Below are positions 1-54,067 of a DNA stretch of 54,067 bases, piece after piece. The DNA is from Burkholderiales bacterium (GTDB lineage Bacteria; Pseudomonadota; Gammaproteobacteria; Burkholderiales; SG8-39). The stretch spans positions 1 to 54,067 of the forward strand of contig DATHHS010000154.1 of assembly GCA_035317085.1 (NCBI GenBank), given 5' to 3'. The translations under genes were made by a program, and so were the position numbers. The notes beneath the pieces were generated by a model, which worked only from the letters and a program-made list of their open reading frames with translations, did not search any database and was not told the origin of the DNA. How positions within the stretch are numbered: position 1 is the stretch's first letter; each line of letters starts with the position of its first letter.

Positions 1-1844
1 AGCGACGCCAGGCGGGCTTCGATTGCCTCCTTACCCCATGCGAGAGGGTAGGTGGTGTCCAGCTCGAACGAGCGGAACTTGCCGCCCGTGTAGCGCTCGA
101 TGTGCCGGATCTTCTCCATTTCGAAGAAATCGAGCACCGGCTGGGATACCTCCAGGCGGAGCGGCGGATTCATCTCGTCGATACCGAGCAGATTCGGCTT
201 CGGTCCGATGAAGGACACGAGCGACGTGACCAGTTCCTCGCGGATCGGGTCGATCGGCGGATTGGTCACCTGCGCGAAGAGCTGCTTGAAGTAGTGGTAG
301 AGCGTCTTGTCCTTGTTCGACAGCACCGCGAGCGGCGAGTCGTTGCCCATCGACCCGACGGGCTCCTCGCCGTTCGTTGCCATCGGCGTCATGATGAATT
401 TGATGTCTTCCTGCGTGTAGGCAAACGCCTGCTGCCGGTCGAGCATGCGGACCGCACTTTTCAGCGGAGGCGTCTTTTCGGTCTCGACCTCGTCGAGCTT
501 CACGCGGATGCGCTCGATCCACTCGGCGTAGGGTCTGGTGGCAGCGAGTGTGTCCTTCAGTTCCTTGTCGTCGATGATGCGGCCCTTTTCGAGGTCCACG
601 AGGAACATCTTTCCGGGCTGCAGCCGCCATTTCTTGACGATTTTCTCCTCGGGTACCGGCAGGCAGCCGCATTCAGAGCCCATGATCACGAGGTCATCGT
701 CGGTCACGATGTAGCGCGAGGGCCGCAGACCGTTGCGGTCAAGCGTCGCGCCGATCTGGCGTCCGTCGGTAAAGGCGATCGAGGCGGGGCCGTCCCAGGG
801 CTCCATCATGGCGGCGTGGTACTCGTAGAACGCGCGCCGGGCGGGATCCATCAAGGTGTGGTTCTCCCAGGCCTCAGGGATCATCAACATCATCGCGTGC
901 GCGATCGAATATCCTCCCATGACCAGCAGTTCGAGCGCGTTGTCGAACGATGCGGAATCGGATTGTCCGTCATAGATCAGCGGCCATATCTTTTCGAGAT
1001 CGCGTCCGAGGACTGGACTCGAAATCGCGCCCTGGCGCGCGCGAATCCAGTTGACGTTGCCGCGCAGCGTATTGATTTCGCCGTTGTGGCAGATCAGGCG
1101 GAACGGATGCGCGAGATCCCACGATGGAAACGTATTTGTGGAAAAACGCTGGTGGACGAGCGCGAGCGCCGACTCGACGCGTGCATCCTGCAGATCCTTG
1201 TAGTATTCCCCGACCTGGTGCGCGAGCAGCATGCCCTTGTAGCACGCGGTGCGCGCCGACATCGAGGGAACGTAGAACTCCTTGCCGTGCGCGAGCTTCA
1301 ACGCCTGGATCGCATGGCCCGCGCTCTTTCTGATGATGTAGAGCTTGCGCTCCAGGGCATCGGTAACCGTCACTCCTTTGCCGCGCCCGATGAACACCTG
1401 ACGGATCACCGGCTCGACCCGCTTGGCAGGCTCGGCAAGGTCGCTATTGTCGACGGGAACGTCCCGCCAGCCGAGTAGAACCTGGCCCTCGTCCTTGATC
1501 GCGCGCTCGATCTCGTACTCGCAGGCAAAGCGCGAGGCGGGATCTCGCGGCAGGAACACCATGCCGACGCCGTACTGGCCTGTTGGAGGGAGTTTCACGC
1601 CCTGCTTGGCCATCACTTCGCGGAGAAACTTGTCGGGAATCTGGATGAGCAGGCCCGCGCCATCGGAGAGCTTTGGATCCCAACCCACGGCACCCCGGTG
1701 GGTGAGATTCCGCAGTACGGTCAAGCCCTGCTCGACGATCGAATGCGATTTCTTGCCCTTGATATGGGCGACGAACCCCACACCGCAGGCGTCATGTTCG
1801 TTTGCGGGGTGGTACAGGCCCTGGGGTTCTGGACGATGAGTCAC
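1..1844 (-). CDS. gltB: Glutamate synthase large subunit, N-terminal part (partial, continues past the left edge)
   Basis: It is absent from the ORF track because it runs off the window. My reverse-strand translation from GTG at 1844 reads MTHRPEPQGLYHPANEHDACGVGFVAHIKGKKSHSIVEQGLTVLRNLTHRGAVG. This is a class-II glutamine amidotransferase N-terminus with the catalytic Cys in DACGVGF. ALVHQRFSTNTFPSW and HNGEINTLRGN follow, and the frame stays open to position 1. Confidence 0.9.
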   Translation of the reverse strand, partial: MTHRPEPQGLYHPANEHDACGVGFVAHIKGKKSHSIVEQGLTVLRNLTHRGAVGWDPKLSDGAGLLIQIPDKFLREVMAKQGVKLPPTGQYGVGMVFLPRDPASRFACEYEIERAIKDEGQVLLGWRDVPVDNSDLAEPAKRVEPVIRQVFIGRGKGVTVTDALERKLYIIRKSAGHAIQALKLAHGKEFYVPSMSARTACYKGMLLAHQVGEYYKDLQDARVESALALVHQRFSTNTFPSWDLAHPFRLICHNGEINTLRGNVNWIRARQGAISSPVLGRDLEKIWPLIYDGQSDSASFDNALELLVMGGYSIAHAMMLMIPEAWENHTLMDPARRAFYEYHAAMMEPWDGPASIAFTDGRQIGATLDRNGLRPSRYIVTDDDLVIMGSECGCLPVPEEKIVKKWRLQPGKMFLVDLEKGRIIDDKELKDTLAATRPYAEWIERIRVKLDEVETEKTPPLKSAVRMLDRQQAFAYTQEDIKFIMTPMATNGEEPVGSMGNDSPLAVLSNKDKTLYHYFKQLFAQVTNPPIDPIREELVTSLVSFIGPKPNLLGIDEMNPPLRLEVSQPVLDFFEMEKIRHIERYTGGKFRSFELDTTYPLAWGKEAIEARLAS

Positions 1845-1916
1845 TCTGAGCTCGGGCGAATAGGTTGCCGGTGGCAAAATCCCTGTATTTCGCGCTTTTT
1901 CGAGACCGGGTCTTTG

Positions 1917-1945
1917 ACTATACCTGCGTTCCCTTGCTGCTTCAA
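1917..1945 (-). promoter_or_regulatory. Candidate sigma70 promoter of gltB (TTGAAG-17 nt-TATAGT)
   Basis: The reverse strand reads cacTTGAAGcagcaagggaacgcaggTATAGTcaaag. The -35 is at 1945-1940, the -10 at 1922-1917, and the spacer is 17 nt. It sits about 70 nt upstream of the GTG at 1844. Confidence 0.4.
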
Positions 1946-1952
1946 GTGCTTA

Positions 1953-1960
1953 GCCCCACG
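1953..1960. repeat. Target-site duplication copy 1 (GCCCCACG)
   Basis: This 8-mer lies immediately outside the left inverted repeat. It is identical to 5107-5114, immediately outside the right inverted repeat, and to 5142-5149. Confidence 0.8.
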
Positions 1961-1978
1961 GGTAGTGTCTCAGTTTGA
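1961..1978 (+). repeat. Left terminal inverted repeat (IRL)
   Basis: GGTAGTGTCTCAGTTTGA. Partial similarity continues inward (tgGTtAC versus aaGTaAC at the other end). Confidence 0.8.
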
Positions 1979-2029
1979 TGGTTACAAGGTTTGTAACCCG
2001 CTGAAAACGCAGTGCAACAAAACCCGCCT

Positions 2030-2233
2030 CTATTCCTTCTTGAGCAGTCCCCGGCCCTCCTTGTATTTCCTTACGAACTCGCTCTCAACAAGCTCTTTGA
2101 TTGCATTGTTGAGTAACGTGCGAAGCACGGCGCTTCCGTTCGTTCCCAGTATCTGCAGCGCAACCAGTTCTTGGATGAATTCGGACTGCTCTCTCGAAAT
2201 CCTATAGCTCCTGGGGACAGTTTTGCCGGCCAT
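2030..2233 (-). CDS. Ribbon-helix-helix (CopG/Arc-like) DNA-binding protein, 67 aa
   Basis: The ORF is in the track. The N-terminal strand RSYRIS is followed by two helices (REQSEFIQELVALQILG, GSAVLRTLLNNAIKEL), which is typical RHH architecture. A 26-bp palindrome lies 19 bp upstream. Confidence 0.55.
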   Translation of the reverse strand: MAGKTVPRSYRISREQSEFIQELVALQILGTNGSAVLRTLLNNAIKELVESEFVRKYKEGRGLLKKE

Positions 2234-2251
2234 AGCGGCATCTTAGCATCG

Positions 2252-2277
2252 GTTTGTATGCCAATTGACATACAAAC
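2252..2277. promoter_or_regulatory. Palindromic operator candidate upstream of the RHH gene
   Basis: GTTTGTATG-ccaattga-CATACAAAC has perfect 9-bp arms. It lies 19-44 bp upstream of the RHH ATG (2233). Confidence 0.45.
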
Positions 2278-2376
2278 GGGATGAAACTAGACTGGCCGTG
2301 TGTTCACCGGCGCATAATCCCCAGTCTAGGGAGAGACACCAAAGGATAATCGGTTAGGGACGCGGACTTCTGGTGA

Positions 2377-2449
2377 CACCACCGGAGGGAGTCGAACCCC
2401 CGACCTCAAACTTACCGAGTAAGCGCTCTATCCACTGAGCTACGGTGGT
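2377..2449 (-). tRNA. tRNA-like gene with a non-canonical anticodon arm (probable pseudo-tRNA or tRNA mimic)
   Basis: The reverse strand reads ACCACCG TA GCTC AGTGGATA GAGC G CTTAC TCGGTAA GTTTG AGGTC GGGGG TTCGACT CCCTC CGGTGGT G. The acceptor stem is 7/7, the D arm is perfect and the T arm has the TTCGACT loop. The total is 73 nt. The anticodon stem pairs at only 3/5 positions and position 33 is C. Confidence 0.5.
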
Positions 2450-2464
2450 AGGTGCTGCAACAAC

Positions 2465-2493
2465 AGGGACCCGCGAAAGCGGGTCTCTTTTTT
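2465..2493 (+). terminator. Strong intrinsic terminator on the + strand with no + strand gene upstream
   Basis: aGGGACCCGC-GAAA-GCGGGTCTCt has a 10-bp stem with one G-U and a GAAA tetraloop, and it runs into TCTTTTTT. Confidence 0.6.
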
Positions 2494-2636
2494 CCACTCG
2501 CCAATCAGCACCAAATCAGCGAGCTTCCCTATGGACCACAATGTATAGGGCCTTGAGTCGCGTGTGCAACTAATACTAGTGTAGTGTCAAGATGCAAGCG
2601 TAGTTTTCTCAAGCGCCTTCGGAACTCTGCCCCGGA

Positions 2637-3467
2637 TCAACTTGCGAGCGCTGCGATTTCCTCCAATGTCCATACGTGATCCGAGATTCCAGCTTGCATT
2701 GCTGGAGTGACGCGCAGCGTTTTGTGAATCCTTGCGAAGTTATAAAACATGTAGTGCAGCGCGACTGCGCAACAATGGTTCTCGACTTTGCGGCTAAATC
2801 CATTCGTCAGCCGCGTGAATCGACGCATGTGCATCCGCATGGTTAGATTCTGCCGCTCAACGAAACTCGTGCTGATGTGCTTTTCATCGGGATTTCCGCA
2901 TACCGCATTTTTGCGCGCTCCACAGCACTCGCCGGGGCTGTAGCGGCGGCTCTCGATATTGGTAGCGGGGTTGCTGTAAAGCTTCACGAGCATAGCGTAG
3001 TCAATATTGCGCCCGAACGAGCCTTCAACAGCAGTTAGATATGGCGTATGACCATCGCTCGTAAGCTGAACGCGATTCGCCATCCGCGAAGCTAGATCGT
3101 CAATAAAGAGCTTCGCGTATTCGAGCCAACGTTGCCCGATGAGCCAGGACGGCACTAGTTTGGTATCAGCGTCAATTGCCACCCAGGTGTAGACATCGCC
3201 ATAGCCAAGCTCGCCCCGGCGCATCGGGGGAACGTTCTTTTCTTTCATTCCGCAGAACGACCAAATTTCATCCACCTGAACGCGCTTGCACGGCAGATTC
3301 CGCAGTGTTTCGTTCTGGTACAGATCACAGGCCGTCCCTACGTCCACCAGCAGCTTGGTGACGGTATTGATGCTCACGTCGCACAGGCGAGTAGTGGCGC
3401 GCATGCTCATGCCTTCGGTCAGGCATCCGATGATCCGGGCGCGGTCTTGGAGGCCTAGGCGGTTCAT
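2637..3467 (-). CDS. IS1-family DDE transposase (single ORF, N-terminal HTH)
   Basis: The motifs align to IS1 InsAB: VDEIWSF (IS1 MDEQWGY), LTSDGHTPY (IS1 MTDGWPLY), and VERQNLTMRMHMRRFTRLTNGFSRKVENH (IS1 [29 protein letters not shown]). I place the start at ATG 3467 (MNRLGLQDRARIIG). The track start at 3506 is a GTG that contains a promoter. Confidence 0.85.
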   Translation of the reverse strand: MNRLGLQDRARIIGCLTEGMSMRATTRLCDVSINTVTKLLVDVGTACDLYQNETLRNLPCKRVQVDEIWSFCGMKEKNVPPMRRGELGYGDVYTWVAIDADTKLVPSWLIGQRWLEYAKLFIDDLASRMANRVQLTSDGHTPYLTAVEGSFGRNIDYAMLVKLYSNPATNIESRRYSPGECCGARKNAVCGNPDEKHISTSFVERQNLTMRMHMRRFTRLTNGFSRKVENHCCAVALHYMFYNFARIHKTLRVTPAMQAGISDHVWTLEEIAALAS

Positions 3468-3474
3468 AATGAAC

Positions 3475-3503
3475 ATTATGCTTAACAAATGCCGCCGTGT
3501 CAA
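3475..3503 (-). promoter_or_regulatory. Near-consensus promoter for the transposase (TTGACA-17 nt-CATAAT)
   Basis: The reverse strand reads gtgTTGACAcggcggcatttgttaagCATAATgttcattATG. The -10 ends 7 nt before ATG 3467, which implies a leaderless or near-leaderless mRNA. Confidence 0.45.
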
Positions 3504-3523
3504 CACGGTTACTATTATATATG

Positions 3524-3552
3524 TTGCAAACAGCCATCTAGTTAGTTAACAT
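3524..3552 (+). promoter_or_regulatory. Candidate promoter for the AAA+ ATPase gene (TTGCAA-17 nt-TAACAT)
   Basis: It lies in the AT-rich divergent region, 33 nt upstream of ATG 3585. AGTTAA motifs repeat at 3545-3550 and 3560-3565. Confidence 0.35.
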
Positions 3553-3584
3553 GTGCATCAGTTAATTAAATTGCTAGCGGTGAC

Positions 3585-4829
3585 ATGACGGCGAAGCAAA
3601 CGCTCAGTGATGCGGATTGGCAGTCAAAGACCTATGAAATCATAGAGTTATTCAGCCCAGGCGCGCCTATCGACGAAAACGACCTTTTCGCGGGTAGGCA
3701 ACACGAAATCAGCCAGATCATCGAGGCCGCCCTTCAAAGGGGCCAGCACGCAATCGTCTATGGTGAGCGTGGCGTCGGGAAAACCTCGCTCGCGAAAACC
3801 TTCTCGCTTCGGCTAATTCGCCCAACAAAGACCCTCTCCAGCGTAATCGTCAATTGCGATCCGCAGGATACGTTTACTAGTCTTTGGCGAAAGGTCTACA
3901 AGGATCTTGGCGAAGAGGGCGGCGGAAATGTTTTAGATGGCACAACCATCAACGATATTTCCCCTGATGATGTGCGCAGGGTGCTAACGCGGTTCGACCT
4001 GACGACTACCCCTATCATCATCCTGGACGAGTTCGACAAACTTCAAGACCCAAACGCGAAGGCGTTAATCGCGAACACCATAAAATCCTTGTCTGATTAT
4101 TCCGTTGCGGCCACGATTGTTCTGGTAGGCGTCGCCAAATCAGTCAACGACTTGCTCAGGGACCATGCATCCATAGGGCGCGCACTAATCCAAATTCCAA
4201 TGCCCCGCATGAAAGCGGCGGAATTGGCAGAAATCATAGACAAACGCCTGCCTAGAGTAGGGATGACGATCACACCCGCAGCTAAAGCACAAATTGTTGC
4301 TTTATCTGCTGGATTGCCCCACTACACGCATTTGCTCGGACAACATGCTGGCCGTCGCGCAATCGAATCAAGATCGCTGACGATAGATGTGCAGCATGTC
4401 GATGATGCTGAACGCGACTGTTTGGAGCGCGCCCATCATTCGATTAGGGAGCAATACCATCGGGCAACACAAAGCCCGAGAAGCGGGAACATCTACAAAG
4501 AGGTACTACTTGCTTGCGCCCTTGCCGAACCGGATGAATTGGGTTTTTTCCCCGCAAAGGCCATAGAAGTTCCGCTCTCAATAATTATGCAAAAGCAATA
4601 TAAGGTAGCCATGTTTGGCCAGCATCTGAAGATACTGTGCGAAGCGGATCGCGCAAAAATGTTAGAAGTGACGGGGTCCCCACGCAGATTCCGCTATAGA
4701 TTTGAGGAACCCTTAATGCAACCGTATGTGATTTTGCGCGGACTTGCAGATGGGCTAATAACAAAAAACACGCTTAGACAATTGATGCCTAACTATCTCC
4801 AGCCACGACTTTCTGGCGGCGAGGTCTAG
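3585..4829 (+). CDS. Orc1/Cdc6-like AAA+ ATPase, 414 aa (passenger gene)
   Basis: FAGRQHEISQIIEAALQRGQHAIVYGERGVGKTSLA contains the Walker A motif and IIILDEFD is the Walker B motif. A VLVGVA sensor-like strand follows, then a helical lid and a probable C-terminal winged helix. The gene is AT-richer than the host. Confidence 0.75.
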   Translation: MTAKQTLSDADWQSKTYEIIELFSPGAPIDENDLFAGRQHEISQIIEAALQRGQHAIVYGERGVGKTSLAKTFSLRLIRPTKTLSSVIVNCDPQDTFTSLWRKVYKDLGEEGGGNVLDGTTINDISPDDVRRVLTRFDLTTTPIIILDEFDKLQDPNAKALIANTIKSLSDYSVAATIVLVGVAKSVNDLLRDHASIGRALIQIPMPRMKAAELAEIIDKRLPRVGMTITPAAKAQIVALSAGLPHYTHLLGQHAGRRAIESRSLTIDVQHVDDAERDCLERAHHSIREQYHRATQSPRSGNIYKEVLLACALAEPDELGFFPAKAIEVPLSIIMQKQYKVAMFGQHLKILCEADRAKMLEVTGSPRRFRYRFEEPLMQPYVILRGLADGLITKNTLRQLMPNYLQPRLSGGEV

Positions 4830-5040
4830 CGCCCCATCTGGCCTTGGCTGCTTTTTGAGCGATTTGGACTCTTCGTTGCGGGGTAAGAGTCTGCGCTCGT
4901 ATGACTCCACCCTTCAACCCTCCGGGCCGCCCTCGTATGGGCTCTTTTTGCCGTTCCTCTTCAATGCTGCCCGTGGAAATATCGACAATTAGCTTGGCTA
5001 ACTGATTCGCGTCGCGCGGTCTGCGGGGACGTGTTGCCAT
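4789..5040 (-). CDS. Small basic protein, 83 aa (RPRDANQLAKLIVD ... IAQKAAKARW motif)
   Basis: The ORF is in the track, with ATG at 5040 preceded by a GGGGG SD-like run. From memory, the N-terminal NQLAK.IVD and C-terminal KAAKARW pattern recurs in small hypothetical proteins of mobile regions. It overlaps the ATPase 3' end by 41 nt, convergently. Confidence 0.5.
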   Translation of the reverse strand: MATRPRRPRDANQLAKLIVDISTGSIEEERQKEPIRGRPGGLKGGVIRAQTLTPQRRVQIAQKAAKARWGARPRRQKVVAGDS

Positions 5041-5088
5041 GCCCCCATTTTATCCCGCCTCATCCCGGCCAGTCCCGCAGCGTTACTT

Positions 5089-5106
5089 TCAAACTGAGAC
5101 ACTACC
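5089..5106 (-). repeat. Right terminal inverted repeat (IRR)
   Basis: TCAAACTGAGACACTACC is the exact reverse complement of 1961-1978. Confidence 0.8.
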
Positions 5107-5114
5107 GCCCCACG
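5107..5114. repeat. Target-site duplication copy 2 (GCCCCACG)
   Basis: It is immediately outside IRR and identical to 1953-1960. Confidence 0.8.
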
Positions 5115-5141
5115 GGTAGTGTCTCAAACTGAGACACTACC
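5115..5141. mobile_element. 27-bp IR-IR mini-element (remnant of a second element copy)
   Basis: GGTAGTGTCTCAAACTGAGACACTACC consists of an 11-nt IRL tip joined to a 16-nt IRR tip. It is followed by a third GCCCCACG. Confidence 0.6.
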
Positions 5142-5149
5142 GCCCCACG
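5142..5149. repeat. Target-site duplication copy 3 (GCCCCACG)
   Basis: It is identical to 1953-1960 and 5107-5114. Confidence 0.7.
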
Positions 5150-5186
5150 CTGCGAAGCAACATTCCCCGGCACCGCTAGTGCTTAC

Positions 5187-6269
5187 TTAGGCGGCAAGCC
5201 GCGAGAGCGTGTGCTCGACCGCATCGGGCGGTAAGTCCGCACGAAGAAGCGCTGCGCCCAGACGCTCCAGAAGAACGAAATGAATGCGACCCGCTTTCGC
5301 TTTCTTGTCCACCTGCATCAGTTGCCGCATGCGCTCCGGCGTGATGCCTTTGGCAGTCGTCGGAAGTCCTGCGCGCTCCAGCAACGAACGAATGCGCGCT
5401 ACGTCGGTTTCCGAAAGATAGCCGACACGCCGCGACAGATCCGCCGCCATGACCATCCCGGCCGCCACCGCTTCGCCGTGCAACCACACCCCGTAGCCGA
5501 GGCCGGTTTCGATGGCGTGTCCGAAGGTATGCCCGAAATTCAGGAGCGCGCGCACGCCGCTCTCGCGCTCGTCCCGGCCGACGATTTCGGCCTTGATCGA
5601 GATCGAGCGCACCACCGCGTGTTCGAGCGCGTCCGGATCGCGTGCCAGCAGGCGATCGAGATTCGTCTCAATCCACTCGAAGAACGCCGCGTCGCGGATC
5701 AAGCCGTGCTTGATGACTTCGGCAAGCCCGGAACGCAGTTCGCGTTCCGGCAGTGTCTCCAGAGTTTCCATGTCGGCGAGCACCAGCCGCGGCTGGTGGA
5801 AAGCGCCGATCATGTTTTTCCCGAGCGGATGATTGATCGCGGTCTTGCCCCCGACCGACGAATCGACTTGGGCGAGCAGCGTGGTCGGAATCTGTATCAG
5901 TGGCATGCCTCGCTGATAGGTGGCGGCGGCAAATCCAGCCAGATCCCCGATCACGCCGCCCCCTAGAGCAATCAATGTGGTATCCCGCGCACATCGTTGC
6001 TCGAGCAATGCGTCGAAAATCGCATTCAGCGTGCGCCAATCCTTGTGCTCCTCGCCGTCGGGAACCACGATCCGGACCACTTCGAAGCCATCGCGCGCCA
6101 ACGCTCCTGCCACCCGTTCGAGATAAAGGGCCGCGACAGTGGAATTGGTGACGACGGCGGCCTTCTTTTGGCCAAGGAAGGGCGTGATGAGGTCGCTCCG
6201 GCCAATAAGCCCGATGCCGACGTGGACCGGATATGAACGCTCCGCGAGCGCTACGCTGAGAGTTTGCAT
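5187..6269 (-). CDS. aroB: 3-dehydroquinate synthase
   Basis: [22 protein letters not shown] ... [19 protein letters not shown] ... [12 protein letters not shown] set the start at ATG 6269. The 62-aa Arg-rich extension in the track overlaps aroK. Confidence 0.9.
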
Positions 6270-6784
6270 GCCTCGCCGAATTTCGCCAGCACCTGACCCA
6301 GCAATGCGCCAATACCCTGGCGGCCGGTGTCGATCACCAGGTCTGCGACTTCGCGATAGAGGGGGTCGCGCAAGGCGTAGAGCGCTTCGAGCTTCTCCCG
6401 AGCCTCGCCGCCCTGCAACAACGGCCTGGACTTGTCGGTATGGGTGCGCTGCCACAACACCAAGGGTGGCGCATGCAGGTAAATAACGAAGCCGCGGGTC
6501 TTGAGCAATTCGCGGTTGCGGGGATCGAGCACCGCACCGCCCCCGGTGGCGAGCACGATGTCCTCCAGGGCGGTGACCTGTTCGATCACCTCGGCCTCAC
6601 GCTTGCGGAAGCCCGCTTCGCCTTCTATGTCGAAGATGACGGCGACCCGGACGCCGGTACGGGCCTCAATTTCGCGGTCGGAGTCGAAAAACGCCTTGCC
6701 CAGCCGTTTGGCGAGCTGGCGCCCGACGGTGGTTTTGCCAGCGCCCATCATGCCCACGAGGAAAAGCCTGTGAGTCGTCTTCAT
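6251..6784 (-). CDS. aroK: Shikimate kinase
   Basis: [28 protein letters not shown] contains the Walker A motif. The gene sits upstream of aroB with a 19-nt overlap. An alternative ATG exists at 6805. The track start at 6826 is a TTG inside the pilQ terminator. Confidence 0.85.
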
Positions 6785-6818
6785 GGAAGTATTGTAGCAA
6801 TCCATCCGCACCGAACTG

Positions 6819-6848
6819 AAAAACAAAGGGCCAGCGTAACGCTGGCCC
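6819..6848 (-). terminator. Intrinsic terminator after pilQ
   Basis: The reverse strand reads GGGCCAGCG-TTA-CGCTGGCCC followed by TTTGTTTTT. Confidence 0.6.
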
Positions 6849-6872
6849 TCGGCCGATGGGTGAACCCGCGGG

Positions 6873-9023
6873 TCAGCGCTGGCTGAGCCTCTGCTCGACG
6901 ATGCGCGGGGTAATGAACACCAAAAGCTCGGTCTTGTTGTCCGAGCGGGAATTGTTGCGGAAAAGTACGCCGAGCAGCGGGAGGTCGCCGAAAAACGGCA
7001 CCTTGGTGATAGTGGTCTGCAGAGTCTGGGTGTAGATGCCTCCGATCACCACTGTGCCACCGTTTTCTACCAGCACCTGCGTCAGAACGTGCTTAGTATC
7101 GATAGCGAAGCCGGCATTGGTACTCTGGCCCACGGAATCCTTGTTGATGTCCAGATTCATAATGACGTTGCCGTCGGGCGTGATCTGAGGCCTGACCTTG
7201 AGCGCGAGGTTCGCCTTGCGGAATGAAATCGAGGTCGCACCGCTCGAAGTCGCCTGCTGATAAGGCAATTCTGTGCCCTGTTCGATGAGCGCTTCGACGT
7301 TGTTGGCGGTCATCACCCTCGGACTCGAGATGATCTTGCCCTTGCCGTCGGCCTCCAGCGCGGAAAGTTCAAGCTGAAGAGCCCCGGTGAGTTTATTAGT
7401 GATCAGCAATGCGATGGAACCCGCTGCCGCAGCATTTCCAACCGGGGCCGCCGGCAGGTTGACGCTCAGGTTATCCGGGGTCTTGGTCGTTATCTGTCCT
7501 CCTCCCGCCGGAAATAGATTGGGCAGGTCGGCAAGTGTTCCGGTTTGCGTTACGGCCACACCCGTGACATTGCCACCTATGGGACTCGGTCCGCTGCTAT
7601 TGCCGCTTTGCGCGAGCGGCAGCGACACATTCCCCATCCGCACCCCTAGATTTTTCGAGAAACTGTCGTTGGCTTCAACGATACGCGCCTCGATCAGCAC
7701 CTGCTGTACCGGAACGTCGACCTGAGTCAGCAATTTTCGTACTTCCTCCAGTCGAACACCGACGTCCTGTACAAACACCTGATTGGTGCGAAGATCGACC
7801 GAAGCAGCACCGCGCTTGGAAAGGATACGTTGCAGCGGATCGGCGAGAAGCTTCGCGAAGGCATCGGCCTTGGCGTAATTGAGCTGGAAGGTTTCGGTGC
7901 GCAGGGGTTCCAGCTCCGTGATTTGCGCCGTAGACTCGAGCGCGAGCTTCTCCTTCGTGGCGAGCTCGTCGCGCGGCGCGATCCAGATCACGTTACCGTT
8001 CTTGCGCATGTCCAGGCCCCGGGTCTGCAGGATGATGTCGAGGGCCTGGTCCCAGGGCACATCCTTCAGGCGCAGCGTGAGGTTTCCTCCCACCGAGTCG
8101 CTGGTGATGATGTTCAGATCGGTGAAGTCCGCGATGACGTTCAGTACGCTCCTCACTTCGACGTTCTGGAAGTTGAGCGAAAGCTTTTCACCCGTATAGC
8201 CGCTACGCGTGCCCTGCACGAGCTTGTTCGGATCGTACTGGATCGGCTTTACCTCGAGCACGAACTGGGTGTCGGTCTGGTAGGCGTTGTGTTCCCACAA
8301 CCCGCGCGGTTCGATCACCATGCGCACGTTGTCGCCCTGCGGAAAAACGCTCAGGGTCTGGACCGGGGTTGCGAAGTCAACCACGTCGTAGCGTTTGCGC
8401 AGCGTTTCGGGGACGCTGGTCTTGAGAAAATCAACGATTACAGTCTGCCCCTGTTGGCGGATGTCCACCCCGGTGGACGTATCGGATAACTCAACGACGA
8501 TTCGGCCTTCGCCGCCGCTGCCGCGCCGGAAGTTAATGTCCCTGAGGGCGTGCTGGACGTCAGACCTGCCTTCCGCGAAACGCGCGGAGCCGCCGCCCGC
8601 AGCCTGCCGTGCAAACCCCGAGGTAGCGGCTGCCAGAGTCACCAACAAGTTGTTTCCCTCGATCTTGGATTCGTACGAAACCATGTTGCGCAGGTTGAGC
8701 ACCAGGCGGGTGCGTTCGCCCGCTTGCACTACGTTCATCGAGCGCAGCACCCCCTCGCCTATATCCTGGCTGGTGCGCCCGAGGCCATTGGAGGTATCGG
8801 GAAAATCGAATGCGATCCGGGCAGGATTGGCTATGGTAAAGCTGCCCGGAGCAGCCGGGATGGGACTCTTGAAGCTTACCCGTACCAGGACTTGTCCACC
8901 GCTCTGAGTGACGTCGAAGTTCTCGATGCTGTTCTGCTGAGCCTCGGCAAGAGACGCGAACAGGAGCAAACCGAATGTGCCAATAGATGCTTGAATGAAT
9001 CTTCGCACCAGGACGTTACTCAT
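6873..9023 (-). CDS. pilQ: Type IV pilus secretin PilQ
   Basis: The product is 716 aa with a signal peptide, N-terminal AMIN-like repeats and a C-terminal secretin domain ([41 protein letters not shown]). It is the last gene of pilMNOPQ. Confidence 0.95.
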
Positions 9024-9550
9024 TATCTGCCTCCTCCGACTTCCTGCAATTGCAACGTGCTCTGGCGCTCCGTCCAGTCGCCGACGGCATCCTGGATGAG
9101 CTCACGCAACTGGACCTGGCTTTCGGTAATCGTCGTGATGAGACCGAAATTCTGACCCACGTAGTTGCCGACTTTTACGCGGTAGAGACCCGCATCGGCT
9201 TTGATCAAGGCAAAGTTCGCCTTCTTCTGCTGCAGCACGCCGACCATTCTCAGCGACTCCAATGGAAAAGCTTCCAGCGGTTCCTTCGGCCGATTGAGAT
9301 CGGGCTTGAGTCCGCCCCCGCCGGTGCTCGCCGACTTTGTGACGAGCTCGATCTTCGCGCTGCTGAAGGGGTCACCCTGATCGAACGCCGTGTAGGGGAC
9401 GGGCTCATAGGGCTTTACGACGGGCAGCGGATCTATCCGACCGCGAAGATCCTTGGTTTTGTCCTTGAGCTCCGCCTTGAGGTCACCAAATTCCTCGCCG
9501 CCACACGAGACGAGCAGCAGACCGAGCACGACGACCAGGACCGGCCTCAT
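9023..9550 (-). CDS. pilP: Type IV pilus assembly lipoprotein PilP
   Basis: It has a lipobox LLVSCGG, the expected size, and a position between pilO and pilQ. Its stop overlaps the pilQ start by 1 nt. Confidence 0.85.
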   Translation of the reverse strand: MRPVLVVVLGLLLVSCGGEEFGDLKAELKDKTKDLRGRIDPLPVVKPYEPVPYTAFDQGDPFSSAKIELVTKSASTGGGGLKPDLNRPKEPLEAFPLESLRMVGVLQQKKANFALIKADAGLYRVKVGNYVGQNFGLITTITESQVQLRELIQDAVGDWTERQSTLQLQEVGGGR

Positions 9551-10185
9551 TTCCTGCCTGCCTTCGCCGTCTTCGAAGCCCTGCTCTGGGCCGCCACCTC
9601 TTCATCGTCCAGATAGCGGAATGTCTTGGCCGTCACGTCCATCACAAGAGAACCGTCCTTATTCCCGGTCAGAGCGATGTCGTTCAGCGTTACGATCCGT
9701 GAGAGCTGGCCGATATCGCTCGCAAACTGCCCCATGTCGTGGTAGTTGCCGCTGAGTTTGAGCGTCACCGGAAGCTCGGCGTAGAACTCGCGCCTGGTCT
9801 CCGCTGGAGCCGGCTTGAACAGATCGAATTGCAGCCCGCGGCCGAGTCCCGCCTGATTGATATCCACGAGCAGCGCATCCATTTGCGACCGGTTGGGAAG
9901 CTGCCTCAGAAGAGCCCCGAAGGAGCTGTCGATTTCACGCAGTTGCTGACGGTAGAGATCGAGATTGATCGCCTGTTGTTGCTTGGCGACATAATCGTCC
10001 TTGAGCTTTACCTCTTGGGCGCGTCCGGCATCAAGCGAATCCATCTCCTCCTGCCAGTCAAGGAAGTAGCCCAGGACAACAATGCCGACCAAGACCACAA
10101 CCAACAACATCGCCTTGGGTAGCGGCGGCCAGGCGCCTGGATCGCGCGTATTGAGATTCTTGAACTGATCGAGCAACTGCTTCAT
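9547..10185 (-). CDS. pilO: Type IV pilus assembly protein PilO
   Basis: It has a single N-terminal TM segment, a coiled-coil region, and the conserved operon position. Confidence 0.85.
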   Translation of the reverse strand: MKQLLDQFKNLNTRDPGAWPPLPKAMLLVVVLVGIVVLGYFLDWQEEMDSLDAGRAQEVKLKDDYVAKQQQAINLDLYRQQLREIDSSFGALLRQLPNRSQMDALLVDINQAGLGRGLQFDLFKPAPAETRREFYAELPVTLKLSGNYHDMGQFASDIGQLSRIVTLNDIALTGNKDGSLVMDVTAKTFRYLDDEEVAAQSRASKTAKAGRK

Positions 10186-10193
10186 TGGGTTCT

Positions 10194-10796
10194 CTAGCCT
10201 TTTGCCGCAGCCGCTTTAGGTGCGGTCTTGCCGGATTTGGCGGCATCTTCAGTCTGGAGCCGCTTGAGACTGACATTCATGTTGAATTCCGATACGCGCT
10301 TGTTGTTTACGATCGCCGCCTTGATCTCGACAAGGTCGGGATTCTCAAGATAAGGCGACGCGGCGAAATTACGCATCAGAGTCGAGACACGGGCATTGGA
10401 TTGCGAATAGCCCGTCATGTTGATTTTCAAGCCGGTTTGCTTGATCGACCTGAGATACACACCGTCGGGCACTTGCTGGACCAGCTCCTGCAGCAGGTAG
10501 ACGGCCTGGGCTCGGTCTGCTTGCAGCCGCTCGATGATCTGTTTGCGGGCAAGCAGGGCCGCGATCTCGGTCTTGAGCTTCTTGATCTCTTCGATTTCCT
10601 TGTCGAGCCGGACGTTTTCCTTCTTCAGAAACTCGTTGCGACTGCTCTGCTCCGAGATGTACCCGGCGATCGTCAGGTGCACCGCTCCGACAATCAAAAG
10701 TCCCAGCACCGCAACCATACCTCCCACCACGCCAAGATGCTGGCGCTGGGCCTTGCGGCGCGCCTCGCGCCACGGTAAAAGATTGACGCGGATCAC
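10194..10796 (-). CDS. pilN: Type IV pilus assembly protein PilN
   Basis: MIRVNLLPWREARR is the PilN/fimbrial assembly N-terminal motif. A TM segment follows, and the operon position fits. Confidence 0.85.
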   Translation of the reverse strand: MIRVNLLPWREARRKAQRQHLGVVGGMVAVLGLLIVGAVHLTIAGYISEQSSRNEFLKKENVRLDKEIEEIKKLKTEIAALLARKQIIERLQADRAQAVYLLQELVQQVPDGVYLRSIKQTGLKINMTGYSQSNARVSTLMRNFAASPYLENPDLVEIKAAIVNNKRVSEFNMNVSLKRLQTEDAAKSGKTAPKAAAAKG

Positions 10797-11878
10797 GGAT
10801 CAAATCTCCGCATGGCGAGGCCGCACGCAACCATGAGCGACGGCGCGTCCGCCACGAGTTTCTTCAGTTGAACGCGCGGCGAAATCGCCATGTTGGCAAA
10901 GGGATTCGCGACGAGCGCGTTGATCTGAGTGCGACTCTGCACCATCTCATCCAGCCCCGGGATCACTGCGGAGCCCCCGGTGAGCAGGACGTGCTCCACT
11001 GAGGTGTATTGGGTCGATGTGAAGAAAAACTGCACTGCCCGCTGGATTTCCAGCGCTGCGTTTTCCATGAAAGGCCGCAACACCTCAGATTCGTAGTTTT
11101 CCGGAAGGCCGCCGGAACGTTTGGCTGCTTCGGCTTCTTCCAGGCTCATCCCGTATACACGCATGATGTCCTGCGTGAGCTGGCTGCCGCCGAACGCCTG
11201 CTCGCGCGTGTAGACGGTCTGCTCGTTGCGCAATACCGTGATGTTCATGACGTTCGCGCCCAGGTCGACCAGGGCGATGTTCTGGTCTTTGCCATGCTCC
11301 GGGAACTGCTGCTGGATCAGTTCAAACGAAGACTGGACCGCGTAGGACTCTACGTCCATGACTACCGCCTTGAGCCCCGAGGCCTCGGCTACCGCCACCC
11401 GGTCCTCGACTTTCTCCTTGCGGGAAGCGGCAATCAGCACTTCAACCTCCTCCGGCCCGGAAGGAGACGGTCCGATCACCTGGAAATCGAGATTGACTTC
11501 GTCCAGCGCAAACGGAATATATTGATTGGCCTCGGTCTCTACTTGGATTTCCAACTCTTCGTCACGCAACCCCGCCGGCACAATGATCTTCTTGGTGATC
11601 ACCGCGGCCGAAGGCAGTGCCAAGGCCACGTTTTTCGTGCGCGTCGCCATCCTCTTCCACCCGCGCTGAGTGGCATCGACCACTGCATCGAGGTTGGTGA
11701 TGTTGCCGTCCAGGACCGCGTCCTTGGGCAGGGCTTCGATGGCATAGCGCTCCACCCGGGGAGCTCCTTTCCCTGCGTCGGTGAGCTCCACCAGCTTCAC
11801 CGAGGACGAAGAGATGTCCATCCCGAACAGCGGCGGGGTCTTCGCCCTAAAAATATCCATATCAAAGGTGAGCTTCAA
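10793..11878 (-). CDS. pilM: Type IV pilus assembly ATPase-fold protein PilM
   Basis: FGMDISSSSVKLVEL shows the actin-like fold. The TTG start at 11878 has an AAGGAG SD 9 nt upstream. Confidence 0.9.
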   Translation of the reverse strand: MKLTFDMDIFRAKTPPLFGMDISSSSVKLVELTDAGKGAPRVERYAIEALPKDAVLDGNITNLDAVVDATQRGWKRMATRTKNVALALPSAAVITKKIIVPAGLRDEELEIQVETEANQYIPFALDEVNLDFQVIGPSPSGPEEVEVLIAASRKEKVEDRVAVAEASGLKAVVMDVESYAVQSSFELIQQQFPEHGKDQNIALVDLGANVMNITVLRNEQTVYTREQAFGGSQLTQDIMRVYGMSLEEAEAAKRSGGLPENYESEVLRPFMENAALEIQRAVQFFFTSTQYTSVEHVLLTGGSAVIPGLDEMVQSRTQINALVANPFANMAISPRVQLKKLVADAPSLMVACGLAMRRFDP

Positions 11879-12058
11879 CCCGAATTTCTCCTTCAGGTAT
11901 CGCCTGTTAGGCGCGATTGGTATAATTTACGTTAAATGCTAGCAACAACTCCCCACCCTGTAAAGTAAATTATTTACGCTAGATATTAATAACTTATGCC
12001 GAACTTACGTCCCCCCCGCTTATCTATAATGGGCGACCTTTTTTGGGACATCCCCTGA
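11879..12058. promoter_or_regulatory. AT-rich divergent control region between pilM and mrcA
   Basis: It contains an extended -10 TGGTATAAT at 11918-11926 and a second TATAAT at 12025-12030 on the + strand. The -35 elements are poor. Confidence 0.3.
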
Positions 12059-14359
12059 ATGTGGCTTCGATGGTTCGCCTTCCCGGCACTGGCGTTGGCT
12101 GGGCTGGCGGTGGTGGGTCTGGCGCTGGCCGGTTTCGTCATCCTCCTTGCCTATCCTAACCTTCCCTCGATCGAGGCACTCACCGCATACCAGCCCAAAA
12201 TCCCGCTGCGGGTCTACACCGCCGATGGTGTTCTGATCGGGGAATTTGGCGAGGAACGCCGTTCGGTCGTCCGAATCGAGGAAATTCCTCCTCTGATGAA
12301 ACAGGCGATCCTCGCAGCCGAAGACGAGCGTTTCTACCAGCACACCGGGGTCGACTACCACGGGGTGCTGCGGGCGGCCTACTCCAACCTGGTGACCGGC
12401 GGCAAAACGCAAGGCGCGTCCACGATCACCATGCAGGTCGCGCGAAATTTCTTTCTTTCCCGCGAAAAGACGCTCACGCGCAAGCTATATGAGGCGCTGC
12501 TCGCGTTCAAGATTGAAAACAGTCTGACCAAAGACCAGATCCTGGAGATCTACGTCAATCAGATCTACCTGGGCCAGCGCGCCTACGGATTCGGCACCGC
12601 GGCGCAAGTCTATTTTGGCAAGACGCTTTCCCAGTTGAATACTGCGGAGATCGCGATGCTTGCCGGGCTGCCGAAAGCACCGTCGTCTTTCAACCCGGTG
12701 ATCAATCCGAAGCGCGCCAAACAACGCCAGCTCTATGTGCTGCGGCGCATGCGCGAACTCGCGCTCCTTGACGACGGGCAATACGAGGAGGCGCAAGCGG
12801 TTCAGATCAATGTCAAGCGGGAGACAGCTACCGGGTACGAGATTCACGCCGAGTTTGTCGCCGAGATGGTCCGTCAGCTGCTCTACGAACGCTATCCGGA
12901 GGATATCTATTCACGCGGATTTCGTGTTTACACCACGATTACGCGAACCGATCAGGAGGCCGCTTACGAGGCCTTGCGCCAGGGCGTTCTCGAGTACGAT
13001 CGGCGCCACGGCTACCGCGGCCCGGAAGGTTTCGTCGACCTCAAGGACGCGCAGGAAGAGGACTACGAAGAGGCGCTGCAGGATCATAGCGACAGCGACG
13101 ACATGCTCGCGGCGCTGGTCCTGGAGGCGACACCGAAACGCGTAAAGGCCTATCGGCGCGGAGGAGAATCCGTGACCATTGCCGGGGAGGGGCTCAAGTT
13201 CGCCGAACGCATGCTAGATCCTCGAACGCCCCAGATGCGCAGGATCCGCCGTGGTGCCGTGATCCGCATTCAGAAGGACGTCAAGGACGACTGGCAGATC
13301 GTGCAACTGCCTGAAGTCGAGGGAGCCTTCATCTCCGTCAATCCCCAGGACGGCGCCGTGCGCTCGCTCGTCGGCGGTTTCGACTTCAACCGAAGCCAGT
13401 ACAACCACGTGACCCAGGCTTGGCGCCAACCCGGCTCGGGTATCAAACCTTTCATCTACTCGTCGGCACTGGAGAAGGGGTTTACGTCAGCCACCGTCAT
13501 CAATGACGCGCCCGTTGTGGTCGATGCTGCCCTGACCGGGGGACAAGTATGGGAACCGAAGAACTATGACGGCCGGTACGAGGGGCCGATGAGCCTGCGA
13601 ATGGCCCTTGCCAAGTCGAAGAACATGGTGTCGATCCGTGTTTTGCAGGCGATTGGCCCACAATATGCGCAGGATTACATCACGCGTTTCGGCTTCGATG
13701 CCGACCGGCACCCGCCTTATCTCACCATGGCGCTCGGAGCGGGCTCGGCCACGCCCCTGCAGATGGCGCGCGCGTTTTCGGTATTCGCCACCGGGGGATA
13801 CCGCACGGAGCCTTACGTGATTCAGAAGATCGTCGACGATCGCGGAAACGTGCTCGCAGAAGCGCAGCCGGCTCGGGCCGGCGATGAGTCCTTGCGAGTC
13901 ATCGACGCCCGCAACGCCTTCATCATGGATAGCATGATGCACGACGTTATGCGCTATGGAACCGGAGCGCGCGCCATGGCGCTCGGGCGCACGGATCTTG
14001 CCGGCAAGAGCGGCACCACGAACGACTACATCGATGCCTGGTTCAGCGGCTATCAACCTACGTTGGTGAGCATCGCCTGGCTAGGCTTTGACCAGCCGAA
14101 AAAACTCGGCCCCGGGGAGACTGGGTCGGTTGCAGCGTTGCCGATCTGGATGAGTTACATGGCCAAGGCGCTGAAGGGCGCGCCTGAAATGTTCCAGCGC
14201 AATCCCGAGGGTATCGTTACGGCCAAAGTCAACGAAAACGGACTTCAGTCCCCCGATGGAAGACCGGAGTTCTTCTTTCGCGAGAATGTACCGCCCGAGC
14301 AGGGTCCGGTGGATCCCGGAGTACGCACCGCCGAGGACGTCAAGAACCAGTTATTCTGA
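12059..14359 (+). CDS. mrcA: Penicillin-binding protein 1A (bifunctional transglycosylase/transpeptidase)
   Basis: The GT51 motif AAEDERFYQHTGVD is present. The transpeptidase motifs are SGIK (SxxK), SKN and KSGTT. The gene is divergent from pilM, as in many proteobacteria. Confidence 0.95.
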   Translation: MWLRWFAFPALALAGLAVVGLALAGFVILLAYPNLPSIEALTAYQPKIPLRVYTADGVLIGEFGEERRSVVRIEEIPPLMKQAILAAEDERFYQHTGVDYHGVLRAAYSNLVTGGKTQGASTITMQVARNFFLSREKTLTRKLYEALLAFKIENSLTKDQILEIYVNQIYLGQRAYGFGTAAQVYFGKTLSQLNTAEIAMLAGLPKAPSSFNPVINPKRAKQRQLYVLRRMRELALLDDGQYEEAQAVQINVKRETATGYEIHAEFVAEMVRQLLYERYPEDIYSRGFRVYTTITRTDQEAAYEALRQGVLEYDRRHGYRGPEGFVDLKDAQEEDYEEALQDHSDSDDMLAALVLEATPKRVKAYRRGGESVTIAGEGLKFAERMLDPRTPQMRRIRRGAVIRIQKDVKDDWQIVQLPEVEGAFISVNPQDGAVRSLVGGFDFNRSQYNHVTQAWRQPGSGIKPFIYSSALEKGFTSATVINDAPVVVDAALTGGQVWEPKNYDGRYEGPMSLRMALAKSKNMVSIRVLQAIGPQYAQDYITRFGFDADRHPPYLTMALGAGSATPLQMARAFSVFATGGYRTEPYVIQKIVDDRGNVLAEAQPARAGDESLRVIDARNAFIMDSMMHDVMRYGTGARAMALGRTDLAGKSGTTNDYIDAWFSGYQPTLVSIAWLGFDQPKKLGPGETGSVAALPIWMSYMAKALKGAPEMFQRNPEGIVTAKVNENGLQSPDGRPEFFFRENVPPEQGPVDPGVRTAEDVKNQLF

Positions 14360-14379
14360 ACTCGATGTCCGCCCGCTAG

Positions 14380-14700
14380 TCAGCGCAGTACGACGGGGTG
14401 ACCCGACTGTTCGCTCACCAGCTTCGAAAGCGCAGCCAGAAGCTCGCCGCCTTCGCGGGAGTCGACCCAGGCTGAGCCATTCCAGCGGAAATGGTAGCCT
14501 CCCGCCTTAGCGGCAACCCAGATTTCCTGCGCAGCCGCGTGACGGTTGACGATAATTCGGCTGCCGTCGGTAAATTCGAGTTGGAGCACTCCCGAACCTT
14601 TCGGTTCACAGTCGCAATCGGCCGCGCTTTCCTCAAGCGCCTGCGCAATCCGCTCGAGCATCGTATCGGTCAGGCTTTCGAACTCGCTTGGGTTCATCAC
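14380..14700 (-). CDS. cyaY: Frataxin-like iron donor CyaY
   Basis: The product is 106 aa: FESLTDTMLERIAQALE ... GVLQLEFTDGSRIIVNRHAAAQEIWVAAKAGGYHF. Confidence 0.9.
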   Translation of the reverse strand: MMNPSEFESLTDTMLERIAQALEESAADCDCEPKGSGVLQLEFTDGSRIIVNRHAAAQEIWVAAKAGGYHFRWNGSAWVDSREGGELLAALSKLVSEQSGHPVVLR

Positions 14701-14738
14701 CGTGCTAGACTAAATGGTATTTAACTATCGGCTTCGCC

Positions 14739-14867
14739 ATGCGCCGCGCCGTTGGTTTCATTCTCCTGCTCCTCACCCTGTCGGCCTGCGGCAACAAGGC
14801 GGGCCTCTACCTTCCTTCGTCGGAGAAGGATCCGCGGCAGGATAACAAGTCCACGCCGCGCCAGTGA
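14739..14867 (+). CDS. lptM: LptM/YifL-like micro-lipoprotein, 42 aa (not in the ORF track)
   Basis: My translation is MRRAVGFILLLLTLSACGNKAGLYLPSSEKDPRQDNKSTPRQ. The lipobox is LSAC, and CGNKAGLYLP matches E. coli YifL CGLKGPLYFP. It occupies the conserved slot next to cyaY. Its stop overlaps the lysA GTG by 4 nt. Confidence 0.7.
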   Translation: MRRAVGFILLLLTLSACGNKAGLYLPSSEKDPRQDNKSTPRQ

Positions 14868-16108
14868 ATTTTTTTTCGTATCGGGACGGCACGCTGTGCG
14901 CGGAGCAAGTTCCGCTGGCGACAATCGCAGCACAGTTCGGTACGCCTTGCTACGTCTACTCTCGCGCGGCGCTGGAATCCGCATATCGCGAGTTCGAGCA
15001 AGCCTGTGTCGGGCGTGACGTTCTGATCTGCTACGCCGTCAAAGCCAATTCAAATCTCGCCTTCCTCAACCTGCTCGCGCGCTGGGGCTCCGGGTTCGAT
15101 ATCGTGTCGGGAGGAGAGCTCGCACGCGTGCTTGCCGCTGGGGGCGTCGCCGCGAAGATCGTTTTTTCCGGCGTCGGCAAAAGCGAAGCGGAGATGCGGG
15201 CGGCGCTTCAGGCCGGCATTCTCTGTTTCAACGTCGAATCCGAGGGTGAGCTGGAGCGGCTCGCACGAATTGCTTCCGATCTCGGCAAAGTGGCGCCGGT
15301 GTCCTTGCGTGTCAATCCCGACGTCGATCCGCGCACGCACCCTTATATCGCCACTGGTCTGCGCGAGAGCAAGTTCGGCGTTGCGTACGAGGATGCCCCG
15401 CGACTCTACCGTAAAGCGGCGTCCCTGCAGGCGCTACGTGTTATCGGCATAGATTTTCACATTGGTTCGCAGATCACCGAGATCGAACCCTTCGTTGCCG
15501 CGCTCGACAAAGTCCTCGAATTCGTCGACATGCTGGACGCGAGCGGAAGTCCTCTGCAGCACATCGACCTGGGTGGCGGGCTCGGTATCCGTTATCGGGA
15601 CGAGGAACCCCCCGCGGTAAAAGACTACCTCGCTTCGCTTTTCAAACGCATCGGCCGGCGCAAGTTGAAGATACTGTTCGAACCGGGGCGATCGCTGGTG
15701 GGCAATACCGGGCTCTTGCTCACCCGGATCGAGTACCTCAAACACAGCACGACCAAAAATTTTGCCGTAACGGACGCTGGCATGAATGATCTGTTGCGTC
15801 CTGCCTTATACGAGGCATGGCACGAGGTTCTGCCGGTCGAGAAGCATACTGGGCGAGCACAATCCTACGATATCGTCGGGCCTGTCTGTGAATCCGCGGA
15901 CTTTTTCGCGCACGACCGGACATTGACGCTTTCCCCCGGCGATCTCCTGGCCGTCATGTCGGCGGGGGCCTATGCCATGAGCATGAGCTCGAACTACAAC
16001 TCGAGACCGCGGCCCGCCGAAGTGATGGTCGATGGGAAAGCGATCCATCTCGTGCGGGAGCGAGAATCGACAGAAGGTCTTTTTGCGTCCGAGCGTCTTT
16101 TGCCGTAA
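14864..16108 (+). CDS. lysA: Diaminopimelate decarboxylase
   Basis: CYAVKANSN contains the PLP lysine. DLGGGLGIRY and VGPVCESADFF are also present. Confidence 0.95.
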   Translation: MNFFSYRDGTLCAEQVPLATIAAQFGTPCYVYSRAALESAYREFEQACVGRDVLICYAVKANSNLAFLNLLARWGSGFDIVSGGELARVLAAGGVAAKIVFSGVGKSEAEMRAALQAGILCFNVESEGELERLARIASDLGKVAPVSLRVNPDVDPRTHPYIATGLRESKFGVAYEDAPRLYRKAASLQALRVIGIDFHIGSQITEIEPFVAALDKVLEFVDMLDASGSPLQHIDLGGGLGIRYRDEEPPAVKDYLASLFKRIGRRKLKILFEPGRSLVGNTGLLLTRIEYLKHSTTKNFAVTDAGMNDLLRPALYEAWHEVLPVEKHTGRAQSYDIVGPVCESADFFAHDRTLTLSPGDLLAVMSAGAYAMSMSSNYNSRPRPAEVMVDGKAIHLVRERESTEGLFASERLLP

Positions 16109-16180
16109 ATTTAGTGGTTTGTCGAATGGAGTTCGCGGGCCGTTCCAACTTGGAATACTCGACCTCCCCGAATCGTTAGC

Positions 16181-17347
16181 GTGTCCATGGATTTATCCCA
16201 TCAGCCGCAGGCTTCACTGAGGACCGGCCAAAAACGGCTGTTCTTGTTTGGTGGCGTCGGTCTGCTTATCGTCGCCGTGGTGTTGTTCACCTATTTTGGC
16301 ACCGAGATCCGCGCCAACGAACCCAAAGCATCCAAAGCTGCGCCGCTGGTCCCAGTTACGGTAGTGCCGGCCGCAGTGCGATCCGTCCCCTTTCGCCTGC
16401 AAGCCATTGGCAATGTCGAGGCCTTGTCCACGGTAAGCGTCAAGGCGCGCGTGGATGGGCAAATTCTCGAAGTCAACTTCAAGGAAGGCGAGGAAATCAA
16501 GAAAGGCAGCGTGCTGTTCAAGATCGATCCGCGGCCTTACGAAGCGGCGCTGCGCCAGGCCGAGGCGACCAATGCGCGCGACGTCGCGGCGAGGGATCAG
16601 GCCCAGGCTCAGGAGCGCCGCTACAAGGATCTGCTGGAGAAGAATTTCGTTTCCAAAGACGCCTACGCCCAGTTCCGCACCAACGCCGATACCGCGGCGG
16701 CCGTGGCCGATGCCAGCAAAGCGGCCGTGGACAGCGCCAGACTCAACCTTGAATATTGCACTATCCGTACGCCGATAGATGGCTACTCCGGAAAAATCCA
16801 GATCCAGCTGGGCAATCTGGTCAAGGCCAGTGACCCCAATCCGCTGGTTGTGCTCAACCAGGTGCACCCGATCTACGTCAGCTTTGCCGTTCCCGAGCAG
16901 ACCTTGCCGGCGATCCGCAGCTATATGTCGGCTGGCCCGCTCACGGTCGATGCCAGCCCACCGAACTCGACCAAAACTGGCGCCTCAGGCCGGCTGATAT
17001 TCGTCGACAACGCGGTCGATTCCACCACCGGTACCATCAAACTGCGCGGGCAATTCGCCAACAAGGAAAACGCGCTCTGGCCGGGCCAGTTCGTCAACGT
17101 CAGCATTAAGCTCTATGATCAACGCGACGCGGTGGTGATTCCGTCGCAGGCGATCCAGAACGGACCTGATGGTGAATACGTGTTCGTGGTGAAGCCCGAC
17201 ATGACCGTCGAAGCGCGCAAGATCAAATCGGACCGTACCGAGGGCGACAGCGTCATCATCGCCTCTGGACTGAAAAGCGGCGAGCAGGTGGTCACCCGCG
17301 GGCAGTTGAAGCTCACCTCGGGCGCCAGGGTAAAACCGGAATCCTAG
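16181..17347 (+). CDS. RND efflux periplasmic adaptor (MdtA-like membrane fusion protein)
   Basis: It has an N-terminal TM anchor and a lipoyl/alpha-hairpin/beta-barrel pattern (VKARVDGQILEVNFKEG, CTIRTPIDGYSG). It lies directly upstream of the RND permease. Confidence 0.9.
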   Translation: MSMDLSHQPQASLRTGQKRLFLFGGVGLLIVAVVLFTYFGTEIRANEPKASKAAPLVPVTVVPAAVRSVPFRLQAIGNVEALSTVSVKARVDGQILEVNFKEGEEIKKGSVLFKIDPRPYEAALRQAEATNARDVAARDQAQAQERRYKDLLEKNFVSKDAYAQFRTNADTAAAVADASKAAVDSARLNLEYCTIRTPIDGYSGKIQIQLGNLVKASDPNPLVVLNQVHPIYVSFAVPEQTLPAIRSYMSAGPLTVDASPPNSTKTGASGRLIFVDNAVDSTTGTIKLRGQFANKENALWPGQFVNVSIKLYDQRDAVVIPSQAIQNGPDGEYVFVVKPDMTVEARKIKSDRTEGDSVIIASGLKSGEQVVTRGQLKLTSGARVKPES

Positions 17348-17357
17348 GCCGACAGTC

Positions 17358-20300
17358 GTGAACCTGTCGGAGCTCTTTGTCCGCCGTCCGGTCATGACCG
17401 TGCTGGTCATGGCGGGCATCCTGATTTTCGGCATCGCCGGCTACCGGCAGCTTCCTGTCTCGTCGCTGCCCAGCGTAGATTTCCCCACCATTCAGGTTTC
17501 AGCCGAACTACCCGGCGCAAATCCGGAAACGATGGCTGCCGCCGTGGCCACGCCCCTGGAGAAGCAGTTCTCCACCATCGCCGGCATCGATTCCATGACC
17601 TCGGTGAGCGCCCAGGGCCTCGCCAGCATCACCATCCAGTTTTCCCTCGACCGCAGCATCGACGCGGCCGCCCAGGACGTGAATTCGGCCATCGCCTTCG
17701 TGGCCAAGCAGCTTCCGCCGACCATGTCCACGCCGCCTTACTTCCGCAAGGTCAATCCCGCGGAAGCTTCGATCTTCCTGCTCGCCCTGACCTCCGACAC
17801 GCTGCCCATCGCCACAGTCGACGAGTACGCCGAAACCTATCTCGCGCAACGCATTTCCACCGTGAGCGGCGTGGCGCAGGTGCAGGTATTCGGCCAGAAC
17901 AAGTACGCCGTGCGGGTGCAGGTCGATCCCAACGCGCTCGCCGCGCGTGGCGTGGGCATCAACGAGGTCCAACAGGCCGTCGCCAATGCCAACGTCAACA
18001 TTCCCACCGGCACCTTGTACGGCAAGGACCGCGCGTTCGCTGTGCAGGCGAGCGGTCAGCTCTTTGACGCCGCCGCCTATCGGCCCATTATCGTGACCTA
18101 CCGCAACGGCTCGCCCGTTCGCCTTGGCGAGCTCGGGCGCGTCATCGACGGCGTGCAAACCGACAAGGTTGCGGCCTGGTTCAACGACAAGCGCGGCGTC
18201 ATCCTCGGCGTGCAGCGCCAGCCCGGCGTGAATACCATCGAAGTGGTCGATGCGATAAGGAAGCTGCTGCCGGCGTTCCGCGCCGAAATACCGGCGAGCC
18301 TGAACGTCGAGGTGTTCTACGACCGGACCAACTCGATACGCGAGTCGGTGCACGACGTGCAGTTCACCCTGCTGCTCTCGCTCGCCCTGGTGGTCATGGT
18401 GATCTTCCTTTTCCTGCGCAATCTCTCGGCGACAGTGATCCCGAGCGTCGCTCTGCCCATCTCCCTCATCGGCACCTTCGCCGTAATGTATCTGTTCGGC
18501 TACAGCGTGGACAACCTGTCGCTGATGGCGCTCACGCTCTCGGTGGGTTTTGTCGTGGACGACGCGATCGTGATGCTGGAGAACATCACGCGCCACATGG
18601 AAATGGGCAAGAGCCCGCTGCAGGCAACGCTGGACGGCTCGAAGGAGATCTCTTTCACCATCCTGTCCATGACTCTTTCGCTCACGGCCGTGTTCATCCC
18701 GGTGCTGTTCATGGCGGGCATACTCGGGCGCCTGCTGCACGAATTCGCGGTCGTCATCATGGCGGCTGTGCTGATCTCGGGCGTCGTATCGCTCACGCTC
18801 ACGCCGATGATGTGCAGCCGCATTCTGAAGACTCACCAGGGCGAAAGCCACGGACGCCTGTTCATGCTGTTCGAGCGCGTCTTCGACGCCGCCAGGGACA
18901 TCTACGGAGCAAGCCTGACCTGGGTGATCGAGCACTCCCGGCTCACGATGGCGGTCTTCGTGGGCATCCTGGTCGCCACCGCCGCGTTGTTCGTGCAAAT
19001 GCCCAAGGGCTTCCTGCCCAGCGACGACAACGGCCAGTTGTTCTGCTTCATCGAAGCGCCGCAGGACGCTTCGTTCGACGCCATGGTCGAGAACGCGCGG
19101 CAAGTGATGGCCATTCTCATAGCCGATCCCAACGTGGCCGCGGCCCAGAGCTCCGTCGGTGGCAATACCGGCAGCCCCTCGCTCAACATCTCCCGCATCA
19201 ACGTCGCGCTCAAGTCCCGCTCGGAACGTAAGCCCGCAGACCAGGTCATCAGGGACCTGCGTCCCAAGCTGGCCAACCTTGTAGGCTTGAAGGTGTTCAT
19301 GCAGAACGTACCGTCGATCCGCATCGGCGGCCAGCTCACCAAGAGCCCCTATCTTTACGTGCTGCAAAGCGCCAGCACCGATGAGCTCTACCGTTGGGCA
19401 CCGCTCCTTGAAGCCAAGTTGAGATCGCTGCCCGGCATCATCGACGTTTCAACCGACCTTCAGATCACCCAGCCTCAGGTCGTGGTCAACATCGATCGCG
19501 AAAAGGCTTCGGCGCTGGGCGTGAGCTCTGGCCAGATCGAGGGAGCGCTCAACAATGCCTATGGCGCGACGCAGGTGTCGACCATCTACACGGCGACCAA
19601 CCAGTACTGGGTCATCCTCGAGCTCGACCCAAAGTATCAGCGCGACCCCTCGGCGCTGTCCATGCTGTACGTGCGTTCCTCCACGGGCGCGCTGGTGCCG
19701 CTCAATGCCCTGGCGCAGATCAGCTACAAGGTCGGTCCGCTGACCGTAAACCACCTCGGTCAGCTTCCCTCCGTGACGTTGTCCTTCGACTTGCTGCCTG
19801 GCGTATCGCTGAGCGAAGCGATCGCCCAGATCAAGAAAGCCTCGGGCGAGATGAAAGTTCCCGAGACGCTGAACACCAGCTTCCAGGGCACGGCTCAGGC
19901 GTTCCAGACTTCGCTGGCAAGCATGGGCATCCTGCTCGTGATGTCCGTCCTCGTGATCTACCTCGTGCTCGGCATCCTGTACGAAAGCTTCATCCACCCT
20001 CTCACCATTCTCTCGGGCCTGCCCACTGCCGCGCTGGGAGCGCTGCTGACCTTGAAGCTCTTCGGCATGGAGCTCAACATGTATGCGTTCGTGGGCATGA
20101 TCATGCTGGTCGGCATCGTCAAGAAAAACGCCATCATGATGATCGACTTCGCCATCGAGGCGCAAAGGAAGGAAGGCAAGGCTCCGGCCGACGCCATCCA
20201 CGAGGCCGGCATCATCCGCTTCCGCCCCATCATGATGACCACTTTCGCCGCCCTCATGGGGACCCTGCCGATCGCGTTTGGCCTGGGCGCCGGCGGAGAA

Positions 20301-20465
20301 GTGCGGCAACCCCTGGGACTGGCAGTGGTGGGCGGCTTGATCGTATCGCAGGTGCTTACGCTCTACATCACGCCCGTGGTCTACATCTACTTCGAGCGCT
20401 TGCAGGATTGGCTATCGCAGCGGCGCGGCCCTCGCCACGTAGTAAGACTGGGCACGGCCGATTGA
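17358..20465 (+). CDS. RND multidrug efflux permease (HAE1, MdtB/MdtC-like), 1035 aa
   Basis: MNLSELFVRRPVMTVLVMAGILIFGIAGYRQLPVSSLPSVDFPTIQVSAELPGANPETMA is a typical AcrB/MdtC N-terminus. The protein has a 12-TM layout. Confidence 0.95.
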   Translation: MNLSELFVRRPVMTVLVMAGILIFGIAGYRQLPVSSLPSVDFPTIQVSAELPGANPETMAAAVATPLEKQFSTIAGIDSMTSVSAQGLASITIQFSLDRSIDAAAQDVNSAIAFVAKQLPPTMSTPPYFRKVNPAEASIFLLALTSDTLPIATVDEYAETYLAQRISTVSGVAQVQVFGQNKYAVRVQVDPNALAARGVGINEVQQAVANANVNIPTGTLYGKDRAFAVQASGQLFDAAAYRPIIVTYRNGSPVRLGELGRVIDGVQTDKVAAWFNDKRGVILGVQRQPGVNTIEVVDAIRKLLPAFRAEIPASLNVEVFYDRTNSIRESVHDVQFTLLLSLALVVMVIFLFLRNLSATVIPSVALPISLIGTFAVMYLFGYSVDNLSLMALTLSVGFVVDDAIVMLENITRHMEMGKSPLQATLDGSKEISFTILSMTLSLTAVFIPVLFMAGILGRLLHEFAVVIMAAVLISGVVSLTLTPMMCSRILKTHQGESHGRLFMLFERVFDAARDIYGASLTWVIEHSRLTMAVFVGILVATAALFVQMPKGFLPSDDNGQLFCFIEAPQDASFDAMVENARQVMAILIADPNVAAAQSSVGGNTGSPSLNISRINVALKSRSERKPADQVIRDLRPKLANLVGLKVFMQNVPSIRIGGQLTKSPYLYVLQSASTDELYRWAPLLEAKLRSLPGIIDVSTDLQITQPQVVVNIDREKASALGVSSGQIEGALNNAYGATQVSTIYTATNQYWVILELDPKYQRDPSALSMLYVRSSTGALVPLNALAQISYKVGPLTVNHLGQLPSVTLSFDLLPGVSLSEAIAQIKKASGEMKVPETLNTSFQGTAQAFQTSLASMGILLVMSVLVIYLVLGILYESFIHPLTILSGLPTAALGALLTLKLFGMELNMYAFVGMIMLVGIVKKNAIMMIDFAIEAQRKEGKAPADAIHEAGIIRFRPIMMTTFAALMGTLPIAFGLGAGGEVRQPLGLAVVGGLIVSQVLTLYITPVVYIYFERLQDWLSQRRGPRHVVRLGTAD

Positions 20466-20497
20466 TTTGGCGAGGGATGATTGATTTGGCGAGGGAT
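20460..20497 (+). repeat. Perfect 19-bp tandem duplication (GATTGATTTGGCGAGGGAT x2)
   Basis: Copy 1 is at 20460-20478 and includes the RND stop codon (20463-20465). Copy 2 is at 20479-20497. Confidence 0.9.
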
Positions 20498-20520
20498 CGC
20501 CAACCGCTATCGCGGGCTCG

Positions 20521-21261
20521 CTACGGGTTTAGCTGTTTGTAGACAACCTCGGCAACCTGGAGCAGTTGCTCCCGTTTGACCTCGCCGGAAAGCGCGTAGC
20601 CGAAATTCCCGTCGACCCAGTAGAACACCGAAACCCGGTCCTCCTGACTGAAGCGGAAGGCGGTGTCGCGCGGCTCTCCTCTCTGTTTTGAAACGTACAG
20701 CGTGAGGCGCTGCCCGCGGGTGTCTTGATACATGAAGTGCGCGACGGGTCCCTGCGGACCGGAGAGCAAGCGGCCGCCCACCAGTTCGTATCCGAGCGGA
20801 GCGAGGTGCGGCGCTTTCAGGGTTGTGCCGAGGCGTTTCGACAGCCATCTCACGAGGTGTTCTTCCTCGTTGGCGGTCACCTCGACGGGATGGCGCACTT
20901 CCGGGGAATAGACAATGTGCGCGGTTGCCGCCTGGCGCGCCAACGACAACGGGATAAACTGCGGTGCGATAAGCGCTCCTCGAATCGTCCAGCCCAGTCC
21001 CATTCCGAGCGCTAATATCGCCGCAGCGGCGGCATAGCCTCGCCATGCATGCGGGCGCACGGCGAGCAGCGCCGCAGGTACGGGCTCGTCAATCACCGGG
21101 TGATACAGCGAGCGCAGCATGGCGTTTTGTTCGGCGTACGCGCGCGACCGCTCTGCATCTTCAGGATGGGCGGCGAGCCAGGCCTCGATCTCGGCCCGCG
21201 CACCCTCGGCAAGCCTGCCATCCACGTAGCCGTGCAATTCGGCTTCCCCGACCGGTTTCAC
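20521..21261 (-). CDS. Anti-sigma factor (single-pass membrane protein)
   Basis: ELHGYVDGRLAEGARAEIEAWLAAHPE is an anti-sigma N-terminal motif. A central TM segment follows. It overlaps the upstream ECF sigma gene by 4 nt. Confidence 0.8.
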   Translation of the reverse strand: MKPVGEAELHGYVDGRLAEGARAEIEAWLAAHPEDAERSRAYAEQNAMLRSLYHPVIDEPVPAALLAVRPHAWRGYAAAAAILALGMGLGWTIRGALIAPQFIPLSLARQAATAHIVYSPEVRHPVEVTANEEEHLVRWLSKRLGTTLKAPHLAPLGYELVGGRLLSGPQGPVAHFMYQDTRGQRLTLYVSKQRGEPRDTAFRFSQEDRVSVFYWVDGNFGYALSGEVKREQLLQVAEVVYKQLNP

Positions 21262-21755
21262 TTCACCACCTTAAGGGGCACTACGACTTGGCCCCCGAGC
21301 AGCTGGCGCATGCGTTCGCGCGCTCGCGACAGCCGTGACATGACCGTGCCTATCGGTATGTCGAGCGCGCGGCCGACCTCCTCGTACGTCAGCTGCTCCA
21401 CTGCGACTAGGAGAACGACTTCACGCTGCTCGGACGAGAGCGAACGCAGCACGCGGTCCACGTCCTCCAGCTCGAGTTGCTCGCCCTGGGTCGCGCGAAC
21501 CGCAACCGTCGGGACTTCTTCCATCGCTTGCTCGACCTCGTAGCGGCGGCGGCGCACTTGATTTACGAACACGTTATGCATGATCGTGAACAGCCACGCC
21601 CTCAGGTCGCTCCCGGGGCGCCAAAGATAGAACTTGTTCCAGGCGCGTTCCAGCGTGTCCTGAACCAGGTCGTCGGCAATATAGCGATCGCCGACGAGCG
21701 CACGCGCGTAGCGCCGCAGCCTGGGTATGTGCTCGATAATGAGGCGACGATCCAT
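21258..21755 (-). CDS. ECF (group IV) RNA polymerase sigma factor
   Basis: Region 2 is DDLVQDTLERAWNKF and region 4 is LTYEEVGRALDIPIGTVMSRLSRARERM. Confidence 0.9.
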   Translation of the reverse strand: MDRRLIIEHIPRLRRYARALVGDRYIADDLVQDTLERAWNKFYLWRPGSDLRAWLFTIMHNVFVNQVRRRRYEVEQAMEEVPTVAVRATQGEQLELEDVDRVLRSLSSEQREVVLLVAVEQLTYEEVGRALDIPIGTVMSRLSRARERMRQLLGGQVVVPLKVVK

Positions 21756-21910
21756 CTGCCGCGCATTCTAGCGCGCCACCGATCCTCCCGGGAGTTCTAC
21801 CTTGCATGGGAACGGCACGCGACAGGTGTGCATCGCGAGCATCCCAGTAGCAAGGAATGCAGACCCTGCGCATTGCCTCCCTTCCAAGAAAAAGCAGTCT
21901 TACGATACAA

Positions 21911-21935
21911 ACGCACAGCTCTGGGGATTTATTCC
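21911..21935 (-). promoter_or_regulatory. Candidate ECF-type promoter (GGAAT-17 nt-CGT)
   Basis: The reverse strand reads cacGGAATaaatccccagagctgtgCGTttg. It lies about 155 nt upstream of the sigma gene. Confidence 0.2.
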
Positions 21936-22098
21936 GTGGATTGCGTCTGACCCGTGGAATTTCCGCCGCGCACTGCCGGTGCAAACACCGATCAACGTCG
22001 CAATTCCGGCGGGTCAGGCGGGATCTGGGTCGGGACTTGCAGGGGCGCCGGCAGCCTTGACCGCCCCGGAAGTCACGCCCGTTCGGCGAGGGTGAAAC

Positions 22099-22731
22099 TC
22101 AGCGCAGTCCGGCGGCGTAATCGGCGACTGCGCGAATTTCGGGATCGCTCAACTTTCCTGCGATCGATTGCATCATCTTGTTCGCGTCGTTCCTGCGCTC
22201 GCCTGAGCGGAAAGCTTTCAGCTGGGCTTCGGTGTACTCGGCATACTGCCCGGCAAGCCGCGGGTACTGCGCCGGCAAGCCGACACCGTTTGCGCCGTGG
22301 CAGGCTGCGCACGCGGGAAGACCCTTGGAGACATCGCCCCCGCGCCAGATTTTTCGGCCGAGGACGAAGGTTTCCTGGTTCTTGGTCGCCCCCGATTTGG
22401 CTTGCTGTGCCGCGTAGTACGCTGCGACGTCGCGCATATCTCCGTCGGATAGGCCGGCGGCCATGCCCCCCATGATCGGGCTGGAACGCTCGGCTTTGTT
22501 TCCGGAAGTCGCTTTGAAATTGGCGAGCTGTTTCTGAAGATATTCCGGAACCTGGCTCGCCAGCTTGGGATTGGCCGGAGTGGGACTGTTACCATCGGCC
22601 CCGTGGCACGCCGCGCAAATCTTGTTGGCGATGCTTTGACCCTTTGCCGGGTCGGCTTTCGCGGCAGGCTCGGCAGCGGCGAGCGAACCAGCGCAGACTG
22701 CAAGACTCAAAAGCGCCAGAGCTCGTTTCAT
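22099..22731 (-). CDS. Dihaem cytochrome c4
   Basis: It has a signal peptide and two CxxCH sites (CAACHGADG and CAACHGANG). The product is 210 aa. The gene is divergent from engB, as is common. Confidence 0.9.
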   Translation of the reverse strand: MKRALALLSLAVCAGSLAAAEPAAKADPAKGQSIANKICAACHGADGNSPTPANPKLASQVPEYLQKQLANFKATSGNKAERSSPIMGGMAAGLSDGDMRDVAAYYAAQQAKSGATKNQETFVLGRKIWRGGDVSKGLPACAACHGANGVGLPAQYPRLAGQYAEYTEAQLKAFRSGERRNDANKMMQSIAGKLSDPEIRAVADYAAGLR

Positions 22732-22782
22732 GCCGTTTTCTCCCTTTGAATCTTCGCCGAAAAGGCTGATATTCTAGCAAAA

Positions 22783-23562
22783 TTGATCCCTTCACCCATG
22801 TCGCTCTTCCGCGGTGCTTTTTTCTTCAAGAGTGTGGCGTCGCTCGACGACGTTCCTGCGAGTACGGGTGAAATCGCCTTTGCCGGTCGATCGAACGCAG
22901 GCAAGTCGAGCGCCATCAATACGCTTACGCGGAGGCGATTGGCGTTCGTGAGCAAGACCCCGGGCCGCACCCAACTCATCAACTACTACTCGCTCGGCGC
23001 AGAGCGATTCATCGTGGATCTTCCCGGCTACGGCTACTCCAAAGTTCCCGACGCGATCCGGGCGCCTTGGGAGAAATTGCTGGGCGGGTATCTTCAAACG
23101 CGAGAGCCCCTGCGTGGCCTGGCCCTGATCATGGACGTGCGGCACCCGCTCACCGATCTCGATCAGCGGATGCTCGATTGGTTTTGCCCCACCGGACGAC
23201 CGGTACATGTGCTGCTCACCAAGGCGGATAAACTGTCGCGGGAAGCTGGGCAGAATATATTGCGCAGAGTCGAGAAGGACATCGCGACGCTCACGCCCAA
23301 TGCATCGGTGCAACTCTTCTCGAGCCTAAAAAAATCAGGCGTCGAGCAGGCCACCGCTGCGTTCCAGAAGTGGCTGGATCCGAGTGTTCCGGCACGTCTC
23401 GGATCGAGCCAGGCGGAAGGGACCCCCGATGAAATCAGGAGTCCAGAAAATAAAACCCCCGGGCCTAAAGGGGAAATCAGCCCGGGGCAAAATGCCTTAA
23501 GGTTTAAGGCAGCCCGCTCAGGGAGGAGAAGCGGGAGGCGACCAAAGCCGCCTACAGCATAA
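22783..23562 (+). CDS. engB: Ribosome biogenesis GTPase EngB/YihA with a C-terminal tail of about 60 aa
   Basis: EIAFAGRSNAGKSSAINTL is G1, DLPGYGY is G3 and TKADKL is G4. The tail from 23380 is Pro/Gly/Arg-rich. Confidence 0.85.
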   Translation: MIPSPMSLFRGAFFFKSVASLDDVPASTGEIAFAGRSNAGKSSAINTLTRRRLAFVSKTPGRTQLINYYSLGAERFIVDLPGYGYSKVPDAIRAPWEKLLGGYLQTREPLRGLALIMDVRHPLTDLDQRMLDWFCPTGRPVHVLLTKADKLSREAGQNILRRVEKDIATLTPNASVQLFSSLKKSGVEQATAAFQKWLDPSVPARLGSSQAEGTPDEIRSPENKTPGPKGEISPGQNALRFKAARSGRRSGRRPKPPTA

Positions 23563-23629
23563 GAGTGGCTGGGCGTCGGAAAGGTTCCCGCAGACGATCG
23601 TTCTAGAAATAAGAGACTGATCTGTCTAG

Positions 23630-24652
<1,023 letters not shown>

Positions 24653-24679
24653 AAATTCTGGTGGCGGGCGAATCCAGGG

Positions 24680-26482
24680 CTAGAAGCGTGTGGTCAGGTC
24701 GAGCGACCGGAGAAATTTTTCGGGCGGCTGGTAGCCGATCACGCGTACATTTTCGATTTCCCGGCCGTTCGCATCGAAAAAGACAATACCCGGCGGCCCG
24801 AACAGGCGAAAGCGCTTGAGCAGCGCCTTGTCATCGGGCGAGTTGGCTGTCACGTCGGCGCGCAGGAGCAGCATCCCACCCAGGCGGGCCTGAACTTGCG
24901 GGTCGCTGAAAGTGAAGCGCTCCATTTCCTTGCACGACACGCACCAGTCGGCGTAGAAATCGAGCATCGCGGCTTTGCCCGCAGTCTTCAGATGCGCATC
25001 GAGATCGGCAAGCGTCCTGACAGTTTGAAAGGGCACCTGCTGCGTCTCGGCCGCTTCCGAAAGCACGCCGGCCAGGGGGCGCAGAGGATCTCGCGCGCCC
25101 GACAGAGCTCCTATGCCTTGCGCGATGCCCGCGATCAAGGCGAGGATGCCGATCGCTTTCCACATCCTGGCCCAGCCCGAAGCCCCGTGGGACAGAGGTT
25201 CCAGCGCATTCAGAAATACGCCCGATCCGACAAGCAGCACGCCCCACATCAGCATCTGCGCGGCGACCGGGATCACCGGCGAAACGATCCAGATCGCCAC
25301 GCCCAGAAGCAGCACCCCGAAAATCCGCTTGATCGCGTTCATCCAATGGCCGGCCCTGGGCAGGAGCGCGCCTTCGGAAACGCCGACCAGAACGAGCGGC
25401 ACGCCCATGCCGATCGCCATCGAGAAGAGCGCGGTCCCGCCGAGTACCGCGTCATGCGTCTGCCCGATGTAGAGAAGCGCTCCAGCGAGCGGAGCGGCCA
25501 CGCAAGGGGACACGATCGCCGCCGACAGCATTCCCATCAACACCACAGCGCCCCAGTGTCCCCCGCTCAGCCGGTGACTCGCATTCGCAAAGTGCGATTG
25601 CAAGCTCGAAGGCAGCTGCAGCTCATAGAAGCCGAACATCGACAGCGCGAGAACCACAAAGATCGCGGCAAATGCGCCTAGCACCCAGGCGTTTTGCAGC
25701 GCCGCGGAGAACAGGCTACCGGAGAGGGCCGCGGCGATCCCGATGGCAGTGTAAGTCACCGCCATGCCCAAGACGTAGGCGAGCGATACGAGCAGCGCGC
25801 GGCGGCGCGTGACCTTGCGGCCTTCGCCCACGATGATTCCGGAAAGAATCGGGATCATCGGCAGCACGCATGGCGTAAACGTGAGCAGCAGCCCGGCTCC
25901 GAAGAATACGGCCATGACCAGCCAGATCCGCCCCGATTCGATGATGCCGGCAAAACGCATGTCCTCACTTCCCGCGCCAGGCTGAACGCCCTCCGGCGTC
26001 GGCGTGGAAGCCTGCGGTCCGTCTCCTATGAAGATCGAGGAAAACGTGGTTCCCGCCGACGCAAGCCGGAGATCGGCGCTTTGAACCTGCGGCACATAGC
26101 ACACGCCCACGTCGGCGCAGCCCTGGGAGGTGACCTGAAGCTTCACGCGTTCGGCGCCTGCGGCTTCGATCGGCAGTCGGATGCGCACCTCCTTGCGATA
26201 GGTCTCCTGCTTGCCGAAGAACTTGTCCTCGTGGATTTGCCCCTTGGAAAACTGAGGCTCGCCGAGCCTCACCGAAGGCGGTTCGACGGCGAAGCGAAAA
26301 CGCTCGCGGTAGAGGTAATACCCGTCGGCGATCGCGTAGCGCACCTCGATCGTGGCGGCATCGAGCACACGCGCCGAAAAGCGGAACGCCTTGTCCGGCT
26401 CGAGCAGATCGTCGGCGCCCGCTGCGCGCGCAGACGGCAACGCGGACAGGAGCAACAGCACGATGAGCACAAGTCGACGCAT
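24680..26482 (-). CDS. dsbD: Thiol:disulfide interchange protein DsbD
   Basis: It has a periplasmic N-domain, a TM core with FTPCVLPMIP, and a C-terminal thioredoxin fold (YADWCVSCKEME). Confidence 0.95.
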   Translation of the reverse strand: MRRLVLIVLLLLSALPSARAAGADDLLEPDKAFRFSARVLDAATIEVRYAIADGYYLYRERFRFAVEPPSVRLGEPQFSKGQIHEDKFFGKQETYRKEVRIRLPIEAAGAERVKLQVTSQGCADVGVCYVPQVQSADLRLASAGTTFSSIFIGDGPQASTPTPEGVQPGAGSEDMRFAGIIESGRIWLVMAVFFGAGLLLTFTPCVLPMIPILSGIIVGEGRKVTRRRALLVSLAYVLGMAVTYTAIGIAAALSGSLFSAALQNAWVLGAFAAIFVVLALSMFGFYELQLPSSLQSHFANASHRLSGGHWGAVVLMGMLSAAIVSPCVAAPLAGALLYIGQTHDAVLGGTALFSMAIGMGVPLVLVGVSEGALLPRAGHWMNAIKRIFGVLLLGVAIWIVSPVIPVAAQMLMWGVLLVGSGVFLNALEPLSHGASGWARMWKAIGILALIAGIAQGIGALSGARDPLRPLAGVLSEAAETQQVPFQTVRTLADLDAHLKTAGKAAMLDFYADWCVSCKEMERFTFSDPQVQARLGGMLLLRADVTANSPDDKALLKRFRLFGPPGIVFFDANGREIENVRVIGYQPPEKFLRSLDLTTRF

Positions 26483-26484
26483 GT

Positions 26485-26814
26485 CTAGGCGGGCCGTGTT
26501 TCAGAATCGACCCACTCGAGATAGGCGGGCAATCCTCCCGACAGTGGGACCGCGATGATCTCCGGAAGTTCGTAGGGGTGGTGGGCGCGGATGGCCGATT
26601 CCAGCTCCGGGTAGCGGGTCCGCGTCGTCTTGATCAGCATCGGGAATTCCTCCACGTCCTCGGTTTTGCCTTGCCAGCGATAAACGGAGCGACACGGCGA
26701 GAGGATGTTGATGCAGGCTGCGAGATGCCCTTCGATGAGCGCGTGGGCCAGTTTCGCCGCGCTGTCGCGATCCGGCAGATTGGTGATGACGAGATAAGTG
26801 TCCGCCGTCTTCAT
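26485..26814 (-). CDS. cutA: Divalent-cation tolerance protein CutA
   Basis: The product is 109 aa: LAACINILSPCRSVYRWQGK ... YELPEIIAVP. It is adjacent to dsbD, a conserved pairing. Confidence 0.9.
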   Translation of the reverse strand: MKTADTYLVITNLPDRDSAAKLAHALIEGHLAACINILSPCRSVYRWQGKTEDVEEFPMLIKTTRTRYPELESAIRAHHPYELPEIIAVPLSGGLPAYLEWVDSETRPA

Positions 26815-27692
26815 GCGGCCTCCTTGATGCCGGCAACTCCGTCGGCGACCGTAGGATAGCGCAGCCGCACGCCGAGCTCCGCTTTCATCCGCCGATTGGA
26901 AAGACGCCTCGATTCGTTCATGAATGAAAGCAACGCCGGGGGCAGCAGGCGCGCGGCTTCGGCGCGCGAGACGCGGGGCGGCCGCGCGAGTCCCGAGCGA
27001 TCGGCCACGAGATCGAACCAGTCGCCCATCCTGATCTCGCTGTCGTCGCTCGCATTGTAAATTCCGGACGCTTGCGCCGACCCCAGCGCCAGGACGAGGA
27101 TAGCCGCGAGATCGTCGGCGTGAATGTGGTTGGTGTAGACGTCCTCTTCCGCGCGCAAAACCGGGGTGCCGCGCGCGATACGGTCGAGCGGCAATCGGTC
27201 TTTGGCGTAGATGCCCGGGACGCGCAGGATGACGACCTCCACCTTGTTGCGATCTCCCCAGTCGGAGACCGCCCGCTCGGCATCAAGGCGGCACATCGCA
27301 CGCTCGGTCTGCGGCCGGGGTGCGCGCGTTTCCTCCGCCCGCTCGCCTGCGCAATCGCCATAGACACCGCTCGTGGAGATATACACGAATCGCCGTGGTA
27401 ACATTGCGCCGCGTTTTTGCGGTGCCGACAGCGCCGCGAGCAGATTCCGGGTACGCAGGTCGGCTTGCCCGCCTGCCGCGGGCGGGGCAAGGTGCGCAAC
27501 GACCTCCGCCCGACCGGCAAGCGGCGCGAGAGATTCGGGGTCGTCGAGATCGCCTTCGATCAATTCGATACCCGAGGCGGCAAGAGCAGGATCGCGTGAG
27601 CGCACCAGCGCGCAGACGTGATACCGCTGCTTGAGTACCGGCAAGGCACGGCGGGCGATGTCGCCGCAACCGATGATGAGCAAGGTGTCCAC
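26811..27692 (-). CDS. SDR-family NAD(P)-dependent oxidoreductase/epimerase
   Basis: The N-terminal Rossmann motif is LLIIGCGDIARR. The product is 293 aa and resembles NAD-dependent epimerase/dehydratase proteins. Confidence 0.7.
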   Translation of the reverse strand: MDTLLIIGCGDIARRALPVLKQRYHVCALVRSRDPALAASGIELIEGDLDDPESLAPLAGRAEVVAHLAPPAAGGQADLRTRNLLAALSAPQKRGAMLPRRFVYISTSGVYGDCAGERAEETRAPRPQTERAMCRLDAERAVSDWGDRNKVEVVILRVPGIYAKDRLPLDRIARGTPVLRAEEDVYTNHIHADDLAAILVLALGSAQASGIYNASDDSEIRMGDWFDLVADRSGLARPPRVSRAEAARLLPPALLSFMNESRRLSNRRMKAELGVRLRYPTVADGVAGIKEAA

Positions 27693-27713
27693 GAGCGAAT
27701 TTTACGCGCCCCG

Positions 27714-28739
27714 ATGACGCATCAGGTCACGATCCGCAACACCGGTCACCAGTTCCCGGCCCAAGACGGCTCGAGCATTCTTCAGGCCGCGCTCGACGCC
27801 GGCCTCGTGCTTCCCTACGGCTGCCGCGACGGCGCCTGCGGCAGTTGCAAGGGGAAACTCATCGAAGGCCGGATCGACTACGGCCATTATTCGGAAAAAG
27901 CGCTCAGCCCCGAAGAGCGCGAGCGGGGGTTCGCGCTGTTCTGTCAGGCGCGGCCTCTCTCGGACGTAGTGATCGAGGCCCGCGAGGTGCGCAAGGCGGG
28001 CGACATCCAGGTCAGGAAGCTCCCGGCGCGCGTGCACAAGCTGGAGCGCGTGGCGGGCGACGCCATGATCGTCTATCTGAAACTCCCGGCGAACGAACGT
28101 CTGATGTTCCTGCCCGGCCAGTACATCGACATCCTCTTGAAGGACGGCACGCGGCGAAGTTTTTCCATGGCCAATGCCCCTCACGACGACGAGTTCGTGC
28201 AGCTGCACGTGCGCCACGTGCCGGGCGGTTCATTCACCGATCACGTGTTCCAGACCATGAAGGAGCGCGATATCCTGCGCTTCGAAGGGCCGTTCGGGAC
28301 TTTTTTCCTGCGCGAGGAGTCCGCGAAGCCCATCGCATTCGTCGCTTCGGGCACAGGATTCGCGCCGATCAAAGCGGTCATCGAGGCTGCGTTCAAAAAG
28401 GGCGTCGCGCGTCCTATGACCCTTTACTGGGGCGCTCGCCGCCCTAAAGATCTTTACCTGAACGCTTTGGCCGAGCGCTGGGCCGGCGAACACACGGGTT
28501 TCAGGTATGTTCCCGTCATCTCCGATGCACTCGCGGAGGACCACTGGACCGGCCGCACGGGATTCGTGCACCGGGCAGTCATGGAAGACACATCGGACCT
28601 TTCCGGCCACCAGGTCTACGCCTGCGGAGTGCCTATCATGGTCGACTCGGCGCGGCGCGACTTCACGCTGAAGTGCAGTTTGCCGGAGAACGAGTTCTAC
28701 GCCGACTCCTTCACCACCGCCGCCGACAAGGCGCCTTAG
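27714..28739 (+). CDS. 2Fe-2S ferredoxin / FAD-NAD(P) reductase fusion (CDP-6-deoxy-delta-3,4-glucoseen reductase-like)
   Basis: YGCRDGACGSCKGKL is a plant-type 2Fe-2S motif, RRSFSMAN fits RxYS FAD binding, and ASGTGFAPIKA is the NAD site. I set the start at ATG 27714. Confidence 0.85.
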   Translation: MTHQVTIRNTGHQFPAQDGSSILQAALDAGLVLPYGCRDGACGSCKGKLIEGRIDYGHYSEKALSPEERERGFALFCQARPLSDVVIEAREVRKAGDIQVRKLPARVHKLERVAGDAMIVYLKLPANERLMFLPGQYIDILLKDGTRRSFSMANAPHDDEFVQLHVRHVPGGSFTDHVFQTMKERDILRFEGPFGTFFLREESAKPIAFVASGTGFAPIKAVIEAAFKKGVARPMTLYWGARRPKDLYLNALAERWAGEHTGFRYVPVISDALAEDHWTGRTGFVHRAVMEDTSDLSGHQVYACGVPIMVDSARRDFTLKCSLPENEFYADSFTTAADKAP

Positions 28740-28754
28740 CGTGCACCTCTGCGA

Positions 28755-29471
28755 TCAGGCCGCGGCCTCGCCGAGATAAGCCTCGCGCACGCGCGGATCG
28801 GCAAGAAGCGCGTGCGCTTCTCCGGAGAGCGTGATCATCCCGCTTTCCATGACATAGGCCCGGGCCGCGAGAGCGAGCGCTGCCCGCGCGTTCTGTTCCA
28901 CGAGCAGCACCGTCACGCCGGCGCGATTGATGTCGCGGATCACCCCGAAGATTTTCTGCGCGACCATGGGCGCAAGTCCCATGCTCGGTTCATCCAGCGC
29001 GAGCAGCTTCGGCCGGCTCATCAGAGCGCGTCCGATCACGAGCATTTGCTGCTCGCCGCCCGAGAGCGTGCCGGCGGTCTGTCGCCGGCGCTCCTTGAGC
29101 AGCGGGAACAGGCTGAACGTGCGATCGCGGTCCGTTTCCACCTCGCCGTCGCTGCGGGGGTAGGCTCCCATGGCCAGATTCTCATCCACAGTGAGCTGCG
29201 CGAACACGCCGCGTCCTTCCGGCACCATGACGAGCCCCCCACGCGCGCGCCTGAAGGCGGGCACGCCGGCGAGATCGCTGCCGCCGAAGCGCACCGCGCC
29301 CGGCGCCGTCGGCACCAGGCCCGAAATCGCGCGCAGCGTCGAGGACTTCCCGGCGCCGTTCGCGCCGATGAGACACACCATCTCGCCGACGCCGACCTCG
29401 AGGTCTATGCCTTTTACGGCGCGGATCCCGCCATAGCGGACTTCGAGGCCGTGGATTTCGAGCAGGCTCAT
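28755..29471 (-). CDS. livF: Branched-chain amino acid ABC transporter ATP-binding protein LivF
   Basis: MSLLEIHGLEVRYGG, GANGAGKSS, LSGGEQQML and LLALDEPS are present. I set the start at 29471. Confidence 0.9.
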   Translation of the reverse strand: MSLLEIHGLEVRYGGIRAVKGIDLEVGVGEMVCLIGANGAGKSSTLRAISGLVPTAPGAVRFGGSDLAGVPAFRRARGGLVMVPEGRGVFAQLTVDENLAMGAYPRSDGEVETDRDRTFSLFPLLKERRRQTAGTLSGGEQQMLVIGRALMSRPKLLALDEPSMGLAPMVAQKIFGVIRDINRAGVTVLLVEQNARAALALAARAYVMESGMITLSGEAHALLADPRVREAYLGEAAA

Positions 29472-30235
29472 GCAACAGGTGCTCCCAGATACGCCTCGAT
29501 CACCTTCGGATCGCGCTGCACTTCGGCGGGTGTACCCTCGGCGATGCGCTCGCCGTGATCGAGCACGAGCACCCTGTCGCACACGTTCATGACCAGCCGC
29601 ACGTCGTGCTCGATCAGGAACAGGCTTATTCCGTCTCCCCGGATGCGATCGAGCAGCCCGCGCAGCGCCAGCGTTTCCGACGCATTCATCCCTGCGGCCG
29701 GCTCATCCAGGCACAGCAGTCTGGGATCGGTGGCGAGGGAACGGGCGATCTCGAGCCGCCTTTGGTCGCCGTAGGGAAGGCTGCCCGCGGCTTCGTTGGC
29801 CCGGTGGCGTATCCCGACGTAGTCGAGAAGCTCGGCGGCGCGCCGCTCGATGGCGGCTTCCTCCTCGCGCGTCGCCGCGTTTCGCAGCACTGCGCCGATC
29901 ACGCCCGCACGGGTGCGGACATGGCGGCCGATCATCACGTTCTCGAGCGCGGAGAGATTGGCGAACAGACGGATGTTCTGGAAAGTGCGGGCGACACCGC
30001 GCGCCGCGACCTCGTGCGGCTTGAGGCCTGAGAGTTCCGCGCCTTCGAACGCGAACCGCCCGCCGTCCGGAACATCAATCCCGGTAAGGAGATTGAAGAG
30101 GGTCGTTTTTCCCGCGCCGTTCGGGCCGATCAGGCCGTAGATCTCGCCGCGCCGGATCGAGAAGCCGACGCCGGCGAGCGCCTGCACGCCGCCAAATTTG
30201 CGGGACAGTCCGGAGGCTTCGAGCAGATCGCTCAT
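29468..30235 (-). CDS. livG: Branched-chain amino acid ABC transporter ATP-binding protein LivG
   Basis: MSDLLEASGLSRKFGGVQAL, GPNGAGKTT, LPYGDQRRLEIAR and LLCLDEPAAG are present. The 607-aa track ORF is an over-extension through livM. Confidence 0.9.
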   Translation of the reverse strand: MSDLLEASGLSRKFGGVQALAGVGFSIRRGEIYGLIGPNGAGKTTLFNLLTGIDVPDGGRFAFEGAELSGLKPHEVAARGVARTFQNIRLFANLSALENVMIGRHVRTRAGVIGAVLRNAATREEEAAIERRAAELLDYVGIRHRANEAAGSLPYGDQRRLEIARSLATDPRLLCLDEPAAGMNASETLALRGLLDRIRGDGISLFLIEHDVRLVMNVCDRVLVLDHGERIAEGTPAEVQRDPKVIEAYLGAPVA

Positions 30236-31299
30236 GGCTTGCGCTCCGCGAGCTCGCGCCTGCGCACCGCCGAAGGCCACAGGCCGCCGGGCCTCAAGAT
30301 CATGACGAGAACCAGGGCAAAACCGAAGATCAGCATGCGGATCACCTCCGGCTCGATGAGCATGCGGCCGAAGAGCCGCGTCTGCACCGGCTCGACGGTG
30401 AAGCGCAGGATCTCCGGAACGAAGGAGAGCAGCACCGCGCCGAGAATCACGCCCCAGATGTTGCCCATTCCGCCGAGCACGACCATGGACACCACCATGA
30501 TGGACTCGACCAGGACGAAGCTCTCCGGAGAAATGAATCCCTGGATCGCCGAGAACATTCCGCCGGCGAGGCCGCCGAAGGACGCGCCCATGGCAAAAGC
30601 AAGCAGCTTGAGGTTCCTCGTGTTGATTCCCATCGCGCGTGCCGCGACTTCGTCCTCGCGCACCGCCTCCCAGGCGCGGCCGATGCGGGAATTCTGCAGC
30701 CGCACGTTGATGAAGATCACCGCGAGCATGACGATGAGCAGGAAGTAGTAGTACTTGATCGGCCCGCTGAACGTCAGCCCGAGAAAGGTCTCGGTCCTGG
30801 CGAAATCGAAACTCCCGAGACGCAAGGGGTCGATGCGGGCGATGCCCTGGGGTCCGTTGGTGATGTTGACGGGCTGGGACAGATTGTTGAGAAAAATGCG
30901 GACGATCTCGCCGAATCCCAGCGTCACGATCGCGAGGTAATCTCCGCGCAGCTTCAGGGTCGGCGCGCCGAGCAGCACCCCGAAGACCGCGGCGACCGCG
31001 GCGCCGAGCGGCAGGGTCACCCAGAACGGCCAGTGGATGTCGAAGTGCGGTGAGGCGAGCAGCGCGTAGGTGTAGGCGCCGACCGCGTAGAAAGCGATGT
31101 AGCCGAGATCGAGCAGTCCCGCGAAGCCGACGACGATGTTCAAGCCGAGCGCGAGGAACACGTACAGGATCGCGAGGTTGGTGATTCTCACCCAGGCCGT
31201 CCCTCCCGCGGCGAGCGCGAACGGCAGTGCGAGCAGCGCAAGCGCGATGAGCGCGATACCCGCGCGGACGACGGCGGGTCGCGTGCTCCACTCCTTCAC
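30232..31299 (-). CDS. livM: Branched-chain amino acid ABC transporter permease LivM
   Basis: The GTG start at 31299 overlaps the livH stop (GTGA). The product reads VKEWSTRPAVVRAGIALIAL ... GLLDLGYIAFYAVGAY. Confidence 0.85.
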   Translation of the reverse strand: MKEWSTRPAVVRAGIALIALALLALPFALAAGGTAWVRITNLAILYVFLALGLNIVVGFAGLLDLGYIAFYAVGAYTYALLASPHFDIHWPFWVTLPLGAAVAAVFGVLLGAPTLKLRGDYLAIVTLGFGEIVRIFLNNLSQPVNITNGPQGIARIDPLRLGSFDFARTETFLGLTFSGPIKYYYFLLIVMLAVIFINVRLQNSRIGRAWEAVREDEVAARAMGINTRNLKLLAFAMGASFGGLAGGMFSAIQGFISPESFVLVESIMVVSMVVLGGMGNIWGVILGAVLLSFVPEILRFTVEPVQTRLFGRMLIEPEVIRMLIFGFALVLVMILRPGGLWPSAVRRRELAERKP

Positions 31300-32219
31300 G
31301 CCCTGTCTCCCACGCGTTCCCCGAGCAGGCCCGAGGGCCGCAGTATCAGCGCCCCGATCAGCACGATGAAGGCGAACACATCCTGGTAGTTGGATCCGAA
31401 CACGTTCCCAGTGAGATCGCCGATGTAGCCGGCGCCCAGCGCTTCGATCACGCCGAGCAGCACGCCGCCCAGCATCGCGCCCGGGATATTGCCGATTCCG
31501 CCCAGCACCGCGGCGCAGAATGCCTTCAGGCCGAGCTGCGAGCCCATGGTGTAGTGCGCGATGCCGTAGTAGCTCGCCACCATGACGCCTGCGACGGCGG
31601 CCAGCGCGGCGCCGATGACGAATGTAAAGGCGATGACGCGGTTCGCGTCTATGCCCATCAGCCCCGCCACCTGCGGGTTTTGCGCGGTCGCACGCATCGC
31701 CGTGCCGAGGCGGGTGCGGTACACGAGCGCGATGAGTCCGGCCATCATGACGACGGAAATCACCATGATGGCGATCTGCACATTGGTGATGGTGGCGCCG
31801 CCGATGTCGTAGGACTGCAGCTTGATGATCTGCGGAAACGCGAGCGGGTTGCGACTCCAGATCAGCATCGCCACATGCTGCAGGATGATCGACACGCCGA
31901 TGGCGGTGATGAGCGGAGCGAGGCGCGGCGCGCCGCGCAAGGGCCGGTAGGCGAGCCGCTCCATCGCGTAGCCGATCAGCATGCACGCCGGGACCGCACA
32001 GCCGGTGGCGATCAGCACGACCAGCAGCGGCGGCAGGCCCAAGGGCGCGAGTGCGCTGATCACCGTGAACGCCACCATCGCACCGACCATCACCACTTCG
32101 CCGTGGGCAAAGTTGATGAGCTGGATGATGCCGTACACCATGGTGTAGCCGAGCGCGACCACCGCGTATACCGCGCCCAGGGTGAGCCCGTTGATAAGCT
32201 GCTGGATGAATATGTCCAT
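31296..32219 (-). CDS. livH: Branched-chain amino acid ABC transporter permease LivH
   Basis: MDIFIQQLINGLTLGAVYAVVALGYTMVYGIIQLINFAHGE resembles the E. coli LivH N-terminus. The GTG at 32234 in the track lies inside a hairpin. Confidence 0.85.
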   Translation of the reverse strand: MDIFIQQLINGLTLGAVYAVVALGYTMVYGIIQLINFAHGEVVMVGAMVAFTVISALAPLGLPPLLVVLIATGCAVPACMLIGYAMERLAYRPLRGAPRLAPLITAIGVSIILQHVAMLIWSRNPLAFPQIIKLQSYDIGGATITNVQIAIMVISVVMMAGLIALVYRTRLGTAMRATAQNPQVAGLMGIDANRVIAFTFVIGAALAAVAGVMVASYYGIAHYTMGSQLGLKAFCAAVLGGIGNIPGAMLGGVLLGVIEALGAGYIGDLTGNVFGSNYQDVFAFIVLIGALILRPSGLLGERVGDRA

Positions 32220-32247
32220 CAACAAGAACGGCACCCGCAGGTGCCGT
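32220..32247 (-). promoter_or_regulatory. Hairpin between livK and livH (partial terminator or attenuator)
   Basis: The reverse strand reads ACGGCAC-ctgcgg-GTGCCGT followed by TCTTGTTG. Confidence 0.35.
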
Positions 32248-32271
32248 CTCGCGTGTTGCTCTTCAAAGCGC

Positions 32272-33510
32272 TTACTTCTTTTGAGCGTCCGCCGCGGGCG
32301 CCGAGCTCATGGCGACGAAATCGTCGTACTTGATGGTCTTGCCGCTCTTGATGATGGCGATCGGCACGAGCTTGCCGAGCTTCATGGTGAAGATGGTCAT
32401 CTCGGCATCCTTGCGGTCGCCTTTGTCATCGAAGGAAATCCGGCCGGTCGCGCCCGCGAAATCGATTTTCTGCAGGACGGGCAGATATTTCACCGGGTCC
32501 GCCGAATTGGCCTGTTTCATCGCTTCGATCAGCAGGTTCATCGCGTCATAGGTGAACGGCGAATAAAGAATCGGCTCGACGCTGAACCGCTTCTTGTAGG
32601 CATCGAGAAAACTCTTGGAGGCCGCGAGAGGCGGAATTCCCGCCTGCGAGCACAACAGGTCATCGGCTGCGCTGCCGGCGAGCTGACTCATCTTGTCGGT
32701 GCAGGCGCCGTCTCCGAAGGAGAATACCGCCTTGAGGCCGAGCTCCTTGCCCTGCCTGAGCAGCGGGCCGCCGGTGGCATCCATTCCGCCGTAGAACACG
32801 GCGTCGGGGTTGCGGCCTTTCACCTTGGTCAGCACCGCCTTCCAGTCGGTGGTTTTGTCGCTGCCTCTTTCGCGCGGGAGCACTTTCACTCCGGCGGCCT
32901 TGAGCGCCTTCTCCACTTCGTTCGCAAGACCCTCGCCGTAGGCGGTCGCATCATCGATCACTGCCGCAAGCTTCGGTTTGACGGTGGCGGCGAGATAGTT
33001 TGCGATCGCCGGACCCTGCTGGTCGTCGCGTCCCACCACGCGAAACACGTTTTTGAAGCCCTGCTCGGTCAGCTTCGGATTGGTCGCGGAACCCGTGATC
33101 ATGGGCGTCGGAGGAGTGGTGCCGTTGTAGATCGCCGAGGCCGGAATGGTGACGCCCGAATTGAGATGCCCGACCACGCCGACCACCTTGGCGTCCACCA
33201 GCTTCTGGGCCACGGTGGTGCCAACCTTGGGATCGGACTGGTCGTCCTCGGCCAGCATCTCGAACCGGACGTCCTTGCCGTCGATCTTTACTTTCGCCGC
33301 GTTGGCCTCCTCCACCGCAAGACGCGCGCCGTTCTCGTTGTCCTTGCCCAGATGCGCGATGCCGCCGGTGAGCGGCGCGACATGGCCGATCAGGATGGTG
33401 ATGCCGGCAGCCGGAGACTGCGCCTGAGGTTTTTTCTCTCCACCGCAAGCTGCGATACCCCACGCAACCAGGGCAGCCAGCGCAAAACCACCGAATCGGG
33501 AGCAGATCAT
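32272..33510 (-). CDS. livK: Branched-chain amino acid ABC transporter substrate-binding lipoprotein
   Basis: The lipobox is IAACGG. The type-I periplasmic binding fold is indicated by IGHVAPLTGGIAHLGKDNENGARLAVEEAN. Confidence 0.85.
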   Translation of the reverse strand: MICSRFGGFALAALVAWGIAACGGEKKPQAQSPAAGITILIGHVAPLTGGIAHLGKDNENGARLAVEEANAAKVKIDGKDVRFEMLAEDDQSDPKVGTTVAQKLVDAKVVGVVGHLNSGVTIPASAIYNGTTPPTPMITGSATNPKLTEQGFKNVFRVVGRDDQQGPAIANYLAATVKPKLAAVIDDATAYGEGLANEVEKALKAAGVKVLPRERGSDKTTDWKAVLTKVKGRNPDAVFYGGMDATGGPLLRQGKELGLKAVFSFGDGACTDKMSQLAGSAADDLLCSQAGIPPLAASKSFLDAYKKRFSVEPILYSPFTYDAMNLLIEAMKQANSADPVKYLPVLQKIDFAGATGRISFDDKGDRKDAEMTIFTMKLGKLVPIAIIKSGKTIKYDDFVAMSSAPAADAQKK

Positions 33511-33552
33511 CGCAACCTCCGGGTCAGGAACGCGGTGAATAAGCTGATGCGC

Positions 33553-33879
33553 CTATTTCACCGTCAGGATGAATTTCGCGAGCGTTTTGGCATCGTCGTC
33601 GCCGACGGTCCCGTTGGGCGGCATCGGAATGGGCCCCCAAACGCCGGTCGAGCCCCCTTTGATCTTGGTGACCAGATAGGCCTCGGCGTCCTTTCGGGAC
33701 TTGTACTTGGCCGCCACGTCCTTGTACGCAGGGCCGACCAGTTTCGTGTCGAGCGTGTGGCAGCTCAAGCAGGCTTTTTCTTTCAGGAGTTGCTGCGCAT
33801 CGGCGGCGAGCGCGGTACCGCCGGCGAATGTAATCGATGCGGTGAAGACGGCGGCTGCGGATAGTACTAGAGGTTTCAT
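33553..33879 (-). CDS. Cytochrome c551/c8 family monohaem cytochrome
   Basis: CLSCHTLDTKLVGPAYKDVAAKY ... GSTGVWGPIPMPPN closely parallels Pseudomonas c551 (CVACHAIDTKMVGPAYKDVAAKF ... GVWGPIPMPPN). Confidence 0.9.
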   Translation of the reverse strand: MKPLVLSAAAVFTASITFAGGTALAADAQQLLKEKACLSCHTLDTKLVGPAYKDVAAKYKSRKDAEAYLVTKIKGGSTGVWGPIPMPPNGTVGDDDAKTLAKFILTVK

Positions 33880-33915
33880 GAATTCTCCGGGAAAGTAAAA
33901 AATTTCGGCGCCATG

Positions 33916-35967
<2,052 letters not shown>

Positions 35968-36062
35968 GACGGAGAATTGCAGAAACAGTACGGCAGTGTA
36001 GCACTGCATCCTTTCGCGGACGCGTCGGCGTAGACTGCGAATCTCTGAACGGAGAATCCCGG

Positions 36063-36743
36063 ATGAACGAAGATCCTTACCGCGCCCGGCGCCGCGCGCT
36101 ACTTGCCGCGCTCGGTGGCGGCGCCGTCCTGTCGACCGCACTGCAGCGCGCACTGGCGCAAACATCGCTCGCCCGGGGCGTGCACAGCACCCAGGGTGAA
36201 GTGCGGGTCAACGACAAACCCGCCGCGCGGGGAACGCCGGTGGGCCCGGGCGACACGGTGACGACGGGAAAGGGCGCGCTCACCTTGTTCGTGATCGGCC
36301 AGGACGCCTTTCTCATGCGCGACAACAGCCGCGCCGAGTTCTCGGGCGGCGAGACGGTCGCGAATGCCCTGCGTCTTGTCACGGGCAAGCTGCTCGGCGT
36401 GTTCGGGGGCCGGGACCACAACATCGTCACCGCCACTGCGACAATAGGCATACGCGGCACGGCCGCCTATTTCGAAGCGGAGGCCGCGCGCACTTACTTC
36501 TGCCTATGCTACGGATCCGCTGTCGTTGCGGCCGCGGGCAGCGATCAACGCGCGAACTACACCACGACTCACCACGAATCGCCGCGTTACATCTACGGCG
36601 ACGGCCGCCCCGGCGCCATCGTTCCGGCGAGCGTCGTCAACCACACCGACGCGGAGATCTTCATGCTCGAAGGACTGGTCGACCGGCGGCCGCCGCAAAG
36701 CTTCATGGACGGCGAATACATGAACAGCCCCTATTCGAACTAG
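36063..36743 (+). CDS. Tat-exported FecR-domain protein
   Basis: The twin-arginine signal is [16 protein letters not shown]. The FecR-like core is [25 protein letters not shown]. Confidence 0.6.
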
Positions 36744-36771
36744 GACTCACGGCGAGAATTTCGGTTGGGGT

Positions 36772-36799
36772 AACGGGGGAACCGTAGGGTTCCCCCGTT
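36772..36799. terminator. 12-bp GC-rich hairpin between convergent genes (no clear U tract)
   Basis: AACGGGGGAACC-gtag-GGTTCCCCCGTT lies between the FecR-like stop and the ilvD stop. Confidence 0.35.
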
Positions 36800-36803
36800 C
36801 GTA

Positions 36804-38483
36804 TCAGCTACCGTCGGTAATCGCCCCCAGACTCGCGGTCGAAACCAGCTTCATGTACTTCGCCATCAGGCCGCGCGTGTAGCGCGGCTTGGGTTGCTTC
36901 CATTTCTTTCTGCGCGTCGCGAGTTCCTTCACGGAAACGTTTAGCTGGAGTAGGTGCTTCTTCGCGTCGATGGTGATCGAGTCGCGTTCTTTTACCAATG
37001 CGATCATGCCGCCGACGTAAGCCTCGGGTGCAACGTGTCCCACCACCATGCCCCAGGTGGCGCCCGAAAAACGTCCGTCGGTGACCAGGCCGACCGACTC
37101 GCCCAGTCCCTGGCCAATGAGCGCCGAGGTCGGCGCAAGCATCTCCTGCATGCCGGGGCCGCCCTTCGGGCCTTCGTAGCGGATGACGATGATGTCGCCC
37201 GCACGGATTTTCTTCGCGAGGATCGCCTTCATCGCCGCGGACTCGGATTCGAACACGCGCGCGGGGCCGGTGATCGAGGTTTGCTTGAGACCGGTGATCT
37301 TGGCGACGCAGCCCTCGGTCGCGAGGTTGCCCTTGAGGATCGCGAGATGCCCCTGCGCGTACATTGGTTTCGACCAGGGCCGGATCACGTCCTGATCCTT
37401 GCGCGGCTCCTCAGGCACGTTCGCGAGTTCCTCGGCAAGCGTGCGGCCGGTGATGGTCATGCACCCGCCGTGCACCAGGCCGTGCACGAGCAGCATCTTG
37501 AGCACCTGCGGCACGCCGCCCGCGGCGTGGAAGTCGGTCGCCACGTAGGTGCCCGAGGGTTTCAGATCGCACAGCACCGGAACCTTGCGCCGCACGCGCT
37601 CGAAATCGTCAATGCTCCATTTCACGCCCGCGGCCGAGGCGATGGCGAGGTAATGCAGCACGGCGTTGGTCGAACCGCCGGTGGCCATCACCACCGCGAT
37701 CGCGTTCTCGATCGACTTGCGCGTAATGATGTCGCGGGGCCGGATGTTCCTGCGGATCGCGTTGATCAGGACCTTCGCCGATTCCGCCGCAGAGTCGGCC
37801 TTCTCGCGATCGGGCGAGGCCATCTGCGAGGAGCCGAGCACGCTCATGCCGAGCGCCTCAAACGAGGAGGACATGGTATTCGCCGTGAACTGGCCGCCGC
37901 AGGCGCCCACCGAAGGGCAGGCGTTCTTCTCGATGCCGTCGAAATCTTCCTTCGCCATCTTGCCCGCGGCGCGCGCGCCCACCGCTTCGAACGCCGAGAC
38001 GATGGTGAGCTTCTGCCCTTTCCAGTTGCCGGGCTTGATCGTGCCCGCATAAACGAAGATGCCCGGAACGTTCATGCGCGCCATCGCCATCATGGCGCCG
38101 GGCATGTTCTTGTCGCAGCCGCCCACGCAGACGACGCCGTCCATCATCTGGCCGTTCACCGCGGTTTCGATCGCGTCGGCGATCACCTCGCGCGAGATGA
38201 GCGAATATTTCATGCCCTCGGTGCCCATGCCGATGCCGTCGGTGACGGTGGGAAAACCGAAGGTCTGCGGCATCGCGCCCGCCGCCTTCACCGCCGCGAC
38301 CGCGCTGTCCACGAGCGGCTGGATGCCGGCGTTGCAGGGATTCATGGTCGAGTGGCCGTTGGCGACGCCGACGATGGCCTTTTCGAAATCGCCGTCGCCG
38401 AAACCGACCGCGCGCAGCATGGCGCGGTTGGGCGAGCGAGCGTCGCCGTGGGTAATGGTCTTGCTTCTCCAGTTGTCCGCCAT
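36804..38483 (-). CDS. ilvD: Dihydroxy-acid dehydratase
   Basis: The product is 559 aa. [14 protein letters not shown] and [19 protein letters not shown] are present. Confidence 0.95.
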
Positions 38484-38568
38484 GGAAAAAACTCCGGATG
38501 CAGAAAGAAAGCGGAAAATCAGTTACGCTTCGACTGCATTTTACTTGAAAGCGCGCCAGAGGCCTCTC

Positions 38569-39357
38569 ATGCTCGTCCACCCGAACTTCAATCCGGTCGC
38601 GATCTCGCTCGGCCCGATAGCGATCCGATGGTATGGGCTCATGTATCTCGTCGGCTTCGCCATATCCTACGGGCTCGGGCGCTTGCGCATCGCGCGCGCA
38701 ATGTCGGGGCGCATCACCGTCGCGATTCTCGATGATCTGCTGTTCTTCTGCGTGCTCGGCGTGGTGCTGGGGGGGAGGCTCGGCTACGTGCTCTTCTACA
38801 AGCCCTCGTATTACTTCCTCCATCCGCTGGAGATTCTCGAGGTCTGGCACGGCGGCATGTCCTTCCACGGAGGGTTTCTCGGCGTGCTCCTTGCGATCTG
38901 GTGGGTCGCGCGAAAGCACGAGCTGCGCTGGATCGAGGTCATGGATTTCTTTGCGCCCCTGGCCCCGCTCGCGCTCGCCGCGGGGCGGATCGGCAATTTT
39001 ATCAACGGCGAGCTTCCCGGCCGCGTCACCGATGTGCCCTGGGGAATGCTCTTCCAAGGCGCGGGACCGCTCCCGCGCCATCCCTCGCAGCTCTACCAGT
39101 TCGCCATGGAGGGGGTGCTCCTGTTCGCGATTCTCTGGATTTATTCGTCAAAACCAAGGCCCGCGGGAGCGGTGTCCGGTGCGTTTCTGCTGGGTTACGG
39201 GGGATTCCGGTTCGCGGCCGAATACTTTCGCGAGCCCGATGATTTTCTTGGACTTCTTGCGCTCAACCTGTCCATGGGCCAGTGGCTGTCGCTGCCCATG
39301 ATCCTGCTTGGCATCGGCATGCTCGCCTGGACTTGGCGTAAATCCCAAAAGGTCTAA
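38569..39357 (+). CDS. lgt: Prolipoprotein diacylglyceryl transferase
   Basis: [43 protein letters not shown] and [14 protein letters not shown] are present. I set the start at ATG 38569. Confidence 0.95.
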
Positions 39358-39369
39358 AATGAAAGCGCC

Positions 39370-39588
39370 ATGGTCGAAGCGGGGGATGAAAAGATGCACG
39401 CTCAGATGAGGCAACGGCTGCACGAGTTGGAACTCGAACACCGGGACCTGGATGCGGCCATCCACCAGATTTCGGACGAACCTTCCCACGATCAACTGGC
39501 CCTCACGCGCATGAAGCGGCGCAAGCTCCTCCTCAAGGACCAGATATCCTGGATCGAGAGACAGCTCGATCCCGATATCCCCGCCTGA
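39370..39588 (+). CDS. DUF465 (YdcH-like) small protein
   Basis: LHELELEHRDLDAAI ... LTRMKRRKLLLKDQI is the characteristic DUF465 pattern. Confidence 0.8.
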   Translation: MVEAGDEKMHAQMRQRLHELELEHRDLDAAIHQISDEPSHDQLALTRMKRRKLLLKDQISWIERQLDPDIPA

Positions 39589-39612
39589 AAGCCTGACCCG
39601 CGCTCGGATTGA

Positions 39613-40356
39613 TCAGCCGAGCCCGCGCACGATGAGCGACGCGCCGCTCGCGAGCAGCAGCACCGCCACTCCCCGCATCACCGCCTCGCGCGAAATCGCG
39701 CGGAAAATCTTCGACGCGAAGTAGATCGCGAACAGTCCCGCCGGAATCGCCGCAGCGGCGGCGATCCACACGCCGTCCTGCATCAGCAGTCCCGTCACCG
39801 TGAACGCGATGAGCCGCAGCCCGATGCTGAAGATCGTGGTCAGCGTCATGGTCGCGCGGAATTGCTCTTTGCTCAGGGGCCGATGGGAGAGATAGATCGC
39901 GTAAGGCGGGCCGCCCGCGCCGAACAGCGTTCCCGAGAGACCGCCGCAGAATCCGGCGAAGTACGCCCAGTTGCGGTTCACCGTGGCGAGCGCCCCGCGC
40001 CGCGTGAGACTGTAGAGCGCATAGCCCAGCGTAAAAATCCCGAGCGCGATGAGCGACGCGTTGCGCGGCAGGTTGACGAGCAGCGTCGTACCGGTGACGA
40101 TCCCCGCGATCATGAGCGGAACCATGCGCGCGATGTCTCCGAGAACCGCGTTGCGCGGGTTTTCCAGGCCCAGGCGCAAGCCGTTCGCGAAGTCGACGAT
40201 CGCAAACACGGCGAGCGCGAAGGGCAGCGGAACGAAAAACGTGGCGAGCGGAATCGTGACGAGCGCCGAACCGAACCCGGTCAATCCCTGGATCAGGCCG
40301 CCCGCGAAAGCGATCGGCGCAAGGGCAAGCGTCGCCTGCGCGCCTTCGAGGATCAT
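39613..40356 (-). CDS. TauE/SafE family sulfite/anion exporter
   Basis: The product is 247 aa with about 7-8 TM segments and repeated GGLIQGLTGFG and GFCGGLSGTLFGAGG motifs. Confidence 0.8.
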   Translation of the reverse strand: MILEGAQATLALAPIAFAGGLIQGLTGFGSALVTIPLATFFVPLPFALAVFAIVDFANGLRLGLENPRNAVLGDIARMVPLMIAGIVTGTTLLVNLPRNASLIALGIFTLGYALYSLTRRGALATVNRNWAYFAGFCGGLSGTLFGAGGPPYAIYLSHRPLSKEQFRATMTLTTIFSIGLRLIAFTVTGLLMQDGVWIAAAAAIPAGLFAIYFASKIFRAISREAVMRGVAVLLLASGASLIVRGLG

Positions 40357-40371
40357 CGGGAGCCTTGGCTT

Positions 40372-43311
40372 CTAGGCAAGCGCGCGGGCCAGCACTCGCG
40401 CGACATGAACGGCTTCTCTCGCCGCGCCGTCGGCGATCTGATGGCGGCAACTGGTGCCGTCGGCGACGATGATCGTCTCGCCGTCCGCCAGGCGCACCTT
40501 CGGCAGGAGCGCAGCCTCGGCCATTTTCATGGAGACATCGTAGTGGTCGGCCTCGTAGCCGAAGCTGCCCGCCATGCCGCAGCAGGAGGACTCGACCGTC
40601 TCGATCGCGAGCTCCGGCACCAGCGCAAGCGTCTGCTGCACCGCCGCCATGACGCCGAAGGCCTTTTGATGGCAATGGCCATGCACCAGCGCGCGTTTTT
40701 CGGGAAGCGGCTTGAGCTTGAGCGCAAGCCGTCCCGCCGCGTGCTCGCGCGCGAGAAACTCCTCGAAGAGCAGCGCCTGCCGCGCGAGCGCGTCGGTGTC
40801 GGCTCCGGGGAGCATCGCCTTGAATTCATCGCGCAGCGTCAGTAGGCAGGAAGGTTCGAGCCCGATGACGGGCACTCCGCGCTCGACGTAGGGCTTGAGC
40901 GCGGCGAGCATGCGCCGCGCCTCCGCCCTGGCCTCTTCCAGCATGCCGGCCGCGAGAAAGGTCCGGCCGCAGCACAGGGGACGAGAACTCCCGGCGGCGC
41001 GGGCGATGTGGACGCCGTAGCCGGCGCGATCGAGCACCGCGAGCGCGGCGCGCGCGTTCTCGGGTTCGAAGTAATTATTGAAGGTATCGACCAACAGGAC
41101 CACTTCGCCGGCTTTTCCCGCGCTTGTCCACCGGCGCAGCGAATGCGAAAAAGCGTCGCCGGACCACTTCGGCAGCGAGCGTTTTGCCGCAAAACCCACC
41201 CAGCGCTTGCCCAGCCCCTGCGCCATATTGCTAAGGCGCGCGACGCGCATCGCCCAGGGCGCGTAGCGCGGCAGAAACGCAACCAGCCTGTCCTTCAGCG
41301 AGTAGCCGTGCCTGCGATGATAGTGATGGAGGAACTCGATTTTCATCTTCGCCATGTCCACGCCGGTCGGGCACTCGCGCTTGCAGCCTTTGCAGGACAC
41401 GCACAGATCGAGCGTCTCGTACATCTCCTCCGACGTGAACGCATCGGGCCCCAGCTGGCCGGAGAGCGCAAGGCGCAGCGAATTGGCGCGGCCGCGCGTC
41501 AGATGCCGCTCGTCGCCGGTCGCGCGAAACGACGGGCACATGGTGCCCGCGTCGAACTTGCGGCAGTGGCCGTTGTTGTTGCACATCTCCACCGCGGCGG
41601 CGAAGCCCTGGCTTGACGCGCCCGGCACGGTCCACTCGCTCCAGTCGAGCGCCGCTTCGATCGGCCGGGCGGCGTAGCCAGGCTTGAACCGGTGCAGGCT
41701 GCGATCGTCCTGCTTCGAGGGCCGCACGATCTTGCCCGGGTTCATCAGCCCTTTCGGATCGAAGAGGTCCTTGATCTCCTCGAGCGCGCGCGTGAGCCGC
41801 GACCCGAGAATAGGTTCGATCCATTCCGAACGCACCAGCCCGTCGCCGTGTTCGCCCGAGTAGGCGGCGCCCTTGTACTTCTTGACGAGCGCGCAGGCTT
41901 CCTCGGCGATCGCGCGCATCTTTTTCGCGCCGTCTTCCTTCATGTTGAGCACCGGCCGCACGTGCAGCGTGCCCACCGAAGCGTGGGCGTACCAGGTCCC
42001 TTCCGTGCCGTGCTTGCGGAACACCTGCGTGAGGAGATCGGTGTACTCGGCGAGGTTTTCCAGCGGCACGGCGCAGTCCTCGATAAAGGAGACGGGCTTG
42101 CCGTCGCCTTTCATCGACATCATGATGTTGAGGCCGGCCTTTCTTACTTCCCACACTTCGCGCTGCAGCGTCGCATCGGTGATCTCGATGACGCTGTCCG
42201 GATGGCCGAGATCCGCCATCAGTTCGGTAAGCTGCTTGAGTTTTCCCAGCTGCTCCCCGCGCTCCTCGCCGGCGAACTCGACCAGCAGGATCGCGTCCGG
42301 ATCGCCTTTGATGAATTTCTCGACCGTGGCGCGAAACGCCGCGTTGCCGCGCGCAAGGCCGATCATGGTGCGGTCGACCAGCTCCACCGCGGTCGGCGCG
42401 AGCTTCACGATATGTTGCGGAGCTTCCATCGCGCGGCGGAAGCTCGCGAAATGGCACACGCCCAGCGTCCTTGCCTTGGGCAGCGGCGAGAGCTTGAGAT
42501 GAATCCTCTTCGAGTACGCGAGCGTGCCTTCGGAGCCGACCAGCAGCTGCGCAAAATTCCACTCCCCCCGCGGCACCACCATGTCGAGGTTGTAGCCCTG
42601 TACTCGCCGCAGCACTTTCGGCCAGCGCGCTTCGATTTCCCCGGCTTCGCGCTCGGCGATGTCGCGGATCTTTTTTGCCAGCCCGACATAGCCGGCCGGC
42701 CCCGACAGCCGCGAGACGTCCGCCGGCACCGCGCCGAAATGAAATTCCGAGCCATCGGCGAGCAGCGCGTCGATGCCGAGCACGTTGTGCACCATGTTGC
42801 CGTAGCGGATCGAGCGCGAGCCGCAGGAATTGTTGCCGGCCATGCCGCCCAGGGTCGCCTGCGCGCTGGTGGACACGTCCACCGGAAACCACAGTCCGTG
42901 CGAGCGCAGGTGAGCGTTCAGCGTGTCGAGCACGACCCCGGGCTGCACTACCGCGGTCGCAGCTTCCTTGTCGAAGGAAACGATCTTGTTGAGAAACTTG
43001 CTGTGGTCGATGACCAGCGCGGCGCCGACCGTCTGGCCGCACTGCGAGCTGCCCGCGCCTCGCGGCAGAACCGGAACGCCTTCTTCAATCGCGATCCGCA
43101 ATGCCGTTTGCGCATCGCGCTCGCTTTTCGGCACCACCACGCCCACGGGATCGATCTGGTAGATGGAAGCATCGGTCGAATAGCGGCCGCGGCTCGCGGC
43201 ATCGAAAAGAACCTCGCCTTCCACCTCGCGCCTCAGGCGCGCAGCGAGCGCGCTGTCGCCCGTGCGCGGATGGAACGAAACGGTGTGGACGCTGGAGGGT
43301 GCGCGATCCAT
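40372..43311 (-). CDS. FAD-linked oxidase fused to Fe-S/CCG domains (YdiJ-like 2-hydroxyacid dehydrogenase), 979 aa
   Basis: It has an N-terminal FAD_binding_4 region (PRGAGSSQCGQ). The ferredoxin-type clusters are CNNNGHCRKFDAGTMCPS and CVSCKGCKRECPTG. C-terminal Cys-rich CCG repeats follow. Confidence 0.85.
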   Translation of the reverse strand: MDRAPSSVHTVSFHPRTGDSALAARLRREVEGEVLFDAASRGRYSTDASIYQIDPVGVVVPKSERDAQTALRIAIEEGVPVLPRGAGSSQCGQTVGAALVIDHSKFLNKIVSFDKEAATAVVQPGVVLDTLNAHLRSHGLWFPVDVSTSAQATLGGMAGNNSCGSRSIRYGNMVHNVLGIDALLADGSEFHFGAVPADVSRLSGPAGYVGLAKKIRDIAEREAGEIEARWPKVLRRVQGYNLDMVVPRGEWNFAQLLVGSEGTLAYSKRIHLKLSPLPKARTLGVCHFASFRRAMEAPQHIVKLAPTAVELVDRTMIGLARGNAAFRATVEKFIKGDPDAILLVEFAGEERGEQLGKLKQLTELMADLGHPDSVIEITDATLQREVWEVRKAGLNIMMSMKGDGKPVSFIEDCAVPLENLAEYTDLLTQVFRKHGTEGTWYAHASVGTLHVRPVLNMKEDGAKKMRAIAEEACALVKKYKGAAYSGEHGDGLVRSEWIEPILGSRLTRALEEIKDLFDPKGLMNPGKIVRPSKQDDRSLHRFKPGYAARPIEAALDWSEWTVPGASSQGFAAAVEMCNNNGHCRKFDAGTMCPSFRATGDERHLTRGRANSLRLALSGQLGPDAFTSEEMYETLDLCVSCKGCKRECPTGVDMAKMKIEFLHHYHRRHGYSLKDRLVAFLPRYAPWAMRVARLSNMAQGLGKRWVGFAAKRSLPKWSGDAFSHSLRRWTSAGKAGEVVLLVDTFNNYFEPENARAALAVLDRAGYGVHIARAAGSSRPLCCGRTFLAAGMLEEARAEARRMLAALKPYVERGVPVIGLEPSCLLTLRDEFKAMLPGADTDALARQALLFEEFLAREHAAGRLALKLKPLPEKRALVHGHCHQKAFGVMAAVQQTLALVPELAIETVESSCCGMAGSFGYEADHYDVSMKMAEAALLPKVRLADGETIIVADGTSCRHQIADGAAREAVHVARVLARALA

Positions 43312-43332
43312 CGCCAGATCAGGAAAGCGGCT

Positions 43333-43986
43333 TCAGGCGGCCGCGGATTCCTTCTCGGCTTCGAGCATCGCCTCGAGCAGCGCTTCGGGCGGTTGCGCGC
43401 CCTCGACGGCGAGGCGCTTGTTGAGGATGAAGAAAGGAACGCCCTGCACGCCCATCCGGCGCGCCTTTTCCTCTTCTTCGCTCACCTTGCGGCGCAGATC
43501 CTCGTCGGCAATGGCGGCTTCGGCCTCCTTGCGGTCAAGGCCGGCCTGCTCCGCGACACGAACCAGGGTCTGCGTATCGGTGAGGTCCAGGCCGTCGACG
43601 AAGTAGGCCTCCATCAAGGCCTCCTTGACCGCGGGCTGAACCCCGTGCAGGCGCGCGCACTCGATCAGCGCGTGGGCGGCGAGCGTGTTGGGCTGGCGCT
43701 CTATCTTGTCGAAAGCGAAGGGGATCCCAAGCTGTGCGCCGGCCTGCACCAGGCGATCGTGGGCGCTGTAGCCGCGCGCCCCGAATTTTTTCGCGATGTA
43801 ATCGGCGCGGGGGATGCCTTCACGCGGAATGTCCGGGTTCAGCTCGAAGGGGTGGTAGGTGATCTCGGGCTCCGGCGCTCCCGGATTGCGCTCGCGGTAC
43901 AGGACAAGAGCCGCTTCCAGCCGGCGCTTGCCTATGTAGCACCACGGGCAGACCACGTCGGAGACAATATCGATGGCAAGTGCCAT
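43333..43986 (-). CDS. DsbA-family oxidoreductase (FrnE / 2-hydroxychromene-2-carboxylate isomerase-like)
   Basis: IDIVSDVVCPWCYIGKRRLE contains the CPWC motif. The product is 217 aa. Confidence 0.85.
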   Translation of the reverse strand: MALAIDIVSDVVCPWCYIGKRRLEAALVLYRERNPGAPEPEITYHPFELNPDIPREGIPRADYIAKKFGARGYSAHDRLVQAGAQLGIPFAFDKIERQPNTLAAHALIECARLHGVQPAVKEALMEAYFVDGLDLTDTQTLVRVAEQAGLDRKEAEAAIADEDLRRKVSEEEEKARRMGVQGVPFFILNKRLAVEGAQPPEALLEAMLEAEKESAAA

Positions 43987-44113
43987 GGGGAATTTCCTTC
44001 AAATGCCGGACGGATCGCGCGTGGCGCCATGATACCGCAGCCTTGAGCCAAATCATGGGGGCGGGGCGCTTTTCCGATAAACTAGCCGTCCGGAAAGACC
44101 ACGCGAGCACGCC

Positions 44114-45307
44114 ATGCCCCATAGAAGCGGACGCCATTTCCTTCAAATCCCCGGTCCGACCAACGTTCCGGACCGCGTTTTGCGCGCGATCGACAACGCC
44201 ACCATGGACCATCGCAGTCCGGAATTCGGACGCATGGGCCTGGAGATACTCGAAGGCCTGAAAGCCGTTTTCCAGACCCGCCAACCCGTCGTGATCTACC
44301 CGGCCTCGGGCACGGGCGCGTGGGAGGCTGCACTCGTCAACACGCTTTCAGCCGGTGACCGCGTGCTCATGTTCGAGACCGGCCATTTCGCGAGCCTGTG
44401 GAACAAGATGGCGGCGCGGCTCGGCATCTCCGTGGACCTCGTCCCGACCGACTGGCGCCGCGGCGTCGATCCGGCGGCGGTCGAAGGCAAGCTGAAAGAG
44501 GACCGCGAGCACCGGGTCAAGGCCGTGTGCGTGGTGCACAACGAGACTTCGACGGGCGTAGTAAGCCGGATCGGCGCGATACGCAAGGCCATCGACGCGG
44601 CAAAACATCCCGCGCTCTACATGGTCGACACGATTTCCTCGCTGGCCTCGATCAACTACCGCCACGACGAGTGGGGCGTGGACGTCACGGTGGCCGGCTC
44701 GCAAAAGGGTCTGATGCTGCCGCCCGGCCTCTCCTTCAACTGTGTGAGCGAGAAGGCACTCAAGGCCTCGCAGTCGGCGAAGTTGCCGCGCGCGTACTGG
44801 AACTGGGAGGAGATGCTGTCCAACAACAAGACGGGCTATTTCCCCTATACGCCGGCGACCAACCTCCTCTACGGCCTGCGCGAATCGCTCGCGATGCTGA
44901 AGGAAGAAGGCCTGCAGAATGTCTTCGCCCGCCATGCGCGTCACGCGGAAAGCACGCGGCGCGCGGTGCGCGCCTGGGGCCTCGAGATCCTGTGCGCCGT
45001 GCCCGAGGAGTATTCGAACTCGCTCACCGCGGTGATGATGCCCGCCGGCCACGACGCCGACGCGCTGCGCAAGATCATCCTCGAAGCCTACGACATGTCG
45101 CTCGGTACCGGTCTGGGAAGACTCGCGGGAAAGGTTTTTCGGATCGGGCACCTCGGCGACTTCAACGATCTGACGCTTGCCGGCACGCTGGCCGGCGTGG
45201 AGATGGGGTTTGCGCTCGCCGGGGTGCCGCACAAAAAAGGCGGCGTGCTCGCGGCGCTCGATCACCTTACCGAAAGCGCGCGGGCGGCCCCGCGCAAGGC
45301 AGCCTGA
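44114..45307 (+). CDS. Class V aminotransferase (serine-glyoxylate/alanine-glyoxylate type)
   Basis: HFLQIPGPTNVPDRVLRA ... VHNETSTGV ... GSQKGLMLPPG contains the PLP lysine. Confidence 0.85.
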   Translation: MPHRSGRHFLQIPGPTNVPDRVLRAIDNATMDHRSPEFGRMGLEILEGLKAVFQTRQPVVIYPASGTGAWEAALVNTLSAGDRVLMFETGHFASLWNKMAARLGISVDLVPTDWRRGVDPAAVEGKLKEDREHRVKAVCVVHNETSTGVVSRIGAIRKAIDAAKHPALYMVDTISSLASINYRHDEWGVDVTVAGSQKGLMLPPGLSFNCVSEKALKASQSAKLPRAYWNWEEMLSNNKTGYFPYTPATNLLYGLRESLAMLKEEGLQNVFARHARHAESTRRAVRAWGLEILCAVPEEYSNSLTAVMMPAGHDADALRKIILEAYDMSLGTGLGRLAGKVFRIGHLGDFNDLTLAGTLAGVEMGFALAGVPHKKGGVLAALDHLTESARAAPRKAA

Positions 45308-45389
45308 GGAAGTTCGGAGTTCCGAATCCGTTTTTGGCATCCGCGGACCTGTTGGACAAATACGCGCGGGGCTTTTTTTAGGAGGAGTC

Positions 45390-46373
45390 ATGAAATTCGC
45401 TAAATGCAGCACGCTCGTGTTGTTGGCGCTGACGGCGGCGCCCGTTGTCGCGTGGGAGCCGACCAAGCCGGTCGAAATCGTGGTCGCCGCGGGCGCGGGC
45501 GGCGCCTCCGACCAGATGGCGCGGATGATGCAGGCCGCCATTCAGAAGAACAACCTGATGAAGCAGCCGATGGTGGTGTCACTGAAAGGCGGCGCGTCGG
45601 GCGCCGAGGCGCTGATCTACATGAAGAGCGGCTCAGGCGACCCGCACAAGGTGCTGATCGCCTATTCGCTCATCTACATGCTGCCGCTGTCGGCCAAGAT
45701 CCCGTTCAACTGGCGCGAGCTCACCCCGGTGTCGGTCATCGCGCTCGACCAGTTCGTGCTGTGGGACAACACCACGCTGCCCTACAAAAACGTGAAGGAA
45801 TTCATCGCAGCCGCCAAGACCGCCAATCCGCAGTTCAAGATGGGCGGCACGGGCTCCAAGCGCGAAGACCACGTCCTCACGGTGTTTCTGGAAAAGAAAA
45901 CCGGCGCGAAATTCGCCTACCTACCCTACAAGTCCGGCGGCGAAGCGGCGACGCAGCTGGTCGGCAATCACACGGCGTCGAACGTCAACAACCCTTCCGA
46001 GAACCTGGAAGTCTGGCGCGCCGGCCAGGTGCGCGCGCTGTGCGTGTTCGACAAGGAGCGCATCCAGTACAAGACCAAGGTCACCGACACGCAGTCCTGG
46101 AACGACATTCCCACCTGCAAGGATGAAGGCGTCGATGTGCAGTACCTGATGCTGCGCGCCATGTTCCTTCCCGGCAAGGTGACGCCCGAGGAGACCGCGT
46201 TCTACGTTGATCTCTTCAAGAAGCTCACGGGGACCTCGGAGTACAAGGACTACATGGAGAAGCAGGCCTTGAAGCCCGTCTTCCTCACGGGCAAGGACAT
46301 GCTGAAATTCCTGGAAGAAGACGACGCGCTCAACAAGAGCCTGATGACCGAAGCGGGCTTCGTCGCGAACTAG
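45390..46373 (+). CDS. tctC: Tripartite tricarboxylate transporter substrate-binding protein TctC
   Basis: A signal peptide is followed by KPVEIVVAAGAGGASDQMARMM. I set the start at ATG 45390, after the GGAGGAG SD. Confidence 0.85.
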   Translation: MKFAKCSTLVLLALTAAPVVAWEPTKPVEIVVAAGAGGASDQMARMMQAAIQKNNLMKQPMVVSLKGGASGAEALIYMKSGSGDPHKVLIAYSLIYMLPLSAKIPFNWRELTPVSVIALDQFVLWDNTTLPYKNVKEFIAAAKTANPQFKMGGTGSKREDHVLTVFLEKKTGAKFAYLPYKSGGEAATQLVGNHTASNVNNPSENLEVWRAGQVRALCVFDKERIQYKTKVTDTQSWNDIPTCKDEGVDVQYLMLRAMFLPGKVTPEETAFYVDLFKKLTGTSEYKDYMEKQALKPVFLTGKDMLKFLEEDDALNKSLMTEAGFVAN

Positions 46374-46379
46374 GGGTTT

Positions 46380-46401
46380 CCCCTCCTCGGACAAGGAGGG
46401 G
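46380..46401 (+). promoter_or_regulatory. Hairpin sequestering the tctB Shine-Dalgarno
   Basis: CCCCTCCT-cggaca-AGGAGGGG. The 3' arm is the SD for tctB (start 46410). Confidence 0.4.
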
Positions 46402-46409
46402 CGGCGCGA

Positions 46410-46952
46410 ATGCCAAAACCTGAAGCCGAAATCGTCGTCGAAGACCCGACCGCGCCGGCGAGTGACTCGCCGGCGGTGGCCAGCCATCGCGCCATCGAAA
46501 TCGTGGTCTCGCTGCTACTGCTCGCGCTTGCCGGGCTGCTGGCGTTCGACAACTGGCGCACCGGCATGGGATGGGATGCGACCGGCCCGCAGGCCGGTTA
46601 CTTCCCGTTCTATCTCTCGGTCATCCTCGCCGGGGCCTGCTTCTGGGGTCTCGCCAAGGAATTCATCGCGCGGAAGGAAGCGAGCGAAACCTTCGTCACG
46701 CGCGCGCAGCTGCGGCGCGTGCTGCAGGTATTCGCCCCGACCCTGCTGTTCTGCTTCCTGACGCAATGGCTCGGACTCTACGTGGCGAGCTTCCTTTTGA
46801 TCGCAGGCTTCATGGTGCTCGTAGGACGCATCTCGCCGTGGAAATCGCTGCTCACGGCGTTTCTCTTCTCGCTCATCATGTTCGTCACCTTCGAGCTCGC
46901 CTTCGACGTCATCATGCCTAAGGGGCCGCTCGAAGCCCTGTTCGGCCACTGA
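46410..46952 (+). CDS. tctB: Tripartite tricarboxylate transporter small membrane protein TctB
   Basis: The product is 180 aa with 4 TM segments and lies between tctC and tctA. Confidence 0.8.
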   Translation: MPKPEAEIVVEDPTAPASDSPAVASHRAIEIVVSLLLLALAGLLAFDNWRTGMGWDATGPQAGYFPFYLSVILAGACFWGLAKEFIARKEASETFVTRAQLRRVLQVFAPTLLFCFLTQWLGLYVASFLLIAGFMVLVGRISPWKSLLTAFLFSLIMFVTFELAFDVIMPKGPLEALFGH

Positions 46953-46953
46953 C

Positions 46954-48465
46954 GTGGAGGCTTTCGGCCTTCTGATTTACGGTTTCAGCGTCCTGCTGAC
47001 CTGGAAGACGCTCGCGCTGATGATGGTCGGCCTGATTCTCGGCATTTTCGTCGGCGTGCTGCCGGGCCTGGGCGGACCGAACGGCGTCGCGATCCTCTTG
47101 CCGCTCACCTTCACCATGGATCCGACCTCCGCGATCGTGATGCTTTCCTGCATCTACTGGGGAGCCCTCTTCGGCGGCGCGATCACCTCGATCCTGTTCA
47201 ACATTCCGGGCGAAGCCTGGTCGGTGGCGACGACCTTCGACGGCTATCCGATGGCGCAGCAGGGCAGAGCGGCGGAGGCGCTGACTGCGGCGTTCACTTC
47301 GTCCTTCATCGGCTCGTTCGTCGCGGTGCTGCTGATCACCTTCCTCGCGCCCGGCATCGCCTCGTTCGCGCTGCGATTCGGGCCGCCGGAATTCTTCGCG
47401 GTCTATCTACTCACTTTCTGCTCCTTCATCGGCCTGGGGCGCGAGCAGAAGCACAAGACCGTCATTTCCATGGCGCTCGGCCTCCTGCTCGCCGGTGTCG
47501 GCATGGACACCGTTTCCGGTCAGTTGCGAATGACCTTCGGTTCGGACGATCTCCTGCGCGGCGTCAACTTCCTGGTCGCGGTTATCGGCCTCTTCGGCAT
47601 CAGCGAAATCATGCTGACGATGGAGGAGCGTCTCGCGCTGCGCGGCCATGCCGCCAAGATCAGCCTGCGCGTGGTGCTGAAGGTGTGGAAGGAGTTGCCG
47701 CGGTATTGGGTGACTCTGCTGCGCTCCTCGATCATCGGATGCTGGCTCGGCATCACGCCGGGCGGAGCGATCGCGGCCTCCTTCATGAGCTACAACCTCG
47801 CCAAGCGCTTTTCCAAGGACAAGGATTCCTTCGGCAAGGGCCGCATCGAAGGCGTGTTCGCGCCGGAGACCGCGGCGCATGCCTCCGGCACCTCCGCTCT
47901 CTTGCCGATGCTCGCGCTCGGCATTCCCGGCTCGGGCACGGCCGCGATCCTGCTCGGCGGCCTGATGGTGTGGGGACTCAACCCGGGGCCTCTCCTTTTC
48001 GTCGAGCACAAGAATTTCGTCTGGGGGCTGATCGCCTCGATGTACCTCGGAAACGTGGTCGGTCTGGTGCTCGTGCTCTCGACCGTGCCGCTGTTCGCCG
48101 CCGTCCTGCGCGTGCCCTTCGCGGCGATCGCGCCGATGATCGTGGTGTCCTGCGCGATCGGCGCCTACGCCATCCAGAACGCCATGTTCGACATCTGGCT
48201 GATGCTCATCTTCGGCGTCGTCGGCTACGTGTTCAAGAAAATCGGCATTCCGCTCGCTCCGTTCACGCTGGCGCTGGTGCTCGGCAACCGCGCCGAGGAT
48301 TCCTTTCGCCTCTCGATGATCGGGGCGGCGGGCGATCTGCGCGTGTTCTGGTCGAACGGCCTGGTCGGCTCGATCACCACGCTCGCGCTCCTGCTCCTGT
48401 TCTGGCCGCTGATCGGCCGTGCATTCGGCCGGGTGCGGAGCACCCTCGCCAGAACGGCGGCATAG
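46954..48465 (+). CDS. tctA: Tripartite tricarboxylate transporter large permease TctA
   Basis: The product is 503 aa. GVLPGLGGPNGVAILLPLTF is present and the layout is polytopic. Confidence 0.9.
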   Translation: MEAFGLLIYGFSVLLTWKTLALMMVGLILGIFVGVLPGLGGPNGVAILLPLTFTMDPTSAIVMLSCIYWGALFGGAITSILFNIPGEAWSVATTFDGYPMAQQGRAAEALTAAFTSSFIGSFVAVLLITFLAPGIASFALRFGPPEFFAVYLLTFCSFIGLGREQKHKTVISMALGLLLAGVGMDTVSGQLRMTFGSDDLLRGVNFLVAVIGLFGISEIMLTMEERLALRGHAAKISLRVVLKVWKELPRYWVTLLRSSIIGCWLGITPGGAIAASFMSYNLAKRFSKDKDSFGKGRIEGVFAPETAAHASGTSALLPMLALGIPGSGTAAILLGGLMVWGLNPGPLLFVEHKNFVWGLIASMYLGNVVGLVLVLSTVPLFAAVLRVPFAAIAPMIVVSCAIGAYAIQNAMFDIWLMLIFGVVGYVFKKIGIPLAPFTLALVLGNRAEDSFRLSMIGAAGDLRVFWSNGLVGSITTLALLLLFWPLIGRAFGRVRSTLARTAA

Positions 48466-48472
48466 GAACTTC

Positions 48473-49252
48473 ATGTCCGGGGAAATCCTTCTCGCCCGCG
48501 AAGGCGATATCGCCACCCTCACGCTCAGCAATCCGGGCAAGCTGAACGCGCTTGGCCTCGGTTCGTGGAAAAGGCTGGGCGAAGCGATGCGCGAGCTCGA
48601 CGCGGACAAACGCCTGCGCTGCATCGTGATACGGGGCGCAGGCGACAAGGCCTTTGCCGCGGGCGCGGACATCTCCGAATTCGAGACGACGCGCAACAAC
48701 GCGAAGAGCGGGAAGAAATACGGCGCGGTGCTCGAGGCGACGATGGGCGCGCTCGCCCGTTGCCGGCACCCGATCGTGGCCATGATCCACGGTGTCTGCG
48801 TCGGGGGAGGCCTCGAGGTCGTTTCGCAATGCGACCTGCGCATCTGCGGAACGTCTAGCCGCTTCGGCATTCCGATCAAGAACCTTGGCCTCGTCGTCGG
48901 CTTCGGCGAAATGAAAGGGCTGATCGATCTCGTCGGCCGCGCCGTCGCTCTGGAGATACTGCTCGAAGGCCGCGTGATCGGCGCGGAGGAAGCCAAAGAC
49001 AAGGGCCTGGTGAATCGCGTGGTACCCGATGACAAGGTCGAGGAAGAAGCGATGAGCGCCGCGCGCCGCATCGCCGAAGGCGCGCCGCTGACGGCGCGCT
49101 GGCACAAGAAGTTCGCGCGGCGTCTCGCCAGTCCGCGCCCGCCCACCAAGACCGAGCGCGACGAGGCCTACGCCTGCTACGACACCGAGGACTTCAGGAT
49201 CGGCGTCAAGGCGTTTCTCGCCAAGCAGAAGCCGCAGTTCAAAGGCAAGTAA
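48473..49252 (+). CDS. Enoyl-CoA hydratase/isomerase family protein
   Basis: LTLSNPGKLNAL, RGAGDKAFAAGADISEF and HGVCVGGGLEV are present. I set the start at ATG 48473. Confidence 0.85.
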   Translation: MSGEILLAREGDIATLTLSNPGKLNALGLGSWKRLGEAMRELDADKRLRCIVIRGAGDKAFAAGADISEFETTRNNAKSGKKYGAVLEATMGALARCRHPIVAMIHGVCVGGGLEVVSQCDLRICGTSSRFGIPIKNLGLVVGFGEMKGLIDLVGRAVALEILLEGRVIGAEEAKDKGLVNRVVPDDKVEEEAMSAARRIAEGAPLTARWHKKFARRLASPRPPTKTERDEAYACYDTEDFRIGVKAFLAKQKPQFKGK

Positions 49253-49277
49253 CAGGCGATTTCGCCGGCATTGCACT

Positions 49278-49742
49278 TCACCGCCTCTTTCCGAGCAGCG
49301 TGCCGCGGCAGCGCCGCTCCCCGCAATGGCAGGAATATTCGCGCTTCGCGGCAGGCGTATGTGGCTCTTCCAGAAGCAGGTTGTAATCGTAGGTCAATTC
49401 CGTGCCCTGACGAATATCCCGGATTGCCTCGATGTAGATTCGCCCATCGTCGTCCACCGCCTCGCAGTTGGGATTGCAGGAGTGATTGATCCAGCGCGCT
49501 GAATTTCCACCGCGAGTCGCATCGATCACCGTTTTCTTGTCGGCGATAAACAGCATGGTGTGCAACGACCGCGCCGCGGTATGGCGGCGATCGGCTTCGC
49601 GGTGGCTGATGCGCTCGCCGGTGTACTCGATGACGCGGGCGCCTTTGCGGATGGACTGCAAGGCGAAGACGCCGCGGCCGTGTATGGCCGAGGAACGGGC
49701 GGAAAAACGCTTCCGGGAGCTTTTGAGAGACAGGGCCGTCAA
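49278..49742 (-). CDS. SET-domain protein (putative lysine methyltransferase)
   Basis: GRGVFA, NHSCNPNCEA and ELTYDY are present, with a post-SET Cys cluster CHCGERRCRGTL. Confidence 0.8.
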   Translation of the reverse strand: MTALSLKSSRKRFSARSSAIHGRGVFALQSIRKGARVIEYTGERISHREADRRHTAARSLHTMLFIADKKTVIDATRGGNSARWINHSCNPNCEAVDDDGRIYIEAIRDIRQGTELTYDYNLLLEEPHTPAAKREYSCHCGERRCRGTLLGKRR

Positions 49743-50044
49743 CCGGGCTGCGGGCCGTCGTACCCCTCGATGATGACGAGATCGATGGTGGAAACGTCCT
49801 TGCGCAGCTTGATCGCCCGCTGGTATTCAGGCGACTTCCAGCAGTCGAGCGCCGCCTGATAGGTCGGAAATTCGATCACCGCGTTGCGGCTGCGGCTCGT
49901 GCCCTCGGGATTCTCGAACCGGCCGGCCCGTACCAGGAAGCGGGCGCCATGCTTCTTCAGCGGTTCGGCATTGGCCGCGATGTAGGCCTTGTACTTTTCC
50001 TGATCGGCGATATCGACGCGCGCGATCCAGTAACCCTTGGACAT
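49739..50044 (-). CDS. DUF1330 domain protein
   Basis: The product is 101 aa. GYWIARVDIADQEKYKAY ... AVIEFPTYQAALDCWKSPEY is typical of DUF1330. Confidence 0.8.
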   Translation of the reverse strand: MSKGYWIARVDIADQEKYKAYIAANAEPLKKHGARFLVRAGRFENPEGTSRSRNAVIEFPTYQAALDCWKSPEYQRAIKLRKDVSTIDLVIIEGYDGPQPG

Positions 50045-50083
50045 GGATTCTCCTGTAGCCGTTACTGCCGGGGGCGAGGCACC

Positions 50084-51274
50084 CTATACAACCTTCTTCT
50101 TCCGCAGCTCCTCGATCCTGGCCTCGTCGTATCCCAGCTCTTCGAGAACTTCAGCGGTGTGCTCGCCCAGTTCCGGCGGCGCGGTCGCGAGGCTCGCCGG
50201 AGTGCGTGAAAGCGTCACCGCCTGGTTGACGATGCGGATCTCCCCGAGCTTCGCGCTTTTCACGCTCACCGCGGCGCCTATGTGGCGCACCTGCGGGTCT
50301 TCGAACATCTTGTCTATGGTGTAGATCGGTCCGCAGGGGACGCTCGCCGTGCTCAAGGCCGCGATCCACTCCGCGGTCGTGCGCGAGGCGAGCGCCTTGT
50401 TGATCTCGGCGTTGAGCGCGACACGGTTCTTGGAGCGGTTCTGCTCGCCCTTGAAGTCGGGATTCTCCAACATGTCCGGGCGGCCGAGCGCCTCGCAGAC
50501 GCGGCGCCACATGGGCTCGCCCGTGGCGGCGATGTTCATATAGCCGTCCTTCGTCTTGTAAGCGGAGGTGGGCATGCTGGTCGGATGGTCGTTGCCCGCC
50601 TGTCCGGGAGGCACGCCCGTCATCAGATAGCGCGCCGCCTGGAAATCGAGCAGCGCGATCTGCGACATCAGAAGATTCGATTGCACCCACTGTCCTTGCC
50701 CGGACTTCTCGCGCTCGAGCAGCGCCGTCATGATCCCGAGTGCCGCGAAAAGGCCCGCCGAGATATCCGCGATCGCGGTGCCCGCGCGAACGGGGCCTTG
50801 TCCGGGGAACCCTGTAATTGACATAAACCCGCCCATGCCTTGCGCGATCTGATCGAAGCCCGGCCGGTCGCGGTAGGGTCCGTCCTGGCCAAAGCCCGAA
50901 ATGCTCGCGAGGATGATGCGCGGGTTGACCTTCTTCAGCGACTCGTAGTCGATGCCCAGCCGAACCTTCACGTCGGGACGGTAGTTCTCCACCACGACGT
51001 CGGCCGTCTTCACCAGCTTCATGAAGATCGCGACGCCCTCCTTTTCCTTGAGATTGAGCGTAATCGCGCGCTTGTTGCGGTGCAGGTTCTGGAAGTCCGG
51101 ACCGTGGCGCGGCCCGCCCATGGTTTCGCTCTCGACGCTCGGCGGCGTTTCGATCTTGATCACGTCGGCGCCGAAATCGGCGAACTGGCGCACGCAGGTG
51201 GGCCCGGCGCGCACGCGCGAAAGATCGAGAATGCGAAAGCGCGAAAGCGCGGTGGAGGCGGGAACGTGGGGCAT
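50084..51274 (-). CDS. Family III CoA-transferase (CaiB/BaiF)
   Basis: FRILDLSRVRAGPTCVRQFADFGADVIKIE ... NRNKR are present. Confidence 0.9.
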   Translation of the reverse strand: MPHVPASTALSRFRILDLSRVRAGPTCVRQFADFGADVIKIETPPSVESETMGGPRHGPDFQNLHRNKRAITLNLKEKEGVAIFMKLVKTADVVVENYRPDVKVRLGIDYESLKKVNPRIILASISGFGQDGPYRDRPGFDQIAQGMGGFMSITGFPGQGPVRAGTAIADISAGLFAALGIMTALLEREKSGQGQWVQSNLLMSQIALLDFQAARYLMTGVPPGQAGNDHPTSMPTSAYKTKDGYMNIAATGEPMWRRVCEALGRPDMLENPDFKGEQNRSKNRVALNAEINKALASRTTAEWIAALSTASVPCGPIYTIDKMFEDPQVRHIGAAVSVKSAKLGEIRIVNQAVTLSRTPASLATAPPELGEHTAEVLEELGYDEARIEELRKKKVV

Positions 51275-51325
51275 GGTGGAGTCGGGTTGCGGATCGGCGT
51301 GGCCGCTATGATAACCTGTTGAGAA

Positions 51326-52486
51326 ATGTCAGTCCGCGAGCACGATCTGGGCGAAATTCGCGATGCCGTGGCGAAGCTCTGCGCCACCTTCCCGATGGAA
51401 TACTGGCGCGAGACCGACCGCGAGCGGCGCTACCCGACCGAGTTCGTGCGCGCGCTCACCGAGGCGGGCTGGCTTTCCTGCCTCATTCCCGAGGAGTACG
51501 GCGGCGCGGGCCTCAAGCTCAGCGCGGCCGCGGCCGTTCTGGAGGAGATCCAGCGATCCGGCGCGAACGGGGCCGCCTGCCACGCCCAGATGTACACCAT
51601 GGGGACGGTGCTGCGTCACTGCAGCGAGGCGCAGAAAAGGAAATACCTGCCGAAGATCGCAAAGGGCGAGCTGCGCCTTCAGGCTTTCGGCGTCACCGAG
51701 CCTTCGGCCGGCACCGACACCTCATCGATTCGCACCGCCGCGGTCCGCAAAGGCGAGCGCTACGTGATCAACGGGCAGAAAGTCTGGACTTCGCGCGCCG
51801 AGCATTCCGACCTGATGCTCCTTCTCGCGCGCACCGCGCCGCGCGATGAGGGACAAAAGAAGACCGACGGCCTGTCGGTGTTCATCGTGGACATGAAAGC
51901 CGCGCTCGGGCACGGGCTCACCATCCGCCCGATCCGCACCATGATCAACCACGCCACCACCGAAGTCTTCTTCGACAACCTCGAAGTGCCGGCCGAGAAT
52001 CTCGTCGGCGAGGAAGGCAAAGGCTTCCGCTACGTCCTCGACGGCATGAACGCCGAGCGCATCCTGATCGGCGCCGAGTGCATCGGCGACGCGCGCTGGT
52101 TTCTCGCGAAAGCGACCGCTTACGCCAACGAGCGCAAGGTCTTCGGCCGGCCGATCGGCCAGAACCAGGGCGTGCAGTTTCCGATCGCGCGCGCCTACAT
52201 GGCGACCGAGGCCGCCGCGCTCATGGTCGAGCACGCGGCGGCGCTCTACGAGCAGGGCAAGCCCTGCGGGCCGGAGTCGAACATGGCGAAGCAGCTCGCG
52301 GCGGAAGCCTCCTGGCAGGCGGGCGACATGTGCCTGCAGACCCACGGCGGCTTCGGCTTTGCCGAGGAATACGACGTCGAGCGCAAGTTCCGCGAGACGC
52401 GCCTGTACCAGATCGCGCCGATCTCGACCAATCTCGTGCTCTGCTATATCGCGGAGCACGTGCTGCACCTGCCGAGATCCTACTAG
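51326..52486 (+). CDS. Acyl-CoA dehydrogenase
   Basis: FGVTEPSAGTD, GQKVWTSRA and GGFGFAEEYDVERKFRE are present. Confidence 0.9.
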   Translation: MSVREHDLGEIRDAVAKLCATFPMEYWRETDRERRYPTEFVRALTEAGWLSCLIPEEYGGAGLKLSAAAAVLEEIQRSGANGAACHAQMYTMGTVLRHCSEAQKRKYLPKIAKGELRLQAFGVTEPSAGTDTSSIRTAAVRKGERYVINGQKVWTSRAEHSDLMLLLARTAPRDEGQKKTDGLSVFIVDMKAALGHGLTIRPIRTMINHATTEVFFDNLEVPAENLVGEEGKGFRYVLDGMNAERILIGAECIGDARWFLAKATAYANERKVFGRPIGQNQGVQFPIARAYMATEAAALMVEHAAALYEQGKPCGPESNMAKQLAAEASWQAGDMCLQTHGGFGFAEEYDVERKFRETRLYQIAPISTNLVLCYIAEHVLHLPRSY

Positions 52487-52518
52487 GGACTCAAGCGGCA
52501 AGCTTCAGGGAGAAGGAG

Positions 52519-53487
52519 ATGATCAGGAAACTTTTGTCCGCGGTCTGCGGATTTGCCGCGATGCTTGTCTGGGCTGCCGCGCCGGCACAGGATTTTCCCA
52601 ATCGCGCGGTGAAGATGCTGGTGCCGAATGCGCCCGGCAGCTCGATCGACACCATGAGCCGCATCGTCGCCGCGAAGCTCGGCGACACGCTGGGCCAGCC
52701 GGTGTTCGTCGAGAACCGCGACGGCGCCGGCGGCCTGATCGGCATCGAGGCCGGCAAGAACGCGAAGCCCGACGGCTACACCCTCATCTGCGCCTCGAAC
52801 GGCTCGATGCTGATCGCGCCGCTCCTGAAGAAGAATGTCCCCTACGATGCGGTCAAGGACTTCGAGCACATCGGGAGCTTTGCTGTCACGCCGAACGTGC
52901 TCGTCGTCCATCCGGATCTGCCGGTGAAGAGCGTGAAGGACCTGATCGAGTACGCCCGGGCGAACCGCGCGACCATCAACATGGCTTCGGCGGGCGTGGG
53001 CTCCCAGAGCCATCTCTCCGGGGTGCTGCTCATGACGATGGCGAATTTCGAATCGCTCGTCGTGCCGCACAAGGGCGGCGGGCCCTCGGTCAACTCGGTG
53101 GTGGCCGGCCAGACGCACTGGACTTTCACGCCGGCGCCCGCGGTGATGCCCTTCGTCAAGAACGGCAGGCTGCGCGCCATCGGGCACAGTCTGCCGCGCC
53201 GCTCGGCGATGCTCGGCGACATTCCGCCGGTGGCCGACACCGTTCCCGGCTACGACTACAGCGGCTGGGCGGGGTTGGTCGCACCGAAGGGCACGCCGCA
53301 GACTATCGTCGACAGGCTGCACGCAGCGTTGGCGAAGACGCTCGCCCTCGCCGAAGTGAAAGACGGGCTCTCCAAGCAGGGAGCGGAGATATTCGAAGGC
53401 TCGCCCGATGACTTCCGCAAGTTCCTCTTGCAGGACCAGGCGAACACCGTGAAGGTCATCAAGGCGGCCAACCTGCAGGGCGACTAG
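52519..53487 (+). CDS. Bug-family (TctC-like) extracytoplasmic solute receptor
   Basis: A signal peptide is followed by FPNRAVKMLVPNAPGSSIDTMSRIVA. I set the start at ATG 52519, after the GGAGAAGGAG SD. Confidence 0.85.
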   Translation: MIRKLLSAVCGFAAMLVWAAAPAQDFPNRAVKMLVPNAPGSSIDTMSRIVAAKLGDTLGQPVFVENRDGAGGLIGIEAGKNAKPDGYTLICASNGSMLIAPLLKKNVPYDAVKDFEHIGSFAVTPNVLVVHPDLPVKSVKDLIEYARANRATINMASAGVGSQSHLSGVLLMTMANFESLVVPHKGGGPSVNSVVAGQTHWTFTPAPAVMPFVKNGRLRAIGHSLPRRSAMLGDIPPVADTVPGYDYSGWAGLVAPKGTPQTIVDRLHAALAKTLALAEVKDGLSKQGAEIFEGSPDDFRKFLLQDQANTVKVIKAANLQGD

Positions 53488-53494
53488 CCTTGCG

Positions 53495-54067
53495 TCAGCG
53501 GCGGAGCGCTTTGCCCATGAAATGATCGGGCGCCCAGGTGGCGATCTCCGGGAAGACGCACAGGATCACCACCGCCGCCATCATGATGAATACGAACGGC
53601 AGCGTCCCCCAGATGATGTCGCCGAGAGGAATGTCGGGGGCGATCTTGTTGATGACGAAGATGTTGAGGCCCACCGGCGGATGGATGAGGCCCATTTCCA
53701 TCACCACCGACATCACCACCCCGAACCAGATCAGGTCGAAGCCTTCGGCGCGCAGCGGCGGCAGGATGATCGGCGCCGTCATCAGGATGATGCTGACCGG
53801 CGGCAGGAAGAAGCCGAGCACCACGACGAAGACCACCACCGAGGCGAGCAGCAGCCACTTCGACAAGTGCAGCGACACCACCCATTCCGCCGCGCTCTGG
53901 CTGATGTGCAGGTAGCTCATCACGTACGAATACAGCAGCGACATCCCGACGATGATCATCAGCATGGTCGATTCCGAGAGCGTGCTGGCGAAGATCGGCT
54001 TCAGGTCCGACAGGCCCCAGGCGCCGTAGATCACCGCGATCAGGAAGAGCGCGAGCACCGCGCCCAG
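53495..54067 (-). CDS. dctM: TRAP transporter large permease DctM, C-terminal part (partial, continues past the right edge)
   Basis: FDLIWFGVVMSVVMEMGLIHPPVGLNIFVINKIAPDIPLGDIIWGTLPFV is the typical DctM C-terminus. The frame is open to the window end. Confidence 0.85.
   Translation of the reverse strand: MGAVLALFLIAVIYGAWGLSDLKPIFASTLSESTMLMIIVGMSLLYSYVMSYLHISQSAAEWVVSLHLSKWLLLASVVVFVVVLGFFLPPVSIILMTAPIILPPLRAEGFDLIWFGVVMSVVMEMGLIHPPVGLNIFVINKIAPDIPLGDIIWGTLPFVFIMMAAVVILCVFPEIATWAPDHFMGKALRR

Follow-up and report, generated by a model that had tools for sequence, protein, structure and literature searches.

The segment at positions 1961-5106 of the analysed window (the whole stretch of 54,067 nucleotides) is very probably an intact transporter insertion sequence (tIS) of an IS1-related clade, with insertion anchored to promoters and with a 27-bp mini-element beside it that is probably the remnant of an earlier occupant. 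The element is 3146 bp long and would move as one unit, carrying an AAA+ ATPase gene in one cargo slot (slot 1) and a degenerate tRNA-Thr-like gene with a 67-aa ORF in another (slot 2). It fits the tIS definition in that IS ends and a target duplication enclose a transposase gene together with unrelated genes as one unit. The tIS concept (PMC3129680, PMC7986276, PMC9330008) is known from the IS1595 and IS66 families. The IS-like ends, the duplications and the passengers without a role in transposition, combined in a single unit, are common to those elements and to the one described here, whereas the two-slot plan, the core small ORF and the promoter targeting of the present clade are not part of the tIS description.

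Boundaries and relatives of the element

The terminal inverted repeats were found at 1961-1985 (plus strand; the transposase-distal 3′ end, named IRR with the transposase read forward, with the tip GGTAGTG) and, by an inverted-repeat search, at 5082-5106 (minus strand; the end adjoining the small ORF, named IRL). The 18-mer GGTAGTGTCTCAGTTTGA at 1961-1978 is the exact reverse complement of 5089-5106, and the repeat lengthened to 25 nt matches at 22 positions (88%). With up to three mismatches allowed, this 18-mer occurs four times in the window, against 0.01 expected. IS1-family ends follow the form GGnnnTG, and GGTAGTG, present at both ends of the element, fits it. The 8-mer GCCCCACG abuts the IRR end (1953-1960) and the IRL end (5107-5114), and a third copy lies 3′ of the mini-element (5142-5149). 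Taken by itself the 8-mer is about as frequent as expected (4 copies against 3.6 in the window), so the weight rests on its placement at the ends and on the comparison with the family. The GC content of the element is 52.3%, against 61% in both flanks. Recomputed counts for three 60-nt segments (28/60, 33/60 and 38/60) agreed exactly with those of an earlier, sequence-only reading of this DNA, and the exact repeat pair and the 8-mer outside both ends, which it had also reported, were confirmed. Its end coordinate, 5149, does cover the third GCCCCACG, but the tandem mini-element and the third duplication had escaped it.

A search for relatives yielded about 107 complete elements in 170 loci, from about 1.3 to 6.0 kb long (nearly all 2-6 kb), in Proteobacteria, Acidobacteriota, Bacteroidota, Nitrospirota and other phyla. 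They share the ends GGTAGTGnnTCAGTTTGA, and the terminal-repeat consensus of the family is GGTAGTGnnTCAGTTTGAAAT. Perfect 8-bp duplications, differing in sequence from one element to another, flank 86 of the approximately 101 complete elements that could be evaluated, which means that whole units transpose; on this comparative evidence the family is mobile as units. The aligned relatives also establish a common plan at the level of gene order which, with the transposase read forward, runs IRL, small ORF (core), slot 1, transposase (core), optional slot 2, IRR. The earlier proposal of one transposable unit with IS1-type ends and an 8-bp duplication, lying between aroB and gltB, is thereby supported by the relatives. 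No closer functional repeat pair that excludes the cargo was found, nor any relative in which the cargo occupies this locus and the repeats are missing. Searches for a second copy of the exact 3146-bp element and for an empty-site allele of the aroB-gltB insertion returned none. The intact ends, the intact catalytic residues and the behaviour of the relatives suggest that the copy in the window is itself mobile.

An integrase-type tRNA island was also considered and rejected. The ORF list and Pfam gave no tyrosine or serine recombinase among the ORFs of the element, the tRNA-like gene is internal, and inverted repeats, instead of direct att repeats, mark the boundaries.

The transposase and the small basic protein

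The transposase gene (2637-3467, minus strand) encodes an IS1-family-like DDE protein of 276 aa with an N-terminal HTH, as identified by Pfam, NCBIfam and its homologues. It is preceded by a near-consensus promoter, TTGACA-17-CATAAT (3475-3503, minus strand, from a promoter scan), which ends 7 nt before the ATG. Residues D66, D138 and E204 (in VERQNLTMR) are invariant across the family alignment. The Pfam profile PF03400 matched above its cut-off (26.0 versus 24.1 bits), over residues 211-247 only. In NCBIfam, transpos_IS1 (NF033558) fell short of its cut-off of 100 with 50.8 bits (E = 1.9e-13) but outranked the other IS families that were scored; IS6 reached 22.9 bits and IS1595 19.3 bits, which sets this clade apart from the tIS of IS1595. 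A BLASTP comparison of the E-block with IS1 InsB gave E = 9e-7. More than 8000 homologues exist, and public sources name them "IS1 family transposase". The assignment to an IS1-related DDE transposase, made earlier from the letters, is supported by the PF03400 match and by the rank of transpos_IS1, while membership of IS1 proper appears marginal on the profile scores.

The shared features with the IS1 family are the transposase blocks DExW, TSDG/TDG and ERxNxxxR, the N-terminal HTH, the GGnnnTG ends and the 8-bp (8-9 bp) target duplication. There are also differences. IS1 is about 0.77 kb long (0.7-1.2 kb in the family, without passengers), whereas the present element has 3146 bp, of which about 1.9 kb are non-core; a small basic ORF, distinct from the transposase and conserved, lies at the opposite end, there are two cargo slots, and the clade has a promoter-anchored choice of target. 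No CxxC pairs of a zinc finger were found in the first 60 residues of the transposase, and the element contains no insA/insB frameshift pair, the single 276-aa ORF having its own promoter. Both the insA/insB′ frameshift and the zinc finger are absent from the single-ORF subgroups of IS1, and their lack here excludes only the classical IS1 group. The ISMhu11 subgroup of several kb, brought up in the sequence-only reading, had no match in a full-text literature search. The central position of the transposase had been regarded as an oddity of this copy; cargo on either side of it turned out to be the normal plan of the family.

The small basic protein (83 aa; 4789-5040, minus strand; identified by tblastn and ORF clustering), the 3′ end of whose gene overlaps the ATPase gene, had been counted among the passengers. 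It is highly conserved, with the motifs RPRDxNQLAKLIVDI and GGLKGG..LTPxxRxxIAxKAAxARW. By tblastn, homologues were found in 65 of 80 genome loci; by ORF clustering, the gene is present in 62 of 63 complete elements, and it typically starts about 65 bp inside one end. Judged by this distribution, it is a core gene of the family and not cargo. Neither Pfam nor PDB gave a match to the protein, and its predicted structure comprises three helices (pTM 0.34).

Insertion upstream of promoters, slot 2 and the mini-element

In the flanks of the family members the 8-bp target lies upstream of sigma-70 promoters, 7 bp from the -35 hexamer, a regularity that emerges from the aligned natural sites and that the sequence-only reading, which did not connect the insertion point with a promoter, had missed. 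In these flanks, TTGAC(A) begins 7 bp after the duplication. TTG at +15 was found in 45 of 132 IRR flanks and 24 of 124 IRL flanks, whereas each control position gave about 1-3. A full promoter (at least 9 of 12 matches) stands at +15 on the IRR side at 19 and on the IRL side at 4 of 80 sites (background 0.01), and a -10 TAnnnT at a spacing of 16-18 nt at 13 of 30 sites versus 0-2 in controls. An in-register -35-like hexamer was present at 54 of the 80 sites (2-11 in shifted controls), with no clear one at about a third. Less often the target is one helical turn nearer to the -35 or further from it. The IRR end usually faces the promoter, and the core promoter is left intact. At nine loci the element lies 56-91 bp upstream of a host tRNA gene, though several of these have both the tRNA and the distance in common and could go back to a shared insertion, leaving about 7 independent events; at another (L040) it lies about 38 bp upstream of the tmRNA gene. 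The sites are surviving natural insertions, and selection against intragenic ones could inflate the share of real promoters among those next to TTGAC.

The window obeys the same rule. Based on the promoter scan and the family rule, a host sigma-70-type promoter was located upstream of gltB (1917-1945, minus strand), with -35 TTGAAG (1945-1940), a 17-nt spacer and -10 TATAGT (1922-1917). The -35 begins 7 bp beyond the target duplication, and the start codon called for gltB is TTG at 1877. It is possible that the transposase or the small protein reads the -35-like sequence, or that promoter-bound RNA polymerase is what is recognized.

Slot 2 contains a tRNA-Thr(GGU)-like gene (2375-2450, minus strand) and a 67-aa ORF (2030-2233, minus strand). 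The former was called by ARAGORN and by Rfam (RF00005, 54.9 bits; gathering score 29), so that the earlier label of a tRNA-like gene holds, with the addition that the gene is deviant. The acceptor, D and T arms are canonical; the anticodon arm is aberrant: in the stem U faces U twice, position 33 is a C, and the minimum free energy fold of the arm has a 6-bp stem and a UCG triloop. The first pair is A1-U72, UCACCA follows the discriminator, and no CCA is encoded. The identity rules for tRNA-Thr (G1-C72, U33 and others) were established in E. coli. A canonical elongator tRNA-Thr was rejected, as the gene lacks the 5-bp stem with a 7-nt loop, U33, G1-C72 and a usable 3′ end. Host tRNA-Thr(GGU) genes in two loci of the set (L018 and L060) are canonical. 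A GC-rich hairpin, terminator-like on both strands, separates the transposase gene from the tRNA-like gene (2465-2494). For the 67-aa ORF, taken from the ORF list, phmmer detected a single homologue, a 71-aa ORF at the same place in a sibling element (L082; E = 6.5e-13), and Pfam, NCBIfam and PDB gave no match. By eye, its pattern R-x-Y-R-I-S with two helices after it resembles an RHH protein; the label "RHH protein" given previously is without backing from these databases.

It is possible, though we consider it rather improbable, that the slot-2 module is host DNA captured when an IR-like sequence further downstream served as a new end, a by-product of landing upstream of tRNA promoters and not selected cargo; the original IS would then have been shorter, a supposition we hold to be equally tentative, and would have ended just past the transposase gene. 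The frequent landing of the family 56-91 bp upstream of tRNA genes, with IRR towards them, is in line with capture, as are the position of the tRNA-like gene downstream of the transposase on the same strand and the 38 relatives that end within 90 bp of the transposase stop. Furthermore, GTAGTGTC at 2581-2588 (inside 2577-2594), which the sibling shares, matches 8 nt of the IR tip in the proper orientation about 55 bp past the transposase stop codon at 2637, and degeneration has taken a different course in the tRNA-like gene of each sibling. However, such a relic of an inner IRR occurs at chance frequency family-wide (2 of 63), no promoter follows GTAGTGTC in the expected register, and tRNA-like genes are also found in slot 1, some on the strand opposite to the transposase (e.g., in L086 and L008). 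In both siblings it is the outer ends that the present duplications adjoin; the slot-2 module thus now moves with the element, and capture would bear on its origin only.

The mini-element (5115-5141) is a perfect palindrome of 27 bp, GGTAGTGTCTCA-AAC-TGAGACACTACC, made from the two IR tips: 12 nt of one tip and 15-18 nt of the other are joined at a shared TCA. We suggest that, together with the third GCCCCACG, it is the decayed remnant of an earlier occupant of the same target. Insertion would restore the target beside the promoter, so that the same 8 bp can be struck again and IS-duplication-IS arrays arise. The rule of promoter distance accounts in this way for the tandem mini-element and also for a sibling (L082-085) inserted at the same position relative to the same promoter, with another duplication, CGCTGCTC, and different cargo. 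Tandem arrays in which the spacer is the duplication were found at four loci (L024, L039, L056 and L078), at one of which (L056) a run of three elements precedes a tRNA-Gly promoter; at L124, L125 and L139 the left flank terminates in an IR tip, which hints at further arrays. That the triple GCCCCACG and the abutted ends are the footprint of an IS dimer or of a re-integrated circle, and not of two independent insertions, seems improbable to us. IRR-8 bp-IRL is the reported geometry of IS1 circle junctions, and the mini-element and the full copy agree in their IR variant. Against this, neighbours in other arrays (L024, L039 and L056) differ in IR variants and contents and so are separate elements, not dimers; at a distance of 11 bp the sibling lineage shows another mini-element, which comes with an 8-bp repeat of its own; and repeated strikes on the same 8 bp are what the promoter rule predicts.

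The ATPase of slot 1 and the mosaic cargo

Slot 1 is filled by a gene for an AAA+ ATPase of 414 aa (3585-4829, plus strand), divergent from the transposase gene and characterized using Pfam, AF2 and Foldseek. The protein consists of an AAA+ base, a lid and a C-terminal winged helix, and matched AAA_22, nSTAND1, AAA_16 and TniB in Pfam. The best Foldseek matches of its AF2 model (pLDDT 87.5) were archaeal Orc1/Cdc6 structures (2v1u, 2qby and 1fnn; E about 1e-11); the alignments span the full length, about 400 columns, at TM 0.48-0.55. TIGR02928 in NCBIfam scored 47.8 bits against a cut-off of 181. The predicted fold is thus Orc1/Cdc6-like, as the sequence-only reading had proposed for this passenger, while the TIGR02928 score places the protein outside the initiator equivalog. 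The ATPase travels with the element, to judge from its other occurrences. A 3452-bp element between dnaA and rnpA (L179-182; duplication AAATTTCA) is 74% identical to that in the window in the ATPase, 71% in the transposase and 66% in the small ORF, and the ATPase is also carried by L183-185, L062, L024, L091, L120, L132 and L149.

A role of the ATPase as a transposition helper in a two-protein transposon, choosing or preparing the target as TniB, TnsC, MuB and IstB do, is quite unlikely in our view. The TniB profile does match above its cut-off (27.1 versus 22.4), the ATPase and transposase families stand divergently side by side in at least 9 independent contexts, and two of three sampled ATPase homologues at 69-75% identity are IS-linked. 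Nevertheless, the ATPase occurs in only 7 of 170 family loci (about 4%), and slot 1 is elsewhere filled by unrelated genes; the 91%-identical sibling has an SLFN/AlbA_2 ATPase there. The target rule is obeyed with or without it (+15 in the window element, L062 and L024; +25 in L179), the fold is that of full-length Orc1/Cdc6 with the winged helix and not TniB-like, and one homologue at 75% stands alone with no transposase nearby. The AAA+ target-selection transposons (Tn7, Tn5053, Mu and IS21), a class that has the ATPase in all members and co-oriented with the transposase, were rejected as a home for the family, in which the ATPase is found at those 7 of 170 loci, is divergent and is swapped between siblings. 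We treat the ATPase as cargo. A reading without a mobile unit, in which ordinary chromosomal genes happen to lie between MITE ends or a pair of unrelated short repeats, could draw on the commonness of the bare GCCCCACG in a GC-rich window but is next to inconceivable and effectively refuted by the family comparison: the 18-mer is expected 0.01 times, GC falls by 9 points exactly between the repeats, and about 100 unrelated genomes show the same succession of IR, small ORF, transposase and IR, again with 8-bp duplications.

Two known systems resemble this mode of insertion. Tn7 at attTn7 and other safe-site transposons also insert with an orientation bias at a set distance from a landmark and avoid gene disruption, and Tn7 likewise carries diverse accessory or defence-like cargo. 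However, Tn7 uses the sequence-specific TnsD with an AAA+ regulator at one site, whereas thousands of promoters are potential sites here and, in comparison with TnsD, the small basic ORF is only a candidate targeting protein. Ty3 and Ty1 of yeast, eukaryotic LTR retroelements that Pol III factors guide to their sites, likewise integrate upstream of transcription units at a short, fixed distance, with the gene left intact and tRNA genes as frequent neighbours. The present elements are bacterial DDE IS with a sigma-70-type -35/-10 landmark, and the likeness is a functional analogy without homology.

Of the "four passenger loci" of the sequence-only reading, the ATPase, the tRNA-like gene and the 67-aa ORF are cargo in two slots, and the small basic protein belongs to the core. 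In the relatives the slots hold, among others, an XRE-HTH/M78 peptidase with a HigB-like toxin, Fic, P63C, RhuM, a D12 methylase, an AbiEii-type ATPase, a ParA-like protein, NYN, a ClpP-like protease or a nested IS630-like transposase; PADLOC returned only weak P-loop matches. These gene contents make the cargo of the family a mosaic, probably accessory and putatively defence- or addiction-like, which may be shuffled by recombination between neighbouring elements. The family is large and barely described.

Boundaries and gene content of the element

The inverted repeat at 1961–1978 (GGTAGTGTCTCAGTTTGA) is the exact reverse complement of 5089–5106, and the 8-mer GCCCCACG adjoins both ends of the 3146-bp element lying between aroB and gltB. 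In these points, as in its 60-nt GC counts, the sequence-only reading was exact. GC content is 52.3% within the element versus 61% in both flanks. The inverted repeat (IR, TCAGTTTGAAAT) reaches 25 nt at 88% identity, and its 18-mer, with up to three mismatches allowed, occurs four times in the 54-kb window versus 0.01 expected, all four at the element locus. The bare 8-mer is not rare in this GC-rich window (4 found versus 3.6 expected), so its meaning derives from its position at the ends. The second GCCCCACG is followed by a 27-bp perfect palindrome of both IR tips (5115–5141) and by a third GCCCCACG at 5142–5149; this palindrome and third duplication fell inside the interval first proposed for the element (1953–5149) and were absent from its description. 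The reconstructed empty site reads ...ttgcttcgcag CGTGGGGC taagcacTTGAAG..., where CGTGGGGC is the window's GCCCCACG on the opposite strand. Exact look-ups recovered no record for the window's AroB, only the source contig for the ATPase encoded in the element, and no empty aroB–gltB allele. At present, the element boundaries carry no annotation.

Read with the transposase forward, the element contains a small basic ORF, a first cargo slot, the transposase gene and a second slot. The core consists of the basic ORF (83 aa, 4789–5040, minus strand) and the transposase gene (276 aa, 2637–3467, minus strand). Slot 1 holds an ATPase gene (414 aa, 3585–4829, plus strand), and slot 2 holds a tRNA-like gene (2375–2450) and a 67-aa ORF (2030–2233), both on the minus strand. 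The ATPase gene and the small basic ORF are convergent and share 41 bp at their 3′ ends (4789–4829).

The transposase has more than 8000 homologues, which their sources name 'IS1 family transposase', and scores narrowly above the Pfam IS1 model cut-off (26.0 versus 24.1 bits). D66, D138 and E204 (in VERQNLTMR) are invariant among 152 distinct family sequences, and the E-block aligns to E. coli InsB (E = 9e-7, with a hand-entered InsB query). The best NCBIfam match is transpos_IS1 (E = 1.9e-13), at 50.8 bits and hence below the model cut-off of 100. DDE chemistry is inferred from the conserved residues. Judged by its ends, duplication and transposase blocks, IS1 is the nearest family; in contrast to IS1, the element lacks an insA/insB′ frameshift pair, is four times as long as IS1 (~0.77 kb) and attains half of the NCBIfam cut-off. 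The ISMhu11 subgroup, to which the element had been compared, gave no full-text match in the searchable literature. A near-consensus promoter, TTGACA-17-CATAAT (11/12), is located at 3475–3503 on the minus strand, with only 7 nt between its end and the ATG of the transposase gene (3467), so the transposase mRNA may be leaderless or nearly so. A longer GTG-started ORF of 289 aa is probably not used.

The ATPase has Walker motifs and Pfam matches to AAA_22, nSTAND1, AAA_16 and TniB. Its AF2 model is confident (pLDDT 87.5) and matches archaeal Orc1/Cdc6 over the full length, including the C-terminal winged helix, but the protein falls below the Orc1/Cdc6 family cut-off; the Orc1/Cdc6 label therefore holds for the fold and not for family membership. 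PADLOC gave only weak P-loop matches (mad8, E = 2e-8 over 55 residues), so no defence system could be named for it. The 67-aa ORF, described earlier as an RHH protein, found no database support; since it has no PDB match, the label was lowered to 'RHH-like by eye'. Its sole homologue is in the sibling element, a relative at the same aroB–gltB position.

A family of elements with two cargo slots

Scans with the transposase, covering JGI metagenomes and a single genome for each species, yielded 160 loci with relatives of the element (56–91% identity), and exact-protein look-ups added 24 loci. Among the 170 loci analysed, 107 complete elements of ~1.3–6.0 kb (nearly all 2–6 kb) are bounded by GGTAGTGnnTCAGTTTGA. 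Perfect 8-bp duplications, every one different in sequence, flank 86 of the ~101 evaluable complete elements, which settles the boundaries and demonstrates transposition of whole units. Relatives thus show what the sequence-only reading had proposed to look for in further copies, the same ends with different duplications, and they support its view that the enclosed genes move as one unit. The family spans many phyla.

A homologue of the small basic ORF was present in 62 of the 63 complete elements of the first set, on the same strand as the transposase and typically starting ~65 bp inside one end. The small protein, first taken for a passenger, is therefore a core gene product. Its consensus is PKRPRDxNQLAKxIVDIATGE...GGLKGGKARAxxLTPEQRxEIAKKAAxARW; the window copy departs from it in an atypical C-terminal tail, GARPRRQKVVAGDS, and in GGVIRAQ, which replaces the GGKARA of the family. 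No Pfam match and no PDB sequence match were obtained for it, and the AF2 model (three helices, pTM 0.34) gave no confident fold and no Foldseek match. The source record of the window has no gene call for the ORF, and one GenBank record annotates it as 'histone H1' (L186, 2075–2284; CP050295.1, Mesorhizobium loti plasmid).

The variable slot 1 sits between this ORF and the transposase gene, and slot 2, found 3′ of the transposase in about two thirds of the elements, has bimodal lengths (≤90 bp or ≥209 bp). The slots of relatives carry XRE-HTH/M78 peptidase genes with a HigB-like toxin (15 loci), Fic, P63C, RhuM, D12 methylase, an AbiEii-type ATPase, and ParA-like, NYN and ClpP-like proteins. 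An IS630/DDE_3-type transposase occupies slot 1 of L045 (2930–4492), L053 and L077, which represents one IS nested within another. In L001, slot 2 encodes a type I 3-dehydroquinase (aroD-type, 7016–7765, Pfam E = 3.5e-50); this locus is the closest relative in the genome collection (transposase 80%), and it has a housekeeping-type enzyme as IS cargo. The companions (toxins, Fic, the Abi-type ATPase and methylase) suggest accessory, defence-like or addiction-like roles for the cargo. A relic inner IRR 3′ of the transposase (8-nt match) was considered; it occurs at chance frequency family-wide (2/63) and is a weak lead only.

Several relatives carry an ATPase homologue in slot 1, again oriented divergently to the transposase gene. 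In L179–182 (e.g., L182, 2262–5713), a complete 3452-bp element with the duplication AAATTTCA is inserted between dnaA and rnpA; its ATPase, transposase and small ORF are 74%, 71% and 66% identical to those of the window. This element adjoins TGTGGATAA, which resembles a DnaA box and lies upstream of dnaA. The corresponding values for L183–185 are 69% for the ATPase and 52% for the transposase, and further ATPase-carrying loci are L062, L024, L091, L120, L132 and L149; a homologue of 75% identity stands alone. This makes the ATPase a recurrent passenger, found in ~4% of the family. As to whether cargo is conserved between copies, the ATPase recurs in its slot, but slot contents vary.

The tRNA-like label of the gene at 2375–2450 was substantiated by a score of 54.9 bits against the Rfam tRNA model. 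However, two U-U oppositions interrupt the anticodon stem, position 33 is C, A1 pairs with U72 and CCA is not encoded; in the minimum-energy fold the anticodon arm is a 6-bp stem with a triloop. It is tRNA-like, and its function as a decoder is doubtful. Similar genes recur in family elements (45–70 Rfam bits where scored), either within elements or, on incomplete ones, between an end and the transposase gene. Three of them are type II tRNAs with a UUA anticodon (L008, 2742–2830; L108, 143–227; L136, 1016–1189), which, judging by the anticodon, would read the UAA (ochre) stop codon. Further genes lie in L086 (406–481), L007 (3407–3482), L020 (3986–4072), L069 (5816–5890), L124 (3398–3475) and L159 (3892–3964), and some genes beyond the type II three have anticodon and arm combinations unusual for their nominal identity. 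By our own estimate, ~7–12 such genes in ~215 kb of cargo compare with ~3 expected at genome density; this ~3-fold excess is modest, and it is the atypical character of the genes that stands out, not their number. Capture from tRNA promoters is a plausible origin of the slot-2 tRNA-like genes.

Insertion at a fixed distance from promoters

When 82 non-redundant empty sites were aligned with the transposase forward, TTGAC(A) was found to start 7 bp past the duplication on the IRR side (register +15), and a minor class had the motif 10 bp closer. With the -35 hexamer placed at +15, the best -10 match at a spacing of 16–18 nt averaged 3.87/6 versus 2.0–2.4 at control offsets, and TAnnnT was present in 13 of 30 sites versus 0–2 in controls. 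Of 80 sites, 19 had a full promoter, defined by at least 4/6 matches per hexamer and at least 9/12 overall, at +15 facing IRR and 4 had one facing IRL, with a background of 0.01 per position. Among 256 unique junctions, TTG at +15 was counted in 45/132 IRR and 24/124 IRL flanks and at +5 in 18 IRR and 5 IRL flanks, the remaining positions giving 0–7. An in-register -35-like hexamer (+5, +15 or +25, on one side) was detected in 54 of 80 sites versus 2–11 in shifted controls. The register periodicity is ~10 bp, and the orientation bias is ~2–5 to 1, usually with IRR facing the promoter. By these comparisons of aligned sites, the target motif is a real promoter and goes beyond a mere word.

The window agrees with this rule: 1917–1960 comprises the duplication, taagcac and TTGAAG-17-TATAGT, whose -10 ends 39 nt before the called gltB start. 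In L179–182, located upstream of dnaA, the -35-like hexamer is at +25. At nine loci the element lies 56–91 bp upstream of a host tRNA gene, and in L040 it lies ~38 bp upstream of the tmRNA gene; none of the tRNA-associated insertions is at a tRNA 3′ end. Several share both tRNA and distance and are possibly the same insertion in related genomes, so these loci may represent roughly seven independent events.

It should be noted that natural insertions are survivors, so true promoters could be overrepresented among TTGAC-adjacent sites if hits inside genes are selected against. Without targeting, it is difficult to account for the exact spacing, the helical periodicity and the repeated independent hits. 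A TniB-like helper role of the ATPase is argued against by its presence in only ~4% of the family and by its carriers following the same target rule. The openly searchable literature yielded no report of IS targeting that is directed to promoters or to sites upstream of tRNA genes.

The sibling element (L082, 332–3710; also L083–L085), from a related population, provides a second insertion between aroB and gltB. Its transposase (P0004) is 91% identical to that of the window at the protein level; the L082–085 contigs are 99.8–100% identical to each other, and their flanks are 79–87% identical to the window. Reading of the junctions placed both elements at the identical point relative to the conserved flanks (...gcttcgcag / 8 bp / element / 8 bp / taagcacTTGA(A/G)G...). 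The sibling duplication is CGCTGCTC versus CGTGGGGC in the window, and in each genome the copies match perfectly. Four of the eight duplication positions differ between the lineages while all copies within a lineage are identical, which one old insertion inherited by both would not have preserved; the two elements are therefore products of separate insertions. In the sibling, conserved segments are interspersed with exchanged ones. IRL with the 5′ part of the small ORF (~79%), the transposase gene plus 80 bp (85%) and IRR (96%) are conserved; slot 1 carries an unrelated SLFN/AlbA_2 ATPase gene, and slot 2 contains a different degenerate tRNA-Thr-like sequence (CGU anticodon, long D-loop insert, 32 bits) and a diverged 71-aa ORF. 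The L084 and L085 metagenome contigs end at their 3′ ends exactly at the IRR tip, as would be expected of a repeated end or of a site that is polymorphic within the sampled population.

At a distance of 11 bp from the main duplication of L082 lies a 24-bp IR-IR palindrome that has an 8-bp repeat of its own. A strict scan revealed short IR-IR palindromes with 8-bp repeats in the window and L082 only, which rules out these mini-elements as a general mobile repeat; a permissive scan returned noise.

Tandem arrays and the proposed mechanism

Arrays in which an older element is followed by 8 bp, a newer element, 8 bp again, 7 bp and then the -35 were found in L056 and, with two elements each, in L024, L039 and L078. 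In L056 (3956–8215), three tandem elements, spaced by copies of one 8-bp target (gagccgct / gagccact / GAGCCACT), immediately precede a TTGACT-17-GACAAT promoter and a tRNA-Gly(GCC) gene. Based on left flanks that end in an IR tip, L124, L125 and L139 are probably arrays as well. Array neighbours carry different IR variants, which identifies them as different elements and not dimers. The window can be read in the same way, with the promoter-distal member decayed to 27 bp and the promoter-proximal member intact, and the sibling and the second mini-element as further hits on the same gltB promoter.

Based on the above results, we suggest that the clade picks its targets by promoter reading and that recombination between neighbours at shared promoters shuffles the two cargo slots, a joint reading that we hold to be slightly better than an even bet. 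The transpososome would make its cut, staggered by 8 bp, at 7 bp upstream of the -35 hexamer of a sigma-70 promoter, in helical register at +5, +15 or +25 and mostly in one orientation. One candidate for the promoter reader is the transposase HTH, proposed because TTGAAA, which matches the -35 consensus at 5/6 positions, lies in the IR 14 bp from the tip and thereby imitates a -35 box; the conserved small basic protein and contact with promoter-bound RNA polymerase are the other candidates. The duplication restores the target beside the promoter, so the same 8 bp would be reusable. Recombination between the conserved cores of array neighbours would then swap slots and produce mosaicism.

Passenger-carrying IS (tIS) are already known (PMC3129680, PMC7986276, PMC9330008) and blur the boundary between IS and transposons; according to the TnCentral authors, they are on record solely in the IS1595 and IS66 families. 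The present elements form an IS1-related clade from many phyla, in which the cargo follows a fixed two-slot plan and one core protein lacks annotation. The feature with the best chance of being new is the promoter rule. If it reflects real targeting, it would be a new route for a bacterial DDE element to harmless sites and a bacterial counterpart of Ty3-like 'safe-haven' integration, with potential as a promoter-proximal integration tool. Foreign genes would be placed directly upstream of host promoters (gltB, dnaA, tRNA genes), and the rule would explain the recurrent occupation of one site across lineages and provide a mechanism for cargo exchange.

Follow-up and report, generated by a model that had tools for sequence, protein, structure and literature searches.

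Elements of the IS1 family, by ISfinder conventions, end in terminal repeats with a GGnnnTG tip and generate target-site duplications of 8-9 bp. The concept of the transporter IS (tIS), an insertion sequence that carries passenger genes, was introduced with the IS1595/IS1 group (Siguier, Gagnevin and Chandler 2009, cited in PMC3129680 and PMC7986276). Defence genes are carried as cargo by mobile elements including Tn7-like transposons (10.1101/2021.08.23.457393) and Gamma-Mobile-Trio elements (10.1101/2023.03.28.534373), and the central variable region of cluster N mycobacteriophages is a further site of such cargo, according to the account in PMC6544188, which cites Dedrick 2017. AAA+ modules of the ORC/Cdc6 clade with winged helices recur in anti-invader systems, among them BrxC, BrxD and DUF499 (PMC12839542).

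Here, we report an analysis of an IS1 family element in a 54,067-nucleotide stretch of DNA from a Burkholderiales bacterium (contig DATHHS010000154.1; hereinafter, the window). An earlier, sequence-only reading had singled out an ATPase gene divergent from an IS1-type transposase gene and had offered two explanations, a transposition partner and a stand-alone NTPase with a defence function carried as cargo. Our analysis makes it likely that the ATPase is exchangeable cargo of an IS1 family transporter IS and a self-contained protein with a putative role in conflict or defence.

Organization of the mobile element

Both genes reside within a single element of 3,146 bp (1961-5106) that is inserted between housekeeping genes and has a GC content of 52%, compared to 61% in the flanks and 62% in the window overall (Table 1). 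The terminal inverted repeats are perfect over 18 nt (1961-1978 versus 5089-5106) and 88% identical over 25 nt and, with the GGTAGTG tip and the 8-bp duplication, the element has the terminal repeats and the duplication length of the IS1 family. It is an IS1 family transporter IS in which the passenger genes move as one unit with the repeats. A miniature element abuts the full element, with exactly 8 bp between the two. The boundaries and the mobility of the element are firmly established, as is the domain architecture of the ATPase described below.

Table 1. Features of the element and its immediate surroundings (positions in the window)
Feature	Position	Strand	Description
Target-site duplication, copy 1	1953..1960	.	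GCCCCACG; identical to 5107-5114 and 5142-5149
Terminal inverted repeat, end distal to transposase start	1961..1985	+	GGTAGTGTCTCAGTTTGA...; fits IS1-type GGnnnTG tip
67-aa ORF, slot 2	2030..2233	-	From the ORF list; putative small DNA-binding protein
tRNA-Thr, slot 2	2375..2450	-	Anticodon GGU; ARAGORN; Rfam tRNA 54.9 bits, E 2.9e-10
IS1-family DDE transposase	2637..3467	-	276 aa; start at conserved ATG; N-terminal HTH; D66, D138, E204
Divergent AT-rich control region, transposase/ATPase	3468..3584	.	117 bp; 36.8% GC versus 62% in the window
Orc1/Cdc6-like AAA+ ATPase, slot 1 cargo gene	3585..4829	+	414 aa; ATG start
orf83, conserved accessory gene	4789..5040	-	83-aa small basic protein; convergent on ATPase 3' end, 41-nt overlap
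Terminal inverted repeat, orf83 end	5082..5106	-	Pairs with 1961..1985
Target-site duplication, copy 2	5107..5114	.	GCCCCACG
27-bp miniature element	5115..5141	.	GGTAGTGTCTCA-AAC-TGAGACACTACC; two 12-nt repeat tips around AAC
Target-site duplication, copy 3	5142..5149	.	GCCCCACG

The transposase is a divergent member of the IS1 family. Its match to the Pfam family DDE_Tnp_IS1 is marginal (26.0 bits, cut-off 24.1) and covers the C-terminal motif only, and that to the NCBIfam model transpos_IS1 (E 1.9e-13, 50.8 bits) falls under the cut-off of 100. In an alignment with 15 homologues, D66, D138 and E204 as well as the motif ER.N...R...RRFTRLTN.FSKK are conserved, and homologues encoded on plasmids are annotated as 'IS1 family transposase'. 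Neither an InsA-type zinc finger nor an InsAB' programmed frameshift was detected: the gene is a single ORF that opens with an HTH domain, and the aligned proteins show no Cys-rich N-terminus. Single-ORF subgroups exist within the IS1 family, and the transposase is consistent with these. Although the mechanically delimited ORF spans 2637-3506, all 15 aligned homologues start at MN(R/K)L, which corresponds to the ATG at 3467. With this start, the spacer between the divergent transposase and ATPase genes is the 117-bp AT-rich region that the sequence-only reading had delineated. The spacer contains a near-consensus promoter-like site facing the transposase (TTGACA-17-CATAAT, 11 of 12 positions, at 3503-3475) and, as read from the sequence, a 6-nt inverted repeat, CCGTGT-CA-ACACGG; sibling elements that carry different cargo cease to be homologous to the window DNA at 3467-3483.

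A constant backbone consists of the terminal inverted repeats, the single-ORF DDE transposase and, near one end, the 83-aa basic protein, and frames two cargo slots. The first is bounded by the gene for the small protein and the start of the transposase, mostly with its genes divergent from the transposase and sharing the AT-rich control region, and holds the ATPase in the window copy; the second, beyond the transposase, here holds the 67-aa ORF and the tRNA-Thr gene. The position of the small protein gene, orf83, is constant among the elements that carry the ATPase, all of which have it, and the gene is present in 36 of the 42 complete elements whose cargo is different. It has more than 7,800 homologues, belongs to no Pfam family and contains the motifs KRPRDxNQLAKxIVDIATGE and GGxKGGKARAxxLSPExRKEIAKKAAxxRW, as judged by the alignment; a search against PADLOC, NCBIfam and PHROG yielded nothing informative apart from a match to phrog_2384, a family of unknown function.

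The 67-aa ORF of the second slot may encode a small DNA-binding protein; it has no significant match in Pfam, NCBIfam, PADLOC or PHROG and no homologues in the 80 genome loci of ATPase homologues analysed below. A palindrome of 13+13 nt (2252-2277) is located just upstream of its start. Genes for tRNAs are found within sibling elements as well, and the tRNA cargo of the element family includes predicted ochre-suppressor tRNAs (anticodon UUA). Candidate relics of an inner repeat are located near the transposase stop, TGTAGTGTC at a distance of 57 nt in the window and GGTAGTGG at 93 nt in locus L001. Acquisition of the second-slot cargo via a new outer repeat is not established, given that the scores of such candidates across 30 elements were no better than those of controls.

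Sequence and predicted structure of the ATPase

The ATPase gene is an intact ATG-initiated ORF with a Walker A motif (LFAGRQHEISQIIEAALQRGQHAIVYGERGVGKTSL; GERGVGKTS at residues 60-68) and a Walker B motif (IIILDEFD, with ILDEFD at residues 146-151), followed by a lid and a C-terminal winged helix (residues ~300-400). The sequence-only reading had recognized these motifs correctly, and the N-terminal pattern that it gave was inaccurate in spacing alone, with one position missing between 'A' and 'G.H', a trivial discrepancy. With more than 4,000 homologues of about 410 aa and with invariant Walker motifs, this is not a chance ORF.

The Pfam matches include AAA_22 (8.7e-13), nSTAND1 (2.9e-10), AAA_16 (6.6e-10) and TniB (3.2e-6). 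The match to nSTAND1 (PF20703; 40.8 bits, cut-off 27.1) extends over residues 30-243, which align with profile positions 11-221 of 379. Fused sensor repeats and an effector domain are typical of STAND conflict proteins; neither was identified by Pfam or in the structural model of the ATPase, a protein of 414 aa that ends with the winged helix. TniB, the fifth-best of the overlapping families, scores above its gathering threshold (27.1 versus 22.4 bits) and covers the P-loop core only; among the PHROGs, the ATPase matches phrog_296, a Mu-type 'DNA transposition protein' (3.3e-6). Sequence similarity to the initiators falls short of the curated family level: the NCBIfam orc1/cdc6 model TIGR02928 is matched with 9.2e-13 and 47.8 bits, under the cut-off of 181, and the Pfam family PF24389, ORC-CDC6-like, with E 0.012.

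A fold search was required because the profile search against sequences of solved structures stopped at the P-loop level, with ClpC and ClpB matches of that kind only and weak matches to Cdc6. In the AlphaFold2 model (pLDDT 86, pTM 0.83), the AAA+ base is joined to a helical lid, and the C-terminus forms a helix-turn-helix that bears a beta-hairpin wing. In the Foldseek comparison with the PDB, ORC/Cdc6 proteins fill the top 15 positions, and the best matches, full-length ones, are to archaeal Orc1/Cdc6 (2v1u, 1w5t, 2qby and 1fnn; E 7e-12 to 6e-11, ~400 aligned columns). TnsC appears at rank 48, and neither IstB nor MuB is present, by description, among the 50 matches listed. The fold thus resembles that of Orc1/Cdc6 and not that of TnsC or IstB, which counts against the partner explanation, and the top full-length matches, together with the Pfam results, bear out the ORC/Cdc6 or AAA_16/AAA_22 architecture proposed from the sequence alone. 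It has the Orc1/Cdc6 fold, yet is not a member of the replication initiator family.

Passenger genes of sibling elements and contexts of the ATPase family

The reverse sample consisted of the 80 nearest metagenomic relatives of the transposase (57-77% identity), 55 of which were assessable because their sequence extends for 1.4 kb or more in the direction of the cargo. The ATPase is encoded in one of these 55 loci (L149), and perfect 8-bp duplications bracket 35 of the 40 complete sibling elements with both flanks available, two observations that argue against a role of the ATPase as the transposition partner. Judged by these genomic footprints, the ATPase appears to be unnecessary for transposition of the element.

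The 42 complete sibling elements, of 2.1-4.8 kb, carry varied cargo, and at the DNA level, the homology that the window element shares with its nearest siblings is confined to the transposase gene (2644-3483) and to the 5' half of orf83 with the adjacent repeat (4969-5106). The slot that holds the ATPase in the window is occupied in siblings by unrelated genes, again contrary to the partner model. The occupants include PD-Lambda-2_B-like proteins in nine elements (best E 1e-49), SoFic in four (1e-54), RmrA in two (3e-55) and PDC-S45 in two, along with HEC-06/GmrSD (3e-162), a dGTPase (2e-119) and HEC-04 (3e-53). A PADLOC-recognized protein is encoded in about 20 of the 42 elements, and these defence proteins match the PADLOC models over their full length. 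Further cargo includes ClpP/SDH-type proteases and a RES/Xre pair.

The divergence of the ATPase is uncorrelated with that of the transposase, at odds with a partnership, in a Mantel test that is coarse given the 14 elements included (r=0.10, p=0.18); orf83, the positive control for this test, correlates with the transposase (r=0.45, p=0.0008). For example, the transposases of loci L007 and L015 are 80% identical, whereas the ATPases share 47% identity. The ATPase does not co-evolve with the transposase.

Examination of 80 genome loci of ATPase homologues showed that the linkage of the ATPase to IS1-type transposases and GGTAGTG ends, which the sequence-only reading had proposed to score as a check, is recurrent. 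A unit of divergent transposase and ATPase genes, with orf83 convergent on the latter, is present in 17 of the 80 loci, in the same position and orientation and inside the repeats, and each of these loci has its own, different 8-bp duplication. Such units are found in Usitatibacteraceae, several Alphaproteobacteria, Acidobacteria, Nitrospirota and Aminicenantales; elements delimited by the GGTAGTG-type repeat were identified in 24 of the 81 sources scanned, namely, the window and the 80 genome loci, and in most of the metagenomic loci. Transposase-linked ATPases are spread over the whole ATPase tree, a coarse neighbour-joining tree, and do not form a single clade, so that a single capture of the ATPase by the element is rejected. 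The ATPase is a passenger that travels with the element and has been swapped between element lineages.

In 55 of the 80 genome loci, an intact ATPase gene is found without the transposase, orf83 or repeat. The 104 ORFs flanking these solitary genes match 146 Pfam families, each represented in at most three loci, and neither clustering of the ORFs within 3.5 kb nor the Pfam search of the 104 flanking ORFs revealed a recurrent neighbour, so that a multi-gene system including the ATPase can be rejected. The neighbours are chiefly housekeeping genes, and no defence islands were observed around the solitary copies; among close relatives of the window ATPase (69-71% identity) are solitary copies flanked by ku and ligD or adjacent to an HTH gene. 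The cargo part of the stand-alone explanation put forward previously is borne out by these data: the gene is element-borne, occupies an exchangeable slot and persists elsewhere in solitary, intact copies.

Homologues of the ATPase are also encoded by plasmids and temperate phages. Gene product 30 of mycobacteriophage Kevin1 (42% identity, 92% coverage) and gp34 of Gordonia phage Cashline are encoded in the interval that separates the lysis or tail genes from the integrase gene. In Kevin1, this interval corresponds to the central variable region of cluster N, which the Kevin1 genome announcement ties to prophage-mediated defence (PMC6544188). An ISL3 transposase gene adjoins the ATPase homologue on a Salinibacter plasmid; the family of this transposase is unrelated, and the adjacency appears coincidental.

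The ATPase is probably an uncharacterized, putative single-gene defence ATPase, a role suggested by association: known defence proteins are encoded in its slot in sibling elements, and one of its phage homologues resides in a defence-associated variable region. No PADLOC 2.0 model matches it over the full length; the best match, to mad8 (2.3e-8), covers residues 46-101, that is, the P-loop only, and the second is to PDC-S01 (4e-4). No effector domain or conserved partner is recognizable. As to mechanism, we can only speculate that the ATPase binds DNA and interferes with replication: it might act as an ATP-dependent switch that oligomerizes on DNA through the initiator-type AAA+ module and the winged helix and either blocks the replication or establishment of invading phage or plasmid DNA, or else senses such DNA and arrests the cell. 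More tentatively, in a scenario that is possible but falls short of probable, the element family would be a widespread, cross-phylum defence shuttle, of 2-5 kb and of the IS1 family, in which two slots swap immune modules of one or two genes and tRNAs, including ochre-suppressor tRNAs; the ATPase would be a new single-protein anti-phage or anti-plasmid system directed at the replication of invader DNA, and orf83, in place of the ATPase, would be the true second component of transposition or regulation.

Conceivably, the ATPase could instead be a neutral or non-defence passenger, picked up by chance, with a cellular role outside conflict, such as that of a chromosome- or replication-associated DNA-binding ATPase. 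The housekeeping neighbourhoods of the solitary copies, one of them between ku and ligD, would fit, as would the lack of a PADLOC match and of an effector domain. We consider this unlikely because the family is patchy, crosses phyla in unrelated contexts and is carried by an IS, plasmids and temperate phages; because its slot is common to known defence genes; and because the invariant Walker motifs point to selection rather than decay.

Somewhat less likely still is a facultative helper or element-maintenance factor that is dispensable for transposition chemistry and benefits the element itself, for example, by binding DNA of the element or the host and thereby modulating the replication of a transposition intermediate, the expression of the transposase from the shared control region, or retention of the element. 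The divergent 117-bp region with its inverted repeat and the initiator fold are compatible with such a role, and the affinity of the ATPase for the element, with about one-fifth of the sampled family element-borne and the linked copies scattered across the whole tree, exceeds that of a random passenger. Solitary intact copies far from any element, however, imply a function independent of it, and neither the homologues in variable regions of temperate phages, nor the host-benefit defence genes among the slot-mates, nor the lack of co-evolution with the transposase would be expected of a helper. Finally, an IstB/TnsC/MuB/TniB-type subunit of a two-component IS1 transposon, dedicated to target choice or immunity, is highly improbable: despite the constant, divergent arrangement inside the repeats in 17 of 80 loci, the weak TniB and phrog_296 matches and the presence of TnsC among the structural matches, intact solitary ATPases occur in random contexts, the gene is not co-directional with the transposase as AAA+ partner genes are in IS21, Tn7, Mu and Tn5053, and in the window another insertion has occurred precisely at the end of a resident element (5107-5149), contrary to what target immunity would entail.

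Comparison with described systems

If the ATPase is cargo, its annotation as the first AAA+ target-selection partner in the IS1 family would be wrong and should be avoided. The element family represents a bounded slot for discovery, with conserved flanks, known ends and one or two genes; given that about half of the slot occupants are recognized defence proteins, the other half, to which the ATPase family with its more than 4,000 members belongs, are well-framed candidates for new immune genes.

Like described tIS, the window element combines a single DDE transposase, short terminal repeats and a duplication of fixed length with extra genes, unrelated to transposition, inside the repeats; it resembles IS1 in the transposase, the GGnnnTG tip of the repeats and the 8-bp duplication. 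The element family differs from tIS in having two defined cargo slots with cassette-like turnover, cargo that consists chiefly of recognized anti-phage proteins and tRNA genes, and a conserved 83-aa accessory gene that co-evolves with the transposase. A search of the literature, with ISfinder outside its scope, found no two-slot defence-cargo elements in the IS1 family.

The ATPase shares with archaeal Orc1/Cdc6 (2v1u, 1w5t, 2qby, 1fnn) the base, lid and winged helix as well as a helical insertion that separates strand 2 from Walker B. It differs in being only 13-18% identical to these structures and in being encoded by a bacterial gene that is patchily distributed and found on mobile elements, with no sign of an origin or an MCM-type partner; it is encountered as cargo of an IS, as a solitary gene or in a variable region of a phage, contexts that do not point to an origin-linked role. 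With IstB (IS21), TnsC (Tn7), MuB (Mu) and TniB (Tn5053/Tn402), it has in common that it is a P-loop AAA+ ATPase encoded beside the transposase in a DDE transposon. Unlike these proteins, it is not universal in its element family, is replaceable by unrelated genes, is divergent from the transposase without co-evolving with it, and is structurally closer to Orc1/Cdc6. As in BrxC, BrxD and DUF499, an ORC/Cdc6-type AAA+ module is followed by a winged helix; unlike BrxC, a protein of 1,200-1,300 aa from a multi-gene system, the ATPase is solitary, has 414 aa and matches PADLOC models only at the P-loop.

The closest parallels to the cargo arrangement are provided by Tn7-like transposons, Gamma-Mobile-Trio elements and the cluster N variable region, the last of which is the slot occupied by the ATPase homologue Kevin1 gp30: here too, a conserved mobility backbone is combined with a swappable slot enriched in defence and toxin genes. 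The present elements differ from all three in mostly carrying one or two cargo genes, and from Tn7-like elements or prophages in being far smaller carriers, of 2.1-4.8 kb, with a one-protein transposase. Apparently, Tn7-like transposons, integrative elements and prophages are not the only vehicles of defence genes, which can spread on much smaller elements as well.

The window element and its ends

The minus-strand ORF beside the Orc1/Cdc6-like ATPase encodes, according to Pfam and NCBIfam, a divergent IS1-family DDE transposase. Because all 15 aligned homologues open with a conserved MN(R/K)L, the transposase start was placed at the ATG at 3467 and the spacer therefore spans 3468-3584 (117 bp, 36.8% GC), confirming the divergent gene pair across an AT-rich region that the sequence-only reading described. 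Both genes lie within one mobile unit, the window element (1961-5106, 3,146 bp), in the order 67-aa ORF, tRNA-Thr(GGU), transposase, ATPase and 83-aa basic ORF (orf83). The inverted repeat GGTAGTGTCTCAGTTTGA at 1961-1978 has a perfect inverted match at 5089-5106 (88% over 25 nt), both ends are bordered by the 8-bp duplication GCCCCACG, and the element has 52% GC versus about 61% in the surrounding region; putative aroB, aroK and pilQ-like genes, named from ORF translations, lie to its right.

Features of the window element and tRNA genes carried by related elements (L-numbers, loci from other genomes or metagenomes)
Feature	Position	Strand	Remarks
ATPase ORF	window 3585-4829	+	414 aa, ATG start
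83-aa basic ORF	window 4789-5040	-	converges on ATPase 3' end
tRNA-Thr(GGU)	window 2375-2450		slot 2; ARAGORN; Rfam 54.9 bits
tRNA cargo	L104 3005-3078
tRNA cargo	L106 1909-1984 and 2731-2816
tRNA cargo	L099 143-227
tRNA cargo	L125 1016-1189
tRNA cargo	L128 939-1033
tRNA cargo	L101 5930-6639

The 67-aa ORF (2030-2277 region) has no homologue detected among the fetched loci; at its 5' end are a 13+13-nt palindrome, GTTTGTATGCCAA/TTGACATACAAAC, and, at 2265-2293, a promoter-like site. The ORF may encode a small DNA-binding protein that regulates its own expression. Exactly 8 bp past the element's end, in the region 5107-5149, a second IS1-type end is found in a 27-bp two-tip miniature element with a third copy of GCCCCACG. 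At L009 (3038-3069), a second repeat 8 bp outside the element end is followed by different sequence, and at L005 (1998-2100) a different IS1-like element (transposase 37% identical) starts 8 bp past the end. These adjoining ends suggest repeated insertion into the 8 bp beside a resident end, or dimer-type junctions. In minimal elements (L007, L009, L079, L089, L092, L093, L100 and others), the transposase ORF terminates within the terminal repeat, its stop about 9 nt from the tip; elements with cargo in slot 2, the position past the transposase, have 0.2-2 kb inserted there. Tip-like sequences just past the stop in the two closest relatives, the window (2579-2596, TGTAGTGTC) and L001 (about 93 nt from the stop, GGTAGTGG), might be left over from an earlier inner end; when 30 elements were compared, this signal did not exceed that of the controls.

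The ATPase family and its linkage to the transposase

More than 4,000 proteins of roughly 410 aa make up the ATPase family, which has only generic database names ('Cdc6-like AAA superfamily ATPase', 'ATP-binding protein' and similar). The sequence itself shows both Walker motifs, A (GERGVGKTS) and B (ILDEFD); Pfam matches comprise AAA_22 (E = 8.7e-13), nSTAND1 (2.9e-10), AAA_16 and, more weakly, TniB (3.2e-6), and the NCBIfam orc1/cdc6 model TIGR02928 matches at 9.2e-13 with a score far under its cut-off. In a confident AlphaFold2 prediction from a 30-sequence alignment (pLDDT 86, pTM 0.83), the AAA+ base has extra helices between strand 2 and Walker B and is accompanied by a helical lid, and the C-terminal part folds as a helix-turn-helix whose wing is a beta-hairpin. 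The best Foldseek matches in the PDB were archaeal Orc1/Cdc6 structures (2v1u, 1w5t, 2qby, 1fnn; E ~1e-11), with which the predicted model shares its fold over ~400 aligned columns; ranks 1-15 are all ORC/Cdc6 subunits, and TnsC does not appear before rank 48. The comparison of TniB/IstB with Orc1 suggested earlier thus places Orc1/Cdc6 first, and the ORF, motifs and Orc1/Cdc6-type architecture had been correctly described.

A scan of one genome per species found 512 relatives, from which 80 ATPase loci from many phyla were retained. In 17 of these, the gene directly upstream is divergent and encodes a transposase 52-68% identical to that of the window, and an orf83 homologue follows directly downstream, so that the anticipated linkage to IS1-type transposases is real; in most of the 17, the same inverted repeats surround all three genes. 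Each linked copy is bordered by an 8-bp duplication specific to it, examples being TCTTGTCC, CGCAGTTA, AACGAATG, GATCCTGG, CACATTGC, GCGTGCCG and TAGTCGTG, and the ATPase-carrying elements span 2.6-4.1 kb. The elements thus form a genuine family of transposable elements, in which the ATPase has repeatedly travelled as part of the moving unit.

Intact ATPase genes occur without transposase, orf83 or repeat at 55 of the 80 loci, and beside element relics only at a further eight. Among close relatives (69-71% identity), some stand alone, beside an HTH gene or, on a Usitatibacter contig, between ku and ligD, and another, 69% identical, is element-borne. At L161 (4890-10913, Usitatibacter-like), the solitary ATPase (69% identical) and a TctC gene lie between ku and ligD, genes of non-homologous end joining.

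Exchange of cargo between constant ends

Seen from the transposase side, the linkage is rare. The 80 closest metagenome relatives of the transposase are 57-77% identical, several being nearer to the window protein than any ATPase-linked transposase, and L149 is the only one of the 55 assessable loci (those whose cargo side is covered for 1.4 kb or more) to contain the ATPase. Complete sibling elements (n = 42, 2.1-4.8 kb) consistently retain the transposase, the repeats and an orf83 homologue (36/42), and perfect 8-bp duplications border 35 of the 40 whose contigs include both flanks; elements lacking the ATPase have plainly transposed. At the DNA level, the window element is homologous to its nearest siblings over 2644-3483, up to the transposase start codon region, and then again only over 4969-5106, in the 5' half of orf83 and the repeat.

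Between these blocks, slot 1 holds unrelated genes, many matching PADLOC models over most of their length: PD-Lambda-2_B (nine elements, best E 1e-49), SoFic (four, 1e-54), RmrA (two, 3e-55), PDC-S45 (two, 3.4e-18), and HEC-06/GmrSD (3e-162), dGTPase (2e-119) and HEC-04 (3e-53) in one each. Of the complete elements, about 20 of 42 encode a PADLOC-recognised protein; P63C and ClpP/SDH-type proteases (Pfam) are further contents. Slot 2 holds proteasome-like, ClpP-like and trypsin-like proteins, a GNAT and small-ORF pair, and a RES/Xre pair. tRNA genes are also carried recurrently, all supported by the Rfam tRNA model (43-70 bits); in three elements, class II tRNA-Leu-like genes with anticodon UUA (loop CTTTAAA), predicted ochre suppressors, adjoin the transposase start.

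Pairwise identity matrices for 14 ATPase-carrying elements were compared by Mantel tests. Transposase and ATPase identities are uncorrelated (r = 0.10, p = 0.18): L007 and L015 share 80% identity in the transposase and 47% in the ATPase, and L002 and L022 share 73% and 40%, respectively. Linked ATPases are also scattered in a neighbour-joining tree of 81 ATPases, and the gene has therefore been shuffled among element lineages. Transposase and orf83 identities are correlated (r = 0.45, p = 0.0008), and the 83-aa protein belongs to the element backbone. It has more than 7,800 family members, about 80 aa in length, for which Pfam has no entry; one Mesorhizobium plasmid record labels a homologue 'histone H1', and nearly all elements keep orf83 beside one repeat.

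A dedicated transposition partner, which would have been the first AAA+ partner in the IS1 family, does not hold up in universality, co-evolution, gene order or fold: the single occurrence among assessable loci, the Mantel result and the Orc1/Cdc6 fold leave it unsupported. For the part of an accessory factor in transposition or regulation, the 83-aa protein is the better candidate. The ATPase is best read as cargo that is exchanged within a transporter IS of the IS1 family.

A possible defence role and comparison with known systems

The alternative raised originally, stand-alone defence cargo, thus stands as to cargo, and its defence component, drawn from two independent associations, has roughly even odds. 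In its favour, the ATPase shares its slot with known defence genes and has a homologue in a phage defence hot spot. Homologues occur in two temperate actinobacteriophages; that of Mycobacterium phage Kevin1, gp30, has the lysis cassette on one side and the integrase and repressor genes on the other. The Kevin1 genome announcement describes it as an orpham AAA-ATPase in the cluster N central variable region, and ties this region to prophage-mediated defence (PMC6544188). On a Clavibacter plasmid, a homologue adjoins DUF4238, GNAT and Fic genes. The estimate stays at roughly even odds because the ATPase has no PADLOC match outside the P-loop and no effector domain was found, and because solitary copies lack a defence-island setting: the 104 ORFs beside them match 146 Pfam families, most of them housekeeping and none in more than three loci.

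Anti-invader systems repeatedly use ORC/Cdc6-clade AAA+ modules with winged helices (PMC12839542). This precedent, together with the slot-mates and the phage hot spot, leads us to propose that the ATPase may be a solitary ATP-dependent DNA-binding defence protein, its precise mechanism being speculative. The searchable literature, ISfinder being outside its scope, yielded no IS1-family element combining turnover in defined slots, mainly defence cargo, a co-evolving 83-aa protein and tRNA cargo. Neither transporter IS nor the carriage of defence genes by larger transposons is new in itself; passenger-carrying IS are a recognised category (PMC3129680, PMC7986276).
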